The notes beneath the pieces are model-generated. The model searched no databases. It was not told the DNA's origin and saw nothing but the letters and a program-made list of their open reading frames with translations. Source: Paramecium tetraurelia (lineage: Eukaryota). From it: 64,000 nucleotides of DNA. Shown one piece after another: positions 1 to 64,000 of the stretch (position 1 is the first letter of the stretch; every line of letters starts with the position of its first letter). The position numbers and the translations under genes were made by a program. The stretch covers positions 62,001 to 126,000 of the forward strand of contig CT868208.1 of the NCBI GenBank assembly GCA_000165425.1, read 5' to 3'.

Positions 1-972
1 CTAATGACATCTTCCTAATCTTCTAATATGTTTTATACACATCTAGGATAATCATTATTATTCTATTGTCTATAAATAGGAGAGTAATCTTTCTAATAGC
101 TAAATGAAACAAATATACTAGATATGCCAGAATATTTTTTGAAATAGAGTCTTTTTTAATCATAAAAGTTGGAATTATTAATTCAGGCATAGTAGGAACA
201 TTTTCTCGATTATAAACTCTCAATTTATGTTCTTCTATATCCATCCTTCCATTTCCTGATTAAATTTTATTCTTTGATGTTATATTTAGAGCAGGAGGTT
301 TCTTTTTTAATTTCTATAGTTTAATATTTGGCATTTATTACTGCAAACATAGCTGGGTTTTATCTTTTTGCAAAATACCGTTCTATCATATTATCATATA
401 TGCGATCCCGATTTTTCACAGATTCTGAATAATACTATTACCTTGGTTGCTTTTTAATTTGAGGTGATTAATTTGTTTGTATCTCATCGCAGCATTTTTA
501 TACTGATATTTATTTTTCTTCCTTATCATCATCTGATTAGTATTGTAATTATATATTAGGATTTGTGAAAAAGTCAACGAAGTGCTTTGAGACTGAACTT
601 TCTTCTATAATTCTTTATTATTCCTAAAATTCTTTTTGTTTTTTTGATAATTCCATTACTCTCCGATATGCCTATATTTTCTTATCAATTTGTCTAATTG
701 CTTCTGGTATTGGAATAGGTTCTGGGACATACTTGATATAGCTCATATAAATACAGCAGAAACATATTAGATCTATGGTTGTTGTAGCTTGATTAGTTCT
801 TATGTAATCTTTGGTTTACGGCTGACTTTCTTTAAATTGATAATTACAAAAACCGTTAAGCATTCCTCAATTACGGGTGAGTATTGGAATCTTCAGACTC
901 TGATAGAAAATTGGTCGGTTTTCTAGTTGATTTTACTTTCTCTTCTTGTTTATAAAAATAATAATCTGACAT
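1..972 (-). CDS. Hypothetical Q/K-rich protein, 3' end outside the window
   Basis: ATG at 972; MSDYYFYKQEEKVKSTRKPTNFLSESEDSNTHPQLRNAQ stays open with TAA/TAG=Gln; no domain recognised. Confidence 0.7.
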
Positions 973-1011
973 ATTTTTATAGTATAAATATAAATGTTTA
1001 CAAATACTAAG

Positions 1012-1877
1012 TCATAAAATTTTTTTAGGATTGTATAACTTGTTTATGGCCTATTTCCCATTTAATTCTTTATAAAAGTTTTATAATTTAAAGATATTTG
1101 CTAATTGAACGCGTACATCATCCACCAATAACACTATTTCTAAGAATGAAAGTAATAATTCAAGCTAATTATCATTTTATTGGCCTTCGTAAGGTAAGAT
1201 CGGTATGCCATTATTGATTTATGCACTTATTACTGAGATGAAAATACATAAATTTTTTTGGTGAATTTTCAACAATTACAATATCTTTAAGATCAGTTTA
1301 AAAAATTCTCAAATCTTTGACATTGCCTATCATGTGTTCTGATGTGCAAATAGCTTTGAAATATTTTTTATTTGGATCTATAATTTTTAACATCTTTAAA
1401 TATATGGATTAAATTACTTTTATAGCGTGGTCTTGTTTTGCAGCAGTAAAAAGTACCAAAGTACAGATTCTAGATAATCTTTCCAAAAATGCTAAACAAA
1501 AGGGACGAACCAACGTCTGATTATTTTTATGATATATTAGAGTCTCATCTAAATCCAACACAACAACCTTTTCAACTAAAAATAGCATATAAACAAAATT
1601 TACATTTTTGTTTCTTGAGCTTCACAATACGTTTATCTACATATTCTTTGGGTGTTTCCCCATACCAATGTGATTAGATAGACGCTTCATGAAGCTCTCT
1701 TGCTATTTTAGAATCAGGAAGTATTTAATTTCTGAATGTCACTAATTACGGTTTTTCTGAATTTCCTGAAGAATCAGGTGTCGATTCCGCAGTGTTAACT
1801 AATTCTTAATCATCAAAAGTGAAGATTTTTTTTTGTATAAGAATTTAGCATGACTTACTGTGTTGTGCAATTCTCAT
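1012..1877 (-). CDS. NIF/FCP1-SCP family (HAD) CTD small phosphatase-like protein
   Basis: KVVVLDLDETLIYH...VRPFCLAFLERLS...LFTAA; DLDET motif; one tiny intron near 1580-1605; TGA at 1012-1014. Confidence 0.9.
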
Positions 1878-2069
1878 TTGGTCTAACTAAAAAGGGTAAG
1901 ATGATTTATTAAATTTAATAATTGTCAATAATGCATTAAAAATCGACCTTAATAAAAAAATGTATCAACATCTGATCATACTAATATTAGTATTATGATG
2001 TTATCATTATACAAAAAACCTAAAAATTGGCTTTAACTAAGAAATATGCTTGTCTAAATTATATGATTA

Positions 2070-2568
2070 TATGAACATATTAATTGACAAAATAATTATT
2101 CTTTTTATGTACAATATGATAAAATTGCTTAGTTATGTAATTGGAAACAAAGTTTTCCCATCAATTTAATTGTTAGTCCACTCTTGTTCTTCCATTTAGA
2201 CTCTAAAGGGAAAAGTCTAGATCTGTTTAAGTATTTCTTCAAAGACAGAATAGTTAATTAAAATGAATTAAAATAAATCATTCTATTTTTACAATAGGGG
2301 GCTAATTGTTCAACTAAATAATGAATTTCACTCTATGTAATATAACAAGAATTCAATATTTTATTTTTACGAGTTGTGCTTGACTGTTGTAGCAGATCGG
2401 TTCATTTAATCCTTTTCTGATTACTATTAAAATATCCATATCAGATCAGGATAGCTTGAGATGAGATCATCAGCGAGGAAATCAAGAAAAATAAAATAAA
2501 TAATAAATATTGAATAGTTTAAGGATTACAAAGTGTTGTTAGAAGAATAAAGTGACAAGATATTTTGA
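2070..2568 (+). CDS. Possible hypothetical protein
   Basis: About 165 codons free of TGA; no motif; start uncertain. Confidence 0.3.
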
Positions 2569-2753
2569 CCTTGTTTATAAGCAATAAAATTTAATACTAA
2601 AAAGAAACAATTGTTCATTTGAAATATTTAATATCCAATTTAAACACTTTTAAATTAGGAAGGAAAATTAATGTTGTGTTTACAAAATATTTATATTTAA
2701 TTTAATATCAAAATTTAGTAATATAAATATTTTTATAATTTGTAAATTCACTT

Positions 2754-3707
2754 ATGAAAATGTTTTAAAACAAAGTATATGAAAAAGAACTAAAAAAAGC
2801 CATGTTTGCAGATTAATAATAACTAAAAACTAGGTTGATATCTAAATTAAGGAAACCGTCAATGAAACATGATTATAATAAAAAGAAACTTGGGAGTATA
2901 ATATTTTGAATAGATTTAAGTTTTTGAATTAGATAGAAAATTTAAGGAGGAAAACCTAAGATGCATAATATGTTAAGACTATTTCTAAAAATTTACCTTA
3001 ACATTTTGTGGACATTCCTTTTGTTATTTGTGTATTTTCGAGCATTTATTAAAAAGTCATGTATATAAATATTTTTTATATCCAGAAATGTCCTAGTTGT
3101 TTTACCACCATAAAAGGACTTCAATTTATCTATTGTAAAATCATTGATGGTTTCATATAATCTCAAGTAGTATCTTCTTAAAAGAATAATGCTTTGTATC
3201 TTTCTCGGAAAAAAGATTTAAAAGCATGGAAAGCCAAGAAAAAGATCTAGACTTTTAATGTAGGTGATTTAGTGGACATTCTGGATACTGAACATATTTG
3301 GTGTGTTGGTAAGATTTTGAACTTAAGATAAAAAAAGAAAGAAAATTATATCTTAGTTCATTATCAAGGATGGAACAAAATTTATGATGAATGTATATCC
3401 ATTCATTCACAAAGATTATCTCCCATAGGACTGTTCACCAATAGGAAAGGTAGATATTTATTATTATTTATGAGACATCCTATTATATCAGCCTACTCTT
3501 AATGAAAATACAGTGTCAAATTATGTAAGAAGAGTTGAAAATCAATAAAACCAAGAATTAGGTCTATTAAATTACTTAATTTTGTAACAATAGAGTTAGG
3601 GTTAAAACTTTATCATGGCCATTGAGTCTGCTGATAGGAATACTCTATCAAGTTTATTATCGCTAGTAGTTTATATTAGAGAAATGTCCAATAATCAAAA
3701 TTCATGA
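2754..3707 (+). CDS. Tudor-knot/chromo-barrel (Royal family) domain protein
   Basis: FNVGDLVDILDTEHIWCVGKI...LVHYQGWNKIYDECI...RLSP; tiny introns present. Confidence 0.8.
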
Positions 3708-3790
3708 TATATTTTTTATGGGTGTGTTATGATGTATATATATACTTGATTCACGTTTGAAATATAGTATATATTTAATTAAAAAACTCA

Positions 3791-4236
3791 ATGCAATCCT
3801 ATAAAGAAGCTTTATAACTGTTTTAAAAAAACTCAATGAATCTACCAATGACTGAACATGAAGATAAATTAAATGTATTAGTAATTAAAACTAGATTATG
3901 TTAGAATACTTACTACATGAATTAGAAAAAGACAAGAAGGAATTATAGATGTTGAGATAGGAAATCATACATGAGTCATACCTTTAGTCATCAATTAATG
4001 ACGATACTTCAACAAGCTTTATTGAAGAGATAGCCGATTTCACTCGAAATTTTAGAAAATTGGCTGACCAAGCAAATACTGAAATAAATGAATTAAGCAA
4101 TTAAGTTGACACATTAAAAAACGAAAAAGCAAGAATTAAAAAATCAGCTAATTTATTGGATCATAGAGTATATGAAATGGAAAAGGTATTAGGAGTAGGT
4201 ATAAACCCAGCTAAATCTTAAGAAGCAAACAACTGA
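3791..4236 (+). CDS. Small coiled-coil hypothetical protein
   Basis: MQSYKEALQLFQKNSM...; 20-nt intron gtattagtaattaaaactag; heptad-rich; TGA at 4234-4236. Confidence 0.75.
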
Positions 4237-4733
4237 AATTTATTACCATAACCCAATTTATTTTAAATATCTCTATCTAAATCTCTTTCCATTTCATTAG
4301 TTTCTTAAAAATTAATTACTAAATTTAACATATAAAAAATAGTTTTCATTTTAATTTATATAATTTAACTAATACCATAAAGTTTTTAAATTATGTTACA
4401 AATTAAACATAAATAATAAGACAATAAATATAATAAGCTTAATAAACCTTATTGTTCTAAATGACTCTTAAAACCTTCACTTTAAATCTAAATATTTAGA
4501 TAAATTAAACATATTAAATTAAGGGATTTAAATAATCAATGAATTTAAATTTTTTAATGTATACCACATTAATTATATTAATCTAATTTAATTGAGTGAG
4601 TTCGTACAGATATTGAGTTGTTGTTGCAAATTTGAGTGAATCTAGAAATACATAATTAGTCTATTTGATCTTAAGAACCTACGTTTCATTTATAATATAT
4701 ATAAAAAGTATAATATTAATTAAATTAAGTTTG

Positions 4734-5064
4734 ATGAGCGACGATTCAGAAAGTCTTGAATTTCCAAATGCTCCCTTTTATAGTTTTGTATTTTCCATAA
4801 TTTATCTCAAATGTAGAATGTAACAGTGGGACTAACATTATCATTAACCAAATTATGCGCAAGCAAATGTAGATTATTTAAGCCAGATCTTGGAGTAAAA
4901 TTGAATGAGAATGATGTTCAATGCATTTGTAATGAATACATGTTAATAATACTTAAGAAAATTGCGCTGCATCCATTAACAATAACTACTCCACATTCTC
5001 AAATTAATTAAAAGAGTCTATTAATTTCGAGGATTCATTAGGAGCTTTCGAATAAGAGGAATGA
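4734..5064 (+). CDS. Twin-CX3C small Tim-like mitochondrial intermembrane-space protein (90 aa)
   Basis: Removing 29-nt introns 4788-4816 and 4929-4957 gives ...LTKLCASKCRLFKPDLGVKLNENDVQCIQNCAASINN... Confidence 0.75.
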
Positions 5065-5236
5065 TACCTTAAAAAGAATCAATATAAATAACAAAATATC
5101 ATATTTTAAATATGTAAAGTCAAGAGAGTCATTATAATTAAGTGAATTATACATTTAATTATTCTATTATCTTTTAATGTTTATTCTTCCCAGATTTCCA
5201 ATTCTTTAAATTATAAAATTTAATAATTTAACGAAA

Positions 5237-5776
5237 ATGTTTTAAGTTTTAAGAAATGTGTTTGAAGGAAGAAATAACTTTGATAACTATTGGTGCCATC
5301 TCTGTAAAATGGAGATTATATAAAGAACTTATCATTCAGAAGAAGATAAATAGGAGTATTGCTTATTATGTGAAAGTCCATTAGAATAAATGGCTTAGGG
5401 AATTAATGATTCAGAATTAAGATCTTTTGAAATATATATATCTCCTGAAGCCTAATCTTCTAGAACATTATCAGATTGGACATAGAGCTTAAATGAAATC
5501 TCCGACTTTCTAAATTTTCTATCTCTTTTAACAGAGAATTTATTTTACCAAGAAGATCAATAACTAGGAGCTTCTGAGACATAAATAAGTACTTTAAGGG
5601 AACATGTGGCAGATATCAATGATTAATAGTCAACCTGCTATATATGTTAGGAAGATTTTAAGGAAGAGGAAGTGGAGCTAGAAATGAGTTGCTCTCACAA
5701 TTTTCACAAGGATTGCTTAACATAGTGGTTAAAGATTAATAATTCTTGTCCTGTCTGTAGAGCAAAAATCAATTGA
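5237..5776 (+). CDS. RING-H2 E3 ubiquitin ligase with N-terminal zinc ribbon (RNF115/126-like layout)
   Basis: N-terminal YWCHLC...CLLCES; C-terminal CYICQEDF...[24 protein letters not shown]. Confidence 0.92.
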
Positions 5777-5995
5777 TATTATAATTTAGTTACTAAATCT
5801 TAAATTCTATTTTTTACTTTGTTTTATCATATCTAAAAGACTTTTAGATAAGTTGTTAAAAAATATAGCTAGTTTTAAACTATTTGGCGGGTTGATGAAT
5901 CCTAATTCTTTTAAATGCTATTAAAACTAAATTTTGATTTTTTATCTTATAAATTAATAATTTTATAATATTATAAATGATATCAGTTATATATG

Positions 5996-8900
5996 TCATT
6001 TTTGATTTCTTATTATCAACTATTACAATACATTTGAATTCTCACACAATATTTCTAAAGGTATCAATAAAAATAATTGTTTAGTTTTTATTAATTCTTT
6101 GTGTAAGTACCTTCTTATACTTTTGTCACTTATTATAATCAAAATTAGATAAAGTATAATTCCATAAATGAATCTGAGAGTGTGCACTAGATGATTCAAA
6201 GATATTTCTTATTGTTATTAATTAGCCATGAAATCATGCAGTAGAGTTAGTACATGAGATGTATAAAGCACATTGATAATATCATTTTCTAAAGTTGAAT
6301 TAACATCCATAAATGCCAAATATGATTTAAACTAAGTCCCATTTAACTTCTGCATAGTGTAAAATTGTTAAATGTTTTGTTGGATGGCGACTAATGAAAT
6401 TGTTAATCCTGAAGTCAGACTATCAAAGCTTTTACAAATCACCTCATTATAAAATTAGCTGTCTTCAACTGTATTCGATATTGTGAGCTCAAAGGCTTAA
6501 CAGCCATTTTTCTTTATGGCATTTGTAAAGATTGAATTTGAAAAGGACTTTTAATTGTTCAATCTTTAGACGAATCCTTAAAAAATATCAAATTGTTCTT
6601 CCATATACTTTAATGCTTCTTCCACTACTATTAAAATAAATAAATTTACATTGATTTAGAAAAAGCATCTCTTCCTTTCCTACTTGCAAGTATTTGATTA
6701 GAAGTTTCTAGAAGCTCTTCTGTTACAATAAATATGATTGTGATGATTTATAAAGAAGTAATTACTCGAAAGAATATATTGCTTGTTCTTCAAATGAATT
6801 TTAATAAATTAGAGAACCAATGTACTACGAAGAAATAATAAAATAGCTTAAGAATAATAATGTTGAATAAATGATATAAGTAAAAGCAGCTAGAATCTAA
6901 AATAAAAAAATACTTTTACTCTTTTCTTTAGATTTATTGAATTTAACTTTTATCGATTATCTTCTTAGAGGAGTCTTAATTCTAATTCCTGGAGTAGATG
7001 CAATCTTCGACTTTAGTTGATCAAATTGATGTTCAGTTGTTTCTTCATTGATAAAGTCAATCTTCTCCAGGAATTTTCCCACTGTAGAAATCTGTTCTAC
7101 TAAAGAGTTTATATGACCCTTCGAAATGGTATTAAATAATTCCACTATCTTCAATTTCGCTTTGTTTATATTGATTAAAAGGAGTAGGTAAAATGAAAAT
7201 GCTAAACAAAGGGTTATCAATGTCAAATAAAAGGATATTTTTGATTATTATTGTGCTTTGACAAATTAATCTTAACCATCATCAATGATAGTTGAATTTA
7301 ATGCAGAATTCGAGGAAATTATGGTTATGAAATTTCTGGCTATAAATTCTAAATAGTATTCTTAATTTGAAGAATCTGATTAGGAGAGTAAATATTAGGA
7401 GAAGTATCCTAATGAATAAAACATATTGATATTTGTTATATTTTCGAATTCACTGATTTGGAGATAGGGAACTAACTATTATAAATATTAATTACTTGCA
7501 TTCTATTCAATATTTAGTGAATAATATTAGAATTTAGATATGTCATTCTGAAATCGACTGGCACAAAATTTCATGTATAGAGTGTAGTTGAATTTATTTG
7601 TGTCTGAATAATTGAAAGCGAGAATGAATTTGTTAATCTACACTTAAAAATTGTTGGATACCTTATAAGTTTCAAGAGCCTATTCAATGATCTAAAATAT
7701 ATGAACTATTTTTCTTACCTTATTTTCTTAATTCAAAACATAATAATAGTATATGTTGAAAATCATGAGCAGAGAAAAAGTAATTAAATTAAATATACGT
7801 ATAGTCCAATGCTGTTTAGTTTATTCATCAAATAAGTTATGTTTCAATTAAGTTTTCTTGATTTTGATATCGCTGATTTATGATGAAGATATGGATTTCA
7901 TTTAATCTTAATCTAATAGAAAATTATCAATAGATCCTATGAGTTCATCAGAATTCTTGGATTTGACTGACTCCTTATTTTCATTTAAAGCTTCTAATAT
8001 TGCACTAGAATGTACAATTAGTTTATTCTAATCAGATCCAAAAGCTTAACTAATCCCATTAGAGTTACTGCTGGCAAAATGATTCAAAGCACCAAAGCTA
8101 TGTGCCACTGAAGACTTCATCCTAAATGTCTACTAATCCTACAGTCTCTTATCTTGACTGTTTGGGTGACTTACTTAATTTTAGTGTTCTTCTATCTTAT
8201 ATTAATTTAAGATTTACTTCTAAAGTATAATGAGGATTAGTCAACATAATCTACATTTCCTTTTATCTTATCATATAATCATCTTCAATTAACTTTTATG
8301 TTTCCAAATTATATATTGTTTGTTGTTCTTGTTAAAAAGATATGAAACCTAACGATTCCTTTTAATTAGTGATTTCTAACTTCCTGCATTTCTTCTTCTT
8401 AATTTCTATTCTATCTGGACTTAATTTAGTTATTTTTCTACTCAGATTTATGTAATCTGACTTTTCTATTAATTTATCAAATATTTCAATTCTTTGTGAT
8501 TCACGAACAGGTTTAATAGTTTAAATTTCAATACAATAAATACTAAAATGATGATATATTATAGATACGTTTCCTAAAATGTGTGAAACTCAACAATTTT
8601 AAATGTAATTCTAAACATATACATCTAATTAAAATTGTCAAAGTAGTTTTGGTTAACTTGATCCTACGCTTTTAAGAATTCATAAATGGTTGTCTTCTCC
8701 TTCCCCCAAGACGATGAAAGTATTTTTTATTTCTTTCTTTTCTTTGGAATGACCATATAAGATTGATATGGATTTTTGAGTTCTTATTCTAAAACATCAG
8801 TTTGATTGAGTTATTTCCAAGCTTTAATTAACCTCGGTATGAGTTTGAGACAATCCACAGATTTAATAGTTTTTATATCAATGCATAATATAGGTTAGAT

Positions 8901-11250
8901 AATTTCATTATATAACTTTTCACTGATCTCTTCCACTAAACCATACTTATTCAACATAATGTAGTGATAATTTTGATAGGTAGGTAGAATAAGAGCAGAA
9001 GAACCAAAATCTGATCCTAAATCTGTCTCCAATCTCACCTTGGCTATTATAGGAAATATAAATCCTAATTTATTTTTCACCAATAGAAATCTTCTATCTG
9101 ATTTCATAATATTGATCCTTCCACTTTCTACAAAATTGTCTAAATATTGATCGTGCACCTCTGCTATGATGTCTGGAATGAAATTATTAATGGGATTATT
9201 CATTATTTCACTATCTATTGTACATAGAGCATCTCTAAATGTTTTTGTGTAATTTTTAATTATTCCTTTGGTATCTAACAATGTTAAATAGACAAGAGAA
9301 GCCTCTCTGTGAAATAGAATTCCATTTATAGAATTTTAAAATTTAAAGGCCAATGAGGAATCTATTGCAGGAATTTCTAATTTCTTTTTATTGAAATTAA
9401 TGTATTTGTAGAATAAATGAATTAAGATGTGACACTAATAGGATAGAGGATTTAAATTAAATATATATTTAAGTTGTTTTTCTTAAGTTGTAATTAAGTT
9501 CTGCAAGTGCATACCATCAATTATTAGTTATGTAAGATTCCTATTTAATAGTGTCACATACCATTATTTTTACTTTTATAGCAAAACACCAAAATTATTC
9601 CTTCCATTCATTTATTGATTTATTGTAATTAAACACTTTAAAACAATCATATTTTTGATTGGTAATACTTTTGTTCTCTATCATCCTTAGAAAATCGTCT
9701 TTGACAAGCAATTCGACTGAATTAGTGAACATCTAATCCAAAAGATTCAAACCTGTATACATATTATTCTTTAATTTGATTATTTCATGAAATGCTTTTG
9801 TAGGTTTTTTGATAACTTTAGATAAATAAAGGATATAATAAAAGTAGCTTTTGGCATATTTCTAAGAATTGTTTTTATTCAAACTCAACAATTTTAATTC
9901 GTAATGAAATCTTATCAACTCTTTGATATAATATTTGAATTGTTATCGAGTGATGAAATGATCATTTTGTTTTTTATAACCGCTGCAAAAACAACCATTT
10001 ACATTCTGACAACTTATTATATGATTAGTAGATAAGGCATAAAGGTTTAAGTTCTTTGGTAATCGATATTTGATGTCATTCAACAATATCCCATTCCTTC
10101 CAAGAGCCTCTTCACATTGTTTGTAAATATTCATCATCAAATAATCGAAATTTCTATTTTTATAACTCAGAGTCTCTGTTTTATTCTCCTGTTGGACAAA
10201 CATCAAATTCGAGATTTGAAATACTAATGGTATTAGAATTAGAATCAATTCTGAAAAATCTTAATTAAGTCCTTCCGCAAAAATGAATATACACAAGATT
10301 ATGCACAAGTAGAGTGAAAAGGATTATATTTAAATTTTATTCATCAATTTTTCTTAATAATATGGATGTCTATAAGATATGGCTATTATTAAAATGAGTA
10401 AACTTGTATCAACTAATAGAAGTGCTATTTGATCAATCTCTAAATTATCTAAGATGGAAACTATAATAATCAGAATTTCTATTTTTAAAGATTACACCTT
10501 TGTCATATTCGAATAAAAGCGAGATAAATAATCGATCTTTTTGAATGAAAATTAGACATCATGAGCCTCATTCAAGAAATAACTAAAGATATTAAGTATG
10601 AAGACTAGATAAGTGATGATTAATACCAAAATTTAATAAGTATTTAAATTAGTATCTATATTGAGTTTAAATAATTACATTAGAATTGTAGAGTTAATAT
10701 CTTTCTTAACGCTAATTGAATTATTGGATAATGAAAGAGATATTTAAAAATTTTTGTTCCAAAAGTTATATAAAATTCAGAAACTCCAATCAAGTTAATT
10801 ATACTGTATATTTCCTTCTATGTAAAGGGGATTCCTAATTGTTACTCCCGATATTGAATTGGCTCATAATGTTTCCTTTATAACTGCTTCTAAACCTTGA
10901 CTCTATAGCAACAATATAGATGAACAAAACAAAGAATGTATAATAGTTGCATAGCCAACATTAAAAACAAGAAAATTTCTGACCATATTTGAGTGTCATC
11001 ATAATTGAGGTCAAGGCTTTAATTAAGTGTATTAATACTTGATATTCTGGAAGAATTTGTTAAACAATATAAGCGGTCTGGCATACATGTTGAAAAGGTT
11101 ATTAAAGGGATGGCAAATTATATAGTATATCTATGATTGAGAAATCAGGATCAATAGCAAGCTTAAAGATTTATTCCTACTAAATTTATTGTATATCTGA
11201 TAAAATTGAGATGAGTAAAATAGTTTAATTGGGATGAGACATTTGAACAT
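5996..11250 (-). CDS. Large multi-pass membrane protein with PAS-like domain (TmcB/TmcC-like ciliate family)
   Basis: About 1700 aa; N-terminal hydrophobic block; central INNFIPDIIAEVHDQYLDNF...KNKLGFIFPI; C-terminal TM segments ending IPLEILCENSNVLQQLIIRNQK*. Confidence 0.82.
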
Positions 11251-12598
11251 AATCGGATAAATAAATTTCTAGTAACAATTATGATTTTAATTTATTTAAA
11301 TATATTTCTTTAAATGACTTGATTTATTAACAAATAATATCAAAAGCAGCAATTTACAAGTTGAACAACTAATAAATACTTCAAATTTGTTTTCAAATAT
11401 ATTAATTCAAATATTAATTTACTCGTTTTTTAAATTATCTTGCAAACTAGAACATAAAATTAATATTAATCAAGTATTCTTTATAAACTTGGAACTCTAT
11501 AAAAATTAAAGAATTTTGTTAGTTTTAAAAATGTTAGATGTTTTTATAAGAAAATTTGGAAAATTGATAATTATGGTAAATATAATAAATCGTTTTAGCA
11601 GAAGCTATTAATATCAAAATAGCTTAAAAACAACATTTTATGAGACCATAGAATTAATAATTAAATTTACAAATATTGATTATTCAAGCTAAAAAACGAA
11701 TGCATCAGAAATTCATAATGAAAGTTAATTAAAAATTTTAATAATTAAAGGGATTATTATTTAATGTATTTTCTTTGAGTAAGATGGTAAAGTAACTTGT
11801 GGATTTGCATCCGCTTATATAAGCTTCGTTATAACTCTAACAGACAGTGTTTATTGATGTGAAATAGAGAAGAAAAATAATTTTTAAAAATATAAGTGAT
11901 CCATTAATAATTATAAATTTTATATAATTTAATGGAAGAATAAATGTAAGCAATCTAGTTTTAATGTGATTGGAGATCGATGAAATGTTAATTCTTATTT
12001 TATTATATGCACTAAATATCATATTCAATTCCGAATTTAATATTAATATATTATAGAAAATGTTAATTTTGATATTAGCTATTATTAACTTATTTTATTT
12101 TATAACAAAATTTATAACCATTTCCATATTCTTAAATTAAATTTTGAGTGTGTTATATATATTTTTTCATAATTTGGATTGATTTAACAGAAACTTTAGG
12201 ATGTAAATACTGTTATCCTTATACCATCTTGATGAAAACTTTAAATTACTTATCAATAAATGAATGATTTTTTTTATGTCATTTATTTGCACTATTTTTA
12301 TATAGCTGATTGAAGTGATATATAGAGTGTATATAGACTTAATCCAAATCCACTTATAATGGCAGTATATTGATAACAATAATTTTTTATTTTAATTTAA
12401 TAAAAAAAAGGTGACTTCAAAAATTGTATTTGCGTATTAAAACTTTAATAATTACGTAATTATCAATAGAGAAATTATCAATTATTCACATAATTTAGAT
12501 CTTTTCCATCTTTCATAAGTATTTTTTTCAATTATGTATATAAAATATATTTTCAATTGGAGAAAATAATAATAAAATTTATCCTTTAATATTAATTT

Positions 12599-13615
12599 AT
12601 GATGGAAATAGAGGATTGGGAAAAAAGATCAGAGAATACTCCACTTAAAGTTCATATGATTGGTATTACTTCTGTGAAAATTTTAAGCTGGTTGTTTGGC
12701 TGGGTTGATTGAACATATTTCGATGTTGCCTTTGGATAATGTGAAAGTATGTTGTAAATTTATAATGTATAGACTCATCTTTAAGTACTTCCAGATTCGA
12801 AGTTCTCAAAAACATTTGTATCATTGAAGTATAAACTTAATTGAATGTTAGAAAATAAGGAGTGAAAACATTTTTCAATGGATTTGGGGCAGTGACAGCA
12901 GGCTGTATGCCAGCTCATGCATTTTACTTCAGCAGTTATGAGGTATAAAAATTATAAATATTTGAGATCTTGAAAACACTTCTGGAAGTAAACGATGAAA
13001 ATATCCATGCCTATGCTTTTGCTTTTATTGGGGCAGTATCAACTTTATGGCATGATCTAATTATGGTACCTTTTGATGGTATGGTCATTATTATAATCCA
13101 GTTATAAAATAAAGATAGCAAATCTAGGAGTAATGCTTCAAAAGAACAGTGAAAACAGTTCTAAAATAGGAAGGAATGATTGCATTTTATCGAAGTTTTC
13201 CCATTACTTACGTACTATATCTAATAAGATTTAGTTAATGTCTGCACCTTACTAGGCTATATTTTTTGCTGCAAATGAAACTATTAAAACTTTAATGTTT
13301 AAGAAATCAGAACATAATTTTTTCAGTCATTTTTCATGTGCAGCTATGGCAGGATGTGCTGCTGTTTGTGTAATGAATCCATTGGATGTTGTCAAAACAA
13401 AATTACAGACTTAGAGCTGGCATTTAAACTCTTCCCAAGTCAAATACAGCACTTTCTTAGGATCTATAAAAACTATTTATAAGGAGGAGGGCTATCTCGG
13501 ATTTTATAAAGGATTATTACCAAGATTATGCATGTAAACTATGTCTGGAGCTACAGCATGGGCAAGTTATGAATTCATTAAAAGAAAATTACTTCCTCTT
13601 TCAGTTATAAATTGA
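12599..13615 (+). CDS. Mitochondrial carrier, mitoferrin/MRS3-4 type (iron import)
   Basis: HMIAGCLAGLIEHISMLPLDNVKT, GCMPAHAFYFSSYE, HDLIMVPFD, NPLDVVKT; about 6 tiny introns. Confidence 0.93.
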
Positions 13616-13670
13616 TTCATTATTAATTGTACAATATATTTTTTAGTATTTGCAAATAAATATAGATATA

Positions 13671-14755
13671 TCAAAGCTGATCATTTTATTCATTCTCAGT
13701 TTTGTAGTTATAATTGTTGCTGTTGATTTGAATCACTTAATCCTAGACCTTTTAGTATTTATTTAGATAACATTGTGCAATTCTCATTCCCATAGAAACT
13801 GAACCCAAATACATCAATCCTATTTGCCATGTGAATTATGGAAACAAAGCAAGCCCAACGAATGGACAAATGCCAGTCATTCCCCATCCAAATCCAAACA
13901 AAGATGCCCCTATCAGAAGAATATTCGTAACTTTATTTGTAGGTGGATATAAAAATTCAGCTGCAAAGATAGGTTTCTTCAATAGTTTAAATCCAAAGTA
14001 ACATACTAAATTTGCCCCTAAAATTACAAATAGGAATTATGGATTCCATTATTCTACAGAAAGAAAACTCAAAATCGTTGTTCTTTTGATCATACCTGAA
14101 AATACCACTCCTATTCCCAATAATAATCCAGCAGGTATTCCCACAACTGTATCAATAAATTAATCTTTATTAAGATATGCACCCAACAATGTTCCAGATA
14201 ATAATACCAAACTTAATCCAATCATTATAATTGAAACATGATTATAATTGTATTTCTCCTAACCATCTTCTTTGTGTTCACTCATTGTTATATAACTACT
14301 TATCATTCCAAATAGTATAAACAAACTAAAAGCCACAAACGAACGAAGGGATATTCTTGCTAGACCACAGAATCCATGGCTTGTAGTACACCCATTGCAC
14401 AATTTAGATCCAATCCCTATCAATAGACCACTTATTCCTGCTAAAGTTGTAGACAAACTTGTAATTTGAGGTATTTCATTGAATGCCAACGATGAGCTTT
14501 CCATTATTCTCTCGTCTCTATAAATCACAGAATGTAATACCCATAAACTTAATACATCAATCCTGTTGCGAATACAATTGAACAAAGAACAGATAATTTC
14601 CAATAAAATTCACTCCAATTAAATGTAATTACACCGTAATATATTCCACTGATCCCAGTTATTCTTCCTTTTGTGATGTAATACATACTACATGCCACTC
14701 CAATCATTATACCACCAATGAAACCTAAGAATAAGTCACTAATATTTATTATCAT
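13671..14755 (-). CDS. YeeE/YedE (sulfur transport) family membrane protein, fused two-domain type
   Basis: GRITGISG, LIGIGSKLCNGCTTSHGFCGLARISLRS, GFGWGMTGICP; 23-nt intron 14518-14540; 353 aa. Confidence 0.9.
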
Positions 14756-15392
14756 TAAAATATTATTAATATTCAAACTAAATTACAAACACTTTCTAAT
14801 TAGCTTAATGTAGTAGTGAGCAATCGAAGTGCATTATTATAATTAGCAATAGTTTGATATGCTACGTTAAGACTTGATGATATCTTCAATATATTGACAT
14901 ATTGTACAGGAAATAGACTCAGAATAATTAGAATAATATAAAAGGAAATAGTATGCTACACAAGAATTATTATATTAAAACAAATACTGAATGAAGATTT
15001 CAAGGAATAACAAATACATAATTATTTAAAATAAAGTAATTAACATGTGATTGAGATTAATATCCATTCACAAATTTGTAATAATAATTAAAATAAAAAT
15101 CAGATTTGAGATATAAAGAATTCCTTTATAATTGTAGTATATAGAACATTTAAATTTATAATCAAAAGAGCAATTAAAATAAAGAGATTATTATTCAGAA
15201 ATAATTCTATATGATTTGTATAATAATTACGATTTAAAAACCAATTAATGATCGGCCATTCTAGTGACACATTAATCACAGTGTTCAAAGGATTAGTAAA
15301 GATGATAGTACAAATGTATTAGCCAATTCCCTCAATATTAAAATCATTTTCTCTAGTTTTAATATATGAAATTTAATAAATATTTTAATTAA

Positions 15393-16543
15393 ATGACATC
15401 AATCTCGAGTGCCAATGGATACATACTTATAGTCTTATAAATGTTAGTTAATACTGCTTCATCAATTGTCTTTAAGTTGTAATCAAAAATAAAAATCGAT
15501 AACCAGGAATTCAATCATCCATTTACATAAACATTTACAATGTTTTTCGGTGAATCAATTTGTTATATTATATTTTTGTTATACAAATCTTTTAATTATT
15601 CAAAATATTTATACGAACTGGAACTTGCAAATAAATTGAAATAAGAAACAAAAATAAATTATTTGGTAGTAATAATTCCAACTTTATGTGATTTAATAGC
15701 AAGTTGTTTAGCATTTTTTGCATTATCATTGATGCCTACATCGGTTTATTAGATGTTAAGAGGAGCAACAGTTGTTATAACAGCAATATTTTAAGTGATA
15801 TTTTTAAAGAAAGTGCCAACAAAGCGTTAAATCTTGGGAATGTCTTTAGTCGTATTAGGTAATTTAATAGTGGGAATAACAATATATTTGAAGTCAACAT
15901 AGTCAGATTACCTAATAGGAGTGTTATTTTTATGTCTATCCTTTTTTATGTTTTCATTCTAAGTAATTCTAGAGGAGAAATACTTTAGAAAATATTATTT
16001 GAATCCTTTTGAATTAGTTGGTCTAGAAGGGTTATGGGGATTGGTATTTACAACAATCTTACTGTCTATTTTAGAATTCATTCCATGTCCTTCTTAAATG
16101 TAGAGTGGATGTCCATAGAATGCTGATGGAAAATATTATTTAGAACAAACGATTTAATTTTTTTAAGTAGTTTTTTCATTTCATGATAAAAACTATCAAC
16201 CCTAACTGTTCCTGCTTATAATTGCTGAGGCAACATCAATTCTCCTTCTGAATTCAATCTGCATGGCTGTAGTGAAATATTTAAGTGCCTTGACTAAAAG
16301 TGTGGTGCAAGTAACAACCATCGCATTAGTTTGGATAACTTGTTTGATAATTGGATGGGAAAAGTTCTATTGGGGTTAATTGATTGGATTCATTATACTA
16401 GTGTTTGGATCTTTGATTTACAATAATATAATAAAATTGCCAATAAAAGTATATTTTAAACAATTAACATTTAGTGTTTGGAATAATAGTAGAAAGTAGA
16501 ATCCTAATAGTCGAAGAGTGAAACTGAAGAGTTATTAAATTGA
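15393..16543 (+). CDS. SLC35F6-like DMT/nucleotide-sugar transporter family protein
   Basis: FNHPFTQTFTMFFGESIC, IPTLCDL, SVYQMLRG, VGLEGLWG; about 10 hydrophobic helices. Confidence 0.88.
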
Positions 16544-16594
16544 ATTTTAATCATAAGAATAATATTCATCCATATAAATATATTAAAATTAATT

Positions 16595-18602
16595 TCATTT
16601 TTGTAGTTTGTTTCTCCACCATCTTCCTTAAACTTCCTATCCATTTGCTTTGAAGTATCTTCCAAAACCGCTAATTAAGTCCTAAAGGAAGGTGCCTTCA
16701 AATTTCTCACCATTTGACAAATAAAGAGTTCCCTATCCCTCTTTATTGTCATCGTTGAATTGCCCAACATATTTGGTCCAATATCTAAGATTTGTTCAAA
16801 ATAATACTCTCCAACTTAATCAAAATCCCCATAATCAAATTGACCAAACAACATTTATGGTTCTTCATTATACAAAGTGCCTTTACCTTAAAACTTATCA
16901 TTAAACCACTCTCCCTCATATGCAGGTTTGCCAGATGCATAAAAGAGTGTTCCTTTGATTACAATAAAATTGTTACCAATCCCATGCATCTTGTTATCAT
17001 GCCATTGACCCTCATAAACTCCTCCGTTGTCTTGAAACAAAAATATACCATAACCCTATCTCACTCCATTCTATTTCTCACCTTCATATTTAGACCCATT
17101 GGGATAGAGTTCTATGACCTTTTCATACCTTTGGATATTAGATGAATTGATCAGTCGCATATTGTAATTGACCTTTTGTGATTAATCTGATAGATTATAA
17201 TTGGATTTGGATTTTTACATTTCTAAAAAGAGTTCGTATTATTAGGATGTTTCAAAAGAGGTAACTGGCATTAGTAACTATTACTGATCAGGTCCTTGAG
17301 TAATATCTGAAAAGTGTTCAATACCAATTTGATTACCAATATTATTATCTATTCGTGATGGTTCAGCTATTTATTCAGACAAGGGTAACTAATAAGATAC
17401 CAGAGTTGATTACTATTTTAATATGATCACTTAAATCTGGTCTCAACTCTTTTACTTCACTGCCATCAATGTAAATAGATTAATTACTATATTGAGACTG
17501 TCTTAATTCTTAAGATTTCTAAATCTAACTATTCCTTATGGATGGTTGAATTTTCGAATTAGCTCTCTCTTAAGATTGACTGACCATCTACACACTCTAT
17601 AATTGAATTGGAATGGTGTCCATTACTTATTCATAGGCTTACACTTAAACAATTGGAGCCTTTTGAATAACTTATTCTTCCTCATAAAATTAAGGTGATT
17701 GAGATGCTTGCAATTCATACTTCAATTGAATGAAATCTGGTCTCTGATCCTCATTCAATAATAACATTCTTTTTAATAAGAAAACATATTAGGATGAAAA
17801 TGAAGTCTCCATCTATTGCAACCTACGCTAAACTTGTTAAACTATGACTCTTAATTTATGGATATCATAACAATCATTACAGTTATTGAGAGTTGAGAGG
17901 TAAAGCATTGTCATTCCTAATGAATACACATCACTTTTATAAGGGTTATGTTAAGGTTGCACTTCATCATTCAAAGACTGCATCAACTAGGGACTCAAAT
18001 AACACTAGTTGATTTATTTCAAGTCTTCTTACACCACCAATTGATAAGAACTCAACATTCCACTCACAGTAGGATCTGTCAATTTCACCAATTGTTATTA
18101 TTCCGAATAGGAAATAGTCTCTGGCCGTATCCCTTAATGAGTTATATTGTAAGATTGCAAAACGAATAATGCCTCAATGCATCCTCTTAAAATCTGCATT
18201 AGATCTCTTTCCTTGAACTATTATTTATTAACTAATCTTTTCTCTGTGACTTCCTTTAGGGATTATGGAATATATTCTAGCAAAATGTAAATTTAAAATA
18301 ATTGACCACAGAATTCACTTTCCTTATGAAAATATAGCTCTACATATGCAAACTTTAAATATACTAGTAACATTGATTAGGTTTTCGTATGTATTACTTT
18401 CCATCCTCTCCAACATTACTTTCAATTTCTTGAATTAATACTCATCTGTTGAATTCATTTCCTTCTAAAATGCTTCTTGTTTTGTCTGTTTCTATCTAAC
18501 TATCCTACCGTTCCCATATCTTGGGTCATCGTTTATATTACGAACCACCACGTAGTTCATGTGCAAGGACTTAATGCTTGCGTTGCTATCTGTATTGCCC
18601 AT
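16595..18602 (-). CDS. Kinase-like (probable pseudokinase) domain + Q/P-rich linker + C-terminal MORN repeats
   Basis: MGNTDS start; HQGIRPETI, KLTDPT, YLSPQL, KSDVYSLG; MORN repeats (YEG.W....HG.G) at about 16600-17120. Confidence 0.82.
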
Positions 18603-18639
18603 TATAAAACTAATTATTTATCTTATATAATTTAATAAA

Positions 18640-19622
18640 TCAATGTGTAAATGATGAATAATCCCACTTGTTCTTGTCTATCTTTATTGTTATGCATCCC
18701 TTTGATTCCAATGTACTGTTCATGCAACAAGACCAACCCTCACTTCCATCAGGCATCTTCTACCACACACCATTGTGGCAATACTTATAGTCCAAATCAT
18801 GTTTCAATGTCCTTGCCATATCTGGCTTAAATGTATAGTTTTTATCCTCTATTCAGAATTAAACTCTTACTTGAATTTGTTCTTGATTTTTACTTAGTTT
18901 TGCCTCATATGCCAATCTGAAGACTGCTCCATCGATTGCCTATTGAGATGCAGCAGGATTTGCCATTTGATACTCCTATCTTATCTTACTTCTAATATCT
19001 TTCTCATTCACTTTCTGAGATCTAAGATCTAATTACAATTTAGATTAATGTTCTATGGGCTTTAAATAGTTTTTTATAATCTCCTCCTCTTTGGACTTAG
19101 TATTCTTAAGTGCATCCTTCGTTTAATTCATTAAATATTTTTAAAACTCCAGATTATTAGTTTCTGTACTCACATTCCATTTACCTGAGCCCTTCTTAGC
19201 TAATATATAATTGTCTCTAGTTTCTATTCCCTCGTATATTTTATTAGCTTTCTCTTTAGGAATTGGATGATCAAATAATCCTAATCGAATTTTAACCAAC
19301 TTTCTCTCATGGGTTTCCTCTGACAATGGATTTTTTGGAACTGAAACACTGCTATTCCATTCCTTCTTTCTCAAACCTAAAATATCCTATCATATTAGAT
19401 GCAAATTGAAATTACTGGGTCAACAAAAGTTTAAACAGTTTCTTTTATTTGCAATGCTCTTTAAGGGATATCCTCTTTGCTAAAAAATTATTCATCTTTA
19501 TCATAGTTCATTTTATTGTTCTTGATACTACCAATCTTATGTATTCTTTATTCGGTCTATAATATTTCTTATTCTCCATCGCTCTGTTTTTATCTTCTTT
19601 CATATGCTTCTTTTATAAACAT
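18640..19622 (-). CDS. Hypothetical protein with C-terminal Btk-type zinc-motif-like segment
   Basis: MFIKEAYERRQK...; near C-terminus CHNGVW...GWSCCMNSTLESKGC. Confidence 0.78.
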
Positions 19623-20061
19623 TTTTTATTTTATGTTATATATTAAATAAATATTTCATTTACTCATTTGACAACCAGTCAATAATAAATACACTTATAA
19701 AACTCCTGTTTCTATCAAACATAAACAAAGTACTGTTCTATTTTCATGAATTTAATATATCCTAAATTGGAAATATTGGTAATACATGAAAATATGATAG
19801 AATTAAGGTTTGGAATTATTTCAACTTATAGTAACTGCTAATGAAAAGTATTTTTTGAAAGGCATCTAAATGACATTCTTCATCCTAAAGAGCATTCTCA
19901 TTTAATTATATAAATTAAAATTTCTTTATTTGTTTTCCATCACAATTCATATTTTAGTCCTATATCATCTGATATTCCTCTAAAAAACATAGAGTGGCAT
20001 TATCAGTTACAATTGATAAATGAAAAAAATTAAAAAATATATTATTCATTTATCAATATCA

Positions 20062-21924
20062 ATGATTTCTAAAAATGAGGAGAGTTTTACAGACAATGTA
20101 CAATCTGAAAAGAAATACTATGAAAGTGACGAGGATATTCAACCATTAAAGGTATTTCACTTAAATTATCAAAAGGTGGGAGATATCATTTAGAATCGAT
20201 TTTTAATAAGTCAAAAAATTGGGGAGGGTTCATTTGGCAGTGTCTTTAAAGTGCTTGATAGAAAGAATAATAATGCTGTATGGGCAATGAAAGTTGAAGC
20301 TGATGATGATGAAAACAGTTTGCTAGAAAGAGAAATAAAAGTTCTAATTGAATTAAGGTAAAAGTAAATGTTCAATTTTAGAAAGTAGTAAGGTTTCCCA
20401 CAAATTAAATTTTATGGATAAGAAAGAGGATATACTTATTGTATTATGACAATGTTAGGAAAAAACTTAGAATAAATTTTTAGAAAATTAGGAGGAGTGC
20501 TGAATATAGCCTCTGTATTAAGACTAGCCATTTAAGTATGCAAACTAAAATGATATTAGTTCAACAGATGATAGATAGAATTTCAGTTATGCATGAAAAT
20601 AGATTTCTCCATCGTGATATTAAACCTGATAATTTTGTTCTTGATTTAGGACCCAATGCAAAGACTTTATATCTAATTGATTTTGGGTTGTCGAAACATT
20701 ATATAGTATTATACATGTTATTCATAATTAGAATAGTAAAGGAGAACACATAGCATATGTAAAGAAGGCAGGACTAATAGGAACTGCTAGGTATGCGTCT
20801 TTAAGTGCCCATGAAGAAATGGAATAAGGAAGGAAAGATGATCTGGAAAGTATAGGCTACGTGTTGATTTATCTTGCGACAGGAAATCTCCCTTGGATGA
20901 ACCTGTAAATAGATTCAAAAAATGCTAAATATGCCAGAATATATTAGATCAAAAAAGAAATCAAGACTGAAGATCTTTGTTAGAATCTACCTAAAGTAAA
21001 ATTGTAACTAAATATAGTGTTTCTATTTCTTTATGAAAGATGTGAAATCTCTAGAATTCCAGGAATCCCCCAATTATAATAAGTTAAAGTCATATTTTGA
21101 GAGAGAGATTGAAAACCTTAACTAATTAAATATCAATGGTTCCTCATTTACATATGATTGGGAAAGACTACCAGAATACAGCAAACAAAAGAAGCATATG
21201 ACAATTCATGTTATGCAAGTAAATTCTTATTAATCTAGAATCAAGAAAAAAGGTAATAAGTAGAAATTGCATTCAACCCACATAAATTAAACCAGGTCTC
21301 TAAATAAAATTAATTTATTAATTAGTAAACAAAGGATTCCTAATAAAAGTCAACATAAAATTAATAACTTACCTTTGAATAGATCATGAATGAAAAGAGA
21401 AAGGGAACCAAAAAGACTGTTTATAGTCCTACAGGTAAAAGTAAGAAATAACCACTCATGATTAACATTGTAGAAAATAATGAATCCAATAAATAAAATT
21501 TATTATCTCCAATTAGCCCTGATGATAGTCGAATTTTCAGGGCGCAGAATCATTCTTCCACATTACTTCAAAATCCTCAACTCAACTCATCATACTAATT
21601 AGAATCATTTATTTTGCCTTCTGTAGCAACTTCAAGAATAAATAATTATTTTGAGAGCGAAGGAGTGGTTAGTGAAGGTGGAGGACTGCCTATATGGGAT
21701 TTGGGCGATGGATCAAAACCTGAATTCTAGAAAGTGACACGAATTTTGGAAGGAATCAAGAAACCTAGTATAATTATATTGAGAAAAGAAAGGAAAGCAC
21801 ATACTTGTATATTATATTGGCTATTTATTTAGAAATAGATACTGTTAAACTAATGTAGGAATTGTTTGTTCCACCAATCAAATTGATTGGAGACTAAGAA
21901 TCAAATGTTGAAGGTTTAGAATGA
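20062..21924 (+). CDS. Casein kinase 1 family protein kinase with long C-terminal tail
   Basis: [53 protein letters not shown]; several tiny introns. Confidence 0.95.
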
Positions 21925-21996
21925 ATAAAGAGATTTATTAAAAATTGTTAACTACTTAACCAAATTATGGTAAATTATTAACTTCAACAATTAAAG

Positions 21997-23981
21997 TCAA
22001 GTTTTGTTATATACAGTAGTACTAAAGAGAGGTCTTAGTTTATTCAACTCTTTTTAAAATAAATTTCGTTCCTCCTTCTTTCCCTTCTTTTTTTTATTAT
22101 ATTTTAGTTTCTCATAGAAGAAGGTTACTTCATTTTCTGTCGCCTAATACAAAGCCTTTAAATCTTATAATATTGTCAAAACAAATGATGTGGCTGAACT
22201 GATAATTTCATTGGTTATTGGTGACACAATCGTAATCTCTGATTAATCATCATATTCATTTAAACCATAGAATGGACTAGAGATATTTATTAATAATAAT
22301 TACTTTTCATTGAATCCTTTATAACTGATTCCTGTTCTTTTCGGATCAAATTCAGTCCCATAAAATTTCAAAAAATTATACGTTGTGTAACCTATAGAGG
22401 AAGCCTGGTTCGAGTGATAAAAACATTCCAAAAAGGCTAAAACCATTTGAATGATACAAAAAGAGGACATCCCACCTTTGAATTAATCATTTAGTCCTCT
22501 TTTCTTCAGTAAACTTTTGAACAATAATACAATTGATCTCAATTCACTATAAAAAGACAACCATTATAAAGTTAACTCAGTAGAAATTAAACCCAAATGC
22601 TGATTTTACTTAGGACCTGAATATTGAAAGAAACTAATATCCACACTGAAGATCTATCTAGTAATATTTTCATCCGGACTTTATTGATAATAGATTAATA
22701 CTTTAAAATGAGATCGATGTAAGGTAACCCTATTGGCAAGGTGGACTACACGAAGGAGATAGTTGGATCTACTTGCAATTTAATCAATGGCATAGTTGAG
22801 GAAGTGATCGCACTAAAAATGATATCAATTTAAATTACACAATGCTGTTAACCCATCTCATTCTTTACAGGAATTCAGTTAGCTTCTGAATAGGCACATA
22901 TAACTAACAAGTTGAGCACATTTCAAACCCAGTTATTCCTATATCAATGTCACTTTCTGGAAGGGCTAAACCAGTAGCACATGAACCGAAAAGGCAAACT
23001 TAAGAATTAAAGTCTAGCTATGATATGTGATGAATGAAACCTCTAAACAGATAATTGATAACGAATTGCAATCTGTCATAAATCAGTCTCCGTAACTTTA
23101 GAATTTATTGATTCTAGCCTTAAATTATATCATTAAATTCTCTCATGTCCATATCAAGCTTTTTGATCATTAAGGCTCTTGCTTAATTCATAATATGCTA
23201 ATCAATTTGATCTTCCTTTACTGTTTACTTAAAAGGAGAATTTTAAACTTCCAGATTGTGGTTCACATTAGTATTTCTTTTAAATAATTTGTTACTCTCT
23301 TATGGAATCTTGAGATTCAAATCCATTATTTATACGAACTTTAAAGGTTGCTTTGTATTATTAGATTAATCTAACTTAGAAAAAGAAGTCCGATCATCTT
23401 GTATGAAATTTTGTTATAATCGATTATCAATCTCTTAATTTTCTGATTTTACAGTCTTCACAGAATTTTCAATATATACCTCCGATTTAACGGTTTCAAT
23501 ATCTTAGAAGATGCCTTTCTAGTCTTTAAAAGGATCTATATCATTAGCATTAGATTTAACGGATTATTCCGTGATTGTTGGTAGAATAGGTTTCGAAGGA
23601 GATTTTTATTATTTGGACTAATTGTCTTAAGTAGTTGAAAATTTTTGGTTTGACTTCAATTTGTATTTTTTGGTTGTTGTAATCCAAACACAAGTTTCAT
23701 CTTGATCATTCTAAGCATTATAGTTAATGTCTATGATTTTTTTAGCATCAAGTAATTCATTGGCTTCTTAACCTAAATATCTATCTAATGTAGTATTTTA
23801 AGGTATTTAGGAATTTGCAGGAACTTGTACATTAATTGCATTCTCTTAAGATTGACTTAAATTATAATTTTTAATGTTACTTTGCAGATTGATCTAGATT
23901 TGGTTTATTCAAATGAAATCCATCTTAAGTCGTGTCTTGCTTATCTATTTACTAAAAACTAATAAAATTTTCTTAATTCAT
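21997..23981 (-). CDS. Non-canonical poly(A) polymerase / terminal nucleotidyltransferase (TRF4/PAPD5/Cid-like)
   Basis: LFGSCATGLALPESDIDIGI (GS...DxD), STMPLIKL, LKKRGLNDQFKGGMSSF, PAP-associated region LLKFLKFYGTEFD. Confidence 0.92.
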
Positions 23982-25006
23982 ATTTTTATTTATATTTTCT
24001 TTCTTTTTTTACTATTTATATTTTTTCGATTTTTTATTTCCATAATATTCTACATCTTTTGAGCTTCAAAATTTAAATAAACTTGAGATAGTATTGCTTA
24101 TTATTTTTGAATGAATTTGCTAACATAAATTTCTATAATTAATGTTTACTCATAAGATATATAATAAATCTCTTATTTTTTGTTTTCTTCATAGGTTGGA
24201 AGCATTATTAATTGGTAATAACCTCATCATTTTTATTAAAATCAATTATGAACCTTATTATAACCTTTCAAATCTAATGTATTTATAGAGAACAACTAAG
24301 TTTCTTAAGTGATTCTTGTTCAAAATTCTCTTTTAATCATCATTTTATTAATAATGTTTCTTTAATTTATCTAATTATGCAAATAGTATCTAGAATTATA
24401 TATAAATGTTTTATGATGAAGAAAATGAAAGTACATTCGAACAATCATTTAAATACATTTAAATTATCTTCTAAATAACCTTTCAAATAGAATTATTATT
24501 CCACAATTCATCCTATCAATAATACAACATTTAATAATAGTTCATTATCAGTGAAATGATTAAATTATCTGTGCCTTAATGTAAACTGTAAATGATACCT
24601 ATAATATTTTAAAATTTATAATTTACTAATAATTTTTTAGAACTAAATTTATTATATAGCTATATTTGTTTATTAATGTACTAAGGAATCAATAAATTAA
24701 TTATCAGCATTACAACTATAGATACAGATATCTTAATATTTATAAACCGTCTTTTTTATTTATAAAGTACCACACTTATATTAATGATTTTAACTTTAGG
24801 GTTTATTTTTTATTTTCTACAATTAATAACATCGAATAGAGAAGAATCATTAATATAATATTGAAAATATTTATAATGAAAGTATATGTTGATTTGAGTA
24901 TTTTGAATTAATTATGTAATAACATTCTATTCGTGTCGAAATCCTAGGTGATTAATCAGAATACTAATTATTTGAATTTTCATCATTTTTATACTCTATA
25001 AATAAA

Positions 25007-27265
25007 ATGTCATTATTTTCAAAAAAAGAATAGAAGAAATAGCCTACTCAATATTTGGAATTTGATTCACTTGCTTCTAAAAAGTATATTTATGACTCAA
25101 AGAAAGCTAATGAGTAGTCTGTAAAACAAGAATAGTATATAAATGATTTAAGAAAAGCGTATGAATTCCAAAAAAAATTAGTTATGACTAGTAAAGACTT
25201 GAAATTGAACCCATCTTTTAGAAAGTAGAGTTACTCTAGGTTGAAAGAAAATAATTAATGGACGAAGTGGAACAATATAAAATGAGTTAGATGGAAATTC
25301 TTAAGAAGTATGAAGGGGAATACTAGGATAAGGAGAGACTTGCTAAAGAATGCTAAAAATACAAATAATAGATTTTAGCACTTTAGAAAATGTAAATGCC
25401 CTAAGAATTTTAAGAAAAAAAATGTCAGGAATTAAAAGAATCCTTATTTAATACTATCAAAGACATAATGAATGATTTTTTGGAAAGTTACAATGATTAA
25501 ATAGGGTATGACAATGATGATTCAGGTATCAATTCAAAAATAATAAAGTTTCTGCATCACTGTTTCATGATTTACTTTAATAGATTGATGACTCAATATT
25601 AATGTTCGTAGAGAACCTACCAGCGTAATCGAGTAGACAATATTAATCCGATGAAGTTCAACATCTAAAGGATTAAATTGAAAAAACATTGTAAATTGTA
25701 GCTAATTTGCAATCTGAAAATTAAGACTTAGTTGCATCATTAGAATCTGAAAAATAACTTAAGGATAAGATCAATAATCAAAAAAATACTTAATAGCAAT
25801 TAGTCAGCCAATTGTAAAATTAAATTGAGCAAATAGTTAATGAGAAAAAGGCTATTGATTAATAACATTAGGAAATTTAGATTAAATATTAGGATTTGTC
25901 AAAGGAATTTTAAAAGCTAAATTCAGTTAAAGAAGACGAAAAAGAAAAGCTAAAGGGAGAATTAATAACGTTGGTGAATGAATTATAAAAGGAAATCCAA
26001 AAGGTTCAATAAGAAAATTCTCGACTTTTATAGCAAATCGAAGAAAAGAATGCTGAAATTACTAATAAAACTGAAGCATTCAATAATAAAGTAAGGGATT
26101 TAGAAACCAAATTAAATCATGAAGAATTGAAATATGAATAAAAATCTAAAGAAGTAAGATTATTAATATTATATAGTTTCTTAGAAATGAAAGAGAATTG
26201 AATTAATCTAAATCAGAAGCTGCGAAATTATTTGAAAACAATAATATTTTATAATAATAATTAGATGCTTTTAAAGAAAAAAGAAAATAAGAAAAGGAAA
26301 TATTCGATGATTAAAAGGAAAAATATAAATAAATGAAATTATAGCTATAAAAACAAGAATAAGAATATGAAGCAAAAATTAATTAACTTGAAGAATAAAT
26401 TCAATTGCTTTAGTAGAAGACGGAAAGCACAGTTCCATCAGATTTATCTAATAACCCAGAAATTATAATGGAAAAAGAATTGCAAATTTCTAAATTAGAA
26501 TAATCTATCATAGAGTATCTTATACATTAATATATCAGATTAAATTAAAAAAATAATGAATTAAAATAAAAGCTGACTTAAAATAAGATAGAGATTAATG
26601 ACTTGAATCATGAATTAGAATAGTAAAAGGTGACCAATCAATAGCATCTAGACAAAAGAGCATTTGCATTAAGTGAATTAAATCGATTAGAACAATAAAA
26701 TTAGCTTTTAAAATAAGTATAAAATAACATCATTCATAGAAAAACAATGATCAAAATTAAATCATCAAATAATTATAACTAGAAAATCAATAGATATCCC
26801 AAATGGTCAAATCTTCAAAGTAATAGCCTATTGCAAATATGCAAAAGTAATTACTCAATCAAAGCATTTCTAAAACTCCTATGGTAGAAGCAAACTATTT
26901 AGATTCTTCTATGGTATCTGATGCTGAGAGCCAAACCTCAAAACAGTCTAAACCTCCTTCCATGCTTATGAAAGGTTTAAATTATTTCAAACCAACTCCT
27001 TAAACCATTTAGAATGCGGTATTTTATTTAAATATCAAAGTAATAAGAAAATTAAGAGATTAAAATTGCTGCAACCATGATACATAAGTAGACAGATGAA
27101 TTAAAATAAAATTTAGAGTAACTTTATAAATGTTTCTTGTCAACAGTTCTACTAGGTTAAAACAATGAAGAAGGTAAATTTCTCAAGTTTGAAAGGGAAA
27201 TAAATGAGTGTTTGAAGAAAACTTAAGACTTAAATGATAACATAGAAGATTTTTTGATATTATGA
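25007..27265 (+). CDS. Long coiled-coil hypothetical protein
   Basis: MSLFSKKEQKKQPTQYLEF...; E/K/Q heptads; multiple tiny introns; TGA at 27263-27265. Confidence 0.8.
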
Positions 27266-27407
27266 TTAATTTGAAATTTAATAATTTTTAAGGGAGGTTA
27301 AATCGTTAAACTTAGTCATTTATTTCAATAACATCTCTAAAATTTTAAGAAGAATATTAAAATGAAATTATTATACTTTACTAATTAAGCTTATTAAAAG
27401 AAAAGCA

Positions 27408-30019
27408 TCATTTTTATTTCTTGCTTCCATTTCTGACACAATTTTTGCAATAATCTTTTCTTACTACTAAACATTCCTGATGAAATGGTTTGTTGCATCT
27501 TGAACATTAAACACATTGAGAAGCTTATGAAAACTATTTCTTACAAGATGTACAAGATATTTTCTTTTGATTCTTCGTTTACTAATCAAAGTTGATATTC
27601 GGACTTATAATAAACAAATTTAATACTTTTTTCCTGCGTTTTCCCTTTTTTCTCTTTTGTTAGCTAAATTTCTAGGATATTAAAGACTTAGCTCCTATTC
27701 AATAGATTCATCCTCAATAGGTTTTAATTTTGACTTTTTTTTTATCTGTTTAACTTCTTTTGGATTAGCTTTTGAAGGAAGTTTCCGTAAAACTTGGTTT
27801 CTTTTATTTTGTAACTCTTTTTAAGATTGATATTGCTGATATTCATCTAAAAATAAATTTAAAGTAATTAAAGAAATATAAACGCTGTGTTAAGATGATG
27901 CATTGTCCACAAATATTGCTAATTAGTTTGCAAGCTAAAAGTCTAATTTAAATAACTTGAAGGGCTTAATATGATACCCATCATTCGATTTTAATTATAA
28001 TAAGCCATTATAAAATATTTTTAGTGCTTATATTATAGATTATAGTTCTTTTTCATTCTTTAATAATTGATAAAAGTCTTGTTTCTAATGATTTTCTATC
28101 CATATCAAATCTTTAGATTATAAGTATTTTGTATATGCTTCTTCAGTAAGCAAAAACTATTCAATAACTTCAATATTTTCTAGATTATATTACTATTCTA
28201 TTTATTGGTTTACAAATACTTTAAATTAAACGATTCTACGGTTTCAATGGAGTTGTGTTATCAAAGAGTTTGACTTAACTTATTAATTCTAAATTTTCAA
28301 ATAAGTTTGATTCATTAACTCCTTATAAATTGAGTGCATTCATTAATTCTGATAAATCAGAGAGGGTATATTGACCCCAGCCTGTCATTGTTTCAACAAA
28401 GATTGAGCTAGGAACATGAGTAAAATAAAAATATTATTATTCATCAGCATCTTAACCAAGAAATGTTCCACAATTAATAAAGGCAGATTAATTGTGTTAA
28501 AATAATATTTTTAAATGAGCTAATATAAATTGAGATATTACATTGTTTATAATTCATCGAAGAATCCTTTTACTTTATTTGTTCCTTCATCTTATCTAAA
28601 TCATATAAACCCTCTGTTAATAAACTTAATATGTATATTTAATCTGAAAATTCTAAACTGTTAAAATTGATTTTATTAATGTTAGACTCGCAATCATAAT
28701 TTATAATTTGATCGATTTATATCACACATTCTATCCATGTCTTTTTTATCAAGTCTTTCATTTAATTTTCTTAGTGCACATACAAAAAATTCATTATTTC
28801 TAAAAATGCAGTTGCTTAAAAGTTAGCCTAATGGCAGTACTTTTCAAATTTAGACATATCTGATAACATAAAGTCATTGAAATATTCGTTAAGCAAATTC
28901 ATAAGGATTTCATAAAAGTTTTTCTCTATATAATCTTAATTAACATTCTATGGAATCTAACAATTAGGAAACATAATCTAATAACTCGTTTATATTCTAA
29001 GGATATCCTCAACTAAATTAGAATTTATCATATATGGTTATGGTTTCTGTTTAATTTCCAGAACTTCTGGATAATCTAGAGCCAACTTTTCTAAAACAGG
29101 ATATTTTATTTTTCCATTTTAACCTCTATAATGTGGATATTTCTTTAAGAAAATGGAGATTTAATCAATTGGCTTGAAGGATGTTATTTCCATTTCTTCG
29201 ATTATAAAGACTTTCTATTTTTTTTAAATTCTTTCTATTAATGATAAATAAATCTTTTTTTATTCAGAACCTGGACACACCTACTATTTCAACTATTTAT
29301 TGTTTATGTAATCCCATTGATTAGAGCTTTTTAATTCTTATATTCTGTCTTAACAATAATCACAAATCCAATCATTTATATTATCATGCACTTAGACACA
29401 TTCAGCATGAAACTTAAATCTGCACCTTTTACAAATAATAATTCGATCGGAATAATCGAAAGCAATATATGGAACTTTAGATTCCGATTATTCTTCTTTT
29501 TTCTATGATTTTTGAACTATTTGCTATCTAATAGATTTCATAGTGACATGAGGATTTGTGTCCTAATTTTCTGTTTGTTACAGTAGATTTAATATCATAG
29601 GGATTGTAGATTGTTTACATTTCCTACATTTGTTTTTGTCAACTCTTTATTTTTTTGGATGATTGCTTTCTTCATAATCAAGTTGTTTAGATTCTTGTTT
29701 TATCAATAATTTTGATTTTTTTTTCTCGTCTAAAAGCAATGTAGGCAGGAAAACTGTCTTCAATTATTCTTCCAATTAATTCATCACATCTTTCAATTCT
29801 TTTTATCCATATGTTAAAGGATCCACATCTATATTTGAAACTGATCTTTGAATTTATGATAAAATTGATTTTTGAATTGCCTCTCTGCTTTTAATTAACT
29901 TGGGAAATTGTCTATGCAAATAAATGGATTAAATACTCTATTTCGCTTACTGTCTTGAATATTGGCTTTTTTGATTTAATTCTCTGAATAATTAATTCTT
30001 ATTGATCTAATTTTAACAT
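27408..30019 (-). CDS. PHD finger + WHIM1 + WSD (WHIM2/3) chromatin protein, BAZ/ACF1-like putative ISWI partner
   Basis: CKRCRFKFHAEC...WICDYC; FNSLEFSDQIYILSLL; FLGQDADEQQYFYF...WGQY...LMNALNLQGVNESNL. Confidence 0.8.
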
Positions 30020-30293
30020 AAATTAATATTAAAATACAATAAAAAATCATATTCATAATTATTTTGTATTTTTTTTGATTTAAAAATCTAATAAGAATTT
30101 CTAAGCCTTATAAACTATTTACAACCTGTTTATTAAATTTATAATTGAAAATGGTTAATAAGATTAAATATCAGAAATTGATAAGATATATTATTTATAT
30201 CTTAATGAGAAATGTCTCTTTTACTGCATTAATATTTAACATTCAATAAATATATATGAACAACTATGAAACAATCAATTTTATTTACAAAGT

Positions 30294-31526
30294 TCAGATA
30301 TTTAGTTTATATTCAACTAAATCAAGTAATTTTAAGTTTTATTTATTAAAAAGTCTTACATCATCTTCCTTACTTAGTTTGATTAAATAATGTTGCAACA
30401 ATTTCAATTCTTCATCTTTTTAATCGTCTAGATATTCTAAAATGGGAATCCCATTTTCTAATTATAATCCAAAAGAATGAGGCAGATTATCAACTATCAC
30501 TATATCTTTAAGAGTTCTGTTTGTAATGATTCTTAAATCCTTAATAAAAAACCCATTTTTGGTTTCAAAGCAATTGTTTCTGCACAAAATTTCATTGATA
30601 TACTATCTTTTAGGATCCAAATGATTGACAATAGCATTAGCATAAAGTTCTGAGGAAGCTGTAAATAAGTGAATGTTGTAATACTTAGACATTTCCTTTA
30701 AAAATTCATTGCAAAACGGCCTGACATTGAAACATAACTAAATTGTTATTATTGATATTATTACATCAAATCTCTCTTCATCGTCATCTTAGAGAGTAAT
30801 TGTAACTTAAGGGGAGTCTCGAGACGTACAACTATGAATTAGAGTTTCATCTAAATCAAGAATTAAAAGTTTTGACTTTTTTTGATTTGGCTCCTTCAGT
30901 CTAATATATCTGCTTCTCAGAAATATATTTGATGGAGCTTTTAATGAATTGCGTGCATATAACAATCCACTCTATACTATTTATAAAAATCTTAAGAAGT
31001 CATTTTAATTAATGTTTTTGCCATATACTAAATGTCTAAAAGGATGTTCTTTAATGTTGAGATTCTTTGTTATAACTAACTTGGTGGAATTTGACTTATA
31101 GATAGGAGGATGCTAATATGCTTGTTTAGGAGTTTGATATTTTAATTCCATTTATCTTGACATCTCCTAAATGTCATAATTATCAGCTTGTTGATGATTC
31201 TAACGATTTTAAGGTTTTTCTTTATTTTCATTCTCGCTGGAGTCAAATTAAATATCAGAATCTTTTTCTATATGATTCTCCTTTTACTTAAATTTTGATA
31301 ATTTATTTTATCCTTTAGGTGATTTCGGTGAAGATAACTTAAGAGGTGTGTTATCAGAGTCATCAGTTTAGTATTGTTACGCTTCTCCTTTTGAGAATTT
31401 AGAGGGTTTGGCAATCATTGGCCTTTTAGGAGTTATTTCAGCATCATCATCTGAGTAAAACTATTTCTTTTAGTCGTTTTGGATTTGTTTAGATATTTTT
31501 GGCTTTAAATTAACATGGCTGTCCAT
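30294..31526 (-). CDS. NIF/FCP1-SCP family CTD small phosphatase-like protein
   Basis: LLILDLDETLIHS, NVRPFCNEFL, LFTASSELYA, KDLRII, IVIVDN. Confidence 0.93.
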
Positions 31527-32399
31527 ATTTAGAATCAAATAAATTTATCTTTATTATTGAAAGATAATAATACAAATACATCTTGTATATATTTGCTAAA
31601 ATTAGGAAATTAAAAGATTTAATTAAAGTACATTATATTAGAAACTAAATTAATAATACGATATAATTACAGCGTATCATTTTTTGATTGATTTAATATT
31701 AGTTTAAAGAAGACTCGTAATTAATAAGAACATTATAAATATAAGGTTTTTTTGATTTATTTTATATAATTTCAATAATTTTTGTATCAACCAAATTTCT
31801 TAATAGCTAAGTTGTAGTGAAATATCTTAACTATATTAAGACGGATTTAGATTTTAGAAATAATGATTTATATGATAAATATATATTTTTATTATATAAT
31901 TAATGTCATATAGATAAACTAAATAAGAATAAAGGTTAATTTGATATTAATTATTATGTATTGGTTAAAATATTCTGATTTTTAATAGGATTCTAATTAT
32001 GCTGAAAAGGAATCTATTAATTTAATAGATATTAAATTATTCAACTTTATATTAATTTCTCCTTTTAGACCACTTTTATTTTTATATCTTGTTTAGTTTA
32101 ATGATTATCTCATTTATATTCACATATAATCTGCTTAATACTTAACGTAATTTATGATTAAATTGGCCCAGAAAGGTATTTTTATAATTTATAATTTATA
32201 TGCATATTGCAATATTTTTATTTTCTTTATTCAAATCTTAATCTTTAAAACAATTTTAATTTTATAAATACAGATAATTCAGATATTTTAAATTAAAAAC
32301 AGAGAGATAATTGACATAATTTTCAAGATACAAGATATAATTAAATCTAAGTTATAAATATTAATATTTTATATTGACATTTTTAGATTATTTGCATAA

Positions 32400-33504
32400 T
32401 CATTGCCACAAATTTTCATCCTTTGGACTTCCTATTTGATGTTTATATTGATTGAGGAATTCATCCAAAGTTCTTGATTGTGCAGTTGATGAATAGAGTG
32501 CATATAATTTGTAGTGGAAGAAATCAGTTAACAACAGGAATGGAATGACACCTCTATAGATACTGAAAGGTGTCTTTTAAGCGAAAAGATTGGCAGCTAT
32601 TCTTCCCTTTTGATTTGTTTGTTAGAAACTCAAATCAGTGCTTGCTAATTGCAATCTTGTCTTGATAGTAAGGAATCCGTAGCCAATAGCCAATAAAGGT
32701 GTAGATACCAACTAAGAATGATAAGAAGTAGCAGTACTTATTAGATGTAATCCTATTCGTAGACATTCCTGAGATGATAGATTAAAGTTCCATTGAAGGC
32801 CAATTTAAAGACTATTCCTCTGTAAAAATGACTGAATCCATTTCTTGCGTAAACCTAGACTTTAGGGGATTGATTACTTATTCAATTACATCGAATGCAC
32901 CCTTATATCTTCCCTGAACATCTGAGTATATAATGGTCTTTATGGTATCAATTGGGTAAGTAATCAATTCAAACAATGAAGAGTATAGATAATGAGAAGC
33001 ATAGCCATTGCCTCTGCTGTATACTAATGGATGAGCCCATACTGTTAAAAATTAGAAGGCATTCAATAGTGCTCCTCTAAAATATCCCTTGAATAATCCT
33101 TGATTGAATATTTATTAAAGAGAGGCTCTACAAATTAGGCAATAGAGTACGTGTTGGAATCTCCAAAGGTGAATCTGGTCTTCAAGCCTCCATATGCTTA
33201 GCGAAGAGTGAGCAATCTTTCCACTCCAGCAAGGACAGTAAGACGATAGAAATTGTCAGAGAAAACTTCCCATGTTTTGGGGTCTTCCTTAAATTATCTC
33301 TCAAATTTAGCCCTTGGACCTAAAAATCTAAATAAATATAAATTTAGGTGGGCATTACTTTTATTGATCTACTCTGACGACTTTAGCAAGCCAGTCATGT
33401 CCTGGACCACCTCCGACAAAGTATTCGAGATCCACCAATTGAGGGTCTCTCAAGATTTTGTCGACGAATGTCCAATTAGGACTATACAATAAACCACTAA
33501 TCAT
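32400..33504 (-). CDS. Divergent mitochondrial carrier family protein with N- and C-terminal extensions
   Basis: QGLFKGYFRG, ITYPIDTIKT, YKGAFDV, YGFLTIKTRLQ; first repeat degenerate; two tiny introns. Confidence 0.85.
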
Positions 33505-33679
33505 TTCAATATCTAAAATAAATAATATTTATTCATAAATTATTGCATATAAACAAGGTAAATATATTGAAGCACAAATGTAGAGGAGAGTGGAATCGGT
33601 AAGAATGTAGGAGGAGGGAGCATAAAATATATTTAATTGATGAGTATTTCTTATATTAATTTTATAATTAATTTTGATT

Positions 33680-34780
33680 ATGTCCAACAGAAATAAAAAA
33701 TCTAAGAGTCCCCAATTGCAACAACCCAAAAATATCGATAAGGATCTCATGAAATATCTAATATATCAGAAGATCGTTAAACCACAAGTTCCTTTAGAAT
33801 TAATAACTAAAACTTAACCTGATGAGGATTCTGAGGTTGAAGATTTCAAACTTGAAATAGAAATGAAGTATTCTCGAATTCAATTTAATCTTAGATATAA
33901 GAGTTGTAAAATCAATCACACATTTAAATTTCCCAAAGAAAACTATGAATCTTCGTCCGATACATCATTACAATCTTTAAAGGATGTTACTATCTATAAT
34001 CTAAATTGCGACAATTTGGATCGATTGACCGATGCAACGTAGCCACATTTTATGAAAGCTTTAAATGAGAGACTTATGAAATTAACTGATCTCATTGTTG
34101 ATGAATCATAGGTCAAAAATAAGCAATACAATTATGCTCCAAACTTGAAATCCTCCAGGTTATTAATCGTAATAATCTAGAATGCAGAAACTCAGAGGAA
34201 CAAACATATCCAACACTTCTATCACCAAACCTACAGAACTCTCCTTGAATGCTGCTAGTTAAAGTCAAGGAAGGGAAAGTGTCATTACGAAACCTCCCTC
34301 TAATCTCGGGTTCAGAGCCACTCCAACCATCTCCTCAGAAAAGAAAAACAGATCTAAGTAAATCCAATAAATCTTGAAAATCACACAACAAAAATGTATG
34401 AACAACCAAAAGTAATCACATTTTGATTTGATAGCATAGGTGGCACATTTTATAAGAAAACACCTTAAGTAAACAACAACTACATCAACATCAATTCCAA
34501 CATCAATAACAGTATAGTAGTCGCAGGCAAGAGAAACATTTAAGATATTCGTATAAAGACTGAGCAGGAGGAGCCAGAACCCAGTTTGCATTAATATTAG
34601 GTTATTCCCAACTCAAGGTAACAAGTTTGGATTTATTTTAGACCCAAAATGAGGGAGTCGACAATGAAAGGCAAAAAGTTGGATATTTCAATCGGTTATA
34701 AAAATCTCACGTTGGATAGTTAATATTTAGAAACCTACAGTCGTAATACTAAGAGCTAAAACAAAAATTACAAGGTTTGA
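33680..34780 (+). CDS. Hypothetical protein
   Basis: MSNRNKKSKSPQLQQPK...; tiny introns; TGA at 34778-34780. Confidence 0.75.
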
Positions 34781-34827
34781 TTTTAATATAATAATTATAT
34801 AATTTATTCGTTTTTGTTGACGTGTCA

Positions 34828-35852
34828 ATGATATTGAATGAGATCTCAAGAGATGATGAACAACAATCATTTGTCAGTCTCAACAACCGAGATTTAACTG
34901 CAGAAACATAAACAAATTTGAAATAACAAATTACATATTTGCCACCTATGTATGCATCAATATCATTCATTGTTCTTTTTGCTGCAATTTTAAGTTAACT
35001 TCAATATCCAAGGGCATAAACCTTCCCTTTGTTTTTGGAATTACCATTTTAAAAGAATTAATTATTTACTGTATAATATTTTATAATTCTAATCTTTAGA
35101 TTGGAAATGCACTCATGAGTTTGATAGGCATCCTAATCTATTATTTAGTATTCTAGACGAACCAAAAAATCACACAAAAACTAAGATTAAGCCATAGATA
35201 TCTCTCCTTCAAACCTTTTTCATTTTAGATCCTCTTGAGTGGAGTGTCAGCCCATTTATCATTTCTAGCATTTGCATTGCTCCCAATTGAATAAAAAAAC
35301 AAAGCCAATTACATATGTATCACTATTTCTTATATATTATTTTACTATTACTCTAGACACTGAAGACAGGATTTTATTAACCTTCTCCTTTTTGATGAAT
35401 TTCCTCTATACTAGTTATTATATGTGTTATAAGTAGAGTTCACAAAAATAGAAATTTCCTAATTAATTAAAAGAATACTCATTGAGTCAGTAAATCAAGG
35501 CTGCTTTATTTACTGTGATTTGTTTTTTATTTGTTGCTTGTAAGTCTATCATCCAAATATCTTTAGTTGTGTCTGTTAACTTCATCAGTTTGTTTATGGG
35601 CATGCCTATGGCTTAAGGAGAGCCAAATATAAATGATGGTCTAAGTGCCTCAGAAGACTTTATAGCAAATATGGTTAGTGAAATTTATTCAACCTTGTCA
35701 TATAGCTTATATTTAATGAATTCATTATTTATTGGCATGTTTTATACTGATTTTAAAAAGGTAATGAGTACATTTATAAAATAATCTAGATCAATTTGAT
35801 AATGATAATTGATTAAGAAATAGTATTGGGTAGAAACCAGAAATCCGTCTGA
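34828..35852 (+). CDS. Multi-pass membrane hypothetical protein
   Basis: MILNEISRDDEQ...; several hydrophobic segments; 29-nt intron 35761-35789. Confidence 0.75.
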
Positions 35853-35918
35853 TTAAATGAGTTATTGTTTTATCAGGTTTAATATTATTTCCCATAAAAA
35901 CGGATTTATAATTAATAA

Positions 35919-37084
35919 ATGAAAATTTTCATCGCATTGTCTCTCTTGTATTTGACATTGGCTAAGTATAAATGACTATCATATCTAGCTAAGGAATATT
36001 GTCAGCTTTTGGTGATCAAGTACATCCATTCTAATAAGTGATTGTTGCATTGTCAGAAGTGGCATCTAAAGACTTTAATTTCCAATAATTGTTTGTTGCT
36101 TTAGATGAATTGGCTGAATCATTTAAGGCTAGAAAGAATGAAGAAAATGCATTTTACGAACAAGAATATTAATAATATTAAGCAGATGTACAATACTACT
36201 AAAATTAAATTACAGACTTTAAGAACAAGGTATTGATATGAATTTTAATGTTCTTCAGATAGCTTAATTAGAAGTTGATGTCAAGGATTTGAGTGATGAA
36301 AGAGCAAGATTGTAATAATTGTTGACTGAAGCCAAATAAGATCTTTATGATGCTACTAAATTGTTTAACGCAAAAGAAGCATAAATCAACTCAGATAAGT
36401 CTATATTCACTAGATAGTTCAATGAATATGCAGATACAATTGCAGTTTTAGATTAGGCTATTGCATTATTAAAGGAAGTCAAAGATGAGACATCCTTATT
36501 ACAAAAATCAGAGAACATCAAAGAGATTTCATCAAAGATGCACACTCAGTATTAATTCACATATAATAATAGTCTCAAATAGCTCTCCTCCAAGAGAGTC
36601 TTTTATTAACCATTGGTAAAGGCACTCACTTAAATTGCATAAAATAACTATGTAGATTAAGAGAACCTCAACAAAGTTATCAATTACATGAATTAATTAA
36701 GACAATCTTTAATTGATGGATAGACTTCTTTATAAAATCAATTTGATGCTCAATCCAAATTGTAATAGGATATTTTATCAGAAATCCAAGCAAAAATAAC
36801 TGGAATCAGAGATGTCCTTATTCCCTTATTACAAACAGAAATCGAAACCAAAGATGGTGAAATTAAAGCACTTAATGCAATTCTTAATGACGCAAGAATT
36901 AATTTAACTGAAGCTGAAGACAACCTCACTTCAACCTAAAATAGATGGATTGAGAGGTATTTCATTAATTATTAACTTTAGAACTGCTTCACATAACTCT
37001 TTAATACAATAATACGATAATGAATTATTAGCCATTAAGGATGCTGAGAATGCCTTAAAAAAAGGAGGTATATTTAGATAATGA
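35919..37084 (+). CDS. Trichocyst matrix protein (TMP/GRL-like) precursor
   Basis: Signal peptide MKIFIALSLLYLTLA, then acidic heptad-repeat coiled coil with a central S-L-L-Q spacer; about 355 aa; tiny introns. Confidence 0.78.
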
Positions 37085-37147
37085 AAAACAGAATTATTGC
37101 CTACATACACACATATATTTATTAAAATAAATTTCGTTAAAATTTCA

Positions 37148-37836
37148 ATGTTGTATTCTATTCGTGAAAGCGAAGCTGAAGGCAATATATCGACAGATTC
37201 GTATACGGCCAATAAATCTATTAATCAAGATACTAATTTAACAAAAAAGAGTTCCAGTAGATCATTACCCAAAAGGCAGAAAGATTTGGATGAAGAAATA
37301 CAAAATTTGAATAATGTTATAAACAAATTGAGAAAGGTAGAACAGCTACTTCTCAATCAAATCAAAGATCTAAAACACCAATTGGAAGTTCAATACAAAA
37401 GTTCGAATAAAGATCAAGAATGCATAGATGAATTAAATAAAGAACTTAATTCAATATCGAATAAATTACATCATGAGATTATGCACAATAGTTAGTAATA
37501 AAAAACTAATATTGAGTTACAAAAATCGATTCTCAAATTAGAACAGGATCTCATTACAAGTAATTAAAAAAATTAAGATATTTCAGAAGAATTGCAAATC
37601 GTAAAGTACTATTATATTAAGGAAGATCTAAATATTCCAATGAACACAAATTTGTTGAATCATTATTGCACATGGTGATTAGTTGCCATCCTGAGCATTC
37701 CTTTCGAGAGTAGCCATCACTCAAACAGGCCTGGAAATGGTTGAAATCCATTCTATCTGATTATTTGGCACTCAAACAACAAACCAGAAACTAAAAAGAA
37801 GGCTCTAGCCAAAGTTCCAGTTCCACTAGTAAATGA
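37148..37836 (+). CDS. Coiled-coil hypothetical protein
   Basis: MLYSIRESEAEGN...; ends LKQAWKWLKSILSDYL...SSTSK*. Confidence 0.75.
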
Positions 37837-37964
37837 ACATAAACAATAATTTTTCCATTAGTTCATTATCATACTTCAAGATTATTATGTAATAGATTAA
37901 TTATAAAAATTGCTTTATTTAAAGATAATTTAAGATATAATTTCTTTATTATTTTAATTAAAAT

Positions 37965-38285
37965 ATGAATCAATAAACTCAGGATCCATTTTAAAATTAC
38001 ATGAATTAGTTTAACCAATAGAACAACAATACTAAAATAGTTATTCAGGAACAGCCATAAAATATTTAGGTTCAATAAGGCAACGGAGGTTTGTCAAATC
38101 TGACAGCTTATTAAAAAGTATTCAAGACAACAGCAGATGGTAAAGTTGTCTGCAATTTCGAAGATGTACTTTATAATTATAAATTCAAGGTGAAAAAGTA
38201 CATAGAAAGTGAAACTCGTACAGAGATTATCCCTAAAACTAATTCTGGAATTAAACGCATAGTAGAAATAGAACATAAAATGTGA
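37965..38285 (+). CDS. Small hypothetical protein (about 100 aa)
   Basis: MNQQTQDPFQNYMNQF...AYQKVFKTTADGKVVCNFED...; possible in-frame 24-nt intron. Confidence 0.6.
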
Positions 38286-38429
38286 AAATATATTATACAA
38301 TTTAGAAAATTAATTCTATTCCATTTTCTTTGCATCTTTGCATTAACCAAAGTCATTTCGCTTGCGTATACAATAGAAAATCTCTTAAAATTATATAACA
38401 ATCAATATTTTAGAAAACACCTTAAACAA

Positions 38430-39602
38430 TCAAGTTATTTAGTTGGAAATATGAGAATTTTTTGCATTCTGTTTTTTAATCTTTATTGCGTTATTCAACG
38501 CTTTTGTATATTGAAATTAAATTTTTTTCTGCTTAATACTTTCTTAATCCTCTTTTTCTGATCGAATAAAGTTATTAATTTTAGAAACAGTGATTTTCGT
38601 TGATTAATTCTCCTTGAAAGAATCTTCAATTATGAATCTTAATTTATCATTAGGTGTATCTGTATGATTAAATTAAGAAGAAGCTACATCGTCATTAGAT
38701 TTTATTTTTACAGCTGACCCTCGCCGACTAAAAATACTATATTCTTATGATTGTGGTCTATATCCTTGGCTGTGCTTTCGAGAACCCAATCGGCTATGCT
38801 TCGTTGAATAATCTAAAGTTTATTCATCAAGATGTGGCTTAAAATATGTTTATATATTTAAGGCTTGAGGTTTCTTGAATTAATTATCTCCTGAGGTTTA
38901 AATTTCCTTTTGAGTTTCCGATTAAAATGCTTTTGAAACAATTTGCTACATATCAGAAATACTTTCTTTTTTTAGTTTTGTTTTCTTTACAAAGTATTCT
39001 TAAAAGTTTTGTAATTGCTCATCATAACTCATTTTAATCTTATTCAATTCTAGCAACTCAGATAGTTCCTTTAATCTAGATTGTTCACTTATTTAATTTC
39101 TTAGTTTTTATGACCATAATTCATTAGTATAAATTACTCCATTATTCTGTTTATTTTAATGTTGATATGTATCATGTACTTTATTATTTGAAATTTAACT
39201 TAATATATCTTTATAGTCAGCTTTAGTCTAAATTGTATTTACAGAGTTAGAGGAAGTTCTCTTCAATTATAAATAATATTGTTCAAGTTAAGAATTTTTT
39301 GTAAAAATTTCATAAGTTTTCTTTCTACTCTAAAGCTTAGAATTATTCATTATTTAGGGAATTTAAAACAAATATTTGAACTTGTATTTACTGTTTCCCA
39401 CAGTTTGTTTTAGTTTATCATTCAAATCCACCCCATGTTCTTCTGTTACAGTGTTTAACCATGGTTTCTCAAGTTATTTGTTGTTTCTTCTATGTAACCG
39501 ATTTAAATAATGAGAATTCTTTTTTGGCTGACTTAAATTCTGTAGATCTTCATCTTCGTCATTAAAGATCAAGTTATCATAGCTATTCTTCTAGTTACAC
39601 AT
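38430..39602 (-). CDS. Hypothetical low-complexity protein
   Basis: MCNQKNSYDNLIFNDEDED...; open frame to TGA at 38430-38432. Confidence 0.7.
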
Positions 39603-39654
39603 ATAAAAATAAATTAAATGCAATTAAGAATTTAAACATATATAAAACAATATT

Positions 39655-40964
39655 TCATTTCATATTTCTATTTGGTTTATTTACAAGTAACTTCTATTTC
39701 TTTAATCCAAGAATCTTCTTTTTTTATTTTAATTTTTAAATTTTCCTATTTTCAATATTTTTAAATTTAGGTTGCTAATCATCTTCATCATATTCTTGTT
39801 TAATTTCAATTGATTATTCTTCTTATTTCAATTTTTATTGTTCTTTTTTTTATTTATTGAGTTTATGATTTTCAAACATTTTATCTAAATATGGCAATTT
39901 AATTGTATGTCTTCTCATTCCAGCAAATCTAGCCTTAGCTTCTTTGCCATTCTAGATTGTCCAGATTTTTTCTTGCTTTTTTTCAATTTCTATATCTTTA
40001 TACTCAGCACAATGAAAATTGATAGCTTGCAATCTCTATGATAAATTAATTGATAAGGGTATTCTTACATTTTCAATGTGATACACCCTAAAATAAATAT
40101 TAAATTGAACCTTAGAAATCGATCAATGCTAACAGTGTATATATACTCCTTATTGAATGCTATATCTCTCACAGCTCCAAATGTACCTTTAATCATCCTT
40201 TCAAATTTGAAGTCTTTCTAGTAAATCAAGATTTCGCCTCTTTCATTAATCATATAATATTTTTCATTATAGACTCTGATCAATTTAATTTTTGTTTTTG
40301 ATTGTTTTAATGAATGTTCAGAAAGAGGTTATGATTTCTATTCGAGAATATTGTATATTCTAAGTGTCTAGTGGGTAGTTATGACTCCAACAGAATAATC
40401 ATCCAAGAACAGTCCATCATAATCATGCATTTTAACTTATAGATCCAATTCATCATTTTTAACATTTCTTGATTACCACTATAATTTTTTCTATTATAAA
40501 TTAAAAATGGATGGTGGAGCTCCAAAATACGTGACCAATAATAATTGCTGGTCATTAGAAATAGCTGCAGAAGTCACATATTTATCTTTGCAATTAGTAA
40601 GTGGCAAGAAATCCTTCGAGTTTATTGTTTCTTATTCAAAAAATATGTTTTGATCTTCATCATATTTTATATGATTAATTTTTCTGTTGGCATAAATTAC
40701 ATAGATATCATGATTTGAATTACAAAATCCTTTTAATGGCGATGAATCGATGGCGATTTGAGTAATTTCATTTAATTCATTGTCCAATAATAATAGACTT
40801 TACTCTCTTAAAACCAAGAAAAAGCAAATGTCAGCAATTTTAATTGTCAGTATTTAGATTATTTTGAACTCCTTTCCTTGTTCTCCATATTTCTTAATCA
40901 CTTCTTTTTTATCTAAATCAATTAATTTCAATAATCCTGTTTCATCACCAGTAATTATTTACAT
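39655..40964 (-). CDS. NSA1: WD40 ribosome-biogenesis protein, WDR74/NSA1-like
   Basis: MQIITGDETGLLKLIDL start; GTFGAVRDI, VSIDRFL; acidic/basic tail. Confidence 0.8.
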
Positions 40965-41277
40965 TAAATTTTATATAACAATTATATTTATTTATTCTTT
41001 TTAAGCTATAATCAATTAACAAAATGGTCTGATTTCTGATATTTTGATATGAATGAAAAGACATAAACTATCTCACCAATTATAAATAGTTTAGAACATC
41101 TTGTATTATTTTAAATAGTTCTTATATTCGATCTATCTATGAAAGATTATTGTGATGGAATCTTACTCTAACTTTTCGATATTGGATGTCTATCATTAAT
41201 GAAAATTTAAATATCCCAATAAACCTACTGGAGAATTCTATAAATTCGATAAATAATAAAATTAATATCAGAACAGA

Positions 41278-42754
41278 ATGATGATGAAATCAATCAAGAA
41301 GAACATAGAAAATCTATATCCATAATTTACTGTTGTCGAAGTGCTTCGCTATAATAAATTCAAAAAAACTATTATCCTTAGAAGAGTTAATTAGCCTTAC
41401 ATCTTAAGGTTGTACAGTTTAGAAGGAGTTAATAAGGATAAAGTAATTTCTTTAATCCAATTAATTAATAAACTATCTAAGACTTGTAGTCCTCATATAG
41501 CTAAATTTTATGAGGCCTCTCATGATGCAAATAACACTTATTTAGGGTATTTTGATATATAAATTATAAGAGTGATAAGCTAATACATTGACACTCAATA
41601 TTAATGTCCCTTAAATGAATAAGAAATCCTTTATATTCTAATTCAGGTAATTTAGATCAAGACTATTAGGCTTGTTCTGCAATTGAATTATTTCATCCTA
41701 AGCATTCTCATGGAAAAATAAGTTTATCAAATCTATTCTGCTCTTAAAAAACTACAATATTGGGGGATATGAATATTTTGTATTATCTTCATTAAGATAA
41801 CTATTAAGATATATATTTATTAGCTCCAGAATTTGTAAAATAAAAAATTTATGATTGTAAATCTGACATATGGATGCTTGGAGTATTGGTTTATTAACTA
41901 ATGTTTAAAGAACAACCATTTAAAGCCAATAATATCAATGTATTACATAGACAAATACTAAAAGGGATTAAATTTATATATCATCCATAATATAGTCTAA
42001 ATTTAAATAATTTGTTAAGAATACTGCTCTCCTATGATCCTGAACTGAGACCCACCATAAGTTCAATTAGAACTTTCGCAGAGTAAGCTTTGATAAGTTC
42101 AGAAAAGTGCGATATTTTCTAAATCTTACCAAAATATAAGGTGGATCAAGTCATATTACAAAAGAAGAAAAAAGATAGTAAACGTAATGTGAGGGATACC
42201 TAAATTTATCTGAATGATCAAACTTTGAAGTATCCTTCATTTAAACCTTCTAAAATCCTAAAATAGGAGAAGAAGATTTACCAAACAAATCCATCCCCTC
42301 AACGTCAAGGAGAGAACTCGAATAATAATGATAGTTCTGTGGAGATTTAACAATAATTTCCGACATTGCAGCTGGAATAATAGATAGAGAGTAAAAAGAA
42401 TTTATCTTTTACTGAGAAATACTCTCAATCATCAAAAAAGAAACTGAATTACTCTTAGAGTTCTCAAAAACAATAACAAATAAGTTAGGAATCCCTTTAT
42501 CCTGTTCAATTACCGAAAGTGCTGTAATATTCATTTAATAAGATTAAATTCCGACATGAATTGAGTCCCACAAAATTTCAGAATGAAACAGATTAGTAAT
42601 ATGCTGAATATTCTTTAGTTAGGAGAAAGGTCCAAGTAGTTTTCTTCAGTATCAAGACAAGCATGTGGAATAAAAAATTAGGAGATCTCCTCCTAAAATG
42701 CTATTCCATCCATATGTGGAATCGGCTTAGAGATCTTTCAGTTAAAGACAATGA
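41278..42754 (+). CDS. NEK-like probable pseudokinase
   Basis: PHIAKFYEAS, HGKISLSNLF, LGDMN, LAPEF, YDCKSDIWMLG; no Gly loop, VAIK lysine or HRD. Confidence 0.8.
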
Positions 42755-42951
42755 ATTTTCATTTTTATTTACTTCTAACATGTGATGATTAATTTGTAGT
42801 TTTTGCTGCGAATATATAAAATAATATATAAATTTTAAACTTTACTAATTTAAATTATAATCATTATTTTTATAGAATTTGATATAATTAATTTAGTAAA
42901 GGATTAATTGAAATTATGTGATATTTATATTATAAATTAAATAATTAACAC

Positions 42952-44504
42952 ATGATTTAAGCCGATTCCGATTCAAGTAGAAGAGTAGCATACTTTTATA
43001 ATAGATTGATAGGGAAATTTCATTATGGTAAGGAACATCCTATGAAACCGAAACGTATCGCGATGGCCCATAGCCTAATAGTAAATTTTGGGTAGTTGAA
43101 ACCTTATATAAAGATAGACTATACAGATCATTGGATGTCTATTTGATTAGAGAAGCACAATTAGAAGAATTACAAAAATTCCATGATCCTGAATATGTCA
43201 CTTATTTAAGTTAGTATATGAGTGAAAATAAGGTAAACTTTGTAAAGGAATATTGTTCAACAAATAACGATGGGGTAATACCTGAGAATTTGTTGGAAGA
43301 GTACAGATTAATAACTAAATGGAGTCAAAATAAGAATACTAAAAATCTGAATTCTGAGTACAAAGTAGGAGACTCAGCCGATAATCCTACATTTTCAGGA
43401 CTTTTCTCTTATTGTTAATTTAGTGCAGGGGCAAGTATTGATTGTGCCCATACAATACTAACCGGGTAAGCAGATATAGCAATCAATTGGTCAGGCGGAT
43501 TGCATCATGCTAAGAAGAAGGAGGCAGCTGGATTTTGTTACATAAATGACATAGTATTGTGCATTTTAGAGTTATTAAGAATATATGTTCGAGTATTGTA
43601 TGTAGATATTGATTGTCATCATGGCGATGGAGTTGAAGAAGCCTTTTATTTGACCAATAGAGTTATGACTTTGTCATTTCATTAATATGGAGATGATTTC
43701 TTTCCAGGAACAGGATAATTGAATTCAGTAGGATTAGGAGTAGGCAGATATTATGCAGTCAATGTGCCATTAAAGCCAGGAATATCTGACGAACCTTACT
43801 TAGATTTATTTAAGAAAGTGACCAGCAGAGTGATGGAAACATTTCGTCCTGATTGTGTTGTTATGTAATGTGGTGCAGATTCATTATCACTGGATCGATT
43901 AGGGGCTTTGAATTTATCCATCAAGTAAATTGAATATTACAATTAAAAAGAGGACATGGATAATGCATTTCCTATATGAAATAATTTGGAATTCCATTGA
44001 TTCTTTTGGGAGGAGGAGGTTATACAATTTAGAATGTGTCTAGATGTTGGGCTTACGAGACTGGCATATGTTTAGGACAAACTATTGATTAGGTATGTAA
44101 ATATATCACTACTGAATGTAGTCTATCCCATCTAATGATGTATATTACAAAAATTATGGCGGAGATTATCATCTACACTTTCCAATTCAAAAGAATGTTG
44201 AAAACAAAAATAAAGCTGAAGATTTAAACAAAATAGTATCTTAGGTGTATGATCATTTGCATAACTTAGAAAATGCACCAGGTATTCATTTTCATGATGT
44301 CCCATATTCATTCTATCCAAATATGGAATTGGAGAAAGATGAAGATAATAAAATGAGTATTTAAAATATCTATTTATTGTAGAAATGGATGTGAAATAGG
44401 AGATATCTTTATTTGAATTGGAAAAGAATCTAGGAATATCAGATGAAGCCCATGAAATATCAGTAAATTCTGGTTCCAGAAAACTACATTCAAAAGAATC
44501 CTGA
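42952..44504 (+). CDS. Class I histone deacetylase (RPD3/HDAC1-3 family)
   Basis: [59 protein letters not shown]. Confidence 0.97.
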
Positions 44505-44518
44505 AATTGCTCATATTT

Positions 44519-44534
44519 ATATATATATATATAT
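44519..44534. repeat. (TA)n microsatellite between convergent 3' ends
   Basis: atatatatatatatat. Confidence 0.6.
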
Positions 44535-44607
44535 AGATATGTATCTATAATAGAGACATTTATCATTTTTTACTAAACTTAGTCATCTTTGTTGTCTAAA
44601 AAACTGA

Positions 44608-46025
44608 TCATGATTGCTTTTATATTGAAGCTGATTGTTGTGGAATATTTTTCTGAACCTATATCAATTATCTCAAACTTTAAAGATTTTGTTTGGTAAA
44701 TTGAAGATTTTATTTGTTATTCGAAGTTGATTATTCTTAATTAACAATAGGATATTCATCATTTTCAATCTGTTATAATTAGGTTTAAATTTTACTCCTT
44801 AAGATTTATATTAAATTAATTTACTTATAAGTACTATTCGTATTAGTGTTAAGAGTGTTTTCATTTGTCAAAAACGGATGATTTTATAGTTCAATTGAGG
44901 TTATTCTCTTTTTTGGATCAGGTTCTAGAGTGCGTTATAGACAGTCTTAGCAATTTCGAGATAATTTAGTATTAAAATCTGTTGGGATCATTAATCGAGC
45001 TTCTGAGATTTGAGTGATAATTTCCCTTTTGGTGTTACCATTAAATGGTAGAGTTCCAAATAGCATTTTATATAGTATTACACCCATGGACCATACATCC
45101 ACTTATGGAGAGACACCTTTATCCATTCCTAAGCGAATACATCATATGTATACCTTTAAATAATTCCGGAGCCATATATCGAAGACTACCTGCATCTGCA
45201 TTTTCAGGGTTGCCATTTGAAGATAAACCAGAAATACCAAAGCAAATACATTTAATTACTCCTGAATCTTTACTTGTTAACAATAATTTTTCTAATTTTA
45301 GATCGCCATGAATTATTTTCTTTTAGTGGCAATATGAAATAGCACTAGCAAGCTATTTAAGATAATGTCTAGCTTCACTTTCCTCAAATTTACCTTTTGT
45401 TTATAAGTATTATTGCAAATCACCTCCTTCCAAGTACTCCATAATATACACCATTTAAAAATTTTGCAAATAGAATGCATCATAAATCTTTACTATGCTA
45501 TCATGCTTTAAAGCATCTCCAAAAATCACGTCATCATCCTACATTTAATTAGTTATTACTTAAGCATTAGTCGATGATTATTTCATAATTTTGATTGCTA
45601 CTTTTTCTCCTGTTTTTTTGTGTCTACCTAGAAGAACCTTACTAAATCCTCTATCTCCAATATCTTAAAGTAGTTCATATTCTGCCTATTAAAATATTTC
45701 ATCAAATTCTTCACCTAATATTGATATTGACTTTAAATCATACCCTCAGAGGCAAACAAGACAGTTCCATTTTTAACATAATCGAGATCATCTTCTGTTA
45801 TCTCCACTCCTTCTTGATTAAATAAACGTAGACGATTAAAATATGCGTCCCATTTTTATTGCAACGATTAACTAATTTCACTAAATTTTGTATTTTTTCT
45901 TATGGTAATAGTGCAACATAAATTTGAATCACCATTTCGTTATATTTTTATCTAATTCCATACTGTATATCTATTACATCTTTGTTGTTTGATGCAGACA
46001 CATAATCCTCAAAAATTGGATCCAT
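44608..46025 (-). CDS. CAMK/AMPK-like kinase with N-terminal DCX/KHA-like (ubiquitin-fold) region; DFG replaced by CFG
   Basis: RLFNQEGVEITEDDLDYVKNGTVLFASEG; VAIK; IHGDLKLEN; KCICFGIS; GSLRYMAPE; 3' end approximate. Confidence 0.85.
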
Positions 46026-46171
46026 ATTTATATTTTAATTACATATATATTGATTGATATTTCATAATCATAATAGAGAGCTGAAATTAAAAAAGATTAT
46101 CCTTTTCATCATCAACAAAATAGTTGTAAAAATTCATTTATTTATTGCAATAAAATATATATATTAATTCA

Positions 46172-46820
46172 ATGAAAATGAAAATGGATTTCTTAACGTA
46201 TTTTAAAGGTAGAACCTCCAAATTAACTAAGAGAGAAGGACTCAATGGAGTCTTAAGATCTAATTGCATTCCTATTGAAAAAGCTCCAGGGTCGAATTCA
46301 TTTGATTAAAATAGTTCTATTATAAACTACTCTGATGTAGAGAGATAATCCAACAATTCTAGTGATATAAATGTTATTCACAACAATCCTTAGATAATTA
46401 CAAACATTGCAGTATTAAAAAAAACTAGAAAGTTATCACAAGTATCCCCCTTAAAACAAAACAATAAATTATATAACTTCCTGCAATCTCGCAACGAATA
46501 ATTCTAATTTCCACTCTCTGAAACTGGAGCAGTCAATCTTAACGATTACTAAATAATAGCTATCCCAAAAAGTGTAGTATGTAATAAAATTATACTAAAA
46601 TCTAGAATATGGATTCAAAATAAGACGTGATGATTAAGTTTAGCCAGAATAAAGAGCTCCTAGTATGATTAGGAGGAGAGAAATCAATTCAAGGTCTTCT
46701 TCATTAGATTGCAAATTCCAAAAGCCTCTGAATAAATCGGAAATAATTAGTTCGAGATGGGATGGTTCCAGTAGATAGAAGCGAAGGTTTGTTGCTGCGG
46801 GGTTGAATTCTATTTAATGA
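46172..46820 (+). CDS. Hypothetical protein
   Basis: MKMKMDFLTYFKGRTSKLTKREG...; one tiny intron; TGA at 46818-46820. Confidence 0.65.
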
Positions 46821-47021
46821 GCAATCCCATCTTATGGCTGATAATAATTAGTAGATTTCCAATTCCATATGTTTCTATAAAAATATTAATTATTTTTGTG
46901 TAATTATTAATTAGGTTTAGAGGGACAAAGAGTCAGTGTTCTGAGTTGGATTGGGAAGATGGAAGATCACACAGTTAAATATAAACAAATTAATATATGT
47001 ATACGTTTTGCCATCATTTAA

Positions 47022-47384
47022 TCACTCAAGCTTATAATTCTTGATCGATTCTTGCTTTTCCATCTTAGGTCAGTTGTACAGTGATCACCAATTTGACTCT
47101 TTTTCTTCCATCAATATCGGCTGTGAAAGAATTAATTTTAGTTATTGTAATTAAACCTAGAGAATAGGATTCAAAATACCTTATCTCTACAGATTTTCAG
47201 CTACTCTAACACTGATCTTTGTGGCTTCACCTAATGCATGTAATTCAACACTATTGAATTTCTTCAAAAATATTTTTGTGATGAAAATGAATTCCTTAGC
47301 ACTTTTCTTTGATGACACGTGCAATTCGTTATTGGTTGGATCAAGTCTTTATTTTTGAGGTCTTTATGTCTATTAGGTGCTCAT
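47022..47384 (-). CDS. Alba family DNA/RNA-binding protein
   Basis: NELHVSSKKS...FLKKFNSVELHALGEATKISVRVAENL...KLVITVQL. Confidence 0.9.
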
Positions 47385-47703
47385 TATATATTTAAAAAAA
47401 TAAATATCTAATTTTTAATATAATAGCAATATAATTTATTAAAACCCTCTATATTTTCATTATGGATTCTCCTTCTCAACCTGAAGGTCCTCTTGGCACC
47501 TAATATTGATAGATCACAATTCTCAAACGCATAAAAATCTCGAAAGTTGAAATGTTAATTAATTGCGCTATTTGTCTTTGTTGAATCCTTCACAGGAGAT
47601 TCTGAACTCTGCAACAGTCATCAAGTTAATATGATTTTCTAAGTTCTATGCAATATGATTATTATATTAAAATACGTGTGAGTTATAATAAAAATAAAAA
47701 ATA

Positions 47704-47776
47704 TGGAGCAACCGAGCTTCGATCTCAGCGCCTCATGCATGCTAAGCATACGCTCTACCAAATGAGCTATTACCCC
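47704..47776 (-). tRNA. tRNA-Ala(AGC)
   Basis: GGGGTAA/TTGCTCC acceptor stem with G3:U70; D-arm GCTC..GAGC; anticodon loop TTAGCAT; T-loop ATCGAAG; oligo-T tract downstream. Confidence 0.95.
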
Positions 47777-48024
47777 ACGTTCGAATATTTGGCTATGATT
47801 ATCTAGATGAAATGTTTGATTAGTTAATGTGAATTGGTGTTATGGAATTTGAATATTTATAAATAGCATTTGTCGTTAAAAACACTAACCGAATTGTGAA
47901 ATATTCTTTTTTAAATTGCGTGATTTAAACAAGAATATATATAATTCAAATTTAAATTTGACGGAAAAATGATTGATCTTAAATAATATTTGTTTTATTT
48001 TATTTTCCCTCACTTTCAAAAAAG

Positions 48025-48415
48025 ATGGCCAGAACCAAAGAAGGCAAAGAGATGTCAAAGAAAAGCATCGCTAAAACCTCAGGGAAAAAAATGAAATCCA
48101 AAAGAAAGGAAAGAAAACCACATAGGTTCCGACCTGGAACAGTTGCTTTGAAGGAAATCAGGAAATTCCAAGAGAGCTCTCGTTTATTAATAAGGAAGAT
48201 TCCTTTTTAGAGATTAATAAGAGAGATAGCAGGAGTGAATGAAAAAGAAATGAGATTCCAAAGTAGCGCCATATTTGCCTTATAAGAGGCAACGGAAGCA
48301 TTTATAGTTAACCTCTTAGAAGACAGCGTTCTTTGTGCACATCACGCCAAAAGAATGACTGTAACTGCAAAGAGATATCAATTTAGCAAGAAGAATTAGA
48401 GGAGATGAATTTTGA
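48025..48415 (+). CDS. Divergent histone H3 variant with apparent +1 frameshift near 48365
   Basis: MARTK...[19 protein letters not shown]...PFQRLIREIA...[17 protein letters not shown]...HAKRMTV; conserved [14 protein letters not shown] lies in the +1 frame (48371-48415). Confidence 0.93.
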
Positions 48416-48449
48416 TTTTATTTCATAATATATTATGATACCTTCAAAC

Positions 48450-49011
48450 TCATGATTGCGATAAGATCAAGGATACAATTAAACCATATAATGCCAAAGC
48501 CTCTGCGAAAATGAGAATCAAAATCAATCCAACAAACAATCTCTCCTACTGTGCATTCCCTCGAACACCCACATCTCCCACAATGCCAATTGCAAAACCA
48601 GCTGCTATGCAACTGCAACCACAACATAATCCCGATGCCATATGTGCAAATCCAGACTTATATGAGTATTCCAAAGGGTTTTTCACTATTTTGGGTTACA
48701 AATCTCACACATACCTTTTTATGACAGCAAAACTGCGACGATCATACCATAAATACCCAAAATACCTGCCATAACTACTGGGATCAATGATTTCATAATT
48801 ATCTCAGGTTTCCAAATACCAATGGCTGCTATACCAGCACCTGCCTTGAATGTTCCATAACCTGCACCCAAATCTAAAAGAAGTAATTCCTTAAATTCAT
48901 ACTTGCCAACACTAAAGCCATTGTGACTCCCATAAAACCAAAAAATGAAGAAGCACTAATTGGAGTAGTGTCTGCTGCTGCACTAACCATGGTGTCAAGA
49001 ACGAAAAGCAT
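48450..49011 (-). CDS. V-type H+-ATPase 16-kDa proteolipid subunit c
   Basis: [53 protein letters not shown]; two tiny introns. Confidence 0.97.
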
Positions 49012-49411
49012 TTTATTTTATTTATTATTCAATATTTGTTTATTCAATAAATCATTTTACCATTAATAAGTAACTCTAAACAGAATTACAATACTTCTTA
49101 TTCGCTTTTTCTTAACTTTTCCCTTTTATTAAATACAATTCCAATCAATTAAACAAATACCAATAGGAAAAGAATAACTGTAAGCTTCATCTATTTGGTA
49201 ATTCAATTTGCCCCATTTCACATCTTTCTTAATATTGCCTCATCTTTGTAAATGAGGCAATTAATTGTAATTCAATATAACATCTACAAATGTATAAATC
49301 ATCATGTTTGCGTCCTTAGTACTTTCAAAGTGCTTTAAAAAATGATTGAGATGAAATATAAGCATTTTACTAAAAGACAATAATATTCGAATAATGATTA
49401 TAAATTTTAAT

Positions 49412-51668
49412 TCAATAAAAGATGCCTTGAACATAATATTGGTATTTATCGTACCATTTTGCTCTCCAATTATCTATGGACGAGTTAATGATGCTAAAAT
49501 ATAATTGAGTGATTCTACTTTTAACAAATAACATTTAATTTTTGATTATCGTCCTCATACAAAAAGAATCTCTCCTCCAATTGAGTAATGGATTTATCTC
49601 CTCTTTTAAAACATGGCATTGAGTTCTTATGTCCACAATACCTATTGATAGTTAATGTGTTACATCATTTTTACAAGTAACAAAATTCTATCACTGTGTT
49701 TCCTAAGGGCCATGAAACCTTTATAAAATAGTTCCCTGAACTTCTTAAATAGATCACTTTAAACACCACCAAGGATTTCAATTTATTCGCTCAACAATTT
49801 AAAAGGAACTTTATTCTCAATTTCAATTCCCTTCCCTGGAGCATTTCCTAAAAAGAATCCAAAATCTATATGAGCTAGATGGCCATCTCTTTTTAATAAT
49901 ATGTTCCCGTTATGTCTATCTTTAAGTTGAAGTATGTAACAGGCGAGAGAATATCCAACTAAGCTTTGCATAAAATTGGTTCGATGACGATCACTAAAAT
50001 TATGACTAATAATTGAACAGATATACTGATTACTCGAAGAATTAGCTTAATGTTTATTGTCTGTTCCATAATTATCGTTTTAATGAATCAATCGTAATAG
50101 CATCCTTCACCATTTCAATTAATCCATAATTGGGTCCCAACGAAATTACTTCGTAAATTGATAATCTCATAGGTAGATCCTCAATGATAAAGATTTAATC
50201 TATAGTAGATAAGAGTTGCATAGCAAACTGCTCCTATTTCAAATTGTCCCCTGATTTCACGATAAGATGAACCAATCTCCAGGATTTAAGATTACCAAAC
50301 AGAGATTAATCCTTGATCCTTTGTTCTTGGTCCTTAGCTGACTCCCCAAATAAGCTCTGGCCATCTTGTCCAAGTGGCATGCTTTTGCGTTGTCCATCCT
50401 ATACAAATGAACTCCCAACACTTACAAAATCTTCATTATTCTCTTTAGAAAATGATTGATAAACACTCTTCTCTTCAGCTTGTTCATCATTTCCAGGAGA
50501 ATAAAATTACACCGTTGGTGTTTCATCAATAATATCCTCGTCAATAATCTATAGTGGTTATTGTACCGAGATCTTATGAACATTTGGATCTATGAGATTA
50601 TCTAAGAATACTACATTTGTTTTAATCTAGGAAGATGGATCCATTGATTGACATCTTCTATTGCAGCATAGATTTATGCAGAGTGATCGCTTCAGATTGC
50701 TTATAGTCATTCCTCTGATCCTTCTCCACATCGGGCCTGTAGATCTCCAGACATATATAGAAGGGTGATCTTTCCTTGGTGGAGAATACTTTGGTTTCTG
50801 GTGCCACTATATTCAAGACTGCATAGTTTCTGATTTGCTCCTTAACAAAAGGAATGTATACAGAAGATGGTAGATTCTGATTAATTCTCTGGAGATCTGC
50901 CTTCAAAGATATTATTTAGGGGTAAGCTAGATGGAGTCTAATTATTAATATCGTTTACCTCTCAGATATTCTGATTATGTCATTCCAGAAATTGATAGTA
51001 GAAGAGAATCCACAGACTTTTTCCCTTGTTTAATTATCTACATTCACTGATAAGTACTATCCTAAATTAATTTCAGAGGCATTGACCTTGGGTGTTGTTT
51101 AATCATAGCCAGCAGTCCCATAAATTTAAATTCCCTCTTTGTTAGGATTATGGGAAATAAACTCTTTTCCATTGATCAGATATTCATCCCCATATTGTTC
51201 TTTCATTATTTTTGTGTATTCAATCAGAAAATCTTAAACTCCTTTCAGATTTATGACCTTTTTATTCACTATCTGCGATAAGGATTTTAATTGAAAGTAA
51301 GTCAAATGCGCAAAGTAAAAGTTATTTTAGCATGCGTCGAATAAAAACTATATTAACTCTTCGTGATTTCTTCTGAATACTAAGTAATTGATAAATTATG
51401 GTATATAATATTCTAAGTCCTCTCTTTTCTAACTCAACCAATTTGGATTCAATCTGACCTTTTCCAAATTCTTTTTGATAACTTCAATATCCTGGCCACC
51501 TTTATATAATTACAAAAGCACTGCCTTAGTACTTAATATATCACCCTAACTAAAATAACATTTTACTTCATCATCTATAATATGATTAGTAAAAAATGAA
51601 TCCGAATTTCTCCTTCTATTCGCAAAACAACAATAACTTGCATCTTCATGTATTTTAGAATTATTCAT
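49412..51668 (-). CDS. Phosphatidylinositol 4-kinase type III beta-like
   Basis: FSTKERSP, LIVKSGDNLKQEQFA, LQLKDRHNGNIL, HIDFGF, ENKVPFKL; ends GIFY*. Confidence 0.95.
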
Positions 51669-51829
51669 CTTGATTTTCTTAATTTATTTATTATTATTTA
51701 CATAAAACTCGTTATTATATAACTTAAACAATTATAGTTCCATATTTATTCAACCTTAAAACTAAATTTAATAGATTTATAATATGAAGAACAAATCATT
51801 CATAAATCCGAGTAATCATATTTGATTTG

Positions 51830-53712
51830 TCAATAGTTATAGAATATTGCCAGTTTCACGTCGTTTATTTGTTTTTGATTGAGACTTCTGTTATCTGCAA
51901 CTATACGCTTTACCATCCAACTCCACAATCCTTCTTTACACTAATGATATAATTCAATTAAGATTACAATTTATGGTAGCATACACTTTTGATGTGAATT
52001 TTTCAACTTCAAATATTTGTTAACATACGATATCCATTCCGAATGACAAGTAGATGTGCAAATGTTCAACTTCTAAATTCGGAGTAGATTTCTTATTTTA
52101 ATTTAAACCCCTCTCTGTCTTTAAATCTGAATTTTAATTAATTATTCTAGTTTTCATTTAATTAATTGGTGACGCATTAACATGTTATGATTTCTTATTT
52201 AAGTTTTAACTGCTTTATCTGCATCTTGGCAAGACCTCCTTGGAATCCTTGATGAATAACTAATAGATATTCTTCTGTTTATCAAACGCATCAAAATTAC
52301 CAATATGTATTCCATAATTTACGATGGAGCCATTGCTGTATGGAACTATCTTCTGTTGGATGTTGCTTTTATTTTACTCATCTAAGTCAACCAATTAAAG
52401 AGATAGTTTCTTTGCACTCTTGGGTTTAACTATCAAAATGTGGAATTGATTCATTAAACTAAAATAATCTGGAAACATCTCAATTAATAGATTTTAACCA
52501 ATATTATTTGCAGATATGTCAAATTGCAAAGGCATTGTCAGAAATCCCTTCTTTGCTGCCTTAATTACAATACTCCTCAACTCAAGATTTTAAATTACTA
52601 TTGTGCCATTTTTATTAGTCTGTCCAACAACCTTGCCATCAATACTGATATCAACATTATCAAGGATGGACTAATCTATGATGTTCTTGCTAGTAATTTT
52701 CAATATCGTTTTCTAGATTTTAATCATCTCGACTTCCTATTTATATTCTCCAAATCCTTTTGTGATTAAGATATGCTACTTAGGATAGAAATCTAATTTC
52801 TCAATACTTACAATATATTCCATTTATGGTTTAGTCCAAAATCTATATTCTCCATTAAAATTAATGGGCATCCCATTTACTAAGAATTTATCTGCCTCGA
52901 TCAATTTCCCTTGATGAATCAGTTTATATTTGGCCTATATGATATCATTTCTTTCCAATTCTATGACATTTTCATTGAAATTTACATCTTAATGTACATA
53001 TTTAAAATGCTTTCCTTAGACATCAACAATGAAATCGTTATTCAAAGGCAGATCTTTAAAATTAATAAAGTTAGATGTAAGCTTCTTGTTAATGGTGATC
53101 AATTTAGCTGGAATATGCGATTTGTCATTCATTTACAGCTTATCTTTCTAAGATATTGTAATAAAAGCATCTTCGAACAAATTATTCAATTGACCTCCCA
53201 AAGCAATCACATCCTAATTTTGACATACAAATTTAATGTTGATTGTTCCTCTCTCAATGTAGAGTTTCAGCAATTCTAAAATATGTTAAGTATTTGTGAA
53301 GGGCTTGTTGAACAACACTACCTTATGTTTCTGATTGTAAAGTTGAATCTAGCACAACAATTCCGCAGATTGAGATATTCGTTTCTCCAATATAGTTATC
53401 CAAGGATATTTTCGTCTTATATTGTAAATCAATTCCTGAACATAATGCTCTACTTTTATTTCCTATTGTTAAAAAGGGTCATAAAATTAATCAACAGTAT
53501 ATTTAATTGAGATGATGGTTTCATCCTGATTTAATAACTTAAATTCAGCAAAGTCCTTAAAAATTCATAGATATCATTACTTCAAATTCTGTTTCATCAT
53601 TAATTTTAACGATCTCCTCTTGCAATTACTCTTTTCGCTATTTAACAAAGGTGTAGGTTTTATCTTATGAAAATGAGTTTAAAGTATAAAATTTGGTAAG
53701 GGAATTTTTCAT
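51830..53712 (-). CDS. Hypothetical protein with PEGA/carboxypeptidase-regulatory-like beta-sandwich segment
   Basis: MKNSLTKFY...; ISIDGKVVGQTNKNGTIVIQNL...IKAAKKGF; 3' end uncertain (about 51815-51955). Confidence 0.7.
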
Positions 53713-54457
53713 TGTTTTTTATTCCGTTAATCGAACAATTAAAATTTTATTAATTAATAAATATACTCAAACACAAAAGTATATTCTCACTCCTCAAAAT
53801 TACATAATTTTTAAGACTCAATAGGTCTATAAATCATTGATTACTCTATTAACCTATTTTGAGGAATAAACAAGAAATATTTATGATTTTAATAAGGAAA
53901 TTATTAAAAGATGAGTAGAACAATCATTATCATGCTTTTAAATATTTCCAGCATCTTAAAGATATGCATAAGAAAACCTCCTAATAATTTGAAATTAAGT
54001 TAATCTTGCGATTGAAATGAGAATTAGTATTAGATGGATTTAATTAATAAATTAAAATATTTTTAATCACAGATTAAATATACATCTTGGCATACATTTT
54101 CTTGTGTCGCGTTTTGCACACTTGATCATACCTAATGTGAAGATTGTTGATACGATTTGTGGTAAATCCATTCTCTCCCAAAACCTTAAGGCTGTATTCA
54201 CAAACTTTGATTAACTTCATGGTTGAGGGCGCTTCGACACCTTAAATTGAATATATTTGAGTCTACGGGAGAGTATACACTCTAGTATAACTATTATAAG
54301 CACCCTGTATCTCCACACTGTTTAATTTCAAAGAAATTATTATAAAGAGTGTCGGTTTGTCTATGGTGCAAAAAAGATAGAAGATCATAACAGGGATTGC
54401 TAATATTAAATATATTATCGATCAGTAAGGTCTTCGACATATTTGTTATATAAAATA

Positions 54458-55300
54458 TCAAACATCAACCCATGGAATTCTCTTGAGATCCTTTGGCCCG
54501 TAAACCTTATTGCAAAATCTAAATTCTGTATCATCCATATATCCTGGACACTTAAAGTTTTTCTAAACTGGATTTAATTTGGGTCTTCCTCCTGAGCAGT
54601 TTGGACATTTCTCTAAGCACCCCTTAATCATACAATCAGCTATTCTTTCGATGAGTTCTCCTTTGTTCCCTGTTTATTTTTGATCATTCGCTTTTAACAT
54701 CTATTTCAATTAACCTGCTGATTTTTTATCCAATTCCTATTAGATCTTTCTAAACTCTTCTTTCTATACTTTATCATAAAGAACAAAGACATCAGGTTCC
54801 TCATCATCACTTTCACTCTCAGAGGATTCTGATTTCTTGGAAGCTTCTACTTTTTTTGACTTAAGGGCTTTGCTCTGTTTATTATCCTTTTAATTTTTGT
54901 CTTTTTTGTAGTCATAATCACTATCACTATCATCTTCCACATCACTTTTTTTGGGTTTAGTTGATTTTGACTTGGCATTTACTTTTTTTTATTAGGGTTT
55001 CTTTTTGATTTCTTTTTTTTATAGTTTCTCAAGAATTGCTTTTACTTTTTCTTAATCCTCCTTTGTTAAATTTTCAACATGGAAAATGTCTTTGTATGTT
55101 GCATTCTTGAAGGCTGATTTTAATGAAAAACAATCTGCATGATAATGGTGTTCTTGATGATAATGATCTTCATCTATAACGTTGCTTAATCTCAGTTCAT
55201 CTTTGCCTATTTTTGCTTAGCATCCTTTGCAAGTCGCTCGTCCAGATGGTGCATATGCTGCTGTCATAAACATATCTCCTAAAGGGCATGCTATTTTCAT
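54458..55300 (-). CDS. PARP-type zinc finger + acidic/basic linker + PADR1 (Zn3) domain protein, no catalytic domain
   Basis: YAPSGRATCKGC...ELRL...HYHADCF; LKQMLKANDQ...GNKGELIERIADCMIKGCLEKCPNC...FKCPGYMDD...FC; about 280 aa. Confidence 0.9.
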
Positions 55301-55480
55301 TATCAGTTAGATTAAATAAATATATTTATTATAAAGAAACCAATTATTTTGATCAATTACTCTGTTTGAACACAAAAACTGATTATGTTTTTTTAATTTT
55401 CAAGTAGAATAGGTGTATATATAATGATTGCAACATAAATATGTAACAAAGTTTGATACAATATTTTTTCAATTAAAAAG

Positions 55481-55553
55481 ACAATCGGAACAGATTCGAA
55501 GTGGGAACTTACAGCTTGTTAGAGTGGTGTGATAACCACTAGACTAATATACG
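55481..55553 (-). pseudogene. Degenerate tRNA-Val(AAC)-like sequence
   Basis: TAGTCTAGTGGTTATCAC (box A/D-arm), CTAACAA loop, CTTCGAATC (box B-like), T5 tract after it; acceptor, anticodon and T stems do not pair. Confidence 0.75.
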
Positions 55554-55603
55554 CTTTCTATTATTTAAATGAATATAAAAGCGTTCATAAAATTTATAAT
55601 TAA

Positions 55604-56223
<620 letters not shown>

Positions 56224-56354
56224 AAATATGTATATTAATTATAAACATACCTTTAAGTGTCTTTGCCATTTCCATTAGGACTTACAAGTCTTCGTCTACC
56301 TAAAATTATAATATCTATTTTCATTTATAATATCTGTATATATAATAATATATT

Positions 56355-57139
56355 TCAATAAAGCTATTACTACTACTATTATGAAGATTGAATATCTTTC
56401 AATTTTTAATCATAATGCCTTTAAGCATTATTATAAATTTATTGATATTATTATTTCTCTTCTTTTGATCTCTCCTAATCGTGTATAATCAGTTTAATAA
56501 TTTCACTTGCTCCTTATGTATCTCCTGATTTTGCTTTCTCTTAGCCTTGCTTCAACAATGCAAGAATTTACTACTATTAACAGTATTCAATACTTGCTAG
56601 CCTGGAAAAATATGTTCCATATTTGTTAAGATCATCACTAATATTTGCTATGTTAATTCTGCCTACATTTATTATTGATTGATCTATTTCATCTGCTATT
56701 GCATCATTCTAATCAGAAATAATCAAATAAAAGCATTACAAATATTAATTTTGCAAATAGGGCATCGTATTTAACTCGTTTTCACCGTGTGCAAATGTGC
56801 AAGTAGGACCATTTTTACATTGCCCAGTTTAAGGATTAAAGTGCTTACACAATTATGCTACATTTATTAATCCCTGATCTTACTTTTGTAATTTACAATC
56901 ATAGGATTGATTCCCTACACTTTATTATAAGCATTTGGTTAGATAGTCTACTCTGGGAAACTTTGGGGTTGCTAAGCATTTTATCGAAGTTCTTATGGTC
57001 CATGAGCAAATTAACATCTTATTGCTAAAGCGCAAACTCCATTCTGTGCTATTCAGATAAATATCAAATCAATACTAAAATGTCTACAAAGTTAGGTTTT
57101 GTACTTAGAGTTTGGATATTAAGTGCCTTAAGAGTACAT
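56355..57139 (-). CDS. Tandem CCCH zinc-finger RNA-binding protein
   Basis: KYKTQLCRHF...CALAIRCQFAHG and CKHFNPQTGQCKNGPTCTFAHGE. Confidence 0.92.
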
Positions 57140-57502
57140 ATTTAAATAATATCTCAATTTAAAGAAATTAATTTGTTTATTCTCACAATCAGAATTTCCT
57201 TGATAATAGCAGCTTCACTCCTTTTAAAGGTATTCTATTATACGAATATAAACTGAACTCAATAATGAAGTTGAATTATTAAGCCCAAACACCTTGAGTA
57301 ATCCATTAAAATTCACATTAAATTGCTTTAAATTGTCAAAAGATAATAAATAATTTTCAATTTAAATCTAAAACCTTTGGGAGATCCCTCAATTTAGGGT
57401 AATACTAAAGATTTGTAAGTAAAAGATTAATATAAACTAAAGTCTAACTTCTAATTATCTATTTAACAACTGAAATAATAAAATAAACTATCAATAGTGT
57501 CA

Positions 57503-57739
57503 TCAAACTAATTAACATGGACAAGAATCGTCATCTTTATCAACATGATCAAGATTGTACAATTTCCAATTCTCAACCACGTAAATTGTTTTAATATGTT
57601 CTTTGAATGCAATTTTATGATTTTTTTATCCTCTCAAGATTTGCTAACCGTAAGTATCTATGCGTATTTATCTTAAGGGATTCTATGATTTTAGTTCTAC
57701 TTGAGGAGTAGCATGCACCTTCTTGGACTTTTGGTTCAT
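57503..57739 (-). CDS. Small 78-aa protein with C-terminal CaaX box
   Basis: RIDTYGQQILRGQKNHKIAF...VVENWKLYN...SCPCQLV*; intronless. Confidence 0.75.
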
Positions 57740-58150
57740 ATATATAATATATTTTATTTTTTAATATCAGTCAAATATTGCATTTACTTCCTCCCCCTAT
57801 TTAAGTAAATATTCTTCACTATTATCTAAATACCAATACTAATGTTCACTATTTGAATCAACTTCTACTTAAACTTTGTTTAAAATCGAAAATAAAACCA
57901 AAAACCTAGGAATCCAATTAACAAATATCATTTTAACGTAATGTACTGTTTTACATTTTAGTGTTTTTAATCTATTTTAATTTGAAATAGGGATGTTTAT
58001 AGATTAATTTAAATCAAGAAATCTCAAATAGTGAATGACAATATTTATGATTGTTCATGTACATGCACTAAGTACTTAGAACAAAGGATGATATATGAAT
58101 GAGATCAAGAATTACAATAATAAATATATTTTATATTATACTTTATTATA

Positions 58151-58686
58151 TCAGAATCTCAATTTTGAGAAAAGGAATCTTGATTAAGCCTTCTTATCAG
58201 CCAAACTACCTGCTGGTAATGTTCTGTATTTCTCAGCTAAGTATTTTCTAAGATTCTTTCTCAATTCTTTTCTTTTTTCAACATTCTTTAATTCAGCTTC
58301 CTTAACTCTCTCAATTCTGTCTCTGACTTCCTTCAATGTTGATTCCTCTAATCTATATCTAAAATAAAATTGTATATAATCATTACCTTGTTGGCATAAT
58401 GTGATTAAGATTTAATTATTTAATGAACACCTTCAATGTAGTTCGCTTTCTGATTTGCTTTTAACCCATTCTCTTGGTTACCTTTCTGGGATATCTCTAG
58501 ATACCAACCACTAAACCATTAGGGAATTTTGCATCCTAAAATAACTCCATATTTGATTTACTTTAGTTGATTCTTCATTTGCTTTAATCAAAATAGCCTT
58601 CTTTCCAGCTTATCTACCGGCAAGCAAAACTACTAAACGTCCTGGTTTCAAGCTAGCCATATTACAATTGCTTACAATTTGCCCAT
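58151..58686 (-). CDS. RPL27: 60S ribosomal protein L27 (eL27)
   Basis: MGKFLKPGRLVVLLAGRQAGKKA...VVGIQRYPRKVTKRM...FLFSKLRF*. Confidence 0.97.
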
Positions 58687-58771
58687 TTCAAAATACTAAA
58701 TAAATCTTTTAATAATTTATTCCAAATTATTGGACTCATATAATTAACTAATTCATTAATATATTAAAGGA

Positions 58772-59771
58772 ATGAGGGAAATTATGTTTCTCAATCTAGG
58801 ATGGAATGCAGGCATCATTGGCGATCAACTCTAGGAGTAGTTAGCTATCGAAAATCAAATACAAGATTTGAATCTTGTAAATAAAGAATCAGATTTCTTA
58901 GTCAAATCGTTTTATTATGAAACTTAAAATGGACAATTTGTTCCTAAAACTATATTTGTTGATTCTGATCCATAATTTCAAAAGAAGAAAATATATGCAA
59001 AACAAAATGTATATAAACTTATCGATTCACTAGTTTTCTTCATTTAGATAAATGGTTGAGAAATGTGAAAATTTATATGGAGTTGTAGTTATCAATACAA
59101 CAAACTAAAATTACGATAATTATATCAAAGAATAATAATAATTAATACCCACAGTCCCATTTTACTTTGTGAATTTGATTGAAGACTAAATATCATATTC
59201 TTAGTAAATAAGTACGTTAAAATGTTATGAAATGCTTAAAGAATATGCAGAGGTATGTTTGTAGATCAATGGAAGTGTAATTTTAGAAAATAAACAATAT
59301 ACTACTTATCCTCCAAGAAATATTTCTTAATTCTTAAGTTATTGTTTGGCTTCAATAAATTAAGCTTATAAAAAAGTATTCGATATCACTACGTTTTCTT
59401 AAAGCCTATTTCTAGATTACGATTAAAAGTTTTTGTCATGTGGTTTTGATAATACCTACGTAAATTCATTTACTAATAACTTTGGAGGCATTAATTATCA
59501 AGAAGGGAAATTCAATAAAACAGGATTGATTATCAGAGGAGAACCAAATTTAGAGTAAGTTAAATTGGTGCAAGACATAACACAAATTCCTGTTTAAATG
59601 GGTATTCTGGAGAAAGGCTATCCAGGAATTGCTCAGATCAGTAATCATAGTAATAATGTGAATGTATTGGCCAATGCAATCAAAAAATTTGAATAGATTC
59701 CAAAATAATTTTTTAATATTGATTATGAGGTTAGTGAAAGTCTCAAATAGATTGTTGCAGCATATTAATGA
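58772..59771 (+). CDS. Highly divergent tubulin-like protein (324 aa)
   Basis: MREIMFLNLGWNAGIIG, FYYETQNGQFVPKTIFVDSDP, RQMVEKCENLYGV; 25-nt intron 59009-59033. Confidence 0.8.
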
Positions 59772-59848
59772 TTTATAGAATTGATATTTTATTTTATTAA
59801 CTAATATTTATTTGTTAAATTTTGATATAAATAATATTCGTTAAATTA

Positions 59849-60838
59849 ATGCAAAAGTATATTTTGTGCGATAAAAGTAACCAATCCTAATTATCACTCA
59901 ATTTATCAAAGAGCCAATAAAAATTAGTCTGCAAATCAATTCACGATTAAATTAAAGAAAGAACTTAATCTAAAGAAACAACTCACAGAAGTACACAAAA
60001 CAACTAATTATCTTAAAGAGTAAAATAATCAGGATCTTTGAGTTCAGTTATTGCTAATTTCTTTGGTCCATCTGAACAGAAGAAGAGATGCAATGAAGTA
60101 AGTGAAAATATCGAAAAGTCTAAAATTTTGGTTATCAAAGAACTCAAAAACTAATTAGATCAAAAAGATGAATAAATCAAGATATTAACATAACAATTGC
60201 AATCTAGTAAATTCGGATAGACTTACTGTGGAAAGTGCAATAATTTAAAAGAAAAATTTCACAAACTATAATCATCCATTATTTAACAATAAAATTTGTT
60301 TTTGTAAGAGTTTAAAACAAATATGGAAAATGATGAGAACTTTGAAAATGAAGATGTTATATAAAAGGAGAATTTAAATAATCTAGAATCTAATACCTTT
60401 TAATTTAAGTAATCTATGAATACTTTGAAATCCTTCATGGAGAAACTTAGCCATCAATATATTGAGGTTGATGACCGTTCTAATACGTTGATAAATGCTA
60501 TGAAGATAGAGAAATAGGAATTGCAATAGAGAGTAGTTTAATTGGAATAAAAGGTTAGAGAATTGCAAAGTAATGAGTAAACAATGCAAAAGAAATTGGA
60601 GCAGTTGTAAAACCCTTATTAAAAATACAAGAATCAATTGTAATAGAGTGCGTCATTAACAAAACTCAAGTATTTAATTAATGCTATTTTGAAGTCCAGA
60701 GATTGAGTGTCAAGTGAATGTTGATAAGATCCTGCATGTGGGATAACCGTACTTGAGAACAAGATACATTAGTTAAAAGGAGAATAAAAATAGTTAGATG
60801 AGTTTGTTTTGAGAGGAGATGGGAATTTAATATATTGA
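59849..60838 (+). CDS. Coiled-coil hypothetical protein
   Basis: MQKYILCDKSNQS...; heptad E/Q/K repeats; TGA at 60836-60838. Confidence 0.75.
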
Positions 60839-60879
60839 TTTATAATATTTATTATTGTACGATAATATCTTGGTAATGA

Positions 60880-61498
60880 TCAAAAGACTAACTCATGAGG
60901 TCTTGTGGTTTTTCCAATGGTGAAACGAGCACCAAGATATTATTTCAATAATTATGTTTTCTTAATTGCAGTGATCAATGCAGCATCAACTGATTTTTGT
61001 GTATTTCTCTTTCCATCCAATCTTGTTTTTTCTGCTGTTTATTATTCAGTTGTTAACTAATTAATATATGGATATTTGATTACTTCTCCTCTCTTAGCCC
61101 AGAATCCTTATTCATTCTTGCGTCTTTAGGCTTGAGTTCTCTTGAAATAATCATCATCAATTTAGTTGGCATTAACTCCAGTCACATCGACTTTAGTGGA
61201 TGTTGGGATAACATAAGCAGAATTGACTCTCTTGAGAGGGACACCATTAACTTTGAAAGGACCTGTAACAAGCAACAATCCAGATTTGAGCTACTTCAAG
61301 AAGACAACTCTTTTTCCTTAGAATCTTCCAGACAACAAGATTAACACTTATCCAGGAACAATCTTTCTCAATTGAGCTGGTCTTGGAGCCTTTTTTGATT
61401 TTATTTCACAATACTTTTCTCTTTCTGACGAAATGGACTTTCTCATCATCACTCTTGTACCAATTACCAATTCTCACAGTTCTCTTTTTGGCAGGCAT
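60880..61498 (-). CDS. RPL6: 60S ribosomal protein L6 (eL6)
   Basis: [52 protein letters not shown]. Confidence 0.97.
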
Positions 61499-61559
61499 TG
61501 ATTGTATTTTAATTAATTTTAAATCTAATTTTAAATTTAATTATCCTAAATCACTCATC

Positions 61560-62495
61560 TCACGCTCTATATCTTTTCCCATTTTTGGTCATGTAACTCA
61601 GGGTTCCTTCATCCTCCAAGCAGTACTACTCTTTCCACACAATTTCCGATATTGGATCCTTCTCCTACACCAAGAGTAAATAGTTCCTATGATATTCAAT
61701 TTTGTCAGCATACACCTTATTATACACCCCCGTAATATGTTAAAATGGTAGACAATTCTAAGTTTTATCAATCTTGAATATGCTGTGTTCATAATCCCCT
61801 AGAAATGCAAAAGTGGGATAGGTTTAGTACAATTTATTCAAATCACACAAATACAATTCCTTCTCTTGTTTGTTATACAAAAATAATTTATGTTAAGGAA
61901 GCATGCAGATTGAATCTATTGTTAAGTAATTCTGGCTTAATTGTTTGAAAATAGTTTTAGTTTGATAAAAAATTGAATTGTAATCTAATGCCAATCTCAG
62001 GAAATTTGGAGTCATGCAATTTACATTCGCTTGCTTTGAAAACAGTTTGCTGACTACAAACAAGCTGAAGTTATCGGCCATGGTTCTTCCCTATATAATA
62101 AAATAATGCTCGTATTTGTCATAATAGAAATTATCATACCTGTACAAGGGTTCATTAATTTTTTACTTAAAAACCAGTCTGTTTTTTTAAAATACAACTA
62201 TTCTATCAGTGCAAACAAAAAGTAGTAAATGAACATTGTGCAATTTGATGAATCTGAAATGATATACAATTATTTTTGAGTATCTGGTGAACAATTTTTG
62301 TCTTAACACATAATTTAAATGTCCATTTTCTGTATTATATACATAAATTTGCTCCTTGTTCATTAAAGCTAATTAATTGTCCATATTGCAAAATTAGGTT
62401 ATTTGTTTATTTTCAACCTCCTTCTCTATACGTTTCTCTGCTCTTTTCTTACTAAATTGGCATTTTCGTTTAATCCTTTCAAATATCTAACTCAT
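61560..62495 (-). CDS. Hypothetical protein (311 aa, intronless, beta-rich)
   Basis: MSQIFERIKRKCQF...KNGKRYRA*; 312 codons with no internal TGA. Confidence 0.75.
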
Positions 62496-62865
62496 AATTT
62501 TAGTTATTATTTCCTAAATTAATCACTTATATTAATTAAACATAGTTAAACCCAAACTAAGTTAAAATTGAAGTCAAATTGTAAGTATATTTATTCTCAT
62601 CTATTTCTTAATAAATATATTTTATTAATTTTTTATCAAAATACTCCTAATCCTTAATTGTAAATCAATATAAATTTATTGGTTATCGTTAATATATTCA
62701 GAATGCAAAAGAACATCATTTAGAATTGTTTCTTTAAAGTGCAATGGTAAACTTATTTTAAGGTAATTGATAATAAACATTTATAATAATAAGTGAAAAA
62801 TTAATATTTACGGTTATTTTATTTACAAATTAATGCTTAAAAATTATAATTGTTATAGATTATCA

Positions 62866-64000
62866 TCAAAGTGGAGTTTCTGGCTTTGATTTAGAGTCTA
62901 AATTCGCTTTTATTTTCTTGTTAAGATCCTGACCCTGAATCGCCATGTTAAACAGCATCTAATTCTTGATGTTCTTCTTTTTCATGAAGCTATTTGGCTC
63001 CATGATGTTGTCCCTTATTAATTGAGTGTTTAATAATTATAAGATCAAGAATGAGGGTAATAGTAAATATAACTAAGTTAGCGAGATTGTAAGACCAAGC
63101 AGATTTAGTTAAATCACTTTCCAAATTCGTAAATAAGTAGTCACTAACAGGATCAGATACACACCCATCATCATTAATTTATTTAATGATCTTTCTTTTG
63201 CCATCTATGATAGCAAAGGAGACTATTATTACAATTATTTCAGCTACTTATAATAGTATTTTGAATCCTATTTCTGTTAAGAAAATATAATTATATTAAG
63301 ATTAAGGACGAGCTAAAGATGATAGCAAATAATTTATTACTTGCCATACAAGACCATGCGAAATTACAAGCAGTCATTGTACCAATAACATTAAACAAGA
63401 GACCAATGACTAAGAAATAGGTGATAGTAACACCCAATTGGACTCTTAAGGCTGTGTAAACATAGTGCAAAGTGTCCCCTTCTTATATAACTTGGTCAAA
63501 GAAATCGCCTCGACATTGAGGGGACCAAGGAATATAAGTTTTAGCGTTTAGAGTCCAATTAAATTTTGGATCTATGTTGAAATAAGGCAATTTTTCAGAC
63601 AGATAAATTACATTGTTGGAGAGATAGAATTATTCTTCATCAATCGAATGAATAATTTAGAAGTTTGGATCATTATTCTCACATAACTATCTTCTTGATA
63701 ACATTAAAGGATAATCAAACCTATTAGGTGAAATATTCTAGTCTAAATTTCTTCTACATATTTTATCACCTTCAGTCACTCTGAATTGTACTAGTGGTAA
63801 ACCTGACGTATTTTTAATAAAATAAAAGTAGAATCCCGCTCCCAATGAAACAATATCTCCAACTTTTGTATTGTTTATTTATGTTAAATTTTGATGATCT
63901 GCATTAGTAGTAAATCCTATTTCTGTTATGGGACAACTCATGTTTTCAGGAACACAAAAGATGTTGTCTCCATTCCCACAAGTGATCTAATTTTATGATT
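62866..64000 (-). CDS. Ciliate-type membrane protein with Cys-containing ectodomain, 5' end outside the window
   Basis: TCGNGDNIFCVPENMSCPITEI; C-terminal hydrophobic helices; GCVSDPV; TGA at 62866-62868. Confidence 0.8.

Follow-up and report, generated by a model that had tools for sequence, protein, structure and literature searches.

A Paramecium histone H3v2 gene with a shortened tail and a probable deletion around K9

Paramecium tetraurelia has 16 histone H3 genes encoding ten proteins (Lhuillier-Akakpo, Guerin, Frapporti and Duharcourt, NAR 2016, PMC4770206). Two of these genes, PtH3v2a and PtH3v2b (PTETG3100003001 and PTETG3000004001), were recorded there as carrying 'deletions and/or substitutions around K9, K27, K79'. 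The legend of Supplementary Fig. S1 of the same paper gives H3v2 as expressed, with induction late in the development of the new macronucleus (new MAC) by microarray, which answers in the affirmative a check on expression raised by an earlier reading of the locus. Full-text literature searches turned up no subsequent work on the function of H3v2, and Paramecium H3 variants go unmentioned in PMC13159322 and PMC11789628.

Here we describe the H3v2 gene in a stretch of 64,000 nucleotides of the P. tetraurelia genome (hereafter the window), which has a G+C content of 23–33%. A prediction made from the letters of the window (hereafter the original prediction) had taken this gene for an H3 variant with a natural K9M-like tail that may be either refractory to methylation or an inhibitor of a methyltransferase. 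The gene has already been published, along with its unusual tail and its developmental expression, and in that sense the finding is largely ordinary. The best explanation overall, which we consider fairly probable, is an intact H3v2 that serves in development as a replacement-type H3 and lacks the K9 site.

Identity and family of the gene

The H3v2 coding sequence lies on the forward strand at 48025..48415, is intron-less and closes with the stop codon TGA at 48413–48415; under the ciliate code (table 6) it encodes 129 amino acids, disregarding one base at 48365. Two in-frame codons, both on the forward strand, place the ciliate nuclear code in use: TAG at 48208..48210, which reads as Gln at the position equivalent to Q68, as had been predicted, and TAA at 48283, a second Gln codon. 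The product matches the Pfam Histone family (PF00125) over residues 6–116 with 110.3 bits against a cut-off of 26.4 (E 9e-32), and its nearest solved structures among PDB chains are H3.3C, H3.1 and H3.2 (HMMER, E about 6e-42). It starts with the H3-type N terminus ARTK and aligns without gaps after KPHR in a MAFFT alignment with 60 invariant columns over nine sequences. Once the base at 48365 is disregarded, helix alpha-3 and a DIxLARRIRG-type C terminus are intact; as written, both are disrupted.

The protein (P0001) is UniRef entry Q7Z106_PARTE, 'Histone H3 n=3 Tax=Paramecium', of 129 aa; NCBI lists it for P. primaurelia, among others. Clustered with it at 90% are a second P. tetraurelia protein, GSPATT00011562001 (P0121; scaffold_31), which differs by T17N, and a pair of proteins from P. 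sonneborni (P0122 and P0123). The latter species also has a more distant paralogue (P0004) of 125 aa, with 69% identity. The PtH3v2a/b rows in Supplementary Fig. S2 of PMC4770206 have the same tail, fold and C terminus as the window gene. The published pair specifies the same protein, from which the window departs through the extra C at 48365. Whole-genome duplication has left the P. aurelia complex with two copies of the H3v2 gene, of which this locus is one, and we regard this identity and the integrity of the gene as close to certain. The a and b labels look inconsistent: the row with T17, as in the window, is labelled H3v2a, the N17 form P0121 is on scaffold_31, and the H3v2a id begins PTETG31.

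None of the collections searched, in which other Paramecium species may be unrepresented, contained a tail of the H3v2 type from beyond the aurelia complex. A word search with the tail alone recovered it only in P0001 and P0004, all other matches arising through MARTK or one further stretch. When P0001 was searched against representative sequences, the best 150 of 16613 matches (E up to 0.001) were multi-copy fusions and canonical-type H3s, with no separate H3v2-like representative; this search collapses relatives of >50% identity into one and is uninformative on the conservation of orthologues.

The original prediction that the gene encodes an H3 variant and not a centromeric H3 (CenH3) held: the tail is shortened and rewritten, the K9 context is absent and Arg replaces K36. 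Loop 1 is of normal length and F84 is retained, as had been predicted; the fold aligns gap-free to canonical H3 in the MAFFT alignment and shows none of the loop-1 insertion typical of CenH3, extra residues being confined to PtCenH3a/b in the published alignment (PMC4770206). The tail is alignable from its ARTK start, and overall identity to canonical-type H3s is 60–62%; CenH3 folds are 44% identical to the other P. tetraurelia H3 variants (PMC4770206).

The extra base at 48365 and the gene's surroundings

The open reading frame as written in the window encodes 127 aa with a C terminus unlike that of H3, and the H3-type end resumes in the next frame, from 48374. The break comes down to an extra C within the Met114 codon at 48365 on the forward strand (ATG written ACTG), which shifts the frame before helix alpha-3. 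Both flanks match P0001 exactly, 48025–48363 giving residues 1–113 (113/113) and 48368–48415 giving residues 115–129 plus the stop (15/15). Helix alpha-3 forms the four-helix bundle between H3 and H3'. A real frameshift at 48365 would replace the whole of this helix and leave a product unable to work as an H3.

Taken at face value, the window copy could be a true pseudogene, an ohnologue killed by the insertion in alpha-3, with only its sister copy working. The frameshift in the sequence as written fits this reading, as does the exact 127-aa frameshifted product, which had no match in any of the protein collections searched. Sequencing runs tell against it. A search of public runs with 47800–48600 found the stretch or part of it in 20 of 24 listed runs (18 studies); no listed run contained more than 0.96 of the sampled words, a shortfall of about the size expected from a single wrong base in 801. 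Four runs were aligned, and all three that cover the site, each from a different study, leave out the C at full contig depth (170.2/170.2 in X1, 145.6/145.6 in X4 and 2268.8/2268.8 in X15), with the caveat that these are Logan contigs, from which rare variants are dropped, so that a minority of macronuclear copies with the C could escape; the fourth run, X19, has no cover there. Furthermore, the remaining reading frame is protein-identical to intact orthologues of other species and carries no further lesions, and the authors of PMC4770206 count H3v2a and H3v2b both as genes and both as induced. A pseudogene is, on this evidence, extremely unlikely.

Because the C is missing from the predominant sequence of three independent data sets, we read it as a reference error; most likely it is that or a private variant, and the H3v2 gene is intact. 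The error at 48365 is a new fact, gene models built on this sequence would be wrong, and it may explain the absence of any recorded protein from the exact reading frame. A 26-nt GTA...TAG stretch at 48361–48386 was considered as an intron bypassing the frameshift and rejected: its removal would take out the conserved DINLA of alpha-3, and the reads restore the frame by one missing base.

Two of the aligned runs bear on expression. Contig cover in X15, a run guessed to be RNA, starts in the 47989–48015 bin, with nothing further upstream, and is very deep over the coding sequence, although contigs can neither rank expression nor show transcript ends. In X19, an RNA-Seq run from a second organism, a 291-nt contig lies on 48025–48311 with five differences, including 48077 C>A, which gives T17N, the P0121 form; there is no contig cover at about 48312–48542, a gap to which we attach no weight. 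These contigs weakly indicate that the H3v2 coding sequence is present in RNA-type libraries.

The neighbourhood suggests no functional cluster. A tRNA-Ala gene (anticodon AGC; 47703–47777, reverse strand), the only tRNA found in the window, lies 247 bp upstream of H3v2 in divergent orientation, and just beyond it is a reverse-strand open reading frame with an Alba domain, a chromatin- and RNA-binding family (47085–47456; PF01918, 41.8 bits). On the other side, a gene for V-ATPase proteolipid subunit c converges on H3v2 from the reverse strand (48450–48641, with upstream exons to about 49000; Pfam ATP-synt_C, 62.8 bits); the two stop codons are about 35 bp apart, and one X15 contig (record 11) spans both 3' ends. 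Beyond these, the reverse strand carries a large gene at 49555–51749, whose 3' exon matches a PI3/PI4-kinase catalytic domain with 94.3 bits, and, on the tRNA side, a gene for a protein kinase (44608–45745). An open reading frame fragment at 43934–44356 that looked HDAC-like by eye had no Pfam match at E up to 0.001.

The rewritten tail and its methionines

The N-terminal tail of H3v2 (A1–K30; 48028..48117, forward strand) retains ARTK4, lacks the TARKST segment with K9 and has R29 opposite K36. Much of its description in the original prediction was accurate: residues A1 to S10 were read exactly, the Met9 codon was placed at 48052–48054 and all coordinates were correct. The predicted shortening by seven residues agrees with 34 residues up to PHR, compared with 41 for the most frequent canonical tail in the set of H3s used, and the Arg opposite K36 is seen in the MAFFT alignment. 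Two methionines stand in the tail, both encoded on the forward strand. Met9 (48052..48054) sits in the context K7-E8-M9-S10, aligns with canonical A15 or P16 and is Ile in P0004; Met22 (48091..48093) sits in K20-K21-M22-K23-S24 and is aligned opposite S28, with K21 opposite K27.

Several alignments place the missing residues before M9. MAFFT puts a gap directly after MARTKE and so deletes canonical residues 6–11 (TARKST), HMMER runs the variant tail ungapped against canonical residues from about 8–9 on, and the published MUSCLE alignment (PMC4770206) places the tail gap in the same way. We also made global alignments of the tail (BLOSUM62, gaps −11/−1) against 19 distinct canonical tails from a set of 215 proteins, chosen for the canonical first 11 residues at their start and two ARK[ST] motifs. 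M9 fell opposite P16 (11 alignments), A15 (6), M15 (1) and K9 (1), so that A15 or P16 accounts for 17 of 19, and canonical K27 was opposite variant K21 (11) or K20 (8) in all 19. Three other gap settings gave a similar picture, more scattered under the laxest (−5/−1), where M9 stood opposite A15 in seven, P16 in four, T6 in four, L16 in two, M15 in one and a gap in one. Forcing M9 onto K9, by keeping the first 11 residues ungapped, makes residues 26–27 Arg-Lys (K-R-K-E); the free alignment outscored this register in 18 of 19 cases (mean 52.5 versus 47.2), a modest margin of about 5 BLOSUM62 units for Lys-rich tails that align ambiguously.

Most likely, the tail lost a segment around K9, comprising canonical residues about 6–12; this alignment-based placement of the deletion is new. 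M9 is most likely not homologous to K9: the two are equated only by counting from the N terminus, and the 'natural K9M-like' tail of the original prediction is not supported, its likeness to K9M being most likely a coincidence. By our own arithmetic, with two Met in a 31-residue tail and four famous lysine positions, the chance of such a coincidence is roughly 1 in 4.

The fate of K27 differs from that of K9. The claim that neither lysine has its ARKS context is right in that ARKS and ARKT are absent and the K9 context is gone, the segment being deleted in the alignments, but a K27-like site is not clearly absent, since even the register used for that claim contains KRKE. A K27-equivalent Lys probably remains, as K21 (GKKM) or K27 (KRKE), with a basic residue at −1 in either register; this probable retention of a K27-like lysine is also new. 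H3v2 may thus still be a substrate of the methyltransferase Ezl1 through GKK21M or KR26K27E, which would weaken the description 'methylation-poor'; K23 is a secondary methylation site of Ezl1 (PMC6586856). The suggestion of a methylation-refractory variant is accordingly reasonable, and already published, as far as the tail being poor in the usual methylation sites goes, but it is qualified by the K27-equivalent Lys that probably remains, with K21 and K27 as the candidates.

Within the family, variation among the four 129-aa forms is confined to mature positions 17, 18, 24, 25, 26, 47 and 67, residues 1–16 being identical. In P0004, A8-I9 replaces E8-M9 with no other change over residues 1–16, so that position 9 is hydrophobic in five of five sequences. 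M22-K23-S24 occurs in all five distinct sequences, preceded by Lys in four and by Gln in P0004; these are close relatives, and counts among them carry little weight. Conservation of M9-S10, named by the original prediction as a check, is partial: M9 is present in four of the five distinct orthologue and paralogue sequences, but P0004 has Ile, with Ala at −1.

These comparisons bear on the proposal of an endogenous methyltransferase inhibitor, in which M9-S10 would be a natural mimic of a K9M oncohistone, the Met entering the lysine channel of the Ezl1 SET domain and dominantly inhibiting H3K9 and H3K27 methylation. The proposal draws on the Met at ordinal position 9, followed by Ser10, and on the presence of M9 in four of five family sequences; Ile, found in the fifth, is also effective at the Met position of EZHIP and at H3K27 (PMC6513997). 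Ezl1 writes both K9me3 and K27me3 (PMC6586856), and H3v2 is expressed during macronuclear development (PMC4770206).

Against this stand, first, the alignments, in which M9 is opposite A15 or P16 by MAFFT, by HMMER and in 17 of 19 pairwise comparisons and opposite K9 in one of 19, though by the modest score margin given above. Second, Glu occupies the −1 position of M9. The same reversal of charge in EZHIP, R405E, abolishes inhibition, leaving a 'negligible effect on PRC2 activity'; in a structural model, R405 forms salt bridges with EZH2 D652/Q648 (PMC6513997). At the neighbouring position of EZHIP, M406I is active and M406E, M406K and M406R are inactive (PMC6513997). In a homology model of Ezl1, acidic residues are proposed to anchor the Arg at −1 of both K9 and K27 (PMC6586856); neither H3v2 methionine has such an Arg, E8 preceding M9 and Lys, or Gln in P0004, preceding M22. 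Third, the A-R dipeptide before the target residue is absent, and P0004 differs at exactly these two residues, A8-I9, while keeping the other 14 of residues 1–16, which looks like relaxed constraint. Finally, H3v2 is induced late, as the H3.3-like genes are (PMC4770206). With M9 away from K9, Glu at −1 and M9 itself variable, inhibition of Ezl1 by enzyme poisoning seems to us very unlikely, and this part of the original prediction is not supported.

A proposed role and its described counterparts

Outside the tail, the position equivalent to K56 (48172–48174) is acidic in all five H3v2-type sequences, with Asp in P0004 and Glu in the other four. At K79 all five have Glu, the Lys having moved to position 80, and K4 (in ARTK), K64 and K115 are retained in the MAFFT alignment. 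The passages of PMC4770206 on these variants name K9, K27 and K79, without K56. All five family sequences have Ile (in SSAIF) at the equivalent of position 89, the signature by which the authors of PMC4770206 call H3P4 H3.3-like.

We propose that the developing macronucleus would receive H3v2 as a replacement-type H3, a reading suggested by the Ile at 89 and by late induction together with the H3.3-like H3P4 genes. H3v2 nucleosomes would lack the K9 site for Ezl1, a PRC2-like methyltransferase, and would carry an acidic residue at the K56 contact where DNA enters and exits, probably with looser DNA ends. As they were deposited, H3K9me3-type marks would be thinned out or reset, and chromatin would become looser, while DNA elimination and endoreplication proceed or once they are over. 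The effect would be passive, through a missing substrate and not through poisoning of the enzyme. We put forward this passive replacement mechanism tentatively, as possible but somewhat short of probable. If H3v2 does limit or reset Ezl1-dependent marks, it would place a control at the level of the histone on small-RNA-guided DNA elimination.

H3v2 might instead act mainly through nucleosome mechanics, forming unstable, open nucleosomes that ease excision, repair or endoreplication, with the loss of K9 incidental. K56 sits at the DNA entry/exit site, and its neutralisation raises DNA breathing. The change of K56 to Glu in four sequences and to Asp in the fifth, the Glu at K79 in all five, the short and very basic tail and the coincidence of late induction with amplification (PMC4770206) are all in line with such a role. 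However, tail residues 1–16 are identical in the four 129-aa forms, which suggests that the tail is read by something. We consider a mainly mechanical function rather unlikely; it is compatible with a replacement-type developmental H3 and does not exclude it.

A bolder version would make H3v2 a purpose-built 'unmarkable' histone that enters the developing macronucleus late, has no K9 site and carries K36R, K56E and K79E; it would replace Ezl1-marked nucleosomes on retained DNA and so end or confine the H3K9me3/K27me3 programme by which DNA elimination is guided. In its boldest form, M22, which lies in the invariant M-K-S and follows Lys in four of five sequences, or M9/I9, could also block the Ezl1 active site in cis, and H3v2 would then be an evolved physiological counterpart of the oncohistones. 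We regard this version as quite improbable.

Three groups of described systems resemble H3v2 in different respects. With the H3 K-to-M oncohistones and EZHIP (PMC6513997), H3v2 shares a Met or Ile in a basic, H3-tail-like sequence and a host EZH2-like enzyme that methylates both K9 and K27; in EZHIP, however, the Arg at −1 is essential, whereas H3v2 has Glu at −1 and a Met that is not homologous to the target lysine. Spirotrich ciliates have H3 variants with divergent tails that are expressed in macronuclear development and linked to the sorting of retained and eliminated DNA, Stylonychia H3.7 being found on macronucleus-destined sequences and H3.4 with H3K27me3 (PMC7599177, PMC6896033). Spirotrichs belong to a different ciliate class from Paramecium, and the likeness to H3v2 is one of description.

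The third group comprises Arabidopsis H3.15, with K27 replaced by His, and the sperm variant H3.10, inducible or stage-specific histones whose altered tails escape PRC2 and whose deposition removes H3K27me3 (PMC10426802). Their logic is the one proposed for H3v2 with respect to K9. These plant variants are of independent origin, and the tail of H3.15 is canonical except for the point substitution at K27, whereas in H3v2 the whole K9 segment is missing and a K27-like lysine may remain. If the proposed role is correct, H3v2 would be a protist parallel to the plant variants H3.15 and H3.10.
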